From an uncultured Chloroflexia bacterium (lineage in GTDB: Bacteria; Chloroflexota; Limnocylindria; Limnocylindrales; CSP1-4), in assembly GCA_963707215.1 (NCBI GenBank), contig CAVPPB010000003.1:1600001-1664000 (forward strand): DNA of 64,000 bases. The letters run 5' to 3'. Under the pieces are notes generated by a model. It saw only the letters and a list, made by a program, of their open reading frames with translations. It was not told the origin of the DNA and ran no database searches. Position 1 is the first letter of the stretch, and every line of letters starts with the position of its first letter. Below, piece by piece: positions 1-64,000 of the stretch. The position numbers were made by a program, and so were the translations under genes.

Positions 1-786
1 GTCGACCCGGATGCCGTAGAGCATCTGGATCTCGAAGCTCGTCCGGGGCAGGCCCAGGGCGCGGGCGTGAGCGGCGACCTGCTCGATGAGGCCGACGTCG
101 TGGGTCCCCAGGGCGACGCGGACCCGCTGCGTGCGCGCCGCCTCGAGCATCGTCACGGCCAGGGCCAGGTAGTTGGCATCGACGGCCCGGCGATCCCGGT
201 AGGCGATCGTCGCCGGCTCGTCATAGGCGCCCTTCACCAGACGGATCGACGGCTCGATCGGCAGGAGCCGCTGAACGTCATCGGCGGTCCGCCGGAGGTA
301 GGCCTGGAGGCAGAGGCCGACGTTGGGATGGGCACGCTTGAGGCGCTCGTAGAAGGCGATCGTCCGCTCGACGTAGGCGCTGCCCTCCATGTCGATCCAG
401 AGCTCACGACCGAGCTCCGCCGACCGGGCTGCCAGCCCGGCCGAGTGCTCGAAGGCTCGCTCCTCGTCGAGGTCGAAGCCGAGCTGGGTCAGCTTCACCG
501 AGGCCTCCCCGTCGATCCGCCGGGCCGACAGATCGTCCAGGAGCCCGAGGTAGTGGGCGGCCACACCGTCGGCATCGCCGATCGACTCCAGGTTCTCGCC
601 GAGCCGGGTGAACAGGGTCTGGATGCCGTCCCGTCCGAACGCTTCGGCCGCCACGAGGGCGGCCTCCACGTCCTCGCCGGGCATGAACCGCCGGACGGCG
701 CGGCGGACGAAGACCAACCGAGGCAGGCGCTCCTGGAGCCAGGGGTTCCGGGCGGCCCACAGGAGGACGGTTCGCATCGGTCGCAT
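1..786 (-). CDS. Proline dehydrogenase (monofunctional), 3' end outside window
   Basis: Manual translation: RRFMPGE, SVKLTQLG, WIDMEGS, CLQAYLRRT, IRLVKGAYDEP, GTHD, FEIQMLYGIR. TACGAT -10 box 7 nt upstream of ATG786. Confidence 0.9.
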   Translation of the reverse strand, partial: MRPMRTVLLWAARNPWLQERLPRLVFVRRAVRRFMPGEDVEAALVAAEAFGRDGIQTLFTRLGENLESIGDADGVAAHYLGLLDDLSARRIDGEASVKLTQLGFDLDEERAFEHSAGLAARSAELGRELWIDMEGSAYVERTIAFYERLKRAHPNVGLCLQAYLRRTADDVQRLLPIEPSIRLVKGAYDEPATIAYRDRRAVDANYLALAVTMLEAARTQRVRVALGTHDVGLIEQVAAHARALGLPRTSFEIQMLYGIRVD

Positions 787-849
787 GGACGGCATCGTAG
801 CGCCGGCCGGACCGTCGGGAGGGCGCCGGGCGAGCGCTACCATCGTCCG

Positions 850-1686
850 ATGGACGACCGTGACGAGGCCCGCGCCGCGATCCGGGCCCGCTTCGCCCGG
901 GAGCTGGCGGCCCCCGAGCCGGAGATCGCCCTGGCCCGGACCGTCCTGCTCATCGCCGCCCACGAGCGCCCGGAGCTCGACCCGGCACCGTCGCTCACCG
1001 CGCTCGACACCTACGCCGAGCGGGCGCGCGTCCATGGCGATGAGACCGACCCGCCGGAACGACGCCTGGCGACGCTTCATGACGTCCTCTACCGGGACAT
1101 CGGGTTCCGTGCGCCCACGGCGACCGAGTCGGGCGATCCCGACCACAGCCTCCTCGACCGGGTCATCGAGCGACGGATCGGCCTCCCGATCAGCCTGGCC
1201 GTGGTCGAGCTCGAGGTCGCCGACCGCGTCGGGCTGACGCTCTGGGGCGTCGGCCTGCCGGGCCACTTCGTCCTGGGCGGACCCGAAGGGCTGCTGGTCG
1301 ATCCCGCGGGAGGTGGCCGGCGGCTGACCCCGGACGACTGCCAGGCGCTGATCCGCCGGGCGCTCGGTGAGCGCGTCCTGTTCCACTCGGGGATGCTGCG
1401 CCCCGTCGGGTCCCGGGGGATCGTCGCCAGGATCCTGCGGAACCTGCGCGCGGCCTGCCTCGCTCGGCGCGACTGGCCTGCGGCGCTGGCGGCGCTCGAC
1501 CTGCTGGCGATAGCGGAGCCCACCGACCCCGCCCACGGGCGCGACCGGGGCCTGCTCCTGGGTCGGCTGGGACGCCTGACCGAGGGGATCGAGCTCCTCC
1601 GCCGCTATCTCGACGAGCAGCCCGACGCGGCAGACGCCGACGAGGTCGGCCAGGTCGTCGCCATCTTCGTCGGCCGTCGCAACTGA
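850..1686 (+). CDS. SirB1/transglutaminase-like core protein with C-terminal TPR
   Basis: LLDRVIERRIGLPISL, GVGLPGHF, RDRGLLL. ATG850 follows a TACCAT -10 box; the upstream part of the ORF-track call is the shadow of the proline dehydrogenase. Confidence 0.85.
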   Translation: MDDRDEARAAIRARFARELAAPEPEIALARTVLLIAAHERPELDPAPSLTALDTYAERARVHGDETDPPERRLATLHDVLYRDIGFRAPTATESGDPDHSLLDRVIERRIGLPISLAVVELEVADRVGLTLWGVGLPGHFVLGGPEGLLVDPAGGGRRLTPDDCQALIRRALGERVLFHSGMLRPVGSRGIVARILRNLRAACLARRDWPAALAALDLLAIAEPTDPAHGRDRGLLLGRLGRLTEGIELLRRYLDEQPDAADADEVGQVVAIFVGRRN

Positions 1687-1729
1687 ACCGCGGCCGAGGC
1701 CCGTCCCCGACGGACGCGACCGGGGGCCG

Positions 1730-3427
1730 TCAGCGCGCTCGACCGGGCCACTGGATGGAGCCGACGACACGTCCCAGCAGGCGCCGGATCCCCCGTCGGT
1801 CGGCGCGGGCGGCGGCGAGCCGACGGGTCGCCCGGGTTCCGTAGAGGACGCGCAGGGCGGCCCGGAAGCCGTCGCCCAGGTCACGGTCGTAGGGATGCCA
1901 CCACGCCGGCCGGTACCACCCCGGCGCCACGCCGATGGACTTCGGCCGGACGCACTCCAGGAGCCCGTAGCGGGAGCGCCCGACGCCGAACCCGGACGCC
2001 TTGCGACCGGTCCAGCCGACCTGGCTGATCCCGTACGTGGAGAGGTGGTCGTTGACCAGGACCGATCCGACGTCGAGACACTCGGCGATCCGGGATGCGC
2101 GGGCCGCATCGCGACTCCAGACCGACGCTGACAGGCCGAACGGCGAGTCGTCGACCAGGCGGGGCACGTCGGCCTCGTCCTCGAAGCGCTCGACGACGAT
2201 GACCGGGCCGAACAGCTCCTCGTGCCAGAGGCGGGCGGCGGGCGGGACGTCGGCGAGGACCGTGGCCGGCAGGTACCCGACGGCCGTCGGCTCGGCGCCA
2301 TCGAGGCGGCCCGTGTCGGCCCCGCCGGTGACCACTCGGGCCCCCCGGTCGACCGCGTCGGCCACGAGCTCGACGACCGTGTCGCGACTTACCGCGTTGG
2401 CCATCGCGCCCAACTGGGTCGATGGGTCAAGGGGGTCGCCCGGCCTCAGGGCGCGGGTGCGTTCCGCCAGTCGTTCCTCGAAGCGGTCGGCGATCCGGGC
2501 ATCGACGTAGACCCGCTTGATGGAACCGCAGGTCTGGCCGGCATGCCCGAAGCCGGCCCAGGCGGCGCCAGCGGCCGCGCGATCGATGTCAGCGTCGCGC
2601 AGCACGACCATGGCGTCCTTGCCGCCGAGCTCCAGGACGACCGGCTTGGGGTAGCCGGGCGCCCGGGCGGCTAGCTCCATGACCCGGCGGCCGACCGGCT
2701 CGGAGCCGGTGAAGAAGACCTTCTCGATGCCGTGGGCCTGGACGAGTGCCTCGCCGACCGCGGCGCCACCGTGGACGATGCCGACGGCCTCCTCCGGCAC
2801 GCCGGCTTCGACGAGCAGGTCGCGGAAGGCCTGGCCGAGCAACGGGGTGTGGGAGCTGGGCTTGTAGACGATGGCGTTGCCGGCGGCCAGCCCGAACAGG
2901 ACGGGCCCCGAGGCTACCGAGAGCGGGTAGTTCCAGGGCGCGATGACCCCCAGCACGCCGTACGGCTCCAGGACGATCCGATGCCGCCGACCCAGCAGCA
3001 GGATCCGCTGTGGGGTCCCCGGGTCGATCGATCGCAGGTGGCGCTCGGCGTGGCCCTCCAGCCACTGGCAGGTGTCGAGGACGACGGCAAGCTCCATCGG
3101 GACCGCCTCGACGATCGTCTTGCCGGTCTCGAGTGACGAGAGCCGGGCGAGCTCGTCGATCCGCTCGACGAGGAGCTCCCGGACCCGCCGGATGACGCGG
3201 AGGCGATCCCGGATCGGGCGGGCGGCCCAGGCCGGCCAGGCGGCCACGGCCCGGTCGACGACGGTCTGGACACCCTCCGGAGCGTCGGCAGGCACCGAGC
3301 CGACGACGCGCCCGAAGGCCTTGTCGCGGCTGACCAGGACCGCCGGATCCGGGCCAGCGCGGCCGTCAAGGATCGTCAGGTCGGGCTCGGGATCGTGGGG
3401 CGGCGGGATGGGGGCGCTGGCGACCAT
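1730..3427 (-). CDS. Aldehyde dehydrogenase family protein
   Basis: IAPWNYP, FTGSEPVG, LELGGKD, catalytic GQTC, EELFGP. Confidence 0.93.
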   Translation of the reverse strand: MVASAPIPPPHDPEPDLTILDGRAGPDPAVLVSRDKAFGRVVGSVPADAPEGVQTVVDRAVAAWPAWAARPIRDRLRVIRRVRELLVERIDELARLSSLETGKTIVEAVPMELAVVLDTCQWLEGHAERHLRSIDPGTPQRILLLGRRHRIVLEPYGVLGVIAPWNYPLSVASGPVLFGLAAGNAIVYKPSSHTPLLGQAFRDLLVEAGVPEEAVGIVHGGAAVGEALVQAHGIEKVFFTGSEPVGRRVMELAARAPGYPKPVVLELGGKDAMVVLRDADIDRAAAGAAWAGFGHAGQTCGSIKRVYVDARIADRFEERLAERTRALRPGDPLDPSTQLGAMANAVSRDTVVELVADAVDRGARVVTGGADTGRLDGAEPTAVGYLPATVLADVPPAARLWHEELFGPVIVVERFEDEADVPRLVDDSPFGLSASVWSRDAARASRIAECLDVGSVLVNDHLSTYGISQVGWTGRKASGFGVGRSRYGLLECVRPKSIGVAPGWYRPAWWHPYDRDLGDGFRAALRVLYGTRATRRLAAARADRRGIRRLLGRVVGSIQWPGRAR

Positions 3428-3549
3428 GGGGCCACAGCGTAGCCGACCGCGAGCGACCGCTTCGTCCCGGACCCGACCCGGGTTCGTGACGACTTCTTCA
3501 TCGACCGGCCACGGTCCCTGAACGTCGGTCCGTCAGGATCGACGACACC

Positions 3550-4911
3550 ATGGACCCGCACGCCGACACCGACCTCGCCGCCGATCGTGGCGCCGGACCG
3601 ACCGACGCTCCCACGCCGCCGCCTGCCGCGACCGATCGCAGCCGGCCCGGCGCCAGGCCCGTGGTGCGACGCCTGGCCTCCGGCGCCCTGGTGGTCGTCC
3701 TCGTGGCCGGGATCTTCGGCGCCGGGGTCGCGGTCGATCGGACGGGCGTCCTGGGCGGGCCCGCATCCGACGCCGTCCCGGTGGACGCCACCGACTTCGC
3801 CCTCATCCGCGAGGCCTGGGACGATCTCCACGCGAAGTACGTCGGTGCGGCGGACCTGCGATCGCGCTACCTCGCCTACGCGGCGATCGAGGGCCTGACC
3901 GAGGCCGTCGACGACCCCGGCCATACCGGGTTCCTGACGCCCGAGGAACGCGAACAGCGGCGCCAGGCCCTGTCCGGTTCCTTCGTGGGTGTCGGCATCC
4001 AGGTGGACACGCGACCCGACGGCGTCACGGTCGTCGGCGTCTTCCGGGGCAGTCCGGCTGAGGCGGCCGGACTGCGGCGTGGCGATCGGATCACGGCGGT
4101 CGATGGCACGACGATCGAGGCTGATGCGATCGACCGCGTGGTCGAGCTCGTCCGCGGCGAGGCGGGATCGGACGTCACCCTGACCCTGGAGCGTGCCGGG
4201 GCGAGCGAGCCGCTGGTGACCACGGTGGAGCGAGCGGAGATCGACCTGCCCGCCGTCTCGTGGGCGCCCGTTCCCGGGACGTCGATCGCCATGCTCCGGC
4301 TCGAGCAGTTCTCATCGGGCTCGGCCGGACAGCTGAAGGACGCCCTCGGCGAGATCCTGTCGACCGAGCCGGGCGGGATCGTCCTGGACCTTCGGGGCAA
4401 CCCCGGCGGCTACATCAACGAGGCTGTGGCGGTCGCGAGCCAGTTCCTCGACGATGGCGTGGTCCACCTGTCCCGCGATGCGGCCGGCGGCGTGACACCG
4501 ACCGCGGTCGAGCCCGGCGGCGTCGCGGCGGACGTCCCGGTCATCGTCCTCGTCGACGAGGGATCCGCCAGCTCGGCCGAGATCGTCACCGGTGCCCTGC
4601 AGGACGCCGGGCGGGCCACGGTCGTCGGTCGTCGCACCTTCGGGACCGGGACGGTCGTCTCGGAGGTCCCGCTGGCGGACGGCTCGGCGCTCCGCATCGG
4701 GGTCATCGAATGGCTGACCCCGGACGGCCGGTCGATCTGGCGGACGGGTCTTGCGCCCGACCGCTCGGTGGCCCTGCCCGCCGGCGCCGCCCCGCTCGTT
4801 CCCGAAGACCTGGCCGCGATGGGCCCGCACGCGCTCATCCGCAGCGGCGACACCCAGCTCCTGACGGCGCTCGAGCTGCTGGGCGCCGATCTGCCCGAGC
4901 CGGCTTCCTAG
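3550..4911 (+). CDS. ctpA: S41 C-terminal processing peptidase (PDZ), membrane anchored
   Basis: GVGI PDZ motif, LDLRGNPGG, SASSAEIVTGALQD, RTFGTG; N-terminal TM. Confidence 0.9.
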   Translation: MDPHADTDLAADRGAGPTDAPTPPPAATDRSRPGARPVVRRLASGALVVVLVAGIFGAGVAVDRTGVLGGPASDAVPVDATDFALIREAWDDLHAKYVGAADLRSRYLAYAAIEGLTEAVDDPGHTGFLTPEEREQRRQALSGSFVGVGIQVDTRPDGVTVVGVFRGSPAEAAGLRRGDRITAVDGTTIEADAIDRVVELVRGEAGSDVTLTLERAGASEPLVTTVERAEIDLPAVSWAPVPGTSIAMLRLEQFSSGSAGQLKDALGEILSTEPGGIVLDLRGNPGGYINEAVAVASQFLDDGVVHLSRDAAGGVTPTAVEPGGVAADVPVIVLVDEGSASSAEIVTGALQDAGRATVVGRRTFGTGTVVSEVPLADGSALRIGVIEWLTPDGRSIWRTGLAPDRSVALPAGAAPLVPEDLAAMGPHALIRSGDTQLLTALELLGADLPEPAS

Positions 4912-4963
4912 GCCGGCCGGCGCGAAGAGCCGGGTTCGCGAGTCGCCGGCCGATGCGGTCCGC

Positions 4964-6532
4964 CTAGAGCAGCTCGTCGTCGGCGGTCGCGGTCGGCCCG
5001 CCCTCCGCCGGCCGGGGTTCCTCGCCCGGGCCGTATCCCTGGGACGGTCGGTCGGTCGAGGTTCCGCCGTTTCCCTCACGGAGGACCGGCAGCGGCGAGC
5101 CGGCCCTGCCCTCGATGGCCCCGACCCCGTAGGGCACCCACTTCGACGGGTCCTGGAGGCGGTGCTGCTCGACGTTGCCGCGGCTGTGGGTCTCGAGGAA
5201 GCCGGCCGGCTCGATCCACATCCGCTTGCCGTCCAGCAGACCGGTGATGCCCTCCTGGCCGGGCTCCGGACGCGGGTTCTGACACCACTCGCAGGCCGAG
5301 GAGTCGTGCGGCGTGTAGGCGGCTGGCTCCTCGTAGGTCGTGATGTAGCCCTCGTAGTTGCGAAGGACGACCTTGTGGTCCGAGTAGCTGACCAGGTAGT
5401 TCGGCATGACCGGGATCTTCCCGCCGCCACCCGGGGCGTCGACGATGTACTGCGGCACCGCGTAGCCGGAGGTGTGGCCGCGGAGGCCCTCGATGATCTC
5501 GAGGCCCTTGCCGACCGGGGTCCGGAAGTGGCCGGCGCCCTCGACAAGGTCGCACTGGTAGAGGTAGTAGGGCCGGACCCGGAACTCGACCAGCCGCTGG
5601 ACCAGGTCGCGCTGGATGTGGACGCAGTCGTTGACCCCGGCCAGGAGGACCGACTGGTTGCCCAGCGGGACACCGGCCTTGGCGAGCTTGTCGCAGGCGC
5701 GGGCCAGCTCCGGCGTCATCTCCTGGGGATGGTTGACGTGGATGTTCAACCAGAGCGGGTGGTACCTCTCGAGCATCTCGCAGAGCTCGTCGTCGATCCG
5801 CTGGGGCATGAACACAGGGACCCGGGAGCCGATCCGGATGATCTCGACGTGAGGGATCTCGCGGAGGCCGCGGAGCGCCGACTCGAGGAGCTTCGGCGCC
5901 AGCGTCAGGCCGTCGCCACCTGAGATGAGGACGTCACGGATCTGCGGGGTCCGCCGGATGTAGTCCAGCTGGGCCTCGAGCTCGCGGCGGTTGAAGTTCT
6001 GCTTGGGGTCGCCGACGATCCGGCTCCGGGTGCAGTAGCGGCAGTAGCTGGCGCACTGCGTCGTGATCAGCAGGAGGACCCGGTCCGGATAGCGATGGAC
6101 CAGGCCGGGGACCGGGCTGTGGCGGTCCTCGGCGAGCGAGTCCTCCATCATCCCGGTGAAGGCCCGTAGCTCCGAGCCGACCGGGATCACCTGGCGACGG
6201 ATCGGGTCGTTCGGGTCGTCGGGGTCGATGAGGCTGACGAAGTACGGCGTGATGTCGACCCGGAACTTGTCCGGTGCGGACAGGCCCTCGCGCTCGTCGT
6301 CGGTCAGGTTGAGGACCTGCTCGAGCTCCTCGAGCGAGTTGAGCCGATTCGACAGCTGCCAGCGCCAGTCGTTCCACTTCTCGTCGGGCACCTCCTCGAA
6401 GATCCGGGCACGCCGGCTCACCGCCGGCAGGCCATCCGGCCCGAGCTGGCGGGCCGGGTCGCGGCGGTTCACGAACGGGGTCGACTCGATGGCCGTCCCG
6501 CCGCTCGTCTCCCGGGTCTCGTTGACGTCCAC
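4964..6532 (-). CDS. kamA: KamA-family radical SAM enzyme (lysine 2,3-aminomutase-like)
   Basis: HRYPDRVL, CASYCRYC, NQSVLLAGVND, PYYLYQCD, DAPGGGGKIP. GTG6532 preceded by AGGAGG. Confidence 0.9.
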   Translation of the reverse strand: MDVNETRETSGGTAIESTPFVNRRDPARQLGPDGLPAVSRRARIFEEVPDEKWNDWRWQLSNRLNSLEELEQVLNLTDDEREGLSAPDKFRVDITPYFVSLIDPDDPNDPIRRQVIPVGSELRAFTGMMEDSLAEDRHSPVPGLVHRYPDRVLLLITTQCASYCRYCTRSRIVGDPKQNFNRRELEAQLDYIRRTPQIRDVLISGGDGLTLAPKLLESALRGLREIPHVEIIRIGSRVPVFMPQRIDDELCEMLERYHPLWLNIHVNHPQEMTPELARACDKLAKAGVPLGNQSVLLAGVNDCVHIQRDLVQRLVEFRVRPYYLYQCDLVEGAGHFRTPVGKGLEIIEGLRGHTSGYAVPQYIVDAPGGGGKIPVMPNYLVSYSDHKVVLRNYEGYITTYEEPAAYTPHDSSACEWCQNPRPEPGQEGITGLLDGKRMWIEPAGFLETHSRGNVEQHRLQDPSKWVPYGVGAIEGRAGSPLPVLREGNGGTSTDRPSQGYGPGEEPRPAEGGPTATADDELL

Positions 6533-6748
6533 GCTGGCGCCTCCTGGCGGCGCCGCCGGTCGCGGGACCGGCAACGCATAAAGTCTATGCAGTGTGAATG
6601 GAGCACGATGATACCGGCAGGAGGACTCCCGGGTCCAGCCCGGGTCGTGATCCGCCCTCGCGCGGGGCCCTGCGCCTGGCGCCGGGGCCTGGACGACTGC
6701 GACCCGGCCTCGTGGGCCGGGTCCGGGAAACGGCGAGGTGGCCCCGGC

Positions 6749-7081
6749 TCAGTCCCGGACGACGGCCCAGATGAACGACATGAAGGCGAAGAAGCCCGTG
6801 AAGAGGGCGATCAGGCCGATCGCCCCGTAGGGCGAGTTGGCGCCGGTCCGGGGCACGATCGCGAGGATCGCCCCGAAGGTCACGGCCCAGGCGACGACGA
6901 TCGCGAATGTCGCGTAGCGGGCGTTGATCGAGGTGATCATGCGGACCCAGCGGGGCTGGCGCCCCTCGGTCGAGAGGGCGGCCGCGAGGGCCGGGATGAT
7001 GATGATCGCCCCGAGACCGATCGCCAGGGTGAAGATCACGAAGGTGAGCGGGCTCGCGAAGGGGGCCAGGAGCAGCTGCAC
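6749..7081 (-). CDS. Small hypothetical membrane protein (about 3 TM)
   Basis: Hydrophobic 110-aa ORF; GAGGA RBS before GTG7081. Confidence 0.65.
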   Translation of the reverse strand: MQLLLAPFASPLTFVIFTLAIGLGAIIIIPALAAALSTEGRQPRWVRMITSINARYATFAIVVAWAVTFGAILAIVPRTGANSPYGAIGLIALFTGFFAFMSFIWAVVRD

Positions 7082-7133
7082 GGTCGTCCTCGATGTGCTG
7101 GACCGGAGGCGCGGCGATGGTAGCAGACGGCCG

Positions 7134-8783
7134 CTAGGCCTCGCGGGCCGCCACGACCGAGATGCGGGCGAGGCCGGTGGCACCTGACGGCAGGGGCGGA
7201 CGGACGACGGGGTCCTGGACGTTGCCCGCCAGGTCAGTCGCCCGGGCGACCACGACCCGGCGCCCCGGATCCGGGATCGTGACGGTCGCTCGCCAGCGCC
7301 GCCAGGTCTGCTCGTTCGTGTCGGCGGTCGAGGGCTCGAGCTCCGCTTCGGCCCAGCTGGCCCCCTCGTCGAGGCTGATCTCGACGCGCCCGATGCCGCG
7401 GTCGCCGGACGACGCGACGCCGAAGACCTCGAACGGCTGGCCGGCGGGCACGACGTCGGCATCGCGGGGGTCGTCGATCCTCGACCAGACCCGCACCGCC
7501 GCCGTGTCGTCCCAGCCTCGCTTCACCCAGTAGCCGGGCTCGTCCGTCTCGGACAGCTCGATGCCGACGAGGTGCTTGGGCTGCTTCATGCCATAGCGGC
7601 CGGCGATGAGGACCCGCAGCGGGTAGCCGTGCTCCGGGGTCAGGGCCGTCCCCGGCTCACCCATCTCGTCGACCAGCCAGGTCCACTCGTCGCGGGCCAC
7701 GGCGATGGGCAGCGATTCGGTGAAGCCGTCGGCCGCGCGCCAGAGGACCCAGCGAGCCTCGGGCCGGACCCCGACCTGATCGAGCAGGTCGGCCAGTCGC
7801 AGGCCAGCCCAGCGCTGGTTGCCGATCAGGCCGCCCCAGGTGACGACCTCGTTGCTGATGCACTGCATCGCCCGGTGGCCCTCGACCCGGGGGAAGGCCC
7901 GCAGCTCGTCCAGGCCGACCGACGTCGGTCGCTCGACGAGGCCTCCGACCTCGAGGCGCCAGGACGCCTCGTCGATGGTCGGCGGCACCAGGTCCTTGCC
8001 GACCGTGTAGAACTCCCCGATCGGGGTCGTCCTGGGTGTGGGCCCGTAACCCTCGATCGACGGACGGAGGGTCCGACCTCCTGCCGGCCGGAGGGCCGCC
8101 CCGGAGACGCGGCCGATGACGGCGATCCCGGCGCCGATCACGGAGACCGCTCCCAGCCCAAGGACCCCCCGCCGCAGCACCTCGCGCCGGCCGAGCCCGC
8201 CGCCAGCCAGAGACGCGGGTGCCGGCTCCCCCGACACGCCGTCCATCGCAGGAGCGGTCGTCAGCGGCTCCTCCGCCTGCGTCCGGCGCAGCAGGACGAC
8301 CACGACGCCGTAGGCGATCGCCGCCGCCACGAGGGGTCCATGCAGGGCGAGCGGGTCGCCGCGCCAGCCCGAACCCAGCACGCCGACGCCTGCGAGGGGC
8401 AGGACGAGCAGCTCGGCCGCGACGAGGGCGACGACGGCCAGCATCGCGGCGGCTCCCGGGCCCGGGCGATCGTCAAGGGCCCGGCCGAAGAGCACGGCCA
8501 GGAGGGCCCCTGCCAGCGGGAGCGCCAGGGCGACGGCGGCGAAGACGAGCCCCTTGGCCAGCGGGCCGAGCGCCGCCAGGACGGCATCGAAGACCGGCAC
8601 GGGGACGTAGAGGGTGACGCCGTTGGCGACCGCCTCGACGAAGCCGCCCTGGCCGAACAGGGTCGAGCCGAGCAGCAGCGTCGCCAGCGCGACCGCACCG
8701 GCCAGCGCCCCGTCTCGGGCAAGGGCATGGCGGGTCGCTGGGGGGCTGGGGGTCGCGGGCATGGGAGGGAGGGTCGTCGACAT
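7134..8783 (-). CDS. Molybdopterin-dependent oxidoreductase (sulfite oxidase/MsrP-like) with N-terminal membrane domain
   Basis: MQCISN Mo-ligand Cys, EHGYPLR, YGMKQPK, GYWVKRGW, Ig-like dimerisation C-terminus, internal twin-Arg GRREVL. Confidence 0.88.
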   Translation of the reverse strand: MSTTLPPMPATPSPPATRHALARDGALAGAVALATLLLGSTLFGQGGFVEAVANGVTLYVPVPVFDAVLAALGPLAKGLVFAAVALALPLAGALLAVLFGRALDDRPGPGAAAMLAVVALVAAELLVLPLAGVGVLGSGWRGDPLALHGPLVAAAIAYGVVVVLLRRTQAEEPLTTAPAMDGVSGEPAPASLAGGGLGRREVLRRGVLGLGAVSVIGAGIAVIGRVSGAALRPAGGRTLRPSIEGYGPTPRTTPIGEFYTVGKDLVPPTIDEASWRLEVGGLVERPTSVGLDELRAFPRVEGHRAMQCISNEVVTWGGLIGNQRWAGLRLADLLDQVGVRPEARWVLWRAADGFTESLPIAVARDEWTWLVDEMGEPGTALTPEHGYPLRVLIAGRYGMKQPKHLVGIELSETDEPGYWVKRGWDDTAAVRVWSRIDDPRDADVVPAGQPFEVFGVASSGDRGIGRVEISLDEGASWAEAELEPSTADTNEQTWRRWRATVTIPDPGRRVVVARATDLAGNVQDPVVRPPLPSGATGLARISVVAAREA

Positions 8784-8886
8784 GTCCTGGGACATCCTTC
8801 GGGACGGACGGGACGGCCGGATGACGCCCCCGGCGCTACGATCGACCCTCTCCATCCGGCACTCGGCCGGACCCGAACCCGAGGCG

Positions 8887-11181
8887 ATGACCATCTTCGA
8901 GTGGCTGGGCCGCTTCGTCCACCGGCGGCGCTGGTGGGTGATCGGGGCCTGGGCCGTCCTGCTTCTGCTCGCGCTGCCCCTCGCTCCGCAGGCACCCGGT
9001 GCCCTGCGGGCGGGCGGCTTCACCAGCGAGGACCTGGAGTCGGCGCGGGCACGCTCGCTTCTTGAGGACGAGCTTGGTCTGCCGCCGTCGGCGGTCGTCG
9101 TCGTCATCGACAGCGAGACGATGCGGGCCGGGACGCCGGAGTTCGAGACGGCGGCCGCGGCGGCGGTCCGCGACGTCGCCACGGCCCCGCACGTGACCGG
9201 CCTGGTCTCGCACCTCGTGGCGCCGCGCCAGGTGTCGACGGACGGGCGGACCGTCTATGACGTCGTCCTCCTCGACCTCGAGCCCGACGTGTCCCCGGAG
9301 GCGCTGCCCGGCATCGAGGAGCGGATCCGCCCGCAGGCGGGCATCGATGTCTCGCTGGCGGGCGGACCTGCCTTCTACGGCGACATCCAGACGGTCTCGG
9401 AGGCGGACCTCCGACGTAGCGAGCTGGTCTCGCTGCCGCTCGCGGCGGTCGCGCTCGTGCTCGTCTTCGCCTCGGTCGTGGCAGCCGGGGTGCCATTGGT
9501 GGTCGGCGGCGCGGCGGTCCTCGTCGCCCTCGCGGCCATCTTCGTGCTCGCCAGCCTCACCCCGATGAGCGTCTTCGTCCTCAACCTCGCCACGCTCCTG
9601 GGCCTGGGCCTGGGCGTCGACTACTCCCTGCTGATGACGAGTCGCTTCCGCGAGGAGCTGGCGCACCGACCCGGCGGCCGGGCGCGTGGACCCGAGCGCG
9701 ACGCCGCGATCGAGGCAGCGGTCCGCATCTCGGTGGCGACCGCCGGCCGGGCCGTCTTCTTCAGCGGCCTGACCGTGCTCCTGGGCCTGCTCGGCCTCGT
9801 TCTCTTCGAGTTCATGGTCCTGCGCTCGGTCGGCATCGCCGGGGCGATCGTCGTGGGGCTCGCCGTGCTGGCGGCCCTCACCCTGCTCCCGGCAGTCCTG
9901 TCGGTCCTGGGCCCGCGGGTCGATGCCCTGACGATCCGGCGACTCCGGCCGACCCCCAATTCAGCCGGTCGCTGGGCCCGCCTGGCCCGCTGGGTCATGG
10001 CCCGGCCGGTCGCCGTGTTCGTCCCGACGCTCGCCTTCCTCCTGCTCCTGGGCCTGCCCTTCCTGTCGGTCCGCTTCAACGCCCCCGACGCGTCGATCCT
10101 GCCGCCATCGGTACCCTCGCGGGCTGCCTTCGACCGTCTCGTGGAGCAGTTCGGCGAGGGCGCCTTCGCCCCGCTCCAGCTGGCGGTCCGGACGACCGGG
10201 CCGGCTACCGACCCCGCCAACCTCGAGTCGCTCTACGACTACTCGCGACGCCTGGCGGCCGATCCCAGGGTCGCCCGGGTCGAAGGCATCGTCGACATCG
10301 ATCCGCGGCTGGAGCTCGAGCAGTACCAGCTCCTGTACGGGGCGCCGGAGGGTCCGCCTGATCGCTTCGTCCAGGCCGCCGTGGGATCGACGACGAAGGG
10401 CGACCTCACGGTCTTCACGCTGACGACGCCGTACGGGCCGAACCGCGACGAGGCCCGCGAGCTGGTCCGGGACCTCCGCTCATCCGATGGACCACTGGCA
10501 CCGCCGGCCGGCACGACGGTCCTGGTCGCCGGAGGCGCTGCCGACGTGGCCGACGTCGTCGGGCGGATCGGGGCCGACTTCCCGCGGACGGCCCTCTTCA
10601 TCCTCGTCGCCACCTACGCGGTCCTGTTCGTCCTCCTTCGCTCGGTCATCCTGCCGCTCAAGGCGATCCTGATGAACACGCTGTCCATCGTGGCCGCCTT
10701 CGGGGCCCTGGTCTGGATCTTCCAGGAGGGCAACCTCTCGGCCATCCTCGGCTTCCAGCCGCTGGGCTTCGTGGAGACGACCCTGCCGGTCATCCTCTTC
10801 TGCGTCCTCTTCGGGCTCTCGATGGACTACGAGGTCTTCCTGCTGTCCCGGATGAAGGAAGCCTGGGACCAGACCGGCGACAACCGCGAGGCGGTCGCCC
10901 GGGGCCTGGAGCGCAGCGGCAGGATCGTCACCTCGGCCGCCCTGATCGTGGTCGTCGTCGCCGGGTCGTTCGCCTTCGCCGACATCGTCCTCATCAAGGC
11001 CCTCGGGCTCGGCGTCGCCATCTCGGTGGCCCTCGACGCGACGGTGGTCCGGGCGCTCCTGGTCCCGGCCACGATGCGGCTGCTGGGGCGCTGGAACTGG
11101 TGGCTGCCCGAGCGTCTGGAGCGGCTCGTCTCGACCCGCCTGCCGCGCTCGGAGGCCGAGGTGGAGGCGGCCTTCCGATGA
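8887..11181 (+). CDS. MMPL family (RND) transporter
   Basis: GLGVDYSLL...RFREE, FGLSMDYEVFLLSRMKE, GRWNWWLP. Confidence 0.93.
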   Translation: MTIFEWLGRFVHRRRWWVIGAWAVLLLLALPLAPQAPGALRAGGFTSEDLESARARSLLEDELGLPPSAVVVVIDSETMRAGTPEFETAAAAAVRDVATAPHVTGLVSHLVAPRQVSTDGRTVYDVVLLDLEPDVSPEALPGIEERIRPQAGIDVSLAGGPAFYGDIQTVSEADLRRSELVSLPLAAVALVLVFASVVAAGVPLVVGGAAVLVALAAIFVLASLTPMSVFVLNLATLLGLGLGVDYSLLMTSRFREELAHRPGGRARGPERDAAIEAAVRISVATAGRAVFFSGLTVLLGLLGLVLFEFMVLRSVGIAGAIVVGLAVLAALTLLPAVLSVLGPRVDALTIRRLRPTPNSAGRWARLARWVMARPVAVFVPTLAFLLLLGLPFLSVRFNAPDASILPPSVPSRAAFDRLVEQFGEGAFAPLQLAVRTTGPATDPANLESLYDYSRRLAADPRVARVEGIVDIDPRLELEQYQLLYGAPEGPPDRFVQAAVGSTTKGDLTVFTLTTPYGPNRDEARELVRDLRSSDGPLAPPAGTTVLVAGGAADVADVVGRIGADFPRTALFILVATYAVLFVLLRSVILPLKAILMNTLSIVAAFGALVWIFQEGNLSAILGFQPLGFVETTLPVILFCVLFGLSMDYEVFLLSRMKEAWDQTGDNREAVARGLERSGRIVTSAALIVVVVAGSFAFADIVLIKALGLGVAISVALDATVVRALLVPATMRLLGRWNWWLPERLERLVSTRLPRSEAEVEAAFR

Positions 11182-12404
11182 GCCGACGCCCGGCCGCCGT
11201 CGCCTGCCTCGCCACCCGCCTCGGCCGCGGGGCCGCCCTCATCGCCCTGGCCGCGGTCCTGGCTGCCTGCGCCGGGGGGCCGATCCTTGCTGTTCCGCCG
11301 GCCCCGCGGCCGTCGATCACCCCCGAGACCCCGCCGGCGATCCCGTTGAGCGACCCGCAGCCCGTGGTGCTGCCGCGCGACGACGGCCCGCACAGCCGGC
11401 TGACGGAGTGGTGGTACTACACCGGCCATCTCCAGGACGAGGCCGGCGCCTGGTACGGCTTCGAGTACGTCATCTTCCGGGCCGAGCGCGGCGACTTCCC
11501 CGTGTCCTGGGCGTCGCATCTGGCCGTCACCGATGTCGAGGGCGACACGTTCCGCTACGCCGAGCGGGCCGAGATCGGGGCCCAGGTGGATCGCTCGCCG
11601 CGGAGCCCGGACGGCAGGCCCACCGGCTTCGATCTCGCCCTGAGCGGGGCCGACCCGACCCGACCCGAGACGTTCGGGCTGCCGGCCTGGACGATGACCG
11701 GGAGCGGCGGGAACGACCGCCTCGCCGCCTCCCTCGGGCCGGACGAGGCCGCCGGGCGGGGCTCACCGGGCGGGATGGGCCTGGACCTCCGGCTGGAGAC
11801 GACCAAGCCGCCGGCCCTCCACGACACCGACGGCTGGATCGACTTCGGCCCGGCGGGGGGCTCGTACTACTACTCGCGCACCTCGATGGCGGCCGAGGGG
11901 ACATTGACGCTCGACGGACGAACGCGGCAGGTGACCGGGGTCGCCTGGTTCGACCACCAGTGGGGCGACTTCATCGCCGTCGGCGGCGGAGGCTGGGACT
12001 GGTTCGCGGCGAACCTCGACGACGGCACCGAGCTGACCGTCTCGCTCGTCAGGGACCGCGATGGCTCCTACCCGCTCAGCTACGGGACGCTCGTGGACGC
12101 TGAGGGCGGGACCCGCCACCTGCCCGCCGATGCCATCTCGGTGCAGCCGCTGGGCAGCTGGACGAGCGAGCGCAGCGGGGCCACCTACCCATCCGGATGG
12201 CACGTCGCGGTCCCCTCCGAGGAGCTGGACCTCGTCCTCGAGCCGGTGGTCCTCGACCAGGAGCTCGACACCCGGGCGACGACCGGTGTCGTCTACTGGG
12301 AGGGCGCCCAGGTCGTGTCCGGGACGCGGGCCGGGGAGCCGATCGCCGGTCGCGCCTACGTCGAGCTGACCGGCTACGCCCCCGCCGAGCCGGCTGCCCG
12401 CTGA
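11178..12404 (+). CDS. AttH/CrtC-like lipocalin-domain lipoprotein
   Basis: EWWYYTG, SYYYS, WFDHQWG, GWDWF, YWEG, AYVELTGY; lipobox LAAC; ATGA overlap with the MMPL stop. Confidence 0.85.
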   Translation: MSRRPAAVACLATRLGRGAALIALAAVLAACAGGPILAVPPAPRPSITPETPPAIPLSDPQPVVLPRDDGPHSRLTEWWYYTGHLQDEAGAWYGFEYVIFRAERGDFPVSWASHLAVTDVEGDTFRYAERAEIGAQVDRSPRSPDGRPTGFDLALSGADPTRPETFGLPAWTMTGSGGNDRLAASLGPDEAAGRGSPGGMGLDLRLETTKPPALHDTDGWIDFGPAGGSYYYSRTSMAAEGTLTLDGRTRQVTGVAWFDHQWGDFIAVGGGGWDWFAANLDDGTELTVSLVRDRDGSYPLSYGTLVDAEGGTRHLPADAISVQPLGSWTSERSGATYPSGWHVAVPSEELDLVLEPVVLDQELDTRATTGVVYWEGAQVVSGTRAGEPIAGRAYVELTGYAPAEPAAR

Positions 12405-12502
12405 GCGAGCCCTCCGGGGCCGCCGAGTCTTGGCGAGCCGGCCGCGTCCGCGAGCGCGACCGGGCATTCACGCACCTCGCAGGTACGCCATACTCAGGCA
12501 CC

Positions 12503-12955
12503 ATGCGACTCGAGCTGACCCGCCGGGCCGACTACGCCGTCCGGGCGATGCTGGCCCTGTCCGTCCCCGACGGCCCGCGGCCCCAGAGCGTCCGGCGGAT
12601 CGCCGAGCGGATGGGGATCCCGCCTCGCTTCCTGCCGCAGGTCATGCACGACCTGTCAGCGGCCGATCTGGTCGAGGCCTTCGCCGGCCGACATGGTGGC
12701 TACCGGCTCCGCCGGCCGGCCGGGGAGATCTCGCTGCTCGACGTGATCGAGGCCGTCGAGGGCGACACCCGCCGCCAATCGTGCGTGCTGCGTGGCGGCC
12801 CGTGCGGGGTCGAGGGCTTCTGCGCGGTCCACGACGTGTTCGCCGGGGCCCAGGACGACGTCCTCGCCCGACTCGAGCAGGCACGCCTGGCCGACGTCGC
12901 GGACGTCTTCGAGCGCTTCGGGCGGGACGCCATCGACCGAGTGCCCGGCCGCTGA
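12503..12955 (+). CDS. Rrf2 family transcriptional regulator (3 Cys, probably Fe-S)
   Basis: ADYAVRAML, GRHGGYRL, ISLLDVIEAVEG, C-x6-C-x5-C. Confidence 0.9.
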   Translation: MRLELTRRADYAVRAMLALSVPDGPRPQSVRRIAERMGIPPRFLPQVMHDLSAADLVEAFAGRHGGYRLRRPAGEISLLDVIEAVEGDTRRQSCVLRGGPCGVEGFCAVHDVFAGAQDDVLARLEQARLADVADVFERFGRDAIDRVPGR

Positions 12956-13094
12956 CGCGATCGGAGCGCCGGATGGCGGCCGACCGTCGTCCGGATGGCC
13001 CCACCAGCCGTGACGTCCGACCCAGCGGGTCCCGGCCGCTTCTCGGGTAGCATCGTGCCGCGCCGATCCGGCTACGGTCGGCCCGGAGGTCCCC

Positions 13095-13778
13095 ATGCAG
13101 CACGCAGCACCCGACGCCGCCGTCGAGCGCCGCTGGGCCGTCGTCGGCCTGGTGGGCGTCGGCTTGGTATTCGTGGCGCTCGTCGCGCTCATCGCCTGGG
13201 TGGCCCTGGAGCGGGCCTCCGGCTCGGCGGACGTCGCCGGCGGCGCCGACGGTGACGAGATCGCCGGTGGCCCTTCGCCCTTCGCCTACCCCACGATCGA
13301 GCCGGCCCCGCCCCTCGACCTCGTCGACCACACGGGGCAGCCATTCGACCTGAGCGGCCTGCAGGGCCACCCGGTCCTCGTCTTCTTCGGCTACACGCAC
13401 TGCCCCGACGTCTGCCCGACCACGATCGGCACGGTCAACCGCGTCCTCGGCGACGTCGGCGATGGCCCGCGGGTCCTGTTCGTCTCGATCGACCCCGAGC
13501 GCGACACGCCCGAGGCGATGGCGGAGTACGTCCGGTTCCTGCCCGAGGGCTACATCGGCCTGAGCGGCGACGACATCCAGGTCCGGGCCGCGGCCGACGG
13601 CTACCGGGTCAGCTACGCCAAGGTGGAGACGGGTTCGGCATCCGGCTACGCCATGGCCCACACGGCCGAGCTCTACCTCATCGACCCGGAGGGCCGGCTG
13701 CGCTACCACTACCCGTTCGGGACCGACGAGGAGGTCGTCGCCGCGGACGTGGCCGCCCTCCTCGCGGAGCGCTCATGA
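13095..13778 (+). CDS. SCO1/SenC copper chaperone
   Basis: FFGYTHCPDVCP, SIDPERDTP, conserved His in MAHTA. Confidence 0.93.
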   Translation: MQHAAPDAAVERRWAVVGLVGVGLVFVALVALIAWVALERASGSADVAGGADGDEIAGGPSPFAYPTIEPAPPLDLVDHTGQPFDLSGLQGHPVLVFFGYTHCPDVCPTTIGTVNRVLGDVGDGPRVLFVSIDPERDTPEAMAEYVRFLPEGYIGLSGDDIQVRAAADGYRVSYAKVETGSASGYAMAHTAELYLIDPEGRLRYHYPFGTDEEVVAADVAALLAERS

Positions 13779-13789
13779 AGGGAGCACCG

Positions 13790-14233
13790 ATGTCTCGTCT
13801 CGCGACGCTCGCGCTGGCGATCATCAGCGTCATCGCCATGGTCGGCCTGGCCGGCTGCGGATCGGCTGGCTCGATCAAGGTGTCCGACGCCTGGGCCCGT
13901 CCCTCGATGGGCATGGACCGGGCCGGGGCTGCCTACATGGTCGTCGAGAACACCGGCGAAGAGGGCGACGTGCTGCTCGGCGCCGCCAGCCCGGCGGCGG
14001 CCACGGTCGAGGTCCACGAGACCATCGAAGGCGGCGACGGCACGATGTCGATGCAGCCGATCGGGTCGCTGGACATCGCGGCCGGGGAGACGGTCCGCCT
14101 GGAGCCAGGCGGCTACCACATCATGCTGATCGAGCTGACCGGCGAGCTGGTCGTCGGCGACACGATCGAGATCACCCTGACCTTCGAGACCGCCGGCGAG
14201 GTCAAGGTCAGCGCCGAGGTCAGGGAGGGCTGA
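13790..14233 (+). CDS. PCu(A)C copper chaperone lipoprotein
   Basis: DAWAR, EVHET...MSM, PGGYHIML; lipobox LAGC. Confidence 0.92.
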   Translation: MSRLATLALAIISVIAMVGLAGCGSAGSIKVSDAWARPSMGMDRAGAAYMVVENTGEEGDVLLGAASPAAATVEVHETIEGGDGTMSMQPIGSLDIAAGETVRLEPGGYHIMLIELTGELVVGDTIEITLTFETAGEVKVSAEVREG

Positions 14234-14240
14234 CCCGCCG

Positions 14241-15290
14241 ATGCGTCCCGATCGACTGCCTCGTCTCTCCCGCCTCGCCGCCCTCGGCCTCACCGTGGTC
14301 ACGACGCTGGCCGCCTGCAGCGGACCGGCCGGACCCGCGACCCCGGCGGGTGATGCCGGCTGGGAGTTCTCGCCGGTACCCGGTGGCAGCGCAGCGCCAA
14401 GCCAGGCCGCCCCGTCTGCCGTGCCGTCCCCCGAGGGCAGCGGGACGAGCGGGCCCGCCCCGGAGGGCGAGACCGCGTCCGTGCTGATGGTCTCCACGGC
14501 TGTGTGGGCCGATGGAGGCCCGGTCATGGTCGCCCTCGTCGGCGATGGTGGCGGCTCGTTGATCGGGCCCGGAGCGAGCGCCTCGGTCTCGATGACCCCC
14601 CTTGACGGCAGCGGCCCGCCCGTCCGCGCCGGGGCGGTCGTCGTGGCCTCGGAGGGATCGGACCGGGAGGTCCTCTACGCCGAGCTCACGCCGGGCCGGA
14701 CGGGCCGCTGGCGGCTCGACGTCGAAGCCGTGGACGAGGGCCGGACGATCCGGGCCTCGACCGAGGTGGACGTCCTGGGCTCCGGGGCGACGCCGCGGAT
14801 CGGGACCCGCGCCCCGGACGTCACCACGCCCACCCTGGCCGACGTGGGTGGCACGATCGCCCTCGTCACCACGGATCCGCAGCCCGACCCCAGGCTCTCC
14901 ACACGCTCGACCGCCGAGGCCCGGTCGTCGCGGCTGCCGTACGTCCTGGTCATCGACTCGTGGCGCTTCCGGGTCTCGACGGCATGCGGCCTCGCCATCC
15001 CGCTGGCCCGCTACCTGGCCGACAAGTGGGGCGATGACGTCGTCTTCGTCCACCTGGAGCCGTTCCACTACTCGCTGGTCTCGACGACCCCGGTCCTCGA
15101 CACGCCGGACGGCACGCCCCGCCTCAACCCGACGAGCAAGGCCTGGGGGATGGGCGAGGGTCCGTGGCCCCTCGAGGCGATGCCCTGGGCGTTCGTCGTC
15201 GACGGGGACGGGATCGTCCGCTCCAAGGTCACCGGTGTCTTCGGGACGGACGAGATCGACCTGGTCCTGACACGGATCGCCGCCACCTGA
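14241..15290 (+). CDS. Hypothetical lipoprotein with thioredoxin-like C-terminal domain
   Basis: Lipobox LAAC; VVFVHLEP...MPWAFVVDGDG pattern typical of TlpA-like folds. Confidence 0.6.
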   Translation: MRPDRLPRLSRLAALGLTVVTTLAACSGPAGPATPAGDAGWEFSPVPGGSAAPSQAAPSAVPSPEGSGTSGPAPEGETASVLMVSTAVWADGGPVMVALVGDGGGSLIGPGASASVSMTPLDGSGPPVRAGAVVVASEGSDREVLYAELTPGRTGRWRLDVEAVDEGRTIRASTEVDVLGSGATPRIGTRAPDVTTPTLADVGGTIALVTTDPQPDPRLSTRSTAEARSSRLPYVLVIDSWRFRVSTACGLAIPLARYLADKWGDDVVFVHLEPFHYSLVSTTPVLDTPDGTPRLNPTSKAWGMGEGPWPLEAMPWAFVVDGDGIVRSKVTGVFGTDEIDLVLTRIAAT

Positions 15291-15323
15291 GCGACGGACG
15301 GACGGCTCAGGGAGGGACGGCCC

Positions 15324-15755
15324 CTACGCGGGGGACCGGCGGAGGGCCAGGACCGCGACGACCAGCCCCGCGACCACGGTCGTGCCGTAGGCCACGCACC
15401 AGGCGCAGATCGCCTCGATGACGAAGAGCTCCAGGTAGGTCAGGTAGGCCACGCCGAGCGAGCCGAGGATGCCGAGGCCGTAGGCGACCAGGAGCGCTCG
15501 GCGATCCCTCGTGGCCAGCCAGCGCAGCCCCGCCCCGAGGACGACGACGGAGTAGGCCACCCCGTACAGCGCGACCGGCAGACCGAACAACTCGCTGTAC
15601 TCGCTGCCCTGGACGAGCTCGCAGCCACCATCCGGGCCGCAGGCCGGCAGGCCGCCTGCCAGCCGGACGGCAAGGAGATAGGTGGCGATGACCAGGCCGA
15701 CGAGTGGCAGGACGACGAGCAGCAGCCCCAGGGGATCGCGTCGGACGGCGCTCAA
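15324..15755 (-). CDS. Vitamin K epoxide reductase (VKOR) family
   Basis: Loop Cys pair CGPDGGC, SEYSELFGLPVA, CAWC in the last TM. Confidence 0.92.
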   Translation of the reverse strand: MSAVRRDPLGLLLVVLPLVGLVIATYLLAVRLAGGLPACGPDGGCELVQGSEYSELFGLPVALYGVAYSVVVLGAGLRWLATRDRRALLVAYGLGILGSLGVAYLTYLELFVIEAICAWCVAYGTTVVAGLVVAVLALRRSPA

Positions 15756-15775
15756 TGGAACGGGACGTGGGCCGG

Positions 15776-16582
15776 TTATGGGGCCGACCAGGCGCTCGCC
15801 GCGGCGTCACGGATGAGGGTCGCGAGCTGCTCGTACGGCACGGCGCCCTCGTAGCGCTCGCCGTTCACGGCGATCGTCGGGGTCAGCCGGATGCCGTCGG
15901 CCGCGCCGGCGTCGGTGTCGGCGACGACCTGGTCCTGGACGTCCCCGCGATCCATGCAGGCATTCCAGGCGTCGACGTCGAGGCCCGTCCGCTCGGCGAT
16001 GGCCTCGAGGCGGTCCCTGGCGAACGCACCCTCGTTCTCGCCGCTCTGGTTGGCGAAGAGCCAGTCGTGGAACTGCCAGAACGATCCCTGCTCGCCGGCA
16101 CAGTGCGCTCCGGCCGACGCCTCGACCGATTCGTCATAGGACGAGGCCGAGCGCCGGCCCTGGAAGGCGGCGTCATGGTGGAAGATGCGCAGGGTGCCGT
16201 CGACCACGAACGTCTCGCGGATGAGCGTCTCGGTGTCCCGGGCGAAGACCCCGCAGGCCGGGCACTGGAAGTCGGACCAGACGTCGAGGGTGACCGGGGC
16301 GTCGGCCTGGCCCATGGTGGCGCCGTCGACGACGGCACCGGCCGGGACCGGGCGCTCCGGGGCCAGCAGATCCCCGCCGGCGTTGCCGCCGCCGCCCTGG
16401 GTGAGGACGGCGAAGGCGATGACGACTGCCCCGACGAGCAGGGCGCCGCCGGTGATGAGGACGGTCGGTGACGCCCAGGCCGGCCGGGTCGACGTCTGCT
16501 CCTGGCGGACCCGGCGCTCGCGTCGACCGGCTTGTCGGCGCTCGCGTCGCGTCTGGTAGCTGGGCGGCTGCTTCTGGCTCAG
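15776..16582 (-). CDS. DsbA/BdbD-like thioredoxin-fold protein with N-terminal TM (probable CTG start)
   Basis: SDFQCPAC, TPT cis-Pro loop. The frame is open upstream of ATG16315 through a TM helix to CTG16582, which has GGAGG 8 nt upstream. Confidence 0.85.
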   Translation of the reverse strand: MSQKQPPSYQTRRERRQAGRRERRVRQEQTSTRPAWASPTVLITGGALLVGAVVIAFAVLTQGGGGNAGGDLLAPERPVPAGAVVDGATMGQADAPVTLDVWSDFQCPACGVFARDTETLIRETFVVDGTLRIFHHDAAFQGRRSASSYDESVEASAGAHCAGEQGSFWQFHDWLFANQSGENEGAFARDRLEAIAERTGLDVDAWNACMDRGDVQDQVVADTDAGAADGIRLTPTIAVNGERYEGAVPYEQLATLIRDAAASAWSAP

Positions 16583-16721
16583 GGTCGGATCCTCCGTGGC
16601 TCGCGGTATGGGCGGGCGCCCGCCATCCTACCGTGCCTGGGCCGGAGCCTCATCGCGCGCGCTTCGCGAGTCGTCAGCGTGGCAGCGGCGCGTGCTCTCG
16701 TGCCCACTCGACAGCATCAAC

Positions 16722-16736
16722 TGAGACTGGGTATCA
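16722..16736 (+). promoter_or_regulatory. Putative Fur/Zur-family operator overlapping the -10 box
   Basis: TGAGACTGGGTATCA resembles the 7-1-7 Fur-family box TGATAATnATTATCA. It overlaps TATCAT just before an operon encoding a Fur-family protein. Confidence 0.5.
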
Positions 16737-16745
16737 TTCGCCCCC

Positions 16746-17672
16746 ATGTCCCAGCCACCCGTACCGCCCCACCACGCTCCCCCATCCGGCACCCAGACGC
16801 GACGATCGCTGCCCAACGTCAGCGCGGCGATGGACCCAGCCCACGCCCGGGCGCACGCCGATGTCTGGCTCGCCGAGGTGACGGCCGGGTATGAGGACCG
16901 GCCCGTCCTGGAAGGGATCTCGGTGGCCGTCGAGTCGGGAACGCTGCTGGCGGTCGTAGGACCGAACGGGTCCGGCAAGAGCACGCTCCTCAAGGTCATC
17001 GCGGGGCTGCTCCGTCCATGGAGCGGCCGAGTGGAGACCCTGGGCCATCCGCCCGGCCAGCAGGCCCGCCGGGTCGCCTATGTACCCCAGGCCGAGCTCG
17101 TGGACTGGGGCTTTCCCGTGACGGTCGGCGACGTCGTGATGATGGGCCGCTATCCGCGCCTTGGCCCGCTCCGGCGGCCCGGCCCGGAAGATCGGCGAGC
17201 CGTGGCCGAGGCCCTCCGCCAGGTCGGCATGAGCCAGCACACCGGCACCCAGATCGGTCGCCTGTCCGGTGGCCAGCGGCGACGGGTCTTCCTGGCCCGG
17301 GCCCTCGCTGGGCAGCCGGACCTCTACCTGCTCGACGAGCCGGTGACCGGCATCGACGCGACGACCGAGGCCGAGCTGATGGACATCCTGGAGGCCGAGA
17401 CACGTCGGGGCCGAACGGTCATCGCCACGACCCACGACCTTGCCGGCGTCGCCGATCGCTTCCAGCACGTGTTGGCCATCAACCGGCGGGTGATCGCCCA
17501 CGGTCCCGCCTCGCTCATCCTGGACCGGGCGGTCCTGGCCGAGATCTACGGCAGCCACCTGCTGGTCCTCGAGGGAGGGCGGGTCGCCCTCGACGACGCG
17601 CATCACCACGACGAAGCGGCACCCGGCGAGGTCCACTTCCACGACGACCGGCCGAGGGGGGCAGGTCGCTGA
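16746..17672 (+). CDS. znuC: Zn/Mn ABC transporter ATP-binding subunit
   Basis: GPNGSGKST, AYVPQ, LSGGQRRRV, LLDEP, His-rich tail. Confidence 0.88.
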   Translation: MSQPPVPPHHAPPSGTQTRRSLPNVSAAMDPAHARAHADVWLAEVTAGYEDRPVLEGISVAVESGTLLAVVGPNGSGKSTLLKVIAGLLRPWSGRVETLGHPPGQQARRVAYVPQAELVDWGFPVTVGDVVMMGRYPRLGPLRRPGPEDRRAVAEALRQVGMSQHTGTQIGRLSGGQRRRVFLARALAGQPDLYLLDEPVTGIDATTEAELMDILEAETRRGRTVIATTHDLAGVADRFQHVLAINRRVIAHGPASLILDRAVLAEIYGSHLLVLEGGRVALDDAHHHDEAAPGEVHFHDDRPRGAGR

Positions 17673-18523
17673 TGGACGCGATCCTCGAGCCGTTGGCGCT
17701 CGCCTTCTTCGTTCGCGCACTGATCGCCTCGGCCATGGTCGGGGTCGTGTGTGCGGTGGTCGGCACCTACGTCGTGCTCCGCGGGATCGCCTTCATGGGC
17801 GATGCCATCAGCCACGCGGCATTTCCCGGTCTCGTGGCGGCCTACCTTCTCCAGGCCCCCTTCTATCTCGGGGCCGGGGTCGCCGCGGTGGCCACGGCGG
17901 TCGGCATCGGCTGGGTCACCCGCCGGGCCCGCATCCGCCAGGAGACCGCGATCGGGGTGCTCTTCGCCGGCACCTTCGCCCTCGGCATCTTCATGTTCAG
18001 CACGATCGAGGGCTACGTCGCCGATCTGTTCAGCTTCCTGTTCGGCAACGTCCTGGCGATCGGGGCCGACGACCTCATGGGACTCCTGGTCCTGGCAGGG
18101 CTCGTCCTGGTGACCGTGGCCGCCCTGTGGAAGGAGCTGCTCTACGCCACCTTCGACCCGCTCGGCGCGGGGGCCTCGGGGTTCCGCGTCGAGTGGCTCG
18201 AGTACATCTTCCTCGGGCTCGTGGCGTTGACGATCGTGGTCAGCCTCCAGGCGGTCGGCATCATCCTGGTCGTGGCGATGCTGGTGACGCCGGCCGCCAC
18301 CGCCCAGCTGCTGACGCTCCGGTTCGGCCGGATGATGTCGCTGGCGATCCTGGTTGGGATCGGCTCGGCGGTCGTGGGTCTGTACCTGTCCTACTGGCTC
18401 GACGTGGCCAGCGGCGCGACCATCGTCCTCGTGGAGACGGCGGCCTTCCTGGTCGCGCTCGGGCTCGGGCCCCGGACCGGTCTCGTCGCGAGGCTTCGCC
18501 GCAACGGTGGGGCAGGCGCATGA
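17672..18523 (+). CDS. znuB: Zn/Mn ABC transporter permease
   Basis: GDAISHAAFPG, FLFGNVL, VGIILVVAMLVTPAATA. Confidence 0.9.
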   Translation: MDAILEPLALAFFVRALIASAMVGVVCAVVGTYVVLRGIAFMGDAISHAAFPGLVAAYLLQAPFYLGAGVAAVATAVGIGWVTRRARIRQETAIGVLFAGTFALGIFMFSTIEGYVADLFSFLFGNVLAIGADDLMGLLVLAGLVLVTVAALWKELLYATFDPLGAGASGFRVEWLEYIFLGLVALTIVVSLQAVGIILVVAMLVTPAATAQLLTLRFGRMMSLAILVGIGSAVVGLYLSYWLDVASGATIVLVETAAFLVALGLGPRTGLVARLRRNGGAGA

Positions 18524-18963
18524 CCGAGCGCGCCGTCCTCATCGACGCCCTCGACCGGGCCGGCTATCGGCTGACCGCGCCGCGCCGCGGGGTCGCCGAG
18601 CTGGTCGCCCGACGGGACGGCCACTTCACGGCGGCCGATATCGTGGGCGACGCGCGTCGTCGTCGTCCGGGCATCGGCCGGGCCACGGTGTTCCGGACGC
18701 TCGACCTGCTCACCGAGGTGGGGGTGGTCGAGCGGGTCGACCTGCCCGACGGGGGACACGCCTACGTCGGATGCGAGCCGAGCCACCACCATCACGTGAT
18801 CTGCACGAACTGCGGGCGGACGGCCGAGGTCGCCGACTGCGGGATGCGGGAGGTGGCCCGCGAGGTCGAGCGGGTCTCCGGCTACCGGGTCGCCAGCCAT
18901 CGCCTGGAGCTCTTCGGGACCTGCCCCGACTGCGGTCCGGACCCGTCGCCCGCCGGCGGCTGA
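18520..18963 (+). CDS. Fur-family regulator (Zur-like)
   Basis: RLTAPR, ATVFRTL, HHHHVICTNCG, CPDC. Confidence 0.9.
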   Translation: MTERAVLIDALDRAGYRLTAPRRGVAELVARRDGHFTAADIVGDARRRRPGIGRATVFRTLDLLTEVGVVERVDLPDGGHAYVGCEPSHHHHVICTNCGRTAEVADCGMREVAREVERVSGYRVASHRLELFGTCPDCGPDPSPAGG

Positions 18964-18999
18964 GCCCGCGCCCCACCCGATCCAGGAGGACCCGTCCCG

Positions 19000-19929
19000 A
19001 TGAACCCCGACCCCACTCGGCGAGCCCGTCGCCCGATCGCGCTCCTGGCCGTCGTCCTGGCCGCGGTCGTCGCCGCCTGCGGCCAGGACTCCACCCCCAG
19101 CGACGACGGCGGCGCCGTCCGTGTCGTCGCCACGACGACCGTCCTGGCCGACCTCGTCCGGCAGGTGGGCGGGGATCGGGTCGAGGTCGCCTCGCTCGTG
19201 CCGGCCGGCGGCGAGGTCCACACCTTCGACCCGACGCCCGGCGATGCCCGGCGCCTCTCCGAAGCCGACCTGATCGTCGTCAACGGACTCGGCCTCGACG
19301 ACTGGGCGGCGGACCTCGCCGAGGACGTCGATGCCGAAGCCTCGATCGTCCACCTGGCCGAGGACCTCGACGGCGTCGAGCTCATCTCCGGCGGTGACGA
19401 GGACCACGGCGGCGTCAATCCGCACCTCTGGCTCGACGTGTCCCTCGCGGTGCGCTACCTGGACCGCATCGCGACCGCCCTTGCCGAGGTCGATCCCGAC
19501 GGGTCCGACGGCTACGAGCGAGGAGCGGCCGACCATGCCTCCCGCCTGGCCGACCTCGACGGCTGGATCCGCGAGCAGCTCGGCGCCATCCCCGCGGCGA
19601 ACCGCCGGGTCGTCTCGTTCCACGACGCCTTCCCGTACTACGCCCGTGCCTACGGACTGGAGATCGTGGGGACGATCGTCGACGCGCCGGGCCAGGATCC
19701 GAGCGCCGGGACGGTCGCCGACCTGATCCGGGCGATCCGGGCCAGCGGGGTGACCGCGATCCTGGCCGAGGCGCAGTTCGACCCGGATCTCGCCGAGACG
19801 ATCGCCGCGGAGACGGATGCGACGGTCGTGACCGACCTCTACACGGATTCCGTCGGCGATCCACCGCTCGACACGTACGCAGCCGCGATGCGCTGGGACA
19901 CCGAGCGGATCATCGAGGCCCTGGAGTAG
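19000..19929 (+). CDS. znuA: Zn/Mn ABC substrate-binding lipoprotein
   Basis: Lipobox VAAC, EVHTFDP, NPHLWLD, FHDAFPYY. Confidence 0.9.
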   Translation: MNPDPTRRARRPIALLAVVLAAVVAACGQDSTPSDDGGAVRVVATTTVLADLVRQVGGDRVEVASLVPAGGEVHTFDPTPGDARRLSEADLIVVNGLGLDDWAADLAEDVDAEASIVHLAEDLDGVELISGGDEDHGGVNPHLWLDVSLAVRYLDRIATALAEVDPDGSDGYERGAADHASRLADLDGWIREQLGAIPAANRRVVSFHDAFPYYARAYGLEIVGTIVDAPGQDPSAGTVADLIRAIRASGVTAILAEAQFDPDLAETIAAETDATVVTDLYTDSVGDPPLDTYAAAMRWDTERIIEALE

Positions 19930-20120
19930 GGCGAGCGGCCGACGCGACGGGCACCGAAGTCGCCCGGACCATCGAGCCAGCCCTGCCGATCGAAGGTCCG
20001 GGGCCCAGCTTGAAACCTCGGCGGCCAACCATGCCTCTAGGTAGGCAAGGACCACGACCGCCGGGGGTTTCGAATGTCCAATCCATCAAGGCCGCCCATC
20101 GACGCCGCGCCGGTACGGCC

Positions 20121-20888
20121 ATGAGACTGAGCGGCCGGACTTTCCTCGTCCTCCTCGCGGTGATCGGCCTGGTCGTCATCGCGGCCACCGACCAGGTCGT
20201 CCCGGCGTCCTCGGACCGCCAGGCATCGCTACGGATCTGGCTGGCCGCCCGGGCCGCCGGCATCACGGCCTACCTCCTCCTGACCCTCCAGGTCGTTCTC
20301 GGCCTCCTCCTGTCGCACCCGACGAACCAGGCCAGGTGGAAGCAGGGCAAGCGGGTCTTCCCGTGGCACGAGAACGCCTGGGTCTTCGTCCTCGCCTTCC
20401 TGGGCGCCCATGTCGTCGCGATCGTCGCCGATCCGTGGGCCGGCGTCGGGATCGGCGGGGCGGTCGTTCCCGGCCTGTCCGAGTACCGCAGCTCGGCCGT
20501 GGCCCTCGGGACGATGGCGCTCTACGCCATGCTCGTGACCGGCCTGACCGCCCGCTACACGAAGCGGCTCCCGGCCGGCTGGTGGCTCCGGATCCACCGC
20601 CTCAGCCTGGGCATCTTCGTCCTTGCCTGGCTGCACGGCGTGCTGGCCGGGACCGACAGCACGGCGCTCCTGCCGATGTACCTGGTGACCGGCGGCCTCG
20701 TCCTGGGCAGCGCCGCCTACCGCCACTGGGTCGTCCGACGAGCCCGCGTCGCCGCCCCGGCGGACGCGGCCCGCCCCGCCGCGGCGCCCGGGTCGATCCC
20801 TCCGCTCCGCCACGAGCCGGCCCGACGGGACCCGAGGCCGACCACCCCACAGCTCGAGCCCGTCCCCGTAGAGGTGAGCATCCGATGA
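20121..20888 (+). CDS. Ferric-reductase-like (MsrQ-type) heme-b membrane protein
   Basis: ARAAG, four TM His (WHE, AHV, IHRL, WLHG), GTDS. Confidence 0.8.
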   Translation: MRLSGRTFLVLLAVIGLVVIAATDQVVPASSDRQASLRIWLAARAAGITAYLLLTLQVVLGLLLSHPTNQARWKQGKRVFPWHENAWVFVLAFLGAHVVAIVADPWAGVGIGGAVVPGLSEYRSSAVALGTMALYAMLVTGLTARYTKRLPAGWWLRIHRLSLGIFVLAWLHGVLAGTDSTALLPMYLVTGGLVLGSAAYRHWVVRRARVAAPADAARPAAAPGSIPPLRHEPARRDPRPTTPQLEPVPVEVSIR

Positions 20889-21367
20889 ACCGCTTCTCCC
20901 TGGTCATCCGCCGCGGTGGCGTCATCCTCGGTGTCGTCGCCGCCATCGTGCTGGGCGCCGCCTCGATCCGGGCCGCGTCGGCCTGGGCCGAGGCGTCGGC
21001 GCCGTTGACGGTCGAACCGGTGGGAGTCCAGGCGCTTGAAGCCCAGCTGGGGGACGAGCAAGCTCGCTCCGATGCGCTCATGCAGGACCTTGCCAACCTG
21101 GAGGCCGAGACGGAAGCGCTCCGGGCCGCGCTCGCCTCCGCCGACGAGCAGGTCGGGATCGACACGGGCACGGCCGCCGAGCTCGAGGCGAAGCTCGCCG
21201 AGGCGAAGACCCGACTGGCCGATCTCGAGACTCTGGTGGCCCGGGCTGAGCGGCAGCTCCGGGCGACGCTCGCGGCCAGCCAGGCCCGGCCGGCCGCCGC
21301 GCCGGCCAGCGGTGGCGGTGAGCGTGAGGACGACGACGATGATGACGACGAGCACGACGATGACTGA
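20885..21367 (+). CDS. Hypothetical membrane-anchored coiled-coil protein with acidic tail
   Basis: N-terminal TM, heptad-like body, tail EREDDDDDDDEHDDD; ATGA overlap. Confidence 0.7.
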   Translation: MNRFSLVIRRGGVILGVVAAIVLGAASIRAASAWAEASAPLTVEPVGVQALEAQLGDEQARSDALMQDLANLEAETEALRAALASADEQVGIDTGTAAELEAKLAEAKTRLADLETLVARAERQLRATLAASQARPAAAPASGGGEREDDDDDDDEHDDD

Positions 21368-21875
21368 CGCCCTGCGCCCTCGCCCCGGCCTGGCGGGCTG
21401 GCCGGCAGGGGATCGGGCCGCGGAGTCGGCGAGACCGGCGAAGGCTGGTGCGCAGACGAAGGAGGCGCGGCGACCGCACCATGTCGGCGTCCTCCTCGGC
21501 CTGTCGGCCGGGGCGTACGCGATCGCCCTGGCCGGCGTGACGGGGCTCCAGTCGGCCACCGACCAGGCCACCATCGCCGTCCGCCAGCCGGCACTGTCGA
21601 CCCTGGAGGCCGTGGCGATCGAGCACGACCGGCTCGAGCGGGAGCTGGAGACGGCTCGCGCCGGCCTGGCCGACGCCGGCGAAGGGTACGAGGCAGCGGC
21701 GGCGCAGGTGGCGGGGCTCCAGGCTCGCCTGGAGTCGCTCGCGGCGACGGTCGGGGAGCTGGAAGGCCAGACGCTGGCCCTGCCGACCAGGATCGGCCTG
21801 CCGACGGCGCCACGGGTCCCGGCGGCGGTGAGCCGGCCGCCCACGCAGGCGACCTCCGGCGCCTCGGGCGGCTAG
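21360..21875 (+). CDS. Hypothetical TM/coiled-coil protein with C-terminal SGAS (candidate flavinylation site)
   Basis: TM VGVLLGLSAGAYAIALAGV, coiled coil, Pro-rich linker, ends TQATSGASGG. Confidence 0.7.
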   Translation: MTDALRPRPGLAGWPAGDRAAESARPAKAGAQTKEARRPHHVGVLLGLSAGAYAIALAGVTGLQSATDQATIAVRQPALSTLEAVAIEHDRLERELETARAGLADAGEGYEAAAAQVAGLQARLESLAATVGELEGQTLALPTRIGLPTAPRVPAAVSRPPTQATSGASGG

Positions 21876-21884
21876 GGGCGATCC

Positions 21885-22992
21885 GTGACGACGGCGGTCG
21901 AGCGAGGGGCAGGAGCCATGAGGGCGGCGGGGACCGAGGCCAGCCGGTCGAGCGTCGCCGCGGACCGGGTCGTCACCGAGTCGCTCGACCGGTCCGGACG
22001 CGGCGTCGGGGTCGGCGATGGCCTGCTCCGGTTCGAGGCCCGGGCGATGGCGTCGCCTCTGCGGCTCACGGTCCCGGCAAGCATCCCGGCCGGGACCGCG
22101 CTGGCCGCCTGGACCGAGGTCCGCGTCGAGTTCGAGGCCGCCGAGCAGGCGATGTCGCGCTTCCGCGAGACGAGCGACCTCAGCGCGGCGAACCGCGCCG
22201 CCCGGCGTGGGCCGATGCTCGCCGTCGACCCGCGGCTCCGGCGGGCCCTGGTCACCGCGGACCGCGCCCACCGCGTCACGGACGGGCGGTTCGACGCCCG
22301 CGTCATCGGGGACCTCGAGCGGCTCGGCTACCGGGGCGCCTGGATCGGGGCCGACGACGGGTCCGCTGGGGCCCGCGTGCCGGGGCGACTGCTGGCCGTC
22401 GAGCGGCCGGCCAGGATCCGCCTGTCCGCACCCGCGGACCTCGGTGGGATCGGCAAGGGTCTCGCCCTTCGGTGGGCGGCCCGGCGGGTCGAGCGCCTGC
22501 TCCCGGCCGGCGTCGGCGCCCTCATCGAGGCCGGCGGAGACCTCGTCGTGACCGGCCAACGGCCACGACCCGGCCCGACCGGAGGCGATGAGCCCGAATT
22601 CGCCGTGGCTGGTGGCGATCGAGGATCCCACGGGACGGGATGATGGCCCGGCCGTCCTGGCCGTCTCGTCCGGCGCGGTGGCGACGTCATCGGTCCGCCT
22701 GCGACGTTGGCAGGCCCCCGACGGAGCCCCGGCCCACCACCTCATCGACCCGACGACCGGCCGTCCCGGCGGCGAGGGCCTCCTGGCCGTCACCGTCGCG
22801 ACGTGGGACCCGGCCTGGGCCGAGGTCCGATCGAAGGAGCTGTTCCTCTCGGGGTACCGGCGCATCGGGTCGCTGGCCCGCTCGCTGGGGCTGGCCGCCT
22901 GGTGGATCGACGTCGACGGACGGCTCGAGATGACACCGGCGGCTCGTCAGCGGACCGCCTGGGTGGCCGGAGAGACGGCAGGAGGCGACTGA
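21885..22992 (+). pseudogene. apbE: ApbE FAD:protein FMN transferase, frameshift near 22550-22590 (possibly an assembly error)
   Basis: RAMAS, MSRFRETSDLS, DLGGIGKG, EAGGDL in one frame; WLVAIEDP, AVATS, HHLIDPTTG in the next. Confidence 0.85.
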
Positions 22993-23012
22993 GCCGCGGA
23001 CCGAGGAGGCGG

Positions 23013-24077
23013 TCAGTCGGCCCCGGCGCCCGGCTCGGCCGCGGTGGCTGGTTCCGGGGCCGTCGGCTCAGGGATGGTCGCCGGCTCCGGGGCCGGGATG
23101 CCCAGGAACGACCGCAGGGTCGCCGCCGTCGGCATCCCCTCCCTCGCTCCGATCCTTACGGTGGCGAGCGCGCCGGCAGCGACGGCCCTGGTGACCGCGA
23201 CCTCCAGCGAGCGGCCCTCGGCGAGGGCGACGGCGAGCGCCCCGTTGAAGGCATCCCCGGCCCCGGTCGAGTCCACCGTGTCGACGGTCGGGGCGGGCCG
23301 AGCCACCGTGGTCACCCCGCCGGCGGCGCTCTCGTCGAGGCGGACGATGACCGCGCCGGCCCGCCCGAGCGTGACGACGACCGCGGGCACCGATCCGCCC
23401 CGCGCGGCGACGCGCTGGAGGAGCCAGACGGCGGCCTTGACCGGGTCTCCCGGCGGTGGCTCGTGCGAGCCGCCCCTGGCGGACTCGGCCGCCACAAGCA
23501 TGGCCAGCTCGGTCCGGTTCGGGGTCACGACGTCGGCCAGGGCGAGGTCATCGGGCCCCAGGCCCGGCGCCGGGGCGGGGTTGAGGACGGTCGTGGCGCC
23601 GGCTGCCCGCCCCACGCGCAGGCCCTCCCGGACCGCCTCGGTCGGGATCTCGTTGCTGGCCATGACGATGTCGCCGTCGAGCGGACCCAGGCGCTCGATC
23701 GCCTCCGCGACCATCGCCGGCTCCAGGCGAGCGTTCGCCCCGGAGGCGACCCCGATCAGGTTCTCGCCACGGGCGTCGACCATGATGATCGCCACGCCGG
23801 TCGCGGCCTCGGGGATCGTCAGGAGTCGCGAGGTGTCGACATGCTCCGCTGCCAGCGCGGCCCGAGCGTCGGACGCGAAGGCATCGTCGCCGACCGCCGC
23901 GACGAACAGCGTGGGGCGTCCCAGTCGGGCGACGGCGACGGCCTGGTTGCCGCCCTTGCCGCCATGGTGCTGCTCGAACACCCCGCCGGTCACGGTCTCG
24001 CCCGGCGACGGCAGGTGCTCCGCCCGGACGACCAGATCGACGTTGACCGAGCCGACGACGATGACGCGTCCGCTCAT
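23013..24077 (-). CDS. rbsK: Ribokinase (PfkB family)
   Basis: VVGSVNVD, GGKGGNQAVA, NPAP, TPNRTE, DSTGAGDAF. Confidence 0.88.
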   Translation of the reverse strand: MSGRVIVVGSVNVDLVVRAEHLPSPGETVTGGVFEQHHGGKGGNQAVAVARLGRPTLFVAAVGDDAFASDARAALAAEHVDTSRLLTIPEAATGVAIIMVDARGENLIGVASGANARLEPAMVAEAIERLGPLDGDIVMASNEIPTEAVREGLRVGRAAGATTVLNPAPAPGLGPDDLALADVVTPNRTELAMLVAAESARGGSHEPPPGDPVKAAVWLLQRVAARGGSVPAVVVTLGRAGAVIVRLDESAAGGVTTVARPAPTVDTVDSTGAGDAFNGALAVALAEGRSLEVAVTRAVAAGALATVRIGAREGMPTAATLRSFLGIPAPEPATIPEPTAPEPATAAEPGAGAD

Positions 24078-24140
24078 GAGCGTGCTCCCTTCCGCGGTTC
24101 GGGCCGCCCGTGGGTCGAGCCCTCGCCGCGCCTTCGCTGC

Positions 24141-24962
24141 CTAGGAGCCGGTGACGTACTCGCCGCCATCGACGCCGATGATCTCGCCGTTGATGAAATC
24201 GGTGCCCTCGCCGGAGAGCGCCACGATCGCGCCGGCGACGTCCTGGGGCGTCGTCATCCGGCCGGTCGGGTTGCGCCGGGTGGCCGCCTTGATGATCTCG
24301 TCGTGCTCCGGGATCTTCATCAGGGCCGGCGTCAGCGTGACCCCGGCCCGGATGGCATTCACGGTGATGCCGCTGTCGCTCCGGGCGAGCTCCATGGCCA
24401 GCTGTCGGACGTGGGACTCCAGGGCCGCCTTGGCGGACGAGACGACCCCGTACGACGGGACCACCCGAGTCGAGCCCTCGGAGGTCATCGCGAAGACGCG
24501 CGAGCCCCGTCCCAGCAGGCCGGCCGCGTAGAGTTCCTGGACCCAGTAGACGAGGCTGTTGGCCATGACGTCCTGGGTCATCTCCATCTTCTTGCGGTCG
24601 ACCGCCTCCTTGGGATCGTCGGCGATGAACGGGACGAGCGACCCGAACGCCAGCGAGTGCATCACGACCCGGATGTACGGGTCGGCGCCCTCGGCGCGGC
24701 GCTCCTCGAACCTGGCCTGGATCGTCTCGATCGCCGAGCGGCGCTTGCCGTCGTCGGCGGCGTTCATGTTGAGGAAGACGGCCTCGCTGCCGGCCGCCTC
24801 GATCCCGGCCTTGACCTCCTCGACGTGCTGGAGGGCGGCCCGGAAGTCGAGGTGGACCCCCACGATGCGATAGCCCGCCGAGGCGAGGGCCAGGCTCGTG
24901 GCCTCGCCCATGCCGCTCGAGGCGCCGAGGATGAGCGCCCAGCGCTCGCGGGTGTCGGTCAT
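24141..24962 (-). CDS. SDR, enoyl-ACP reductase-like (FabL/FabI type)
   Basis: GASSGMG, Y-x6-K (YGVVSSAK), VNAIRAG, TPAL, VDGG. Confidence 0.8.
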   Translation of the reverse strand: MTDTRERWALILGASSGMGEATSLALASAGYRIVGVHLDFRAALQHVEEVKAGIEAAGSEAVFLNMNAADDGKRRSAIETIQARFEERRAEGADPYIRVVMHSLAFGSLVPFIADDPKEAVDRKKMEMTQDVMANSLVYWVQELYAAGLLGRGSRVFAMTSEGSTRVVPSYGVVSSAKAALESHVRQLAMELARSDSGITVNAIRAGVTLTPALMKIPEHDEIIKAATRRNPTGRMTTPQDVAGAIVALSGEGTDFINGEIIGVDGGEYVTGS

Positions 24963-25292
24963 GGGTCCCTCCGGGGCATCCGGGCCGCCAGGCGGCCGGA
25001 GCAGGTCGATGGCATGGGTGGCAGGTGGATCGCAGCGAATTTAGCAGCGCCTCGGCGCGGGAGCGTCGGGCGAAGCGCTGCGTGGGCGTCGAGCGACCGC
25101 TGGCGGTCGTTCCGTGACCCCTGCGAGGGCCGCTCGGCCGGGCCCCGGGTCGGCCGGTCGGCACGGCGGCGGCGGCCCGGACGGCCCTGTCCGGGCGACC
25201 CGGCAACGCGGTGAATCGGAACCTGCGGTCAGGGGCCGCGCGCCGCGGCTACCCTTGCCGGACGCTCCAGGCAGTCGCACGCAGGACACCGG

Positions 25293-26688
25293 ATGACCAT
25301 CGGCGACCAGACCATCCCGTCCGAGCTGCTCCTCGTCCTGGTCCCGCTCGCCATCGTCCAGATCGGCCTGATCGTCTGGGCGCTCTGGGACCTGACCCGG
25401 CCCGGTCGACGCGTCCGCGGCGACAGTCGCCTGCTCTGGGCGATCGTGATCCTGCTGGTCAACCTCTTCGGTCCCCTGCTCTACATCTTCTTCGGCCGCC
25501 TCGAGAGCGTCGAGGGCGAGGAGCCCGCGGCACCTCCACCGGGCCCGGGCGCCGTCGCGGGCTGGCAGGCGCCGACGAGCGCCGGGACGGCGACGTCCCC
25601 CTCGGCCCCTCCGGCGCCGTCCCCGCCCACCGAGGGCCCCGCCGCCGAGGCGACCGCGACGACCCCCGGCCCGACAGGCGACACGCCTCGACGCGACCGG
25701 GTCCGTCCCGGCGCCCCGGCCGCCGTCGCGACCCAGGGCCTCACCAAGCGGTACCAGGGCGGCGTCGGCGGGATCCTGGCCCTGGACCACCTGGACCTCG
25801 AGGTCCCGGCCGGCTCGGTCTTCGGCCTCCTGGGACCGAACGGGGCCGGCAAGACGACGACCCTGCGGATCCTCTCCGGCCTGGCTCACCCGACCGCCGG
25901 GACGGCGACCGTGGCCGGCGTCCCGATCGACGGCGGCGGTCCCGTGCCTGACCCGCAACATCGGCTACCTGGACCAGGACCCGCGCTACTACGGCTACCT
26001 CTCCGGCCGCGAGCTGGTCGGCCTGGCCGGCCGACTCCATGGGCTCGACGGGCCCGACCTGCGGAGGCGAGCGGACGAGGTCCTCGAGCGGGTCGGGCTC
26101 GACCCGGCCGCGGACCGGCGGGTCTCGACCTATTCCGGCGGGATGCGCCAGCGGCTCGGCATCGCCCAGGCCCTGGTGAACCGTCCGTCGCTGGTGATCC
26201 TCGACGAGCCCGTCGCCTCCCTCGACCCGGAGGGTCGCCGCGATCTCCTGGGCCTCATCGGCGAGCTGGGCGAGACGTCGACGGTCTTCTTCTCGACCCA
26301 CGTGCTGTCCGACGTCGAGCGCGTCTGCGACCGGGTCGCGATCCTCGACCAGGGTCGTCTCGTCACCGCCGGACCGCTCGACGAGCTCCTCGACCAGTAC
26401 GCCCTGCCGGTCTACCGCCTCGATCCGGAGCCCGGCCAGGCCGAGGCGGTCGAGCGCCTGATGGACCGGTTGCGCCAGCAGCCGTGGGCGACCGACGTCC
26501 GGATGGAGCACGAGTGGATCGTCCTCGGGGTCACCGACCCGGCCGTCGCGGCCCGGGAGCTCCTCCCGATCATCGTCGCCGAGGGAGTGGCCCTGACCGG
26601 CTTCGAGCGGGCCCGGCCGACCCTGGAGGACGTCTTCCTGCGCCTGGTCGGACGGGCGAGCAGCGAGCCGACGGCGGTGACGGCATGA
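25293..26688 (+). pseudogene. PLDc_N membrane domain fused to ABC ATPase, frameshift near 25930-25955
   Basis: WALWDL...[16 protein letters not shown], then GPNGAGKTT; continues in another frame with [25 protein letters not shown]. Confidence 0.8.
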
Positions 26689-27454
26689 GCGCGTTCATGA
26701 CCCTGCTCCGCAAGGAGCTCCGCGAGTCGTGGCGGACCCGCCGGTTGCCCGTGGTCCTCGTACTCTTCGCGATCGTCGGCCTGATCTCGCCGCTGACCGC
26801 CCGCTACCTGCCGGAGATCCTCGAGCTCGCGTTCCGTGACGAGCTCGAGGTGCCGATCCCGCCCTCGACCATCGCCGACGCCGTCTATCAGCTGCAGAAC
26901 AACCTGGCCCAGTTCGGGGGCCTCACCGCGATCGTGCTCGCGATGGGCCTCGTCGCCACCGAGAAGGAGCGCGGGACGGCGGCCTTCGTCCTCGTCAAGC
27001 CGGCGTCCCGGGGCGCCTTCCTCGCCGCCAAGCTGGCTTCGCTCGGGATCGTGATGGCGATGGCCGTCGCGCTGGCGACAGTCCTCGCCTGGGCGTACAC
27101 GGCCGTCCTGTTCGAGCCGCTCCCGGCACCCGGCTGGGCGGCCCTGGCGGTCCTCGCCTGGCTCGCCCTGATGGCCTGGGGCTCGATCACCTTCCTCGCC
27201 TCGACGGTCACCGGGTCGGCGATGGCCGCGGCGGGAGTCGGGATCGCGGCCATCCTCGGCCTCTCGATCGTGGCGGCGATCCCTCAGCTGGGGCGCTGGC
27301 TGCCGTCCGGGCTCGATCCCGCCGTCGCTGGCCCTGGCGACCGGGGCGCCGGTCGTGACCGAGGACCTCGCGACGGCGATCGTCGGAACGGTGGCTCTCA
27401 TCGCGGTCGAGTGGGATCGGCGCCCTGCTGGCCTTCCGTCGGCAGGAGCTCTGA
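26685..27454 (+). CDS. ABC-2 type permease (3' end frameshifted near 27320-27420)
   Basis: [31 protein letters not shown]. The 3' boundary is approximate. Confidence 0.75.
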
Positions 27455-27493
27455 TCGGGTCGTCGGGCCGATGGCCCCCGGCGCCGACCGGCC

Positions 27494-28761
27494 CTAGACG
27501 ACCCCCGAAGCCCGCAGCTGCTCGACCTCGGCCGGCCCGTAGCCGAGCTCGGCGAGGATGTCGTCCGTCTGCTCGCCCAGGAGCGGCGGCGCCGAGCGGA
27601 TCGAGGCCGGCGTGGCCGAGAGCTCGAACGGGATCCCGACCTGGCGGATCGGCCCGAGGGCCGGGTGCTCGACGTCGACGGTCATGCCACGAGCCACGGC
27701 CTGGGGGTGTTCGAAGGCCGCCAGGAGGTCGTTGATCGGCGCCACCGGGACCTCGGCGGCGGCGAGCGCGGCCAGCCAGTCGGCGGTCGGCCGGGAGACC
27801 AGGCGCTCGGCCAGGATCGGGCGCAGCGCGTCGCGATGGTCGACCCGGACACCGTTCGTCGCGAAGCGGGGATCGGCGGCCAGACCGTCGAGTCCGAGAG
27901 CGGCACAGAACCGGGGCCACTGGCGCTCGCTGCCGACGGCTACCGCGATCTCCCCGTCGGCGGTGGAGAAGGTCTCGTAGGGGACGATGTTCGGATGGGC
28001 GTTGCCCCGCCGGACCGGGGCCCGCCCGGTCACGAACGCGTTCTGAGCCTGGTTGACCAGGACCGCCAGGGTCGACTCCAGGAGCGAGAGATCGATCCGC
28101 TGGCCCGCGCCCGTCGGCCGGCGACCCGGCCCGCTCGCGCCCGACGAGGGCCGAGAGGGCCGAGACGGCCCCGAGCAGCCCGGTCACGACGTCGGCGATG
28201 GCGACCCCGACCTTGGTCGGGCCCGCCGCCCGCCTCGTCCGGGAACCCGGTGATCGACATCAGCCCGGCCTCGGCCTGGAGGATGAAGTCGTAGCCCGGC
28301 CGGTCGCGGTCGGGTCCGGTCGGGCCGTAGCCGCTGATCGCCAGGTGGACGAGGCGGGGGTTGATCCGCTCGAGCTCGACATCGTCGAAGCCGAGTCGAT
28401 CGAGCCCACCGACCCGGAAGTTCTCGACCAGGAGATCGGCCCGGGCCAGCAACCGGCGGAGGACCTCGGCGCCCTCGGGCCGCTTGAGGTCGAGCCGGAT
28501 CGATCGCTTGTTCCGGTTGACGGCGAGGTAGTAGGCCGCGGTGCCCGGGTCGTCCGGACCGGCGCGCCCGGCGCCGACCCACGGTGGACCCCAGCCGCGC
28601 GTCGCATCTCCCTCGGGTGGCTCGACCTTGACGACGTCCGCTCCGAGGTCGGCGAGGAGCATCGTGCAGTAGGGCCCGGCGAGGACCGTCGAGCAGTCGG
28701 CGACGAGCAGACCGGCGAGGGGGCCGGGGATCGCGGACGGTGGGGGGGTGGGGTCGGCCAT
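27494..28761 (-). pseudogene. CaiB/BaiF CoA-transferase family III, frameshifts in 28030-28230
   Basis: [38 protein letters not shown]; C-terminal GNAHPNIVPY...APPLLGEQT in another frame. Confidence 0.85.
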
Positions 28762-28835
28762 CGGAGCGATGGTATCGACCATGGCGACCCGCGGCGGGTC
28801 GGGCCGGTGAAGGGGCGCCTCGCCGAGCCGCCGGA

Positions 28836-29333
28836 TCAGGCCGGTGCCGGCTCCGGCTGGGTCACGTCGACGACCGCGGCCCCGGTCGCCGCGACGAGGT
28901 CGGGCGGCGCGAGGTGGAGATTCACGCCCCGCTTGCCGCCGCCGATGGCGACCCGCTCGAGCCCCATGATCGAGGCGTCCGCGACGACCGGCCAGGCCCG
29001 CTCGGAGCCGAACGGGGTGATGGCCCCGCGCTCGTAGCCGGTGACGGCCTTCGCCTCCTCGGCGTCGGGCAGCGAGAGCCGGTTGGTGCCCAGGTGCGCC
29101 CGCAGCTTCGGCCAGTCGAAGCGCCGGCCGCCCGGGACCAGGACGAAGACGTAGTCGTCCTCGGCCCGTCGGACGACGATCGTCCGCAGCAGCGCGCCGA
29201 GCTCGATGCCCTGCCACTCGGCGCTCTCCTCGGCGCTGCGGGCGGGTTGGGTGACGACGACCCGGTGGGGGGTGCCGGCCGCCACGACGGCGCGCAGGGC
29301 GGGCGTGTCGGGCGCGTCGGTCTCGCCCGTCAT
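28836..29333 (-). CDS. YbaK/EbsC aminoacyl-tRNA deacylase family
   Basis: [26 protein letters not shown]. Confidence 0.88.
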
Positions 29334-32300
29334 CCGGCTTCCGCCGCGGCCGCAGCGCGCCGGGAGCCACCGGAGGCGGTGGGGCGGCCACGATCGGCCT
29401 CGAGGGCATCCAGCTGGGCCAGGTAGCCACTGGCGCCATGGCGTTCGAGCAACTCCCTCGCCTCGGCGGCACCCTCCTCGGCCAGCCGATCCCCGGCCGG
29501 GGCGACCGCGAGGCAGTCGATGACGCTGATCGCGAGGGCCACGTCGAGCCCGAGCTCCCGGTACCGACGCCAGGCTTCGCGGAACGCGGCCGAGGCCTCC
29601 GTCCAGCGGCCCTCGAGCCCGTCGACCGCAGCCCCCAGCGTCGCTCGCTCGACCCGACCGGCGGCACCTCGCGCCCCGAGATCGTCGAGCTGACGGAGGG
29701 CGTCGGTCGCGCGGGTGGCGTCGCCCAGGCGGATGGCGACCCGGGCGGCGATGAGCAGCGCGAACGGGGCGTTCAGCGGGTCCTGGACGGCCGACATCGC
29801 CTCCTGGTACGCCTCCTCGAACGCACCGGCGGCCTGCGCGTGATAGGCCAGGGCGAGGGAGGCGGCTGCGTGCGTCTGCGGGTCCTTGGACGTGGCCAGG
29901 AACGCCCGCAGCTCGGCCATCTCGTCGCTCGCATCGCGGCCGCGGCTGCCGGCGAGCTCGATGGTCGAGACGAGCACCTGGGCACGGTCGCTCGGCTCGA
30001 GCTCGTCGAGCCGGATCTCGGCCTGCTCGGCCTCGATCCACGACCAGTCGCCGACACCCAACGACGCCTCCGTGACGTTGGCGAGCGCGCTCCGCCAGAG
30101 CGGCCCGAGACCGTATCGCCGGCCCCGCTCGATCGCGTCCCGGCCGACGCGGACGGCGGCCCGCGGATCGTCCTCCATGAGCGAGAGGCAGAGGGTGTGC
30201 GAGGCGCGGGCGCCGGCCGGCCCGTCGCCCCTGGCGTCGGCCAGCTCCAGGGATGCGGAGAGCAGTGCTCGACCCTCGAGGGGGCGGCCGGCCGTGATCA
30301 GGATCCCGCCCTTGACCGTCATGCCCGTGATGACCAGGTCGACGCGCTCGAGCCGCTCGGCGTCGGCCAGGCCACGGTCGGCCCAGTCGAGGGCCGCGTC
30401 GTTGTCGCCGAGCTGGCTGTAGCTCCCCGCCAGTCCCAGTCGGATCTCGGTCAGGACCGGGTCCGGCGCCAGATCGGCGATCTCCGCCTCGGCGGCCGTC
30501 AGCAGGGGGACGGACTCGACGAGCCGACCGGAGAAGGCCATGGATCGGGACAGCGCCTCAATCGCCCGTGCCGTCGAGCGTCGGTCGCCCAGGTCCCGGA
30601 ACCGCTCGACGGCCGACTCCAGGGTCCGGACGGAGGCCTCGAGACGCCCGAGGTTGCGCGAGGCGACGCCGATCCGCTCCAGGAGGCCCGCCTCCTCCGA
30701 GGGATCGGAGGTGACGGCGCGTGCCCGTTCGAGATAGGCGATCGCGCTCTCGTGCGACCCGAGCTCGGTCGCCCGGTCCGCGGCGGCCCGGAGGGCGATC
30801 CGGGCCTGGGCCGCGACCGCCTCACCCTCGGCACCTTCCGGTGCCGCCTCGTAGGCATCGACGTAGTGGGTGGCCAGGACACCGGCGGAAGCCTCGTCGC
30901 CCAGGGATTCGTAGTACCGGGCCGCGGCCAGGTGGCGGGTCCGCCGATCGCGCTTCGCCAGGGTCGAATACGCGACCTCGCGGACGAGGGCCTGGGTGAA
31001 GCCGTACTGGCCACGCTCCGGCGAGCGAGGGTCGGTGTCCAGCTGGAGGATCTCCCGGTGGACGAGGGCCCGGAGCCGGGGCTCCAGCGACGCCTCCGGC
31101 TCGCCCGTGAGCGCCGAGAGGGCGGCGACGCTGAAGGTCTGGCCCAGGACGGCGCCGTCCTGGAGCAGTGCCCGGTCGGCCGGGTCCACGGCGTCCAGGC
31201 GCGCGGCGATCAGCGCGTGCAGCGTGTCGGGGATCTGCAGCTCCCCAAGATCCCCGGTCACCCGGTAGCTGCCGTCCGCCTCCGCCAGCTTGCCGTCCTC
31301 CACGAGCATCCGGATCGTCTCGACCGCGTAGAGGGGGATGCCGTCCGCGCGCTGGAGGATCGCTCGGACGGCGGGCGTCGGGAGCCCGGGGACGAGGCCC
31401 GCGAGGAGCTCGCGCATCGCATCGTCCGACAGCGGTTGGAGGGCGAGCGCGACGAAGTTCCGGCGACCGGCGCCCCAGCCGGGTCGTCGCTCCAGGAGGT
31501 CCGGACGGGCCAGGGCGATGACGAGGATCGGGTAGCCGATCGACCACTCCAGGAGGTGATCGATGAAGTCGAGGAGGCCCGCGTCGGCCCACTGCAGATC
31601 CTCGAAGACGAGGACCGTCGTGCCCTGGAGCGAGATCCGCTCGAAGAACGTCCGCCAGGCGGCGAACAGCTCCTCTCGCCCGCCGGGCGGGGCCTCGCCG
31701 ACCCCCAGCAGGCTTCGAAGGGCCGGCTCGATCCGCCGTCGCTCGGCCTCGTCCGCGACGTACTCGGCGACCGTCGCGGCGATCCGATCGATGGTCGTGG
31801 CTTCGTCGTCCGTCTCGGCGAGCCCGGCTCGGCGCCGGACCATCTCGCCGAGGGCCCAGAACGTGACGCCCTCGCCGAAGGAGGGCGAGCGGCCCTGGTG
31901 CCAGAAGATGTCCTCGCTGACCCCGTCGATGTACTTGAGGAACTCCCAGGCGAGCCGGCTCTTCCCGATGCCGCCCTGACCGGTGACCGAGAGCAACCGG
32001 ACCTTCCGCTCGCGCGAGGTCGCGTGGAGGAAGTCCTTGATGAGCCGCAGCTCGTCGTCGCGTCCGACGAACGGCGCCTCGATGCCCTCGCTGCGGCCGG
32101 TCCCGCCCCGCTCGGCCACGACCCGCAGCGCCCGGAAGGCCTCGACCGGCGCTGGCTTGCCCTTGAGGAGCTGCTCGCCGGCCGCCTCGAAGGCGATCGC
32201 CCCGGACGCGGCCCTCCGGGTCGCCTCGCCCACGAGGACCGTTCCTGGCGGGGCGACCGACTGGAGCCGCGAAGCGGTGTTGACCAGGTCGCCGGCCACC

Positions 32301-32911
32301 ATGCCCTGGTTCGTCGCCCCGACCGCGACCGCGGCCTCGCCGGTCAGGACGCCGGCCCTTGCCTGGAGGGCCTCATCGCCCTCGCGCTTGCCGAGATGAC
32401 GGACCGCGTCCACGAGCTCGAGGGCGGCACGGACGGCCCGCTCGGCGTCGTCCTCGCGGGCGACCGGCGCACCCCAGAGCGCCATCACGGCGTCGCCGAT
32501 GAACTTCTCGACCGTGCCGCCGTACCGCTCGACGACCTCCTGGCAGAGCTCGAAGTAGCGCGACAGGAACTCCCGGACCTGCTCGGGGTCGGCGCTGTCG
32601 GCCCGGGTCGTGAAGCCGACCAGGTCGGCGAAGAGGACCGTGACAAGGCGACGCTCGGTGACCGGCTCGACCGGCTGGAAGGGTCCCGGCTCGCCAATCG
32701 AGGACGAGGTCGGGGCTGGGCCGGCGTCCGGGCTCGTGGCAGGACCCAGCCGGGTCCCGCACTCCGCACAGAAGCGAGCGCCCGGCGGGTTGGTGGTCGC
32801 TCCGCAGGTCGGGCAGGCGACTGCCAGCCGGGTGCCGCACTCGACGCAGAACTTGGCCCCGGCAGGGTTGGCGGCGTTGCAGGTCGGACACGTCACGCGC
32901 TGGACTCCCAT
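29330..32911 (-). CDS. Double zinc ribbon - class III adenylate/guanylate cyclase - AAA ATPase - TPR protein
   Basis: Four Cxx[54 protein letters not shown]. Confidence 0.92.
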
Positions 32912-33002
32912 CCCGGTGGAGTCGGCAGCGTAGCGGATTCGGAGGATCGGTCGACAGCGTCGGAGCCCGTCCGAGCGCCGACAGCGCGGCAGTCGCCGCG
33001 GA

Positions 33003-33677
33003 TCAGATCCCGAAGGTGACCCGGAGGTTCTCCCAGTTGACCGCGAGGTCCCAGATCCCGACGCCGATGAGCAGGACGCCGCCGACCGCCTCGATGGCCC
33101 GATGGTTCCGGGTGATGAAGCCCACGACGAGCCGCTGGTTCGCCCCGGCCAGGAGCGAGAGCAGGACCAGCGGAAGCCCGAACCCGAGCCCGTAGACGAA
33201 GAAGGTCAGCAGCCGGGGAGCTGCGTCGGTGACGCCGACGCTGAGGCCAAGGAGCGCGACGATGAACGCCCCGGCGCAGGGCAGGGCCAGCGGACCGAGC
33301 ATCAGCCCGTACAGGTAAGCCTGGCCGTAGGGGTTCGAGACGATCGGCACCGAGGCACCGGGCAGGCGGTTGAACGGGTTCCGGCCGACCAGCAGGAGGA
33401 CGCCGAGGAGGATGAGCACGCCGTCGACGATCGGGATGAGGTAGCCCAGGAGCGATCCCATCGGCACGGCCAGGGCGACCAGGATGACCCCGATGGCGAT
33501 CATCGTCGTGAGGACGCCGAGCAGGATGATGAGCCCCAGCCAGCCCGAGGCCCCACGGCCCTGGAGCCGCGACGCGTTCGCCGAGAGGTAGGCGAGGAAG
33601 CTCGGATACAAGGGCAGCAGGCAGGGGCTGGCAGCGCTGCCGATGCCGAGGGTGAAGGCGAGGACCAGCGTGTCCAT
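33003..33677 (-). CDS. ccdA: CcdA/DsbD transmembrane thiol-disulfide transporter
   Basis: SPCLLPLYP and LPCAG Cys pair; YGLGFGLPL. Confidence 0.88.
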   Translation of the reverse strand: MDTLVLAFTLGIGSAASPCLLPLYPSFLAYLSANASRLQGRGASGWLGLIILLGVLTTMIAIGVILVALAVPMGSLLGYLIPIVDGVLILLGVLLLVGRNPFNRLPGASVPIVSNPYGQAYLYGLMLGPLALPCAGAFIVALLGLSVGVTDAAPRLLTFFVYGLGFGLPLVLLSLLAGANQRLVVGFITRNHRAIEAVGGVLLIGVGIWDLAVNWENLRVTFGI

Positions 33678-33747
33678 CGGTCGTGGTCGGGCGACGGCCG
33701 GGGCCGGGTCGGTCGGGCTCGACCCCGACCGGGCGGCGTCCCGCCGC

Positions 33748-34395
33748 CTACGCCCGGTGGTCCTCCACGAGGGCGAGGATCTGCTCGCCGGACTTCTGGC
33801 CGAACTCGGTCAGGGTCGCCCGGCCGTCCGGGCTGGTCACGATCATCGGGGTGCTCGGCGGGTTGAGGATCAGGTCGCCGAACTCATCGGCCAGGGCCCG
33901 GCTGACCTCCCGGCCCGCCACGGCGTAGACGCCCTCGAAGCCATTGTCCTCGCGGTAGCGGGCCAGGGCCGCCGCGTCCTCGCTCGGGTCGACGGTCAGG
34001 ACGACGTAGGCGACGTCGTCGACCCCCTCCAGCGCGGCATGCGCCTCGCGCTGCTGGGCCTGGCACTTGGAGCACCAGATGGCCATCGGCTCGATGATGA
34101 CGACCCCGCCGGACGCGAGATCGGCGATGCGGAACGTCTGACCGGTCGCGACGTCGGTGAGGGTCGCCGTGGCCCAGGGCTGGTCGAAGGACGCGGCCGG
34201 CGGCGCCTCGGACGCGGGGGCCTCGGAGGCGGGAACCTCGCTGGCCGGAGCGGAGGCTCCCGGGGACGCCGGGGCCGCCGAGGGGGCGACGGAGGCCGGC
34301 GCGTCGGTCTGTGACGGGTCGGCAGCCCCGCTGCAGGCGGCCAGGGCGAGGGCGGCGACGAGGGCGAGCGCGGCGATCCGGAGCGGCGTGGTCAT
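33748..34395 (-). CDS. TlpA-like thioredoxin lipoprotein
   Basis: Lipobox LAAC, Pro/Ala/Ser linker, WCSKC; GAGGA RBS. Confidence 0.8.
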   Translation of the reverse strand: MTTPLRIAALALVAALALAACSGAADPSQTDAPASVAPSAAPASPGASAPASEVPASEAPASEAPPAASFDQPWATATLTDVATGQTFRIADLASGGVVIIEPMAIWCSKCQAQQREAHAALEGVDDVAYVVLTVDPSEDAAALARYREDNGFEGVYAVAGREVSRALADEFGDLILNPPSTPMIVTSPDGRATLTEFGQKSGEQILALVEDHRA

Positions 34396-34531
34396 CGGGT
34401 TCCTCATGCGTGGTCGTCGTCGGGACCGGGGACGGCCCCACGGTCAGGGTTCGGCATCACGGACGGCAAGGATGGACGACCGTCCATGACGGCTCCGTGA
34501 CGAAGATCACGCGGCCGCCTACGATCCCCGG

Positions 34532-35479
34532 ATGAGCGAGACCCCGCACCACACCCTGATGACCGTCCACGCCCACCCCGACGACGAATCGATCGGGACC
34601 GGCGGGACGATGGCGAAGGCGGTCGCCGACGGCCACCGGGTCGTCCTCGTGACCTGCACCCGGGGCGAGCTCGGCGAGATCGTCGTCCCGGCGCTCGACA
34701 CGCCCGACAACTACCGGCGCCTCGGCGAGCTGCGGGCGGCCGAGCTCGAGGCTGCCATGGCCGAGCTCGGCGTGACCGAGTGGGAGAACCTCGGCTACCG
34801 CGACTCGGACATGATGGGGCGCGTCGGGAACCTCGATCCGCGGTGCTTCTGGCAGGCCGACCTGGACGAGGCGATCGGTCGGCTCGTCTGGCTGGTCCGC
34901 CGCTACCGACCGGACGTGATGACCACGTACAACGACTTCGGCGGCTACGGCCACCCGGACCATATCCGGACCCACGAAGTGGCCATCGGCGCGTTCGCGC
35001 GGGCCGGGGATCCGGCCTGGTACCCGGAGCAGGTCGCGTCCGAGCACGGCGGCACCGGTCCGGCCGAGGCCGACGGCGGCCTGGCCCCATGGGCGCCGAG
35101 CAAGCTCTACGAGCAGGCCATCCCTGCCTCGGTCCGCCTGGCCATGGCCGAGGCCCTCGAGGAGCTGGGGCGCGACCACCCCTGGCGGCCGCCGGACGCG
35201 GCGTCGGCCGGGGAGCTGGCCGCTTTCGAGGCGCGGATGGCGCGGATGCTCGTCCCCGACGAGGCCGTCACGACCTGGATCGACCTGGCCGGAGCGCCCC
35301 TGGAGGCGAAGTGGCGGGCGGTCGGCCGCCACGTGACCCAGATGGCCCCGGACAGCTTCTTCCTCGCCGCCGGTCTCGAGGGCTGGCAACGCTGGTGGGA
35401 CCGCGAGGCCTTCGTCCTGCGCGAGAGCCGGGTCCCGACGACCACCCCGGAGGACGACCTCTTCGCCGGCCTGCCCTGA
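34532..35479 (+). CDS. PIG-L family deacetylase (MshB/Mca-like)
   Basis: VHAHPDDE, TCTRGELGE, LGYRDSDM, YGHPDH, DLFAGL. Confidence 0.88.
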   Translation: MSETPHHTLMTVHAHPDDESIGTGGTMAKAVADGHRVVLVTCTRGELGEIVVPALDTPDNYRRLGELRAAELEAAMAELGVTEWENLGYRDSDMMGRVGNLDPRCFWQADLDEAIGRLVWLVRRYRPDVMTTYNDFGGYGHPDHIRTHEVAIGAFARAGDPAWYPEQVASEHGGTGPAEADGGLAPWAPSKLYEQAIPASVRLAMAEALEELGRDHPWRPPDAASAGELAAFEARMARMLVPDEAVTTWIDLAGAPLEAKWRAVGRHVTQMAPDSFFLAAGLEGWQRWWDREAFVLRESRVPTTTPEDDLFAGLP

Positions 35480-35496
35480 GCCGACCAGGAAAGGCT

Positions 35497-35528
35497 GACG
35501 CCCCGTCCGGGCGGGAGGACGGGGCGTC
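35497..35528. terminator. GC-rich hairpin between convergent PIG-L gene and tRNA-Asp
   Basis: GACGCCCCGTCC-n8-GGACGGGGCGTC, 12-bp stem. Confidence 0.7.
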
Positions 35529-35547
35529 GGGATATGCGGGGATCGGA

Positions 35548-35624
35548 TGGCGGACCCGACCGGATTCGAACCGGCGATCTCCAGCGTGACAGGCTGGCAT
35601 GTTGGGCCGCTACACCACGGGTCC
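35548..35624 (-). tRNA. tRNA-Asp(GTC)
   Basis: Acceptor GGACCCG/CGGGTCC, anticodon arm CCAGC-CTGTCAC-GCTGG, TTCGAAT, encoded CCA. Confidence 0.97.
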
Positions 35625-35764
35625 GCGGCCGGCAGCGAAGGATAGCAGAGGCCGTCCGGACCGTCACGCGCGGCCGAGGCCTCGGGCAGGGCGTCGGACC
35701 TGGCCCGGGCGTCCGCTCGCGGCCGCCGGCAGCCTCGGAGGCTGACCGGCGCTATCCTCGCCCG

Positions 35765-36884
35765 GTGAACCCCATCGACCTGCGGTCCGACACCGTCACT
35801 AAGCCCAGCCCGGAGATGCGCCGGGCGATGGCCGAGGCCGAGGTCGGCGACGACGTGTTCGGCGACGACCCCACCGTCATCGCCCTGGAGGAGCGGGCAG
35901 CCGAGCTCCTCGGCAAGGAGGCGGGGCTCTTCGTCGCTTCAGGGACCATGGGCAACCTCGTCGCCCAGATGGCCCATCTCGCCCGGGGCCAGGAGATGAT
36001 CACCGGTCGCCAGGGTCACATCGTCCTCGACGAGGCGGCCGGCCACGCGGTCGTCGTCGGAGCCAGCGCCCGGGCCCTCGACGAGCGCCCCGACGGAACG
36101 CTCGATCCGGCTGCCGTGGCCGATGCCTTCCGGGATGCCACCGACCCGCACCATCCGATCACCGGGCTGGTCATCCTGGAGAACACCCACGCCCACTCCG
36201 GCGGTCGGCCGCTGACCGCGGCGTACGAGGCGGTCGTCGCCGCCGTCGCCCGCGAGCGAGGCGTCCCGCTGCACGTCGACGGAGCCCGCTTCTTCAACGC
36301 GACCGTCGCCCTGGGCATCGCGCCGAGCGAGCTGGCCGCCCCCGCCGACACCGTCTCGTTCTGCCTGTCCAAGGGGCTCGCCTGCCCGGTCGGCTCGGTG
36401 GTCGTCGGAAGCCGCGACGTCATCTGGCGAGCCCGTCGCGCGCGCAAGCTGCTGGGTGGCGGGATGCGGCAGGTCGGCGTGCTGGCGGCGCCCGGGCTCG
36501 TCGCCCTGCGCGACGGCCCGACCGGGATGATCGAACGCCTCGCCGAGGACCACGCCAACGCCCGCACCCTGGCCGAGGCGCTGGCCGGGATGGACGGCAT
36601 CCGCTCGCCCGGCGACATCGCCCAACCGGAGCCCGGACGGCTGGATCCCGACCGCACGGTCACCAACTTCGTCCTCTTCCGGGTCGACCGCGACCGGGCC
36701 GCCTTCCTCGAGGCCCTGGAGCGACGGGGCGTGCTTATGGATTGGTATCCTCACGGCCAGGTCCGGGCCGTCACCCACTACGGCATCGAGGCCGCCGACG
36801 TGGACGCGACGATCCGCGCCGTCCGCGAGTCCCTCGCCGAGACCTCGGCCCCGCGACGCCGCGTCGGTCGGCCCGACGAGCTGA
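35765..36884 (+). CDS. ltaE: Low-specificity L-threonine aldolase (no in-frame stop before the next gene; end approximate)
   Basis: [41 protein letters not shown]. Confidence 0.88.
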
Positions 36885-36910
36885 CCGACCACCCTCAGCG
36901 GAGAGAGACC

Positions 36911-38611
36911 ATGGCCCATCCCGCGACCGTCCCGCTGCCGCGCCCCGAGTCGCCCGAGGGCGCCGGCCCGCTCGACGACCGGTTCTACGACCTCGTTGAG
37001 GCGCGCTTCCGGCGCGTCCTCCAGGAGGAGCCGGTCTACGCGACGATCGTCGGCCTTCACGACCTCGACGACCGCTGGGGTGACGGCAGCCGGGAGGCCC
37101 TCCTGGGGCGCGTCGGGGCGGACCGGACGCATCTCGCCGAGGTCGAGGCCATCGACCCGGCCGGGCTCTCCCCGAGCGCCCGGTTCGAGCGAGATCTGGA
37201 GATCCACAACGTCCGCCGCGAGCTCTTCGACGCCGAGGAGGTGCGGCGCTGGGAGCGCCGCTCGACCGCCCTCGACCTCGTCGGCGACGCGCTCTTCCTG
37301 GGCTTCGCCCGTGACTTCGCGCCGCTGCCCGAGCGCCTCGAGCGGCTGGCCGACCGGATGTCGGCCATCCCGGGGATGCTCGAGGAGCACCGGACCCGGG
37401 CGACGGTCCCCCAGGTCCGGCTCTGGCAGCAGATCGAGATCGAGGCGGCCGAGGACCTGCCGTCCTTCATCGACGAGATCGTCGCCGCCGGGCAGCAGAC
37501 CCTCGACGAGGCCGGTCGGCGCCGGCTCGAGGCCGCGGCCGAGACGGCCCGGGTCGCTATCGGCGCCTACGCCGACGACCTGCGGGCGACGCTGGCCGGC
37601 GGGACCGACGACTGGCCCCTGGGCCGCGAGCGCTACGACGAGCTGGTCCGACTTCGGGCCTTCGACGGGCTCGACGCGGACGCCATCCTCGAGATCGGCC
37701 GGGCCCAGCTCGCCGAGCAGAAGGCGGCCCGCATCGCCGTCGCCCGGGAGATCGACCCGGCGGTCGACGAAGCGACCGTCGTTGACCGAGTGAAGCGCGA
37801 CCAGCCCGAGTCCTTCGAGGCCGCCCTGGACGCGTACCGGGACGCCATGGACCGGGCCCGGGCCCATCTCATCGCCAACGACCTCGTCACGGTCCCCGAC
37901 GACGAGCGGATCGAGGTCGTAGAGACGCCCGCCTACCTGCGCAACGTCATCCCCTTCGCGGCCTACTTCGATCCGCCGCGCTTCGACGCGCAGCCGACGG
38001 GGATCTACATCGTCACCCGATCGGTCGGCGGCGACCCGGGAGCGATGCGCGAGCACAATCGAAGCTCGATCAGCAACACCAGCATCCACGAGGCCTACCC
38101 GGGCCACCATCTCCAGCTGGCCGTCGCCGGCAGGCATCCCTCGCTGACCCGCTTCATGGCCGACGCGCCGGAGTTCGTCGAGGGCTGGGGCATGTACTCC
38201 GAGCAGATGATGCGCGAGGAGGGCTTCGACGACTCGGCCCGCTTCCGGCTGACGATGCACACCGACGCCATCTGGCGGGCCTGCCGGATCGTCCTCGACA
38301 TCGGCATGCACCGGGGCGAGTTCTCGATCGATGAGGCCACCGACTTCCTGGTCGAGCACACCTCGTTCCAGGCGTCGAATGCGCGGGCCGAAGTGCTCCG
38401 CTACTCGTACACCCCGACCTACAACTTCTCCTACCTGCTCGGCAAGGTCCTGATCCTCCAGCTCCGCGAGGACCAGCGGCAGCGCCTGGGTGCCGACTTC
38501 TCGCTGCGCGGCTTCCACGACGCGCTCCTCCGGGCAGGCAGCATCCCCATCAGCTTCCACCGGCGCCTGCTCGACGGACCGGGCGAGGGCCCGCTCGGAG
38601 GGTCGGCGTGA
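36911..38611 (+). CDS. DUF885 family metallopeptidase-like protein
   Basis: HEAYPGHH, FVEGWGMYSE, YLLGK, FHDALL; purine-rich RBS before ATG36911. Confidence 0.85.
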   Translation: MAHPATVPLPRPESPEGAGPLDDRFYDLVEARFRRVLQEEPVYATIVGLHDLDDRWGDGSREALLGRVGADRTHLAEVEAIDPAGLSPSARFERDLEIHNVRRELFDAEEVRRWERRSTALDLVGDALFLGFARDFAPLPERLERLADRMSAIPGMLEEHRTRATVPQVRLWQQIEIEAAEDLPSFIDEIVAAGQQTLDEAGRRRLEAAAETARVAIGAYADDLRATLAGGTDDWPLGRERYDELVRLRAFDGLDADAILEIGRAQLAEQKAARIAVAREIDPAVDEATVVDRVKRDQPESFEAALDAYRDAMDRARAHLIANDLVTVPDDERIEVVETPAYLRNVIPFAAYFDPPRFDAQPTGIYIVTRSVGGDPGAMREHNRSSISNTSIHEAYPGHHLQLAVAGRHPSLTRFMADAPEFVEGWGMYSEQMMREEGFDDSARFRLTMHTDAIWRACRIVLDIGMHRGEFSIDEATDFLVEHTSFQASNARAEVLRYSYTPTYNFSYLLGKVLILQLREDQRQRLGADFSLRGFHDALLRAGSIPISFHRRLLDGPGEGPLGGSA

Positions 38612-39309
38612 TCGTCATCCCGTCGATCGACCTGACCGCGGGACGGTCTCGGTTGGTCTGGTGGCCCGGCGCATCGACCGGCAGCGGGGCCCCGACCGAT
38701 CGGCCGGAGATCATCGCTGCCCGGCTGGTCGAGGCTGGGGCGCGGCAGCTCCACCTCGTTGATTTCGAGGGTGCCCGGGCCGGACAGCCCGGGAACCTGG
38801 AGGCCATCGCCCGGATCGCGGAGCGCGTGGCGGTACCGCTCCAGGTCGCGGGTGGGCTCGAGTCGGCGGACGCGGTCCGCCTGGCCTTCGCCGCCGGAGC
38901 GACTCGAGCGGTCGCCTCCCTGGCCATCGCCGATCGCCCCGAGGACCTGCGCGAGTGCCTCGCGGTCGCCGGGGATTGGCTGGCCGTCGGCCTCGACCCG
39001 CGCCCCGAACGCCTCGCGGCGTTCGCCTGGCGCCGGGATGCGCCGCCCACGCCCGACGGGCTCCTCGGCGAGCTGATGAGCGCCGGCGTCCGCCGCTTCA
39101 TCCTCTCCCACGGCGGATCCGAGGCGGACGTCGCCCGGCTGGCCGCCCTCGCCGCCACCTACGACGCCGAGCTCCTCGTCGCCGGCGGCGTCAGCGATCT
39201 TGCCACCCTTGGGCGCCTTCGGGAGGCCGGCGTCGCCGGGGTCATCCTCGGGGAGCCGCTCTTCTCGGGCGCCATCGACCTGCCAGCCGCCCTGGAGACC
39301 GCCGCATGA
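38608..39309 (+). CDS. HisA/HisF-like TIM-barrel protein
   Basis: VIPSID, LHLVD, QVAGGL, VGLD, VAGG, VILGEPL. Confidence 0.8.
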   Translation: MIVIPSIDLTAGRSRLVWWPGASTGSGAPTDRPEIIAARLVEAGARQLHLVDFEGARAGQPGNLEAIARIAERVAVPLQVAGGLESADAVRLAFAAGATRAVASLAIADRPEDLRECLAVAGDWLAVGLDPRPERLAAFAWRRDAPPTPDGLLGELMSAGVRRFILSHGGSEADVARLAALAATYDAELLVAGGVSDLATLGRLREAGVAGVILGEPLFSGAIDLPAALETAA

Positions 39310-40025
39310 ACCGACGCGCCCGATCGTCCGCCCTCGGCCTGGTGGCCGTCGCCCTGCTGGCCGCCGGCTGCACGAGCGGGGGCCTGCCCTCGATCCCCGA
39401 CGCGACCCCCGCCCCCTCGGCCACCCCGGAGCCCTCGGCGCATCCGTCGATCGAGCCGTCACCGGTCATCGCGGGTTGCCCGACGAGCCAACCCGAACCC
39501 CTCCCGGCCGGCGAGGTCCGTGACGTCACCATCGAGACGAGCCAGGGCTCGATGGTCATCCGGGTCGAGGGCGACCTGTCGCCGATCGCCGCCGGCAACT
39601 TCGTTGCGCTGGCCGAGTGCGGCTACTACGACGGGGTCGTCTTCCACCGCCTGGTCCCGGGATTCGTCATCCAGGGCGGCGACGGGGTCAACGGCCGGGC
39701 CCCTGACGTCGTGGCGGATCTCGTCGGGACCGGCGGGCCCGGCTACACCATCGAGGACGAGCCGGTTACAGCCCGCTACGAGCGGGGTGTGGTCGCCATG
39801 GCTCGCACGCCGGCCCCGAACAGCCAGGGCTCCCAGTTCTTCATCGTGCTCGACGACCAGGCCGAGCGGGCCCTCGCGGACTACAACACCTACGCCATCT
39901 TCGGTCATGTGACGGAGGGCATGGACACGGTGGACACCATCGCCGCCATGCCGAACAGCGGTCCGCCGAGCAACGCGGCGCTCGAGCCCGTCGCGATGGA
40001 CGCGGTCACCGTCAGCACCCCCTGA
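39306..40025 (+). CDS. Cyclophilin-type PPIase, lipoprotein
   Basis: Lipobox AAGC, YYDGVVFHRLVPGFVIQGGD, SQGSQFFI. Confidence 0.9.
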   Translation: MNRRARSSALGLVAVALLAAGCTSGGLPSIPDATPAPSATPEPSAHPSIEPSPVIAGCPTSQPEPLPAGEVRDVTIETSQGSMVIRVEGDLSPIAAGNFVALAECGYYDGVVFHRLVPGFVIQGGDGVNGRAPDVVADLVGTGGPGYTIEDEPVTARYERGVVAMARTPAPNSQGSQFFIVLDDQAERALADYNTYAIFGHVTEGMDTVDTIAAMPNSGPPSNAALEPVAMDAVTVSTP

Positions 40026-40057
40026 CCACCGAGCAGCACTACGGAAGGAGGCCCAGC

Positions 40058-40519
40058 ATGGCCAAGGCCACGATCGGAACCACCAAGGGCGACATCGAGG
40101 TCGAGATCTTCACCGACGGCGCCCCCAAGGCGGCCAACAACTTCCTGGACCTGGCCGAGAAGGGCTTCTACGACGGTGTGATCTTCCACCGCATCGTCCC
40201 CGGCTTCGTCATCCAGGGCGGGGACCCCACGGGAACCGGGCGTGGCGGGCCTGGCTACCAGTTCGAGGACGAGCCGGTCGTCGGGGAGTACGTCAGGGGC
40301 GCCCTTGCCATGGCCAATGCCGGCCCGAACACCAACGGCAGCCAGTTCTTCATCTGCCTCGAGGATCTGACCGGGCGGCTTCCGAAGCAGTACACGCTCT
40401 TCGGCCAGGTGACCAGGGGTCTCGACGTCGTCGACGCGATCGCCGCCGGCCCCACCGGCGCTGGGGATCGACCGGTGGACCCGGTCGCCATGACCGCGAT
40501 CAGCGTCCTGGAGCGGTAG
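40058..40519 (+). CDS. Cyclophilin-type PPIase, cytoplasmic
   Basis: FYDGVIFHRIVPGFVIQGGDP, AMANAGPNTNGSQFF; GGAGG RBS. Confidence 0.95.
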   Translation: MAKATIGTTKGDIEVEIFTDGAPKAANNFLDLAEKGFYDGVIFHRIVPGFVIQGGDPTGTGRGGPGYQFEDEPVVGEYVRGALAMANAGPNTNGSQFFICLEDLTGRLPKQYTLFGQVTRGLDVVDAIAAGPTGAGDRPVDPVAMTAISVLER

Positions 40520-40650
40520 CCTGCGGCCGGCGCTGCGGCTGCGCGGCGACCCCCGGGACGGCCTCCGCATCGCACCGCGTCACCCCCTCGAGCCCGCGCG
40601 GCATCCGGCGAATGGTTAAGGGATATTCACCGAACTTGCGTCCAAATCCC

Positions 40651-40679
40651 TTGGCGAATGGCCCAGCGACAGGTAGAGT
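40651..40679 (+). promoter_or_regulatory. sigma70-type promoter
   Basis: TTGGCG-17 nt-TAGAGT. Confidence 0.6.
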
Positions 40680-40685
40680 ATCCCG

Positions 40686-40867
40686 CGGCGGATGCCACAA
40701 GTGTCCACCAAACGCTGCCCCAGCACCATGTGGCATGGGTAGGTAGGGTTAGGGTAGTCGGTGCAGCCGACGTGATAGATGCCCTTGGGGCGTGGCAGAA
40801 GGCCCGTCGAAAGACGGACGCACTTCACCGGGACAGCAACGGAGCGGCTCCTTCGGGAGCCGCTCCG
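40686..40867 (+). ncRNA. Candidate structured ncRNA or long leader of unknown family
   Basis: Five hairpins including GAAA and UUCG tetraloops, a G-rich single-stranded tract, an upstream promoter and no plausible CDS. Confidence 0.5.
40840..40867 (+). terminator. 12-bp UUCG-capped hairpin
   Basis: CGGAGCGGCTCC-TTCG-GGAGCCGCTCCG; only a weak U-tract follows. Confidence 0.6.
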
Positions 40868-40930
40868 ATGATTCACCGGCCGATCAGGCGCGGCACGCAA
40901 CCCACGGCAGCCTCGCGGCGTCTCCATGAC

Positions 40931-42232
40931 ATGAAGCGCGCGATCGCCACGTTGCTCTGCGTCCCGTTCATCGTCACCGCCTGCGCCTCGCCCGGCGCAT
41001 CGAGCCCCGGCACGACCCCCGGTCCCGACCCCGAGGGGATCGAGTTGGCCGCCCTCGAGGTCCCCCGGATCCTCGGCAGCGAGGACGACGCCCGGGCCGC
41101 CGGGGCCGCCATCGACGCGTTCGGGCTCGACCTCTACCGCCTCGTCGCCCGCCCGGACGAGAACGCCGTGCTGTCCCCGGCGAGCATCGCCATCGCCCTC
41201 TCGATGGCCCGGGCCGGCGCCCGCGGCACGACCGCCGAGCAGATGGACGCTGCGCTCTACGAGCTCGGCTCGGACGAGCACGCTGCCTGGATCAGCGCCC
41301 TCGACCAGGCCCTGGCCGAGCGGTCGGGCACCTTCGAGGACTTCGAGGGCAACGACCTCGAGGTGGCGCTCCGGATCGCCAACGCCCCGTTCGCCCAGCG
41401 CGACTACGCGCTCGAGGACGCCTTCCTCGAGGCGCTCGGCGGACGGTTCGGGGCCGGCCTGCGGCTGGTCGACTACCGGGCCGACCCTGAGGCAGCCCGC
41501 CGGGCCATCAACGCCTGGGTCGAGGAGCAGACCGAGGAGCGCATCCCCGAGCTGCTGGCCGCCGGCGACGTCGACACGCTGACCCGCCTGGTGCTCGTCA
41601 ACGCCATCTACCTCAAGGCCGCCTGGCTGACCCCCTTCGCCGAGGAGGCGACCGAGGACGGGACGTTCACCCGCCCGGACGGATCGACGGTGGAGGTCCC
41701 GCTCATGGCGGCCGGGATCGAGGCCACCTACGCCGCCGGCGACGGCTGGCAGGCGGTCGAGCTGCCCTACGTCGGCGGCTCGTTGGCGATGACGATCGTC
41801 GTCCCCGACGACCTGGCGGCCTTCGTCGCGGACCTCGACGCTGACCGGCTGGCGCTCATCACCGGTGGGCTGGAGGCGGCCCACGTTGATCTCGTGCTGC
41901 CGCGCTTCAGCCTCGAGACCCGGACGGAGCTCGGGGCGGTCCTGGCGGCGCTCGGGATGACCGACGCCTTCGACCCCGACCTGGCCGACTTCAGCGGCAT
42001 GACGGCCGAGGAGCGGCTCTTCATCTCGGCCGTCGTCCACCAGGCCGACATCGACGTCGACGAGGAGGGCACCGAGGCGGCGGCCGCCACGGCGGTGGTC
42101 ATGCGGGCGACGAGCCTGCCGGAGCGCCAGGTGGAGCTGCGCGTCGACCGACCGTTCCTGTTCGCCCTCCGCGACCTCCCCACCGGGACGGTCCTCTTCC
42201 TGGGCCAGGTCGTCGACCCGTCGTCCGAGTAG
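40931..42232 (+). CDS. Serpin family lipoprotein
   Basis: SPASI, INAWVEEQTEERI, NAIYLKAAW, hinge EEGTEAAAAT, DRPFLF; lipobox VTAC. Confidence 0.93.
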   Translation: MKRAIATLLCVPFIVTACASPGASSPGTTPGPDPEGIELAALEVPRILGSEDDARAAGAAIDAFGLDLYRLVARPDENAVLSPASIAIALSMARAGARGTTAEQMDAALYELGSDEHAAWISALDQALAERSGTFEDFEGNDLEVALRIANAPFAQRDYALEDAFLEALGGRFGAGLRLVDYRADPEAARRAINAWVEEQTEERIPELLAAGDVDTLTRLVLVNAIYLKAAWLTPFAEEATEDGTFTRPDGSTVEVPLMAAGIEATYAAGDGWQAVELPYVGGSLAMTIVVPDDLAAFVADLDADRLALITGGLEAAHVDLVLPRFSLETRTELGAVLAALGMTDAFDPDLADFSGMTAEERLFISAVVHQADIDVDEEGTEAAAATAVVMRATSLPERQVELRVDRPFLFALRDLPTGTVLFLGQVVDPSSE

Positions 42233-42256
42233 CGGCCGAGCCGCGCCCCGAGGCCC

Positions 42257-43657
42257 TCAGGGCCCGCCACAGACCTCCGCGACGGAGCAGTAGAGCACTG
42301 TCCCTCCCACGATCGCCGCGATGACCTCCATGGCCCGGATCTCGTCAGGGTCGCTGCTGGTGACGTCGCCCGACAGGATCGTGACGTCGCCCAGGGTGCC
42401 CGGTGCCAGGTGCCCTCGCCGGGCCTCGTCGCCGAGCGCCCAGGCGGCATCGAGCGTCACGGCCCGCAGGCCCTGCTCTGCCGTCAGCAGCTGGTCGCGG
42501 AGCCACTCCGGCGTCTCCGGCTGGGTCCGAGCGCGGCCGTCCATCCCGGCGGCGATCTGGTCGACGGGCCGGCCCTGGTCCACCGCCAGCACGAAGCCCT
42601 TGAACGTCCACGGCGCGTCGGTCGCCGAGGCGACGTGCAGCCCGGCGTCGACGAAGTCCCGCCAGCGCGCGACCCAGTCGATCTCGGCGTCGGGTTCGTC
42701 GCGCTCGAACTCGGGCCGGAAGGCATCACCCAGGATCCAGTCGCGGGCGCCGTCGAGGTGGATCACCGTGACGATGTCCATCGCGACCATCCGGGCCAGC
42801 TGCTCGTCGGTGACCTGGATAGCGTGCTCGATGCGGTGGTGGAGCGGGTTCGGTCCGGTCGGGCCGAGCGCCGCCTCGAGAGCGTCGAGCGCCAGGTCCA
42901 TGGCCGCCGCGCGCGCGCTGTGCATCGAGACCTGCCAGCCGGCGTCGTTCGCCCGGCCGATCGCATCCACGAGCTCCGCCGGCTCCCAGTTGATGGCTCC
43001 GCCCAGGCCGTGGTCGAGGTGGATCTTCAGGCCCTGGACGCGGAGATGGTCGTCGACCGCGCCGGGCGCGCGGTCCTCGTACCAGTCGCCGAGGAAGTCC
43101 TGCTCGAAGTTGAGGGCGAGATAGGCGTCGACCCGCAGCGGCAGGGCGCCCTCCGCGGCAAGGGACTCGAGCTCATCCAGGCGTTCCGGGTCGACCCACT
43201 GCTCGGAGATCGCGGTCCATCCACGGGTCGCGGCCGCGTCCATCGCCGCCGCCGGCGTGCCCAGGCCGAGATACCCACGGTCGCCGATCCAGTGGGCATG
43301 AGTGTCGATGAAGCCCGGGTAGGCCACGTTCTCGCCGATGTCGATGACCGGGGTGTCGTCACATGCACGCGCCGATACGTCATCGCGGGTGCCGACCGCC
43401 ACGACCGTTCCATCCTCGATGAGGACCGCCTCCGCGATGGGCGGCTCGTCCATCGTGACGATCCGGCCGACGACGACGAGATCGCGGGGCTCCGGGCCGA
43501 GGGCGCTCGTGGCGGCACCGGCAGTCTGGTCGTCGCACGCCGACGGGGATGGCGACGCCGAGGGGTCCGTGCCCGCCGGGCCGCAGCCGGCGACGAAGGC
43601 AAGCAGGATCGATATGGCCGAGAGCCGCGCCGGGCCACCGACCGGACTCGATCGCAT
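42257..43657 (-). CDS. Amidohydrolase_3 family lipoprotein
   Basis: PGFIDTHAH, HRIEHA, GHLAPGTLGD; lipobox VAGC. Confidence 0.85.
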   Translation of the reverse strand: MRSSPVGGPARLSAISILLAFVAGCGPAGTDPSASPSPSACDDQTAGAATSALGPEPRDLVVVGRIVTMDEPPIAEAVLIEDGTVVAVGTRDDVSARACDDTPVIDIGENVAYPGFIDTHAHWIGDRGYLGLGTPAAAMDAAATRGWTAISEQWVDPERLDELESLAAEGALPLRVDAYLALNFEQDFLGDWYEDRAPGAVDDHLRVQGLKIHLDHGLGGAINWEPAELVDAIGRANDAGWQVSMHSARAAAMDLALDALEAALGPTGPNPLHHRIEHAIQVTDEQLARMVAMDIVTVIHLDGARDWILGDAFRPEFERDEPDAEIDWVARWRDFVDAGLHVASATDAPWTFKGFVLAVDQGRPVDQIAAGMDGRARTQPETPEWLRDQLLTAEQGLRAVTLDAAWALGDEARRGHLAPGTLGDVTILSGDVTSSDPDEIRAMEVIAAIVGGTVLYCSVAEVCGGP

Positions 43658-43804
43658 CCGCGCCTTCCTCTCACCGCCGACACGGCCCATCGCGGACCCC
43701 TTGATGCAGTGATGACGCGTGCGGCCGCCGGTTCGTTCAGATCCCACGGTCGCCGGTCTCGACTGGATGCGCGAGCCCTCCGGTTGCGCGAGGCCGGTGT
43801 GGGT

Positions 43805-44911
43805 CTACGGCTGGTCCAGCGTGTCGAGGAGGGTCGCTTCGGCGGCGGCTCCGTCGGCCGAGCTCAGGTACTCGACATTCGGCGCGCCCTCGACCGGCCG
43901 CGTGAACCCGACGTCGGGGCCCTCGGCCTCCTCGACGTCCACGCGAGCGGCGCTGAACGTCCCGACCGGGTGGCCGGCGGCCACCATGGCGGCGAGGGGA
44001 TCCCACAGGTAGTAGGTGCCGTCCGTCATGAACGGGCTCGCGGCGAAGAGCTCTGCGAGCACCAGCGCGCCGGTGCCGGTCGCCTCCCGCTGGACGCGCT
44101 GGGCGAACTCCGGCGTGACGGGCGCCTGGTTCGTGCCGTCGAGGCTGACGAGGCGGACCGCGATCCCCGAGTCGATCACCCGCTGGGCCGCTGTCGGGTC
44201 GGCGTAGATGTTCCACTCCGCCACCTCGTTGTCGGGCGGCCCGCCGAAGCCAACGTTGCCCGGGACGAACACCGCTCCGCCCATCGCGTAGACGGACTCG
44301 AGCCGTCCGGCGAGATCGGGATGGCTGCCGAGCGCATCGGCCAGGTTGGTCAAGGGCCCGAGGGTCAGGACGCGCAGCCCGTCGGTCTGGTCGGCCGTCT
44401 GCGTGATGAGCTGCACGGCATCCCCGGCGAACGGCTGACGCGAGGTCGCGGGTAGCTCCAACCCGGAGCCGCCATCGACACTCTCCCGCCACGCATCCGG
44501 GAAGGCATGGTCACCGGCCATGGGCGTCTCGCGCCCACACGCGACGTCGATCGTCGGCGCCTCGAGGCGCTCGAGCAGCCGCAGGACGACGTCCACGCCG
44601 GGAGCACAGTGGGCCTCTCCGGTCCCGGAGATGGTGATGGCCCTGACCTTGACAGCTGGTGACGCCAGGAGGAAGGCGATCGCCACGAGGTCATCGGGCG
44701 CGACGTCCGTGTCCACGAGCAGCGGCCGCGCAGTCTCGTAGGCGGTCTCGGAAGGCGGCGCGGCCGGGCTCGGGATCGGGCCGATCGGCGGCGTCTCGCC
44801 CACCAGTGACGGTGCCCCTCCCGCCGGCGACAAGGACTCGGCGCCCGGAGCACAGGCGGCGGCGAGGGCGAGAAGGATGGCCGCGGTCGGGAGCAGTGCT
44901 CGAGGACGCAT
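43805..44911 (-). CDS. Nucleoside hydrolase (IU-NH family) lipoprotein
   Basis: VDTDVAPDD, LGPLTNLA, MGGA, AEWNIYADP, WDPLA; lipobox AAAC. Confidence 0.88.
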   Translation of the reverse strand: MRPRALLPTAAILLALAAACAPGAESLSPAGGAPSLVGETPPIGPIPSPAAPPSETAYETARPLLVDTDVAPDDLVAIAFLLASPAVKVRAITISGTGEAHCAPGVDVVLRLLERLEAPTIDVACGRETPMAGDHAFPDAWRESVDGGSGLELPATSRQPFAGDAVQLITQTADQTDGLRVLTLGPLTNLADALGSHPDLAGRLESVYAMGGAVFVPGNVGFGGPPDNEVAEWNIYADPTAAQRVIDSGIAVRLVSLDGTNQAPVTPEFAQRVQREATGTGALVLAELFAASPFMTDGTYYLWDPLAAMVAAGHPVGTFSAARVDVEEAEGPDVGFTRPVEGAPNVEYLSSADGAAAEATLLDTLDQP

Positions 44912-45078
44912 GGACGGCACTCCGTGCGGGGAAGGTCGCAGGCGGCCCGGCCGGGCCGCCTGCGATGGATCGGGGACGAGGATCGTTCTGGTCCATCGAC
45001 GAGAGCGGACCACTTCGGGCGGCTGAAGCGACCGTGCGCTCGACAGGCGACGCTTCGAGCCCTCGGCCCCCGCTGCGC

Positions 45079-46405
45079 TCAGGGCGCCAGGTCAGGCGGG
45101 GGCACCAGCACCCCGGACTCCACGGGCTGGAAGTTCGAAGGATCGATGTCGGCGAGATCGACCCCTCCGAGCCACCCGGCGCAGTCGGTTCCCGCCGCCT
45201 TGGGATCGGAGATCCAGATCCCGATCCGCTGGGGGGAGCCGTCCTTGACGATGACCGCCGACCAGTCGCCGGCACGCTCGCCTGAGACCGTGGTCTGCTC
45301 GGTCGTGCCGCTGAGGGCCCAGGTGTCGCCGTCCCGGGCGGCACACTCCAGCCGGACGGTGTGGGTGCCTGCCTCGAAGGTCGTGACGGCCGTGCCGGAC
45401 ACGCTCGCGCCATCGGCGACGGCGTCGACCTCCGTCGTGGCGGCGGCTCCATCGAGCTGGTACTCCACGGTGCCGCCGAGAGCGCTGCCGAACGTCGTCG
45501 ACTCGGCGATCGACCGCATCTCCTCGACGAGGTCCGCTGGAGTGTCGAGGCGGTACATCGCATCGATCACCAAGAAGGCGCCGTCGACGTCCACGATCCA
45601 GAGCGCATCGATCTGGCCTGGGCCCTGGTGGTAGCGCGCCAGGGCGATCCTCCCCGGTCGCGAAGCTGACGAACTCGCCCTCTTCGCACCCATCGGGCGC
45701 GGCGTCAGCCGGCACGTGGAGGGTGATCGACTGGCCCGCGTTGCCGTCGACCGTCACATCGACCGGCTCCGTGGCATCCCGTGATGCCTGCTCCGCGAGA
45801 GCGGCCGCGAACTCTTCGATCGTCGTGGCGGGAGTGGCCGGCCTGGTCGATGTCACCTGGCAGGGATCCCCTGTGCACGTAGAAGCTCGTACCGGCGGGA
45901 TATGCCCAGAGAAAGCCTCGTGGCCTCAGGCAGATTGTCCAGGCCTCGTCGTCCTTCACACGGGCTGAAGTCGCGGAAACGGTCCATCCGGGATCCGATG
46001 GTGACCGTGACCTGCACCGATCTTCGTCGGTGGAGACGACGACCGGGCCTTCGGGAAGGCCGGCTGCGAAGCCGACGGCGCGGCTGATGGCGCTCGCGTA
46101 GGGGCCGGCGCGGACGAGGGCGAGGGCGATGAAGCGCCACCGATTCCGTCGGGCGCTGGGGCACCCAGGAACTGGACGCCGACGACGAGGGCAACGGCCA
46201 CGCCGGCGGCGCCGAGGCCGATGGGGACGAACTTGTTCATGGTTCTCCGTAGTCTCTCTGGGAGCGTGCGCCAACCGCCCTGCTGCCTGGTCGCCCGCGT
46301 GCGTTCGAACGTCGCACGCAGGACGCGATCGGACAGCCGACCCGGGGCTTCCGCCTCGAGCCAATCGCTGATCCGTTCCTCGAGCTGGCGGTCGGTAGGC
46401 ATCAC
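45079..46405 (-). pseudogene. Putative membrane anti-sigma-like protein with extracellular domains, several frameshifts
   Basis: Overlaps the ECF stop; short cytoplasmic N-terminus, TM, Pro/Ser linker; continuation split over three or more frames. Confidence 0.6.
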
Positions 46406-46953
46406 GCAGTCCTGTCCTGGGCGACCGCCGGCTGCCGCGCGTCGGCCTCGAGCGCCGCACGCATCGCCTCGGTCGCGTAGTGAAGTCGTGATCTGGCGGT
46501 CCCCTCGGGGATGCCGAGCATCCGCGCGATCTCGGCCGACGAGAAGCCGCTGTAGTAGTGGAGGACGACCACCGCCCGTTGCTCGGGCTTCAGTCGACTG
46601 AATCCCCGCTCCAGCTGTTCGCGGTCAGCGACGGCACCGGTGTCATCGCCGACCGAGGTGTCGAGCGGCAGTGGCCGCACCTGGTTCGACCAGCGCCGCA
46701 GCTGTCGGCCCTGGTCTGCACAGGCGTTGACCACCAGGCGATAGAGCCAGGCGTCGAACCGATCCGGATCGCGCAGCGAGGGAAGCTGCCGCCACGCGCG
46801 AACCAGCGCTTCCTGCACCGCGTCCTCCGCCAGGTCGGACGACCGGAGGATCAGGCGAGCGACCGCGTACAGGCGATCGCCGGCGGAGGTCGCGAGGACT
46901 TCGAATGCCTCATGGTCTCCCTGGCGGGCCGCCTCTACGAGATCTCGCCTCAT
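46402..46953 (-). CDS. ECF RNA polymerase sigma factor
   Basis: AEDAVQEAL, FDAWLYR, EIARMLGIPEGTARSRLH. Confidence 0.93.
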   Translation of the reverse strand: MRRDLVEAARQGDHEAFEVLATSAGDRLYAVARLILRSSDLAEDAVQEALVRAWRQLPSLRDPDRFDAWLYRLVVNACADQGRQLRRWSNQVRPLPLDTSVGDDTGAVADREQLERGFSRLKPEQRAVVVLHYYSGFSSAEIARMLGIPEGTARSRLHYATEAMRAALEADARQPAVAQDRTA

Positions 46954-47211
46954 CCGTTCTCCATCACCAGCACGGTCCATCGTCGTCCCGTGTGCCAGTT
47001 ATGACGGGTGTGGCAAGTCAAGTCGTTCAATAACAGGCGGCACCAGCCGGGAGCGGGTCGCAGAATGCCATGGAGGCGATGGGCTCGGCCGCCGGATCCG
47101 TCGGCCTGCCGGACCGGTTCGATCGGACTCGTAGGGCCATACCGCCACGCCGGACACGCACGCGGGGCCGATGGCCGATCGCGCGCGCCGGGGTATCATC
47201 GGCCCGCACGC

Positions 47212-47287
47212 GCGCCTGTAGCTCAGCGGATAGAGCGTCGGCCTCCGGAGCCGAAGGTCGCAGGTTCGAATCCTGTCGGGCGCGCCA
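47212..47287 (+). tRNA. tRNA-Arg(CCG)
   Basis: Acceptor GCGCCTG/CGGGCGC, anticodon arm TCGGC-CTCCGGA-GCCGA, TTCGAAT, CCA; TATCAT -10 at 47194. Confidence 0.97.
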
Positions 47288-47690
47288 TTGCAACCTTTTC
47301 GGGCAGCGCCAACGCCAATCCGTGCGCGTAGGCCGACTGCGTCAGCCGGACAGCCACGATCTCGGGCCCGGCGCTCGTGATCCGGTCGTAGATGGCGTGC
47401 ATCAGGTCTGCCTTCTCCTTCGGTACATCTGCCTGCTGGATCGACGCGGCGAGGGCATGCAGCCACTCGATCGCTCGCTGCGCGGGGACGCCGGTATCCG
47501 CGCCGTCCGCGATCGCGCCCCGCGCCTGGCGGAGCGCCTTGAGCCGGGCGAGGTACGTGTCGTCGCCCAGGGTGCCCGCGGCGTGCTCGAGGGCGAGCTC
47601 GCGGATCCGCCGGTCGCACATGACGAGGGCGACGCCGGCGGGATGCAGGCCGTCCTCCAGGAGCTCGAGGGTCCGCCGGAGGTTGCGCTG
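47223..47690 (-). pseudogene. Internally deleted large serine recombinase remnant reading into the tRNA
   Basis: QRNLRRTLELLEDGLHPAGVALVMCD (resolvase-domain-like RN...GVAL) joined to a helical C-terminal part ending LPEKVAMARPTGFEP across the att core. Family call is by pattern recognition. Confidence 0.6.
47272..47293 (+). repeat. 22-bp att core, copy 1
   Basis: CCTGTCGGGCGCGCCATTGCAA, identical to 51525-51546. Confidence 0.92.
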
Positions 47691-47959
47691 CCCGTGCCCT
47701 CGTGGCGATGGCCGCTCGTCGTGTCCAGGAGGGTCGCCTGCAGGTTCTCGATGTCGGTGCCTGTCGCTCGCGGGCCGCGCTCGCGGGACCTGCGGCCGAC
47801 AGCGGCCACGCCCGCGCTCCGCTCAGCGTCGAGCGCGAGGCAAGAGTCCCGACGGAGCGCCCTCAAGGCAAACTCGATTGCGCTCCCGGGTTGGTGCGGC
47901 CGAAACGCGGCGGGGCGGGGCACACAGATGGCGTGCCCCGCCCCGCGATCGTGGTGCTG

Positions 47960-48580
47960 TCAGCCGGCCTGCTTGGCGGCCTCCTTGATGGACTTCGCGG
48001 AGGCGTCGGAGACGCCGGCGCTGCGGACCTTGGTGGCCGCCGGCATGGCCTTCTTGACCGCGTCGACATCGGACGCTTCGACGAGCGCGAGGATGCCGGA
48101 CTGGTTGGGCCCAAGGGCTCCGGCCAGGGCGCCGCCCACTTCGGACTTGTGGAGCTCGTTGCGGAGCTTGCCGAGCACGCCACCGACCGCACCCCAGGCG
48201 ACGGTGCTGGCGATGATGCTGGGCGGGAAGATGATGCCGAGCACGAGCCCGCCAACGGCGCCCCACTTGACGCCCGTCTTGGTGGCGTGGTCGGTCATCT
48301 TCTGGATGTGGACCTTGCTGTCCGCGTCGGTCTTGATGACAAGGACGCCGTCAACCGTGGCCTGGCCGGCCGTCTCCGCGTCCTGCAGGGCCTGGTACGC
48401 CGCCATGGCTGCCGTATCGTCGGCAAACGCCGCAACCACCACGGCGTAGTCGTAGTCGGTCACAACGGCACCGACCGCCTGAGCACCGGAGTCATCGCCG
48501 ATGGCGCCCACCACAGTGGCGCCGGTGTCGTCGGCCTCTGCGGCCACCACTGCGTCCTGAGCCCCCTGGTCGTCTGTCAT
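47960..48580 (-). CDS. DUF1269-like glycine-zipper membrane protein
   Basis: GVKWGAVGGLVLGIIFPP...GAVGGVLG, LGPNQSGILAL. Confidence 0.75.
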   Translation of the reverse strand: MTDDQGAQDAVVAAEADDTGATVVGAIGDDSGAQAVGAVVTDYDYAVVVAAFADDTAAMAAYQALQDAETAGQATVDGVLVIKTDADSKVHIQKMTDHATKTGVKWGAVGGLVLGIIFPPSIIASTVAWGAVGGVLGKLRNELHKSEVGGALAGALGPNQSGILALVEASDVDAVKKAMPAATKVRSAGVSDASAKSIKEAAKQAG

Positions 48581-48810
48581 AGGTGGTACCCCAATCTGCG
48601 TCCATTCCCGCGAAGACCGGGTGCGGACGCCCGACCCGGCCGAAGGACGGTACCCGATATCCCGCTGGGACGCGACCAATGGCACTGTTGCGACGATGAC
48701 CCTCGCCCGAGCGCAGCTCCGCGGTCCGCGCGAGCCCGATCAGCTGCGGGGTCCCGAGAGTGGCCCGGCGGCGGAACCCTTCCGCCGGTGAACCGAGAGC
48801 GGCAGCGCGC

Positions 48811-48895
48811 TCAGAGGTCCTCGACGTTCCCCAGGCCGATCGAGCGCATCTGGGAGAAGACCGCGGCCACGGCCATGTGGCGATCCTCGAACTGG
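48811..48895 (-). pseudogene. Orphan 3' gene fragment
   Basis: QFEDRHMAVAAVFSQMRSIGLGNVEDL* with genome-like codon usage and no 5' part. Confidence 0.3.
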
Positions 48896-48933
48896 CGTCA
48901 CAGTCCCACGGGCCCTCGTGCGAGCATCGCGGC

Positions 48934-49713
48934 GTGATCCACGACCCTCTCCAACGGGCAGCCCAAGGCCCGCTGACCATCCGGCTGATCCTTCACGAAG
49001 CCCTGGCCATGTTCCGCCTCGGCTACCTGCGGGTGGCCCTGGTGGCCCTGCTCCTGTTCGTGCCGCCCGCGGTCCTGGCCGTGCTGCTCGAGGGGATCAC
49101 GGAGGAGCAGCTGGACCTGCCATTCGGCGGCGGGGTGTTGCTCGCGATGGCGATCGGGGGCCTGTTCCGCCTGTTCGGCCCGGTCGTCTTCGCCGGCTAC
49201 CTCGACGAGGCTGTGGGCAGCGAGTACTTCAAGGGTCATCGCCAACGGCTGCCGGAAGTGCTGCGGTCGCTGCCCTGGGTCTCGCTCCTCGTGGCCGACG
49301 TGATCGTGGTCGTAGGGGCGTCCATCGGACTCGCGCTGATGGTGATCCCCGGGATCGCCTTCTACGCGGCCTTCGGGCTGATCGGTCCGGTCATGGTCCA
49401 GGAGCGTCGCGGGATCCTTCCGTCCTTCGGGCGCACGCTGCAGATCAGCCGGACCGCCGTGATCCCGGTCGTCCTCCTGGTCATCGTGCCGCTGGCGGCC
49501 GAGCAGGTGATCCACGAGGCCGCCTACCGCGCGGTGCACGAGGAGGCGGTCCTGGTCCGGATCCTCGCGGAATGGCTGGTCGCGGCCATCGTCGGTGGTG
49601 CCGTTGGCCTGCTGGAGGTTGCGCTCGCCACGGAGCTCATGGCGCGCAACCCGATGCCGGCGGTCCAGCCCGACTCGGCAGTCGCCGGCGCCGAGCGGGA
49701 GCGATCCGCCTAG
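48934..49713 (+). CDS. Hypothetical integral membrane protein
   Basis: About 6 hydrophobic segments; start uncertain. Confidence 0.7.
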   Translation: MIHDPLQRAAQGPLTIRLILHEALAMFRLGYLRVALVALLLFVPPAVLAVLLEGITEEQLDLPFGGGVLLAMAIGGLFRLFGPVVFAGYLDEAVGSEYFKGHRQRLPEVLRSLPWVSLLVADVIVVVGASIGLALMVIPGIAFYAAFGLIGPVMVQERRGILPSFGRTLQISRTAVIPVVLLVIVPLAAEQVIHEAAYRAVHEEAVLVRILAEWLVAAIVGGAVGLLEVALATELMARNPMPAVQPDSAVAGAERERSA

Positions 49714-49743
49714 CTCGCGAGGCCGGCGGATACCCGCCGCGGG

Positions 49744-51105
49744 TCACCGGGCGTCGGCGGCCACCCGTCCGTCCGCGATCGCTGTCTTGAGCGCGCCATA
49801 GTCGAGATCGTTCTGGTTCGCATACGCCTCGGCGAAGTCCGCGACCGCGCCATCGAACGTGTCGCTGTTGCCGAGGTAGCCGGCGATCAGGGCCGGCTCA
49901 CCGGAACGTGCATGAGCCCGGGCGAGGGTCCAGCCGCAGGCCTTGGCGTAGCGGACAAGTCCAGGGGGATCGAGCCGGGCAACGTCGACGCCCACCTTCC
50001 AGTCGCGCATCTGGCGGACGTAGAACGCCGGCTGTCCGGATGCTCCCAGCCAGCCGAGGAAGATGTCGCTGGCCGCCTGCATCACACGCTGGCCCTGCAC
50101 CACCCGCTCCCCGGGCCAGCGGAACTCGCTCCTATCGAGAAACTGCTCGAGGACGGATGCCTGCGCTTCCTTCACCTGCAGGACGAGGAGGTCATGGTCC
50201 GTACGACCCCGCATCAGCACGATGAACGCGCGAAGCCCGACGCTCCCGACGCCGACCACCTTGTGGGCGATGTCGAGGACCTGGTAGCGGTCGAGCAGCC
50301 GCCGGCGCTCGAGCGGGAGCGTCCTGCGGTAGAGGCGCGTCGCCTTCTCGACCGTGTCCTTGAGATCCTCCTGGTCCACGCCCGGCAGCTCGCCCAGCCG
50401 GTAGAGCAGCGGTGGCTGATTGCGGAGCCGCAGGGTGCCCTGCACGCGTTCCGTCAGCTTGCCGATGGGGCGCAGGGGGTCCTCGGTGGTCACGTGACGG
50501 ACCCCTTCGGCGAAGCCCTTGCGTTGGGCCTTTGGAAGAGCAGCCTGCATCGCCGAGCTGGTGAGGCGCGCGTACCAGGTCGTGAGGTACGGATCAGCTG
50601 CGAACCGGCTCATCGCCGACCGGTAGGTGGTGACCAGCGCCAGCACGCTCCTCCGGTCGTCCCCGGATGTGAAGCCATTGCTCCGGCCTGCGATGACGAA
50701 GCTCGCCGCGAGCCGCTTGACGTCCCACTCGAAGGGCCCTGGGAGCGTCTCGTCGAAATCGTTGACGTCGAAGACGAGGTTCCGCTCCGGCGTCGCGTAT
50801 CCGCCGAAGTTGACGAGGTGCGCGTCGCCGCAGAGCTGGGCGCGGATGCCCGTTGCCGGTAGCGTCGCGAGGTCCTCCGCCATGATCGCCGCTGCGCCGC
50901 GGTAGAAGGCGAACGCCGACTCGGACATGCGGCTGTACCGAATGGGCACGAGCGCGGTGACCCTCGTGGCTGCCTGCGCCTCGAGGATCGCGACGGGATT
51001 CCTCCGGCTGTCCGGCGGCGACCAGGCAGCGTGCGCCGACCTGGGGACCCGCTGACGCCGCTCACGACCTTGGTCGAGCTCGCCCTGGGTGGTGTTGCCT
51101 GCCAT
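49744..51105 (-). CDS. DUF2252 family (kinase-like) protein
   Basis: FAFYRGAA, CGDAHLVNFG, DVNDFDE, KVVGVGSVG, LQVKEA, FYVRQMRDWK, LARAHARSG. Confidence 0.9.
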   Translation of the reverse strand: MAGNTTQGELDQGRERRQRVPRSAHAAWSPPDSRRNPVAILEAQAATRVTALVPIRYSRMSESAFAFYRGAAAIMAEDLATLPATGIRAQLCGDAHLVNFGGYATPERNLVFDVNDFDETLPGPFEWDVKRLAASFVIAGRSNGFTSGDDRRSVLALVTTYRSAMSRFAADPYLTTWYARLTSSAMQAALPKAQRKGFAEGVRHVTTEDPLRPIGKLTERVQGTLRLRNQPPLLYRLGELPGVDQEDLKDTVEKATRLYRRTLPLERRRLLDRYQVLDIAHKVVGVGSVGLRAFIVLMRGRTDHDLLVLQVKEAQASVLEQFLDRSEFRWPGERVVQGQRVMQAASDIFLGWLGASGQPAFYVRQMRDWKVGVDVARLDPPGLVRYAKACGWTLARAHARSGEPALIAGYLGNSDTFDGAVADFAEAYANQNDLDYGALKTAIADGRVAADAR

Positions 51106-51194
51106 GCTCCCCATCTCCCGTTGCGGCCCGTCGCCCGTGGCGCCGTCCCTGGCGGCGCCGAGTCGACCGCGCCATTGTGGGCGCCGCTCAGCCG

Positions 51195-51446
51195 TCAGGA
51201 CAGCCCGAGTGTCCGCTCGGGCTCCGGCAGTCGCGGCGCAAGGATCCACACCAGCTGCGCCATGGTCGCAGCCCCGACCTTCGTCCGCGCATTCGCGAGG
51301 TGGTGCTTGACGGTCGAGTGGGACAGCCCGAGGCGATGAGCAGCGGCCTTCTCTGAGCCCGTGGCGAGCACCGCGGCGACCACCCCGACCTCACGGTCTG
51401 TGGCTCGCCCTGTAGTGCTCCGAGCGGCCGGAGTACGCGCACTCAC
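51195..51446 (-). CDS. Small stand-alone LuxR-type HTH protein
   Basis: TDRE...SEKAAAHRLGLSHSTVKHHLANARTK; GTG51446 overlaps the TGA of the upstream tail frame. Confidence 0.75.
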   Translation of the reverse strand: MSARTPAARSTTGRATDREVGVVAAVLATGSEKAAAHRLGLSHSTVKHHLANARTKVGAATMAQLVWILAPRLPEPERTLGLS

Positions 51447-51524
51447 GCCAGCCGCCGCGCGGCCGCGAGCCACTCATCCCGCCCCTCGATCGGGATCTCG
51501 TAGGTAGCTAACGCGCGCCCAACA

Positions 51525-51546
51525 CCTGTCGGGCGCGCCATTGCAA
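51525..51546 (+). repeat. 22-bp att core, copy 2, within an imperfect palindrome
   Basis: Identical to 47272-47293; GCGCGCCC-AACACCTGTC-GGGCGCGC dyad at 51513-51538. Confidence 0.92.
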
Positions 51547-51601
51547 AACGTCGTGGGCCAATGATTGGGTCCCTCGATGCCGGGGAATTCGATGGGCGCC
51601 A

Positions 51602-52000
51602 TCAGCTGTCCGCCGCGGTGGCTCCATCGAACCTTCCGGTGCCGCCGACGATCTCGAAGTCGTACGTGATCTCCAGCAGCGTGGGATCTGGTCCGACCGC
51701 GGCAACGTCGCTGGCTTCGTAGGTGACGAAGACCTCGTCACCGTTCGCGGCCATGAAGGTCATCTCGATCCCCGTGATGGCGGGGCCAGGCGGGGTACAG
51801 TTGTAGTAGTCGAGCTCGAACTTGCCCAGATGCGTAGCCTGTCCGGTGGCCGTGAAGACGGAGCGCAGCGTCGCCCCATCGGGCAGCACTGGGCACAGCG
51901 AGTCGGGCTGAACCATCCCGAACCCCGCTGCGGTGCCGTTGAACGGACGCTGTGGATCGCTCCTGGCCGCCACGGGTGCCGCGGTGGCCAGCACCAGCAT
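51602..52000 (-). pseudogene. Truncated secreted protein
   Basis: Signal-peptide remnant LVLATAAPVAA; ends abruptly after IVGGTGRFDGAT. Confidence 0.5.
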
Positions 52001-52009
52001 CAGTACGAC

Positions 52010-52386
52010 CAGACTGGCAGGACCTGCGGGACGCGCTCGACCGGACCTACGACGAGATCCGGAGGCTGCGCGCCGGCCAGCCGACGATCCTCAGGGTCGT
52101 CGGCAGCTTCGCGCCGTGGTATGGCCAGCTGCGACAGGCGGGGATCGAATCGGCGTGCATGGCCAACGAGGCGGTCCGCGAGCAGGTCGAGCGGGATGCC
52201 GCCGAGGCGGCCGGGGCCGTGTTCGTCTCCGCGCTCGATCTGTTCAATGGACCCGCGCACGACGTGGACCCGGTCGAGCTGGGCTGGATCGGCATGGACA
52301 GTGTCCACGCCAACGACGCCGGCCGCGCCATCCTGGTCGAAGCGCTCGCTGCCACCGGATGGGAGGCGAGCGAGCCGCCAAGCTGA
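52010..52386 (+). pseudogene. C-terminal fragment of an SGNH/GDSL hydrolase
   Basis: DSVHAN (DxxH) block present; N-terminal GDS block absent. Confidence 0.55.
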
Positions 52387-52505
52387 GCCCACCTCGGTGG
52401 GGACGAGGCGTCTGAAGCCCTGCACGTCACCGTCCAGCCCGAGGAGGCCCGCGCCAGGCCAAGTCACACGGCGCGTCCCGGCTGCCGAGGCCGTCGCCGG
52501 GCTCT

Positions 52506-52547
52506 GGTACCTCCACGCCCTGCGGGGGTACCTCCACGCCTTGCGGG
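52506..52547 (+). repeat. 21-bp tandem duplication (1 mismatch)
   Basis: GGTACCTCCACGCCCTGCGGG then GGTACCTCCACGCCTTGCGGG. Confidence 0.85.
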
Positions 52548-52750
52548 CGGCTGCGGACGACTCGGGCAGGCGGCAGGCTGGCCCACGCGGTGCCGGGCCT
52601 GATCCAGGCGGGGCTAGCCGTGAGCGTGACCGCCGCCCTGTGGCTGTTCCGGGTGTCCGCGACGACGCCCGACGCCCCGTTCCACTCGCTGACGGGACCC
52701 CTGCTCTGCCTCTGCGCCCGGGGTCTTCGCCGGGTCAGCGACGTTCGTCC

Positions 52751-52990
52751 TCAAGAAGGCGTCAACCACTCCGTGATGTCACCCGCTGACGGCAGGCGGC
52801 CCGTGCTCACGACCTTGCCGTCGATGACGAGCCCGGGGGTGCTCATGACACCGCGGCTCGCAATCTCGGCGTAGTCGGTGACCTTGACGATCTCCGCTTC
52901 GACGCCGGCCTGCGCGACCGCCTCGCGGACGTTTGCCTCGAGCCGCTGGCAGTTGTTGCAGCCGGGTCCGAGGACCTCGATGACCTTCAC
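52751..52990 (-). CDS. Small thioredoxin-like protein (MTH895 type)
   Basis: VLGPGCNNC, GVMSTPGLVIDG. Confidence 0.9.
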   Translation of the reverse strand: MKVIEVLGPGCNNCQRLEANVREAVAQAGVEAEIVKVTDYAEIASRGVMSTPGLVIDGKVVSTGRLPSAGDITEWLTPS

Positions 52991-53247
52991 GGGTGGACCT
53001 CCTTGGGTGTCGTGAGCCAGGCGGCGACCTCCCGCCGGCTCGGGACCCGGCCGGCCGCGACGACCGTGCCGTCGACGACGAGGGCCGGGGTTCGCATGAA
53101 GAAGCCGCGGCCGACGATCTCAGCCGGATCGGTGACGTAGCGAGCATCGATGTCGAGGCAGGCGCTGCGCGTCACGTCGCGCACGAGCTCGAGCAGCTCC
53201 GAGCAGCGCCGGCAGCCTGGACCGATGACCTCGACGATCCGCTCCAT
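52987..53247 (-). CDS. Second small thioredoxin-like protein
   Basis: VIGPGCRRC, TPALVVDG. Confidence 0.85.
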   Translation of the reverse strand: MERIVEVIGPGCRRCSELLELVRDVTRSACLDIDARYVTDPAEIVGRGFFMRTPALVVDGTVVAAGRVPSRREVAAWLTTPKEVHP

Positions 53248-54287
53248 CACGCGGCCAGCCAGTTGAACAGGTAGCCGATCGCAACGATGCCGACGGCGAC
53301 GATGCTGGCGAAGGCGACGAGCAGGCGCGGCTTCATGACTTTGCGCAGGATCACCACCTCGGGCAGCGAGAGGGCGGTGATCGCCATCATGAACGCGAGC
53401 GCCGAGCCGACCGGGAGGCCCTTGCCAAGGAGGGCTTCGATGACCGGGATCGTGCCTGCGGCGTTGCTGTACAGCGGCACGCCGAGGATGACGAGCGCCG
53501 GGACCGCGAGCGGGTTGCCGGGGCCGCCGATCTGGACGACGAGCTCGGTCGGCACGAAGCCGTGGATGAAGGCGCCGATCCCGATGCCGACGATCACGTA
53601 GGGCCACACCCGGCCGACGATGTCGCGCGTTGAGCGCCACGCCTCGCGGACGCGGTCCTCGAGCGTGGTGTGCTCGTCGATCGTCACGCCGCCCGCCCGG
53701 ACCTTCCAGACATAGTCCTCGACGTAGCGCTCGAGGCCAAGGCGCCCGATGAGCAGGCCCGCGACGATCGCGACGACGAGGCCCGCGGCCATGTAGGCGA
53801 GCGTGAGCTGCGGGCCGACAAGGCCCCACAGGAGCACGATCGCCACTTCGTTGACCATCGGTGAGGCGATGAGAAACGCGAACGTGACCCCGAGCGGCAC
53901 CCCCGCCTCGAGGAACCCGATGAAGAGCGGGACAGCTGAGCACGAGCAGAACGGGGTGACGACGCCGAAGCCGGCGGCCGCGACCGTCCCGGGGACAGCG
54001 CCCCGGCCAGCGAGGGCACGCCGCACCCGCTCGGGCGACACGAACGAGCGCAGGAACGAGATGAGGGTGACGATGCCGGTCAGCAGCAGCAGGACCTTGG
54101 GCACGTCGTACAGGAAGAACGCAACCGCCTCCCCGAGCGGTGATCCATGCTCGAGCCCGAGCACGTCGAAGGCCAGCCAGTTCGCCGCGGGCAGGGCGAG
54201 GAACCACGCCACGAGCCAGAGCGTGGTGCCCGCGAGGACGACGACCCAGAGCGGCGGATGGATCTGGCGGACAACCAGGATCGTCAT
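53247..54287 (-). CDS. arsP: ArsP/DUF318 permease
   Basis: TPFCSCS, FLIASPMVNE, GVPLYSN, ALSLPE. Confidence 0.85.
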   Translation of the reverse strand: MTILVVRQIHPPLWVVVLAGTTLWLVAWFLALPAANWLAFDVLGLEHGSPLGEAVAFFLYDVPKVLLLLTGIVTLISFLRSFVSPERVRRALAGRGAVPGTVAAAGFGVVTPFCSCSAVPLFIGFLEAGVPLGVTFAFLIASPMVNEVAIVLLWGLVGPQLTLAYMAAGLVVAIVAGLLIGRLGLERYVEDYVWKVRAGGVTIDEHTTLEDRVREAWRSTRDIVGRVWPYVIVGIGIGAFIHGFVPTELVVQIGGPGNPLAVPALVILGVPLYSNAAGTIPVIEALLGKGLPVGSALAFMMAITALSLPEVVILRKVMKPRLLVAFASIVAVGIVAIGYLFNWLAA

Positions 54288-54613
54288 CGCAGGACGTCGT
54301 CGATTGCAGCGCGCGCCGTCGCGATCGCCGGCTCGATCCGCTCGTAGTAGAGGAACCGCGCGTTCGCATCGTGGCGGCTCGCGCGCACCAGGCCAGCGTC
54401 GCGGAGCTTCGCGAGGTGGTTGCTGACGGCGTTGTCGCGCATCTCGAGCGCTGCCGCCATCTCGCACACGCACACCGGCCCGTCCGCAAGCATCCGCAGG
54501 ATCGCGGCGCGGGTCGGGTCGGCGAGCAGGGCCGCGGCCGCGACGGCCGCGCCAACGTCGGGTGCCTGCATGTCGAGGCGCGGGACGCACACGACGGGGA
54601 GCACGGTGGTCAT
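54284..54613 (-). CDS. arsR: ArsR/SmtB regulator
   Basis: LADPTR, VCVCE, VSNHLAKLRDAGLV. Confidence 0.88.
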   Translation of the reverse strand: MTTVLPVVCVPRLDMQAPDVGAAVAAAALLADPTRAAILRMLADGPVCVCEMAAALEMRDNAVSNHLAKLRDAGLVRASRHDANARFLYYERIEPAIATARAAIDDVLR

Positions 54614-55683
54614 GCCACGCCCCCCTGGACCACCGGCAGCGGCTGGACGCCGAACAGGCGCGGCGCCAGGCGCATCGCGGACCACACGAAGAACAGCATC
54701 ACCGGCACCTCGATCAGCGGGCCGACGACGGTCGCCAGCGCGACCGTGGGCGAGAACGCGGTGATGGCAATCGCGATCGCGATCTCGAAGTCCCGGCCCG
54801 TGGCGTTGAAGGCGACGGCGACCGCGTCCTGGTAGGAGAACCGCATCCGCCAACCGACCAGGAGCACGGTGAAGAACATGAACGAGAAGAACAAGGTCAT
54901 CGGGATCGCCATCTGGAGCACGATCGCGGGCTGCTGGAGGATGAGGTCGCCCTTGAGCGCGAACATGACGATCAGCGTGAACAGCAGCCCGAGGATCGAC
55001 ACGGCGTTGAGGGCCGGCTTAAGCGCCTCCATCCCGGCCTCACCCCTGCGCCGGACAACCAGGATCCGGGTCAGCACGCCCACCACCAGCGGCAGGCCCA
55101 GGTACAGCACCACGCTCTGGGCGACGACCATCGTGTCGAACTCCACGCTGCCGATCAGGAGGTTCGCGTAGACCGGGATCAGGAGCATCTGGATGACCGA
55201 GTTGAGGGCCACGAACACGAGGGCCATCGGCGTGTTCCCCTTGGCCAGGAACGTGAAGATGATCACCATCGCGATGCACGGCGCGAGGCCATAGAGGATC
55301 AGGCCGGTGCGGAGCTCCGGGTCCGCGACAAACAGGTTGGCCAGCCCGAACATCACGAACGGCGCGACCAGGTAGTTGAACCCCACCACGACGCCCAGTT
55401 GCCGCGGCGACCGGAACGCGATCCCCACCTCACCCAGGCGCACGTTGGTCATCGCGGGGTACATCATCGCGAACAAGCCGATGGGGACGCCGAGGCTGAT
55501 CAGCGCCGGCACGGAGGGCTCGAACGTGCCCGCCGCGATCGACTTGATCGCGTCGATCGGCGGAGTGAGCGCGAAGTCCGAGATCGAGAGCGCGTTCCCG
55601 ATGAGGATGCCGGCGGCCATGCTGAACAGGACCAGGAACGGCAGGAGGCGGAAGTCCTCGAGGCGTGTCAGCAGACGTCCCAC
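54610..55683 (-). CDS. acr3: ACR3 arsenite efflux transporter
   Basis: MMYPAM, GLAPCIAMV, VALNS, RDFEIAIA, VVGPLIEVPV. Confidence 0.9.
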   Translation of the reverse strand: MGRLLTRLEDFRLLPFLVLFSMAAGILIGNALSISDFALTPPIDAIKSIAAGTFEPSVPALISLGVPIGLFAMMYPAMTNVRLGEVGIAFRSPRQLGVVVGFNYLVAPFVMFGLANLFVADPELRTGLILYGLAPCIAMVIIFTFLAKGNTPMALVFVALNSVIQMLLIPVYANLLIGSVEFDTMVVAQSVVLYLGLPLVVGVLTRILVVRRRGEAGMEALKPALNAVSILGLLFTLIVMFALKGDLILQQPAIVLQMAIPMTLFFSFMFFTVLLVGWRMRFSYQDAVAVAFNATGRDFEIAIAIAITAFSPTVALATVVGPLIEVPVMLFFVWSAMRLAPRLFGVQPLPVVQGGVA

Positions 55684-55718
55684 GATGGTCCCCGTTCGAG
55701 CACTACACGACAGGCTGA

Positions 55719-55742
55719 ACATATCACTCCACCGTGAGATGT
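55719..55742. promoter_or_regulatory. Putative ArsR operator
   Basis: Inverted repeat ACATATCAC-n6-GTGAGATGT (8/9) about 35 bp upstream of acr3. Confidence 0.55.
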
Positions 55743-56092
55743 CCGAGAGGACCGCCAGTCCTGAAGCCGCGGGACGAATGGCCTGGGATCTGCCGATGCC
55801 CGTGGGCGGCGGGCCGCGATTCGCGATCGGTCGATCGGGCCATACGACCGCGGGGAGGCCGGTGCTCGAGCTGCTGGCGGGCCCGTGCCGGGCCACGTCA
55901 TCTGCCGGCTCCCCTGCGGCCGTCCCTTCTTCCCCTGCAGGAGTCGATGTCCAAGGCGGTCCTCTCCGTGCGCGGGCTCACGAGGCGCGAGGCCCTGGGC
56001 GCTGGGCGTCGCGGTCAGCCGGACACTCACGACCTCGGCTGTTCCCCAGCCATCCGTCACGCGACGAGTAGCGACTCCGCGATACTCGCGGG

Positions 56093-56554
56093 ATGAACCT
56101 CTACTTCGCGGGTCCGCTGTACACGACGCCCGAACGCACCTGGAATGCCGAGGTGGTGGCTGCCCTGCGTGCTGCCGGGCACGAGGTCTTCCTGCCGCAG
56201 GAGCAGGAGCAGGGCAAGGATGGCCCGGGGATCTTCGCCACGGATGTCGGCGGGATCGACCGGGCGGATGCACTCGTCGCGATCATGGACGGCCCCGATC
56301 CCGATTCGGGGACAGCCTGGGAGGTCGGGTACGCGTTCGGGATGAGAAAGCCGGTCGTGCTGGTCCGCACCGACTTCCGGGTGCTCGCCGGCGACGCCGG
56401 CGACTACAACCCGATGCTGACCCAGGCGGCCACGATCAGGGTCGACGCACCGGCCGGGTCGACGACCGAGATCGTCGGTGCCGTCCTCGACGCGCTCGAG
56501 CGGGTCGAGGCCGGTCGGGACGGGACGTCGCCTGGGGAGGCCGCCACAACGTAG
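56093..56554 (+). CDS. Nucleoside 2-deoxyribosyltransferase family
   Basis: YFAGPL, VFLPQ, DSGTAWEVGYA, NPML. Confidence 0.88.
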   Translation: MNLYFAGPLYTTPERTWNAEVVAALRAAGHEVFLPQEQEQGKDGPGIFATDVGGIDRADALVAIMDGPDPDSGTAWEVGYAFGMRKPVVLVRTDFRVLAGDAGDYNPMLTQAATIRVDAPAGSTTEIVGAVLDALERVEAGRDGTSPGEAATT

Positions 56555-56638
56555 GTGATGCGCCGACGATCCGACCGGAAGCAGGGCGGAGTCTCGGCAG
56601 CGACGCGCCACTCGTCCGCCTGGGCGACGACGAAGACG

Positions 56639-56671
56639 GCGAGACCCCGGCCGGATGTGGCGGGGTCTCGC
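56639..56671. terminator. 11-bp hairpin between convergent genes
   Basis: GCGAGACCCCG-n11-CGGGGTCTCGC. Confidence 0.65.
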
Positions 56672-56690
56672 TCATGCCGCCGCCTGCCAG

Positions 56691-57641
56691 CTACGGCGTG
56701 ATGTCGAAGCTGGCCAGGAATGCGAGGTCGTCGGGCTGATCGAGCCGATACGCGCCACCCACGCCCGTGCAGTTCGGGCTGTAGCCGAACGAGGTCACGG
56801 CCACCAGGAGCAGCGAGTCCGTCGTGTCGAAGGTCGGACCACCCGAGTCACCGAAGCAGGTGCCGCCGGTGACCGGGTTGTTCGACAGCTGGATGTAGGT
56901 GTCCTTGGGGTTGCTGACGAGGTTCAGGAGTCGGGGCTCGGCCTTCATCCGCGTATCGCCGCCGATGTCCGCGAAGGGGAGGACCTTGTTGAGGCCGTAG
57001 CCGACGACCTCGAAGCGGTGGGCGTTCCGCCGGCCGGCATAGCGTTGGAGGTAGTCCTCCTCCGCGACCGTCGCGTAGGGGCCGGCCATCCCGTCGTCGA
57101 GGACGAGGACGCCGGCGTCATGGAGGTAGAAGGCCCGATCGTCGTACTGGGGATGCGGGAACGACTCCGCCCGGACCCACATGGAGCTTCCGTTGAGCCA
57201 GTCGCGCCGCGCCTCATAGCGGGCCCGCTGGGTCGGGTAGTTGAGATCACCGTTCTCGTCGAACGTCGGCGGGAAGCCGTCCCAGTGACTGTCGTCCTCG
57301 TTGGTGGTGAACCAGACGTCGTTGCCACCGGAGCCGTTCCCATCGGCAGCCGTATACCGATCGTCCTGCGTGGTCGTCGAGACGCCATCGAGACCGATCG
57401 CGAACGTGCAATGCCCGGCGGTCACCACCACAGTGGGGCTGGCGAGCGTGCCGGAGCAGCTGTACCAGGCACCCGGGTCGTCGTAGATGCCACTGGGGGC
57501 GTCGGGGACGAAGAACAGGAGCTGGCCGACCTGGGGATGCTCCCCGGCATCGTCGACGCCGCCCTTCGTGATCGCGGTCGCCGGCGCTGCGGCCAGGGCC
57601 AGCGCGAGCAGGGCTGCGAGTGCTGCGATGCGGATGCGCAT
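56691..57641 (-). CDS. Secreted trypsin-like (S1) serine protease
   Basis: Signal peptide, CSGTL, TAGHC, HDAG, GDSGGP; AGGAGG RBS. Confidence 0.9.
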   Translation of the reverse strand: MRIRIAALAALLALALAAAPATAITKGGVDDAGEHPQVGQLLFFVPDAPSGIYDDPGAWYSCSGTLASPTVVVTAGHCTFAIGLDGVSTTTQDDRYTAADGNGSGGNDVWFTTNEDDSHWDGFPPTFDENGDLNYPTQRARYEARRDWLNGSSMWVRAESFPHPQYDDRAFYLHDAGVLVLDDGMAGPYATVAEEDYLQRYAGRRNAHRFEVVGYGLNKVLPFADIGGDTRMKAEPRLLNLVSNPKDTYIQLSNNPVTGGTCFGDSGGPTFDTTDSLLLVAVTSFGYSPNCTGVGGAYRLDQPDDLAFLASFDITP

Positions 57642-57771
57642 GCGCCTCCTCCTGGGATGCAGGCGCGGCCGCGCGGCGCACGGCCGCAGTGCCGCGATGG
57701 TAAACCCAGGTCGGCCGAGGGCGGTGCGGGCGGGCACCGGTTCTTGGGTGACGGTCGCCCGAGCGGCCGGA

Positions 57772-58269
57772 CTAGGCGCTCGCGAGCCTCGCCTCCGCCG
57801 GCGCACCGGCTTCGCGTCCGGCGAGGACCCGCGTCAGCCCCTGCTCGCCCGAGCGCATGATGGCGTTGAAGTTGGAGGTGACGACCCGGCCGGCGAGCGG
57901 GACCGGCAGGTTCATCCACCAGCGCGCGGGGCGGACGTCCATGACGAAGCGGACCGTGGTTCGGCCACCGGCCGGCTCGAACGTCCAGGTGCAGGTGCCC
58001 TCCATGTCGCCGGCTGCCCGACCCTGCAGGAGGCGATGGCGCGCGATGTCGACGATCTCGACGTCGATCTTGAGCGTGTACGGCAGCCAGCCGCGCCAAC
58101 CCTGGCGGATCCGCATCCCGCGGCCCGAGGACTCGCCTGCCGAAAGCTGCTCGGCGGAACGGAACCCGTTCCACCAGGTCGGCCACTGCTGCTGGTCCAG
58201 GAGCACGTCCCAGACGCGCTCGACCGAGGCCTCAGCCTGCCATTCGGTGACGAAACGGAAGTGACCCAT
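57772..58269 (-). CDS. SRPBCC/polyketide cyclase family
   Basis: ERVWDVL...WPTWW, GTCTWTF. Confidence 0.8.
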   Translation of the reverse strand: MGHFRFVTEWQAEASVERVWDVLLDQQQWPTWWNGFRSAEQLSAGESSGRGMRIRQGWRGWLPYTLKIDVEIVDIARHRLLQGRAAGDMEGTCTWTFEPAGGRTTVRFVMDVRPARWWMNLPVPLAGRVVTSNFNAIMRSGEQGLTRVLAGREAGAPAEARLASA

Positions 58270-58437
58270 CGGAGTGGCGCCTCATCGCTCTGCCGTCCCG
58301 GGACGCTTGGTGACGTGCAGCGAGCCTCGGCGCTCCGGGGGCCGGCGACGATGGACAAGCGGCATCGCGGCGATACGTCATCCGTCCTGGCTTCCGGAGC
58401 GAGCCCCCGTGCGGGTCGCGCCGCGGGCAGCCCCACC

Positions 58438-59256
58438 CTACAGCCGCCGCTTCCCCCGATCCCCGTCGCCGGCGCGCTCCATGTAGAAGTTCAGCATCTC
58501 GTAGGCCCAGGCGGCATCGAAGGTGAGGTGGAACTGCTGCTGGAGCCGGCGGTTCAGGACCCGCTTCGACCAGGCCAGCGCGTAGGGGGTCCGCTTCAGA
58601 AGGCGGTCGGTCAGCTCCTTGACGGCTGCGTCGAGCTCGGCGGCCGGGACGGCCCGGTGGATGTAGCCGAGGTCCGCCAGCTCGCGGCCGGTGAAGGGCC
58701 GGGCCAGGAGCAGGAAGTCACGGGCGTGGGCCAGGGTCATCTGCATCGGCACGAAGACCGCCCCGCCGTCGCCGGGCACGACCCCCAGGTCCGGACGTCC
58801 GTAGGGCAGCTCGCCCATGCCCAGGTGATAGTCGGCGATGAGGGCCTCCTCGTCGGCGACGACGAAGTCACAGGCGAAGACCAGGCTCGAACCGAACGCC
58901 ACCGCGGGACCATTGACCCGGGCGATCACCGGCTTCTCGATCTCGATGATCGCGTTGAGGGTCCTGGCGAGGCCGACGCTCAGGTCCCAGTCCTCGCCGG
59001 GGTCGTGCGCCTTGATCCCGGGGCCCGCTGAGGGCGGAACGAAGAACATCTCGCCCAGGCCGGTCAGCACGATGACCCGGACATCGTTGTCGCCGCGGAG
59101 CTCCTCGAGCGCCTCCCCGACCTCCTTGTGCTTCGGGAAGTACTTGACGACCTCCTGGCCCGCCTGGCGGGCGTAGTGGGCGTCACCCGAGGGCAGCATC
59201 CCGATCGTTGCGACGCCGCCCTCCCTCGTGATCCGCAGGTCTCCGTACTCGCGCAT
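58438..59256 (-). CDS. Enoyl-CoA hydratase/isomerase family
   Basis: VIVLTG, EKPVIARVNGPAV, ACDF, GVVPGDGG. Confidence 0.88.
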   Translation of the reverse strand: MREYGDLRITREGGVATIGMLPSGDAHYARQAGQEVVKYFPKHKEVGEALEELRGDNDVRVIVLTGLGEMFFVPPSAGPGIKAHDPGEDWDLSVGLARTLNAIIEIEKPVIARVNGPAVAFGSSLVFACDFVVADEEALIADYHLGMGELPYGRPDLGVVPGDGGAVFVPMQMTLAHARDFLLLARPFTGRELADLGYIHRAVPAAELDAAVKELTDRLLKRTPYALAWSKRVLNRRLQQQFHLTFDAAWAYEMLNFYMERAGDGDRGKRRL

Positions 59257-59323
59257 CCGTACCCTCCTGCCAGGTCGACTCCGGAACGCATCCGAGCGTA
59301 GCCGAGGGCGCTAGAGTCGGGTG

Positions 59324-60226
59324 ATGGACGCGCAGGCAGATCGGCCCGGGCCGGTCGAGCGGTGGTTCCGCGGGGACGGGATCCGGATCCATGCTCTCGA
59401 CTGGGGAGGGCCGGCCCATGCGCCTGCCGCCCTCATGCTCCACGGGGTCGGCGGCAACGCCTGGATCTGGGACGGGGTCGCGCGCCGGCTGGCACGGCTC
59501 CTTCCGGGCCACCGGATCGTCGCCATCGACCAGCGCGACGGTGGCGACACGGAGCATCCGCCGACCGGCTACTCGAGGGAACGGTTCGTCGCCGATGTGG
59601 CAGCGGTCCATGACCAGCTGGGCGGCGGTCCGATGGCGCTGATCGGCCACTCGAGGGGCGGCTGGCTTGCGTCCGCCTTCGCTGCGACGTATCCGGATCG
59701 CCTCTCCCGGCTGGTCCTCGTCGATCCCGCCCGGCTCGTCTTCGAGCGCGAAGCCGACGCAGACGCCTTCTTCTCCTGGGTCAGCGGCTCGCTGGGCCCG
59801 TTCGAGTCCGAGGAGGCCGCTCTGACCTGGGCGACCGCGCAGGACCCGCACGCGGACTGGACGCCGATCCGGACGCGCTCGTTCCTCGCCGGTCTGCGCC
59901 GCGACGAGGCCGGACGCCTGGTCGGCAAGTTGCCGAGCGAGGCCGTTCCTCAGCTTCGTCAGGCGCGGGTGGACGGTGAGGTGGTGACCGAAGGCCTGTC
60001 GGCCATCGAGACCCCGACCCTGCTGCTGGTCGCCGAGCGGCAGTCGGCGGCCCGGCTCCGCGACAAGCTCGCCTACGCCGAGCGGATCCCGGAGGTCACC
60101 GTTCGGAGACTCGACGGGAGCCACTTCCTCCACGCCGAGACCCCGGCTGATGTGGCCGCGGAGATCGCGTCCTTCATCGCGGCTGATCGACCGGGGCGCG
60201 AGGGCCGCTGCGAGGGCCCGCGCTAG
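59324..60226 (+). CDS. Alpha/beta hydrolase
   Basis: LHG, IDQR, GHSRGG, GSHFLH. Confidence 0.88.
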   Translation: MDAQADRPGPVERWFRGDGIRIHALDWGGPAHAPAALMLHGVGGNAWIWDGVARRLARLLPGHRIVAIDQRDGGDTEHPPTGYSRERFVADVAAVHDQLGGGPMALIGHSRGGWLASAFAATYPDRLSRLVLVDPARLVFEREADADAFFSWVSGSLGPFESEEAALTWATAQDPHADWTPIRTRSFLAGLRRDEAGRLVGKLPSEAVPQLRQARVDGEVVTEGLSAIETPTLLLVAERQSAARLRDKLAYAERIPEVTVRRLDGSHFLHAETPADVAAEIASFIAADRPGREGRCEGPR

Positions 60227-60278
60227 CGCGGGCAGCTCGCGGTCGACGGGCGCCGCACGGCCGGCGCATCATTCCCGC

Positions 60279-60950
60279 ATGCGACGTCCTGCCGCACCCT
60301 CCGACCGCGTCCGAGTCCGACGCCTGCCCGAGCTGGGAGCCTACGACCGGGCCACGATCGAGGCGATCCTCGACGAGGCCCTCGTCTGCCACCTCGCCTT
60401 CGTCCAGGACGGCCAGCCGTACGCGATCCCCACGCTCCACGCGCGGGTGGGCGACCGCCTCTACGTCCACGGCTCCTCGGCCAGCCGGGCGCTCCGCGTC
60501 CTCGGCGGCGGAGCACCGGTCGGCGTCACGGTGACGCTCTTCGACGGCCTGGTCCTGGCCCGCTCCGTCTTCGAGCACTCGGTGGGCTACCGATCGGTCG
60601 TGGTCCTCGGCACGGCGACGCTCGTCGCGGATCCTGAGGAGAAGCTGGCCGCGCTCGAGGCCTTCACCGAGAAGCTCCTCCCCGGCCGCTGGGCCGAGGC
60701 CCGCCAGCCGTCGCGGAAAGAGCTCAAGGCGACCGCGGTCCTCTGGCTGCCGCTCGACGAGGCATCGGCCAAGGTCTCGGCCGGGCCACCGGACGACGGC
60801 GAGGGCCCCGACGCCGCGCTCGACGTCTGGGCCGGCAACCTGCCGGCCCGCGAGGCCTGGGGCGAGCCGATACCGGACCCGCTCCTCCGCGAGGGGATCC
60901 CGGTGCCAGAGAGCGTGCGGCGGTTCCTGGCATCGCGCCGGGACGACTGA
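60279..60950 (+). CDS. Pyridoxamine 5'-phosphate oxidase-like flavin-nucleotide-binding protein
   Basis: AILDEALVCHL, YVHGS, DGLVLARSVFEHS.YRS, ASAKV. Confidence 0.85.
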   Translation: MRRPAAPSDRVRVRRLPELGAYDRATIEAILDEALVCHLAFVQDGQPYAIPTLHARVGDRLYVHGSSASRALRVLGGGAPVGVTVTLFDGLVLARSVFEHSVGYRSVVVLGTATLVADPEEKLAALEAFTEKLLPGRWAEARQPSRKELKATAVLWLPLDEASAKVSAGPPDDGEGPDAALDVWAGNLPAREAWGEPIPDPLLREGIPVPESVRRFLASRRDD

Positions 60951-60974
60951 CCGACCCGGGGGCTCGGCCGAGGG

Positions 60975-62180
60975 TCAGGCGACGCGGGCGCCCGCCTTCC
61001 AGACCTGCTCGACGCGGCCGGCCAGCCCACCGAACTCGAAGAGATCGCCCGCCACGACGACGAGGTCGGCCAGCTTGCCCGGCTCGAGCGTCCCGAGGTC
61101 GGCCTCCAGGCCCATCAGCTCGGCCGCACTCCGGGTCGTCGCGACGAGCGCCTGTCCCGGCGTCATCCCTCCGTGCTCGACCATGAGCTCGAGCTCGCGC
61201 AGGTTCCGGCCGTGCGGGGTGACGCCGGAGTCGGTGCCCATGGCGATGCGGACGCCGGCCTCCACGGCGCGCCGGAAGCTCGCCCGGTGGATCTCGATGA
61301 CGGAACGCGCCTTCTCGACGATGGCGGACGGGAGCGCGACCCCCTGGTCGACGGCATCGAGCACACCCTGCGGGGCGACGAGTGTCGGCACGAGCCAGGC
61401 TCCCCGGGCGAGCATGAGGTCGATGCCCTCGTCGTCGAGGTAGATCCCGTGGTCGATCGAGCGGATCCCGGCTCGGACGGCGTTCTTGATGCCCTCGGCG
61501 CCCTGGGCGTGGGCCATCACCCAGCGGCCGGCGGCATCGGCCTCTTCCACGAGGACTCCGAGCTCGACGGGCCGGAGGTGGGCGTGCCGGGGGTCGTCTC
61601 GCGGCGAGAGGACCCCGCCGGATGTCGCCACCTTGATGACGTCGGCGCCCATGCGAACGAGCTCGCGCACCGTCCGCCGCATCTCGTCGGGACCGTCGAC
61701 GATCGTCTCCGGGATGCCAGGATGCGGGCCCAGGATGCCCATCCGGGCGCCGGACGGCATCCAGTCGTCGCCATGCCCGCCGGTCTGGCTGATCATGCCG
61801 AGGGAGATCTGCATCCGCGGTCCGACCACGAGACCGCGCTCGACCGCCTCCTTGACCCCGAGGTCGGCGCCGCCGGCATCGCGCACCGTGGTGATCCCGG
61901 TCCGGATCGTCGCCCGGAGGTTCCGGGCGGCCTCGAAGAACTGGAGCGAGAAGGGCGTCTGGGCCAGCCGCCAGAGGTCGACGTGGCTGACCGTGACGTG
62001 GACGTGGCAGTCGAACAACCCGGGGAGGAGCGTCCGGCCGGCGAGGTCGAGCCGCTCGTCGCCGTCGAGCCCGGAGCCGACGTCCACGATGCGGCCGTCG
62101 GCGATGGCCAGGTCGGCGATGGCGGGCTCGGCCCCCGATCCGTCGAAGACCCGGGCTCCGGCAAAGACGGTGCGGCGCAT
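60975..62180 (-). CDS. Metal-dependent amidohydrolase (prolidase-like)
   Basis: PGLFDCHVH, GITTVRDAGG, MAHA, SIDHG, GTDSG, GKLADLV. Confidence 0.9.
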   Translation of the reverse strand: MRRTVFAGARVFDGSGAEPAIADLAIADGRIVDVGSGLDGDERLDLAGRTLLPGLFDCHVHVTVSHVDLWRLAQTPFSLQFFEAARNLRATIRTGITTVRDAGGADLGVKEAVERGLVVGPRMQISLGMISQTGGHGDDWMPSGARMGILGPHPGIPETIVDGPDEMRRTVRELVRMGADVIKVATSGGVLSPRDDPRHAHLRPVELGVLVEEADAAGRWVMAHAQGAEGIKNAVRAGIRSIDHGIYLDDEGIDLMLARGAWLVPTLVAPQGVLDAVDQGVALPSAIVEKARSVIEIHRASFRRAVEAGVRIAMGTDSGVTPHGRNLRELELMVEHGGMTPGQALVATTRSAAELMGLEADLGTLEPGKLADLVVVAGDLFEFGGLAGRVEQVWKAGARVA

Positions 62181-62231
62181 GGGCCGAGGATACCCGGCGG
62201 ACCGGGCTCCAGCCCGGCGGCCGGACTGGGT

Positions 62232-63743
62232 TCAGCCGGTAGCACGCCGACGTGTCGGCCGGCGGCCGCGAGGGATGGCCGGGTCCCGGCGCTCGTCCTT
62301 CTCGGCTTGGGGACCGGGAGCGGCGCCTGCCACCGCATCGTAGGGCTCGACCGGATAGGGCATCCCGGCGTCGAAGAGGTGGATGAACTGCTCGACCAGG
62401 TCGGGGTCGAACTGTCGGCCGGCCTGGCGGCGCAGCTCTGCGAGGGCCGCCTCGTGGGAGATGGGCTGCCGATATGGGCGTCCGGCGACCATGGCCTCGT
62501 AGGCGTCGACGATGGCGACGATACGGGCACCGATCGGGATCTCCTCGCCCCGGAGTCCGTGGGGATAGCCGCGTCCGTCGAACCATTCGTGGTGGTGGAG
62601 GACGATCGTCGCGGCGTCGCGGAGGGCGCCAGCGTGCTCGAGCATGACCTGGCCGATCTTCGGGTGCTCGGCCACCACCCGCCACTCGCCCTGTTCGAGC
62701 TCGGTCGGCTTCGACAGGATCTCGTCCGGGATCGCCAGCTTGCCCAGGTCGTGGAGAAGGCTGGCGACCCGGATCCGCTCGATCTCGCGGCCCGGCAGGC
62801 CGAGCGAGCGGGCCATCGCCATCGCCGAGCCGGCGATGAGCGGAGACGATCGCCCTGCCCAACCCGATCGCTCGCGCAGCGCATCGGCCAGCGAGGTGGT
62901 CGCTGCGTCGAGGGCGAGGCGGCCCACCTCCATCGCCGCAGCGCGAGCGTCCGGGTCGATCGGTGCGCGACGAACGCGTCCGTCGTCGTGGACCTCGTTG
63001 AAGACGAAGACCTGGTCCCGCCCCAGGGCCTTGGCGGAGTACAGCGCCGTGTCCGCGTCGCGGATCAGGCGGTCGAGGTCGAGCTGGCCGCCCATCCCGC
63101 CCGCTACGCCCGCCGACAGGGTCACGACGACGCTGGTCCCGTCGTCGAGGACCACCGGGGAGCTGGCCAGGAGCCGCCGGAGCTTCTCGGCCACGGTCGC
63201 GGCCGCTTCGGCGTCGGTCTCGGGCAGGACGATCATGAACTCCTCGCCGCCATAGCGGCCGAGGGCATCCTGCGCCCGCATATCTCCCCGTAGCATGCCG
63301 GCCACGGCGCGGAGGACCTGGTCGCCGGCGAGATGTCCGAACGTGTCGTTGAGCCGCTTGAAGTGGTCGAGATCGACCAGGGCGACGGACAGCGGGCGAT
63401 GGTAGCGCGCCGCCCGCCGCAGCTCCTCCTCGAGTCGGGCGAGGAGGGCCTGGCGGTTCGAGACGCCGGTGAGCTCGTCGGTGGTGGCGAGGGTCCAGGT
63501 GGCCGTCAGGCGGTCCGTCAGCCGGGCGAGCGCCCGTCGGACCCGGGCCCCGCCGATCCGCGACCCGGCGAGCTGCTCGAGGGCGACGCCGTCGGCCACG
63601 GCGAGGCGCTCCAGCAGAGCGGCCAGCCGACGGTCCCGCCAGCGGACCAGGATCGCGTACCCGACGGCGCCGGCGAAGGCGATCGAAGCCACGAAGGCCA
63701 CGAACGCGACCGAGAACCACGTCGACTGGCTGACGTCGATCAC
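62232..63743 (-). CDS. Membrane-anchored GGDEF + HD-GYP c-di-GMP enzyme
   Basis: N-terminal TM, DLDHFK, RYGGEEF, LHDLGK, HHEWFDGRGYP. Confidence 0.93.
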   Translation of the reverse strand: MIDVSQSTWFSVAFVAFVASIAFAGAVGYAILVRWRDRRLAALLERLAVADGVALEQLAGSRIGGARVRRALARLTDRLTATWTLATTDELTGVSNRQALLARLEEELRRAARYHRPLSVALVDLDHFKRLNDTFGHLAGDQVLRAVAGMLRGDMRAQDALGRYGGEEFMIVLPETDAEAAATVAEKLRRLLASSPVVLDDGTSVVVTLSAGVAGGMGGQLDLDRLIRDADTALYSAKALGRDQVFVFNEVHDDGRVRRAPIDPDARAAAMEVGRLALDAATTSLADALRERSGWAGRSSPLIAGSAMAMARSLGLPGREIERIRVASLLHDLGKLAIPDEILSKPTELEQGEWRVVAEHPKIGQVMLEHAGALRDAATIVLHHHEWFDGRGYPHGLRGEEIPIGARIVAIVDAYEAMVAGRPYRQPISHEAALAELRRQAGRQFDPDLVEQFIHLFDAGMPYPVEPYDAVAGAAPGPQAEKDERRDPAIPRGRRPTRRRATG

Positions 63744-64000
63744 CGCGGGCGTCGATCCTCCGGCACGGGCGGCCGGGAGGCCGCGAGCTCGAAACGAGCG
63801 TGCCAGTCGTCACCTTCCGGCGACATGGCCCGGCGGTACCGTCGGCGGACCGGACCGCTGTCCGGTCGATGTGGTCAACCGAGCGGCTCGACCCGGGCTC
63901 GGAGCAACTCATCCGAGGCGTCGGTGAGCCGATATGCCGCGACGCCGGGCTCCAGCTCCCAGGCTCGACCGGCGATCGTCGCCCCAGGGCCGGCGGGCGC

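Follow-up and report, generated by a model that had tools for sequence, protein, structure and literature searches.

Remains of a probable integrative element at a tRNA-Arg gene point to a large serine recombinase family with attP inside its own gene

Our comparison of a tRNA-linked locus with its relatives points to a family of large serine recombinases (LSRs) that, with a probability of roughly 0.8, carry attP inside their own gene, so that insertion swaps a conserved C-terminal tail for residues that are read from a tRNA. The locus is located in the window, i.e. the whole stretch of 64,000 nucleotides that was analysed, where the segment 47272-51546 in all likelihood represents a small, fossilised integrative element that an LSR once inserted into the 3' end of tRNA-Arg(CCG).

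ARAGORN assigns the target of the integration, tRNA-Arg(CCG), to positions 47212-47287 of the plus strand, and the 3' end of this tRNA gene now derives from the P' arm of the element. An exact direct repeat of 22 nt, CCTGTCGGGCGCGCCATTGCAA, is found at 47272-47293 (copy 1, in attL) and at 51525-51546 (copy 2, in attR), the two copies enclosing 4.25 kb at the tRNA gene; these are the only matches across the window when up to three mismatches are allowed, and two or more matches have occurred in none of 100 shuffles, a result that rules out a chance origin of the repeat. The opening CC of copy 1 (GG on the minus strand) is the putative crossover dinucleotide, and its other 20 bases are what the element has supplied in place of the tRNA 3' end, together with 6 nt more; copy 2 retains the original 3' end of the tRNA, now displaced, and again 6 nt more. 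At copy 2, the minus-strand frame that also crosses copy 1 reads MARPTGVGRALATYEIPIEGRDEWLAAARRLA and then a stop (51541-51443); this tail frame, MARPTG-VGRALATYEIPIEGRDEWLAAARRLA, ends in 26 codons that are the conserved C-terminus of the LSR family, and its TGA is overlapped, as GTGA at 51446-51443, by the GTG start (51446-51444) of an 83-codon HTH gene of the GerE/LuxR type (51195-51446, minus strand; Pfam GerE, 29.2 bits against a cut-off of 23.5). Positions 51513-51538 carry the inverted repeat GCGCGCCC-n10-GGGCGCGC, whose centre is the CC of 51525-51526. The repeat, the tail frame with its stop, the overlap, the HTH gene and the palindromic arms of attP had all been described in an earlier note on this DNA, and the sequence bears them out.

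Three further genes lie between the repeats: a DUF1269-type membrane protein gene (47960-48685, minus strand; Pfam PF06897, 28.9 bits, cut-off 26.9), which may be either cargo or the result of a later rearrangement; an ORF for a multi-pass membrane protein (48760-49713, plus strand), whose Pfam matches are all sub-threshold and leave it without a confident family assignment, and whose true start is probably downstream of 48760; and a DUF2252 gene (49744-51249, minus strand; Pfam PF10009, E 6.9e-137), whose real start is probably near 51114. The scan of 47100-52100 for promoters and terminators has returned none of either.

The recombinase gene of the window is a remnant that occupies 47223-47692 on the minus strand, as delimited by translation and by tblastn of P0105, a family member of 518 residues, against the window: positions 47604-47690 are 100% identical to residues 101-129 of P0105, the only residues of the catalytic Resolvase domain that are retained, and they are joined in frame directly to 47268-47616, which correspond to residues about 376-494. 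The ORF 47223-47621 terminates with LPEKVAMARPTGFEPATFGSGGRRSIR and a stop, the last 15 codons plus the stop (47223-47270) being derived from the antisense of the tRNA. The two matches confirm that the ORF at the left end is recombinase-derived, as had been proposed; the earlier note overlooked that it is a remnant only, from which residues 1-100 and about 130-375 are gone. Searches of Pfam and PHROGs with the remnant have given no family, and its identity is known from homologs only; another copy that matches it has not been found in its own genome. Since the LSR of this locus, judged from its reading frame, is a dead fragment, nothing can switch there and the locus is inert; of the integration-state switch that had been suggested for a serine recombinase at this site, the architecture has been recovered in relatives, but the recombinase of the window itself is dead. 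In the annotation of the window, the ORF 47223-47621 should be entered as a fragment of a pseudogene, and the 22-bp repeats as the marks of an old insertion.

In relatives labelled Limnocylindria (Chloroflexota), the LSR gene occurs with two different ends. Integrated genes read ...ARPTG and then continue antisense into the tRNA, with an ending of about 15 residues, FEPATFGSGGRRSI[RH]; the intact, integrated LSR of element L032 (500 aa), for example, ends with AVMARPTGFEPATFGSGGRRSIH and a stop within tRNA-Arg(CCG). No second att copy has been found within 20 kb of this gene at up to three mismatches, and the far end of L032 is probably located off the stretch examined. The second end, ...ARPTG-VGRALATYEIPIEGRDEWLAAARRLA and a stop, belongs to copies that are found on short contigs and within tandem arrays; P0105 (Resolvase domain), P0069, P0080 and others end with ARPTGVGRALATYEIPIEGRDEW[LV]AAARR[LP]A, and at least 10 intact, tail-bearing ORFs of 512-521 aa are present in metagenome contigs. 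Among 58 metagenome cores, 35 run on into the antisense tRNA and 15 into the tail. The design reaches diverged relatives too: among roughly 1900 homologs, those with 30-55% identity have as their C-terminus either a peptide read antisense from another tRNA or a tail that carries the motif IPI.GR.EWL...R[ST]A. In element L070, the LSR frame meets a stop ahead of the core. Two earlier claims are supported: an att crossover within the gene of a serine recombinase, and a tail at the far end that is the conserved C-terminus of the family. An attP inside the integrase ORF and a C-terminus that changes on integration are features of this LSR family, and the sequences of the intact copies in relatives show that the design, with att inside the LSR gene and the tail exchanged on integration, is real.

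The position of the crossover has been deduced from the junctions of element L033 and from the centre of the attP palindrome. L033 sits at a non-tRNA site, and its junctions have only GACAGG in common; its reconstructed target, GCACGTCTGACA-GG-AGTCAGACATGC, is a palindrome around GG, like attP, GCGCGCCCGACA-GG-TGTTGGGCGCGC, and in the window, the inverted repeat together with the P' arm at attL rebuilds a near-perfect palindromic attP. The most probable crossover is the central GG of this palindrome, in the Gly codon of ...ARPTG. Long identical cores that rebuild the 3' end of a tRNA are typical of tyrosine integrases. According to the relevant passages of the Islander paper (PMC4383910), only tyrosine integrases were known to have tRNA genes as targets. 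The 22-bp repeat might be read as the trace that an island with a tyrosine integrase has left at this tRNA, with the adjoining LSR fragment as unrelated debris. This reading is very improbable: neither the ORF list nor Pfam places a tyrosine integrase in the repeat-bounded segment, in the 35 metagenome cores mentioned above and in many genomes, the LSR gene lies directly against this tRNA core, and at L033, the combination of six shared bases with a palindromic target is LSR-like.

One feature of the window counts against insertion by an LSR, the preferred reading: P' and B' are identical over 20 bp, and therefore attL resembles attB and attR resembles attP, which is unusual for LSRs. Insertions also occur in tandem; array L100 has the order tRNA::dLSR1..HTH1::LSR2 (full length, with tail)..HTH2::dLSR3, and L163/L164 follow the same pattern. 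Chromosomal LSR copies with a tail are due to such arrays, and the tail-bearing copies whose context has been examined all belong to an array or come from a short contig. A free circular copy has been found in none of 80 metagenome loci when identical ends of at least 15 nt were sought, a weak negative, since many of these loci are contig parts only. The attP circle that the earlier note expected has likewise failed to appear: the contigs of four public runs (four studies, all of mixed communities), compared with 46900-51900, contain neither a joint that skips the 4253 bp nor a circle junction, a result from which absence does not follow. Since tail-bearing copies are seen in arrays and on short contigs only, and no circle has been found, we infer the free form. 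No empty site has been recovered: in the 26 genomes searched, the right flank shows no synteny with the tRNA, and its first 465 bp recur, at 92%, elsewhere in the genome that contains the window; a genome of the same genus has a different filling, of 2.9 kb, between the tRNA and an attR scar. The insertions at tRNA-Arg and at one non-tRNA site, together with the tandem arrays, are consistent with attP x attB integration by an LSR.

Domain and signature matches identify the enzyme as a large serine recombinase: Pfam PF00239 (Resolvase) matches P0105 and the LSRs of L032 and L033 with 40.7 to 44.2 bits (cut-off 23.3), homologs share a conserved RESTxGQ stretch, and in the Cys/His zinc-ribbon signature of 42 homologs, C301, H320 and C324 are invariant and C299 is nearly so (90% or more); Pfam PF07508 (Recombinase domain) reaches 20.5 bits, just below its cut-off of 21.1. 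A close relative is absent from the phage and plasmid collections, where identity is at most 25%, and the PDB sequence search has given no match to any solved structure. With the AlphaFold2 model of P0105, Foldseek has retrieved complexes of full-length serine integrases with att DNA at E values from 2e-15 (over about 510 columns) to 3.6e-12. The model contains the long helices 370-389, 395-414 and 422-438, which would form an inserted coiled coil, and, after them, a beta hairpin. A fold is also predicted for the tail, with strand 496-501 beside strand 484-489, plus helix 507-517 (block pLDDT 92 and 81), and the tRNA-derived tail is modelled as disordered, residues 480-500 of the integrated isoform having pLDDT below 50 and no secondary structure; both models are built on an alignment of only 42-43 sequences.

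As a protein, the tail is under purifying selection. For codons 15-32 of the tail, the reading frame gives a pN/pS of 0.27 and the other two frames give 2.0 each (15 sequences kept out of 25 matches), which is the outcome of a selection check that the earlier note had proposed; the part of the tail that is most conserved is IPIEGRDEW. The overlap between the stop of the tail and the start of the next gene, NTGA, is present in all 20 distinct junctions of relatives' genomes (GTGA 16, ATGA 3, TTGA 1) and in 10/13 metagenome junctions, the other three having no start at the tail stop; the tail frame and its overlap, on which the earlier note had staked its proposal, are thus conserved elsewhere. 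An upstream start of the HTH gene, at 51473, has been rejected, because pN/pS in the HTH frame is about 2 upstream of NTGA. The gene that follows the tail varies (GerE HTH, another HTH, ParB-methylase or others), which argues against a tail-specific HTH partnership or an RDF role, both of which had been put forward; of the suggested coupling between the tail and the HTH gene, the stop/start overlap has held, but the partner is replaceable.

It could be argued that the tail stretch is an independent leader ORF of 32 codons, which starts at the NTG of the tRNA CCA end and only loads ribosomes on the downstream gene, its fusion to the LSR being incidental and without effect on the enzyme. The downstream gene requires some translation route when integrated, the NTGA overlap is strongly conserved, and codon 1 of the tail is ATG, GTG or TTG in 12 of 15 junctions; nevertheless, we consider this explanation unlikely, as codon 1 is CTG or GTC in the other three junctions, including that of the non-tRNA element L033, pure ribosome loading needs no selection on the amino acids of the kind that the pN/pS of 0.27 suggests, the motifs of the tail persist in homologs with other tRNA targets, and the tail is modelled as a confident strand beside LSR strand 484-489, plus a helix. 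It is also quite unlikely that the tail is a C-terminal degradation tag, the Clp degron of the earlier note, through which the integrase would be degraded quickly when free and would persist once integrated, after the manner of the integration-dependent immunity of mycobacteriophage BPs. The tail is indeed Ala-rich and ends with -LA or -SA, and the passages available from PMC8092301 describe the same logic in tyrosine-integrase phages, where attP is located in the repressor gene and an ssrA-like tag is removed; its terminal Ala, however, is dictated by the GC[A/G]TGA overlap, its most conserved part is internal and not terminal, and it is modelled as structured (pLDDT 81-92).

With the tail taken as part of the recombinase, its closest parallels are found among other enzymes: in the literature searched, we have found attP-spanning integrase genes described only for tyrosine integrases (Mx8, SSV). 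The family has in common with the serine integrases of phiC31, Bxb1 and Listeria LI/A118 the Resolvase domain, the zinc-ribbon signature and the long helices after it, and, it appears, short palindromic att sites with a crossover that can be narrowed to a few bases; unlike them, it targets tRNA genes, has attP within the integrase ORF, carries an extra C-terminal tail, modelled as strand and helix, that is lost on integration, and in the window has P' and B' arms that are identical for 20 bp. In the myxophage Mx8, as described in passages of two papers (PMC6070905, PMC4383910), attP is located within the integrase coding sequence, and integration creates a new 3' end and a modified activity (IntP/IntX); the likeness consists in the attP inside the gene and the new C-terminus, but the Mx8 enzyme is a tyrosine recombinase of an unrelated family and another mechanism, to which the LSR family does not belong, and translational coupling across attP is a feature of the LSR family that is absent from those Mx8 passages. 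The integrase gene of SSV1-type fuselloviruses extends across attP and is partitioned by integration, according to the passages seen in PMC4383910; there, the gene of an archaeal tyrosine enzyme is cut in two, whereas the LSR family exchanges its last 26 codons only. Mycobacteriophage BPs and its relatives have a tyrosine-type integrase and an attP in the repressor gene, and lose an ssrA-like tag from it on integration (PMC8092301, in part); as here, the gene products of the free and the integrated states differ at their C-termini, but in the LSR family it is the integrase that is split, the HTH gene stays whole and the tail is modelled as folded. For a Streptomyces phage, an announcement (PMC12243558, in part) proposes a syntenic system beside a serine integrase, but makes no proposal of an attP within the integrase.

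In the mechanism that we propose, the attP crossover is located inside the LSR reading frame, most likely at the GG, 26 codons ahead of its stop. Where the P' and P arms are joined, as is seen in the interior of arrays and would hold for the free circle, the gene codes for a full-length enzyme ending with VGRALATYEIPIEGRDEWLAAARRLA, and its stop overlaps the start of the next gene (NTGA), in the window a GerE-type HTH regulator. Integration parts the arms: the LSR receives an end of about 15 antisense-tRNA residues, and the next gene, now at the opposite end of the element, loses its coupling to the translation of the LSR. The swap would change the behaviour of the enzyme, and by analogy with Mx8 IntP/IntX, the activity of the integrated isoform would most likely be lowered or altered.

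A tentative extension, to which we give rather low odds, is that the tail swap is a built-in switch of directionality or commitment, without a separate directionality factor, in a large clade of serine integrases with tRNA targets: integration would be the work of the full-length enzyme, whose zinc-ribbon domain bears the strand-helix tail, the tRNA-tailed isoform would be silent or excision-competent, and the next gene would be translated in step with the integrase only in the free form or in an array. On this reading, the identity of P' and B' over 20 bp, which leaves attL still attB-like, would account for the tandem arrays as well. Genome engineering counts serine integrases among its major tools, and their one-way behaviour is normally credited to separate directionality factors; if the switch were real, the integration state would rewrite a folded part of the enzyme, which is a different control of direction or activity.

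The integration state would, in addition, make or break the translational coupling of the LSR to the next gene. The presence of an LSR family at tRNA genes contradicts the older statement, found in the passages of PMC4383910 cited above, that tRNA targeting is a matter of tyrosine integrases only. This LSR family is apparently a main origin of the small islands and scar arrays that Limnocylindria genomes contain.

A tRNA-Arg(CCG) gene is located on the plus strand at 47212-47287, and an exact 22-nt direct repeat, CCTGTCGGGCGCGCCATTGCAA, occurs at its end (47272-47293, copy 1, attL) and again at 51525-51546 (copy 2, attR), copy 1 being composed of the final 16 bases of the tRNA and 6 further bases; with up to 3 mismatches allowed, the 64 kb hold no further match, and two matches were reached in 0 of 100 shuffles. 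The left ORF (47223-47621, minus strand) crosses copy 1 and ends in ...LPEKVAMARPTGFEPATFGSGGRRSIR and a stop, its final 15 residues being antisense tRNA; the same frame, read at copy 2, gives MARPTGVGRALATYEIPIEGRDEWLAAARRLA and a stop, the TGA of which shares GTGA (51446-51443) with the GTG start of an 83-codon ORF that matches Pfam GerE at 29.2 bits (cut-off 23.5). The earlier note, which had placed an att site inside a recombinase gene and proposed that excision swaps the C-terminus and couples it to an HTH gene, had described the repeat copies, the tail frame and the overlap accurately to the base.

The left ORF matches no Pfam family and no PHROG family, but its homologs in the protein collection (e.g. 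P0004, with a Resolvase domain) and a tblastn search with P0105, an intact 518-aa relative, show it to be the C-terminal part of a large serine recombinase (LSR), i.e. recombinase-derived, as had been claimed. P0105 matches the window in two pieces only, residues 101-129 (100% identical, 47604-47690) joined in frame to residues ~376-494 (47268-47616), and residues 1-100 and ~130-375 are missing from the window in this search; the remnant, used as a query against its own genome, matches nothing beyond itself. As judged from its sequence, this copy is a fossil, at which recombination is no longer possible.

The repeats enclose a DUF1269 gene, a membrane-protein ORF and a DUF2252 gene; this filling lacks mobility genes and may represent cargo, or have come from a later rearrangement. 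In several public runs, contigs with ~99% identity to the DUF2252 gene lose the match at 51211, and one of them continues for ~2.2 kb with unlike sequence, which suggests a breakpoint at ~51211, between the 3' end of the HTH gene and the DUF2252 region. The 465 bp to the right of attR (51548-52012, including a minus-strand ORF at 51602-52000) form a 92% repeat with G000:C1:718005-718467, and this flank reads as a mosaic without synteny to the tRNA in relatives. Directly left of the tRNA (region 45956-46980), the minus strand carries a gene for an ECF sigma factor (46402-46980), and the overlapping ORF downstream of it may encode an anti-sigma factor. A genome of the same genus (locus L190, G001:C37) has the same tRNA-Arg and left flank, and there an attR scar, with a tail truncated after IEGRE, follows the tRNA at a distance of only 2.9 kb; the filling, without LSR, resembles ABC-transporter genes by eye. 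A second scar locus in the own genome (L099, contig C3:1264000-1283999, outside the window) carries a distant LSR C-terminal remnant with core, tail and GerE HTH at locus positions 12601-13289, three further HTH paralogs (4352-4543, 7029-7220 and 11191-11391) and a tRNA-Pro(CGG) at 15715-15791.

In L032, an intact integrated copy from a relative, a 500-aa LSR ORF ends in ...AVMARPTGFEPATFGSGGRRSIH and a stop within tRNA-Arg(CCG). P0105 has matches in 80 of 301 genomes of the class (a tally to which G180 and G187, both unpublished, contribute, as they do to no other result), among them 55 of the 91 in the family of the window, and nearly all of the full-length matches listed end at query residue 489-497, at or just before ...ARPTG; the species-representative genomes with this LSR family are labelled Candidatus Limnocylindrales, Limnocylindria or Chloroflexota MAGs. 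A 40-residue query around the tail returned 543 proteins at E <=10, among 974 candidates; in 14 of the 16 inspected, LSR sequence runs directly into ...ARPTGVGRALATYEIPIEGRDEW[LV]AAARR[LP]A, as in the complete P0105 (518 aa), P0069 (441 aa) and shorter fragments (e.g. P0080), and in the remaining two (P0014 and P0101) ARPTG is preceded by non-LSR sequence. The 80 metagenome loci yielded 58 cores, where ...ARPT-G is followed by antisense tRNA in 35, by the conserved tail in 15 and by other sequence in 8 (two diverged tails with a related IP[IV][DE]G motif, three variant tRNA readings, one contig end and two chance matches); at least 10 of those with the tail are intact ORFs of 512-521 aa. At L070, near 863, the LSR frame closes at a stop of its own (after ...PSRGRA) four codons before the core, leaving the tail unfused.

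The chromosomal copies that join LSR and tail are explained by tandem arrays: L100 consists of tRNA-Arg, an LSR remnant, HTH1, an attP-like junction, a full-length LSR2 with tail, HTH2, a second attP-like junction and a third LSR remnant, and L163/L164 show the same pattern. Because the P' and B' arms are identical over 20 bp, attL remains similar to attB, which would permit the stacking of elements. Since none of the contigs of the 80 metagenome loci closes on itself, the free circle is something that we infer and have not seen. Four cores ~1-4 kb apart in L098 (G346:C4:3026-12255; at ~3335, 7389, 11272 and 12240) carry tails and HTH genes with almost no LSR sequence, forming an array of very small units that are probably non-autonomous.

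The crossover point can be approached through L033, an element inserted at a non-tRNA site, whose right junction is ...GCGCGCCCGACAGG / AGTCAGACATGC and whose left junction is ...GCACGTCTGACAGG / TGTTGGACGCGCG, with GACAGG as the only sequence common to both. Its reconstructed target, GCACGTCTGACA-GG-AGTCAGACATGC, is palindromic with GG at its centre, as is the attP rebuilt from the window, GCGCGCCCGACA-GG-TGTTGGGCGCGC, and the 22-bp repeat of the window starts exactly at this dinucleotide. Serine recombinases make a 2-bp crossover, and from all of these we infer that GG is the crossover dinucleotide; the other 20 bp of the repeat would be sequence that the element supplies in place of the original end of the tRNA.

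The L033 tail, LTGVGRAITTYTLPIEGRDEWLAAARRLA, is also followed by a TGA that shares bases with the GTG start of a GerE gene, the tail/HTH stretch being 75% identical in DNA to that of the window. By DNA search, this module is found, often in several copies, in 50 of 101 genomes of the window's family (including the unpublished G344), and an open 33-codon frame with its stop in place is kept in 20 of the 25 tail hits in loci. For the pN/pS comparison, 15 hits were retained, after removal of L083 (a duplicate of L033), L075_664, L090, L082 and L071 (first part unalignable), L085 (internal stop), L081, L087 and L067 (without a stop in register) and L075_1824 (cut by the locus end). Over codons 15-32, i.e. 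45-96 bp from the crossover and beyond the usual LSR att site, pN/pS is 0.27 in the tail frame versus 2.0 in each other frame (n=15). In all 20 distinct junctions from relatives, the tail stop shares bases with a start codon (GTGA 16, ATGA 3, TTGA 1), as it does, with ATGA, in 10 of 13 metagenome junctions, so that tail frame and overlap are both conserved elsewhere, as the earlier note had required; the terminal Ala of the tail results from the GC[A/G]TGA overlap, the GTG to ATG changes being synonymous for it. Of the 20 junctions, 13 are followed by an intact GerE-like gene and 7 by a frameshifted or degenerate one, and in the metagenome junctions the downstream gene is variously GerE, another HTH, ParB_N or ParB_N-DNA methylase, or unknown. 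Conservation thus extends to the coupling but not to the coupled gene, the HTH being one of several partners. In a sub-branch of the LSR family, the ATGA-coupled gene encodes a ParB_N protein (L110 9107-10441, there as a fusion with an N6/N4 DNA methylase domain; L113 4021-4848).

The AlphaFold2 model of P0105 (42-sequence alignment, mean pLDDT 90.7) continues past the last hairpin (453-468) with a strand (484-489), a turn of lower confidence at the crossover residues, a strand (496-501) and a helix (507-517), the block pLDDT along this stretch being 85, 68, 92 and 81; in the model of the integrated L032 isoform, residues 480-500 are below 50 and without secondary structure. These models predict a structured tail, as opposed to an unstructured tRNA-derived end. 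By Foldseek, the P0105 model falls among serine integrase-att complexes (9y66 and 9dxh at ~2e-15, phiC31 9tep at ~3e-14, Bxb1 9iu2 at ~4e-12). An exhaustive profile-free search returned 1920 homologs at E <=0.001 and 189 at <=1e-30; among 34 aligned, roughly full-length representatives (29-54% identity), the C-terminus of 15 is an antisense-tRNA peptide, e.g. GLEPPT..., GIEPAT and GFEPPT..., which points to other tRNA targets, and about a dozen keep the tail type IPI.GR.EWL...R[ST]A, the rest ending otherwise.

According to the Islander paper, serine integrases were not known to target tRNA genes, and the integrases of Mx8 and SSV reach across attP (PMC4383910); a review states that Mx8 int gains a new 3' end upon integration, and that its activity is modified (PMC6070905). 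Integration-dependent immunity, with a split repressor gene, is described for tyrosine-integrase phages (PMC8092301), and a system of this kind, in synteny and next to a serine integrase, is proposed in one announcement (PMC12243558). Within the literature covered, mostly titles and the beginnings of abstracts, with subscription journals and supplementary files outside its scope, we found neither a serine integrase gene spanning attP nor a tRNA-targeting LSR family.

The interpretation in the earlier note is supported in part: the architecture that it proposed is real, conserved and under selection, but the copy on which it was read retains an LSR remnant only, the HTH is one partner among several, and the degron and RDF are putative roles. 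The genes of L033, all in one direction, are a GerE HTH, an FAD/BBE oxidoreductase, an HNH gene, a D5_N/DUF5906 primase-helicase and the LSR, and in L032 Prim-Pol/PriCT/D5_N genes are located upstream of the LSR; at L032 6377-8747, the Prim-Pol/PriCT/D5_N and D5_N/DUF5906 parts occupy two overlapping frames, which suggests a single primase-helicase gene broken by a frameshift, whether genuine or introduced in assembly. By this gene content, the L033 and L032 elements are small, replicative, plasmid-like or satellite-like islands.
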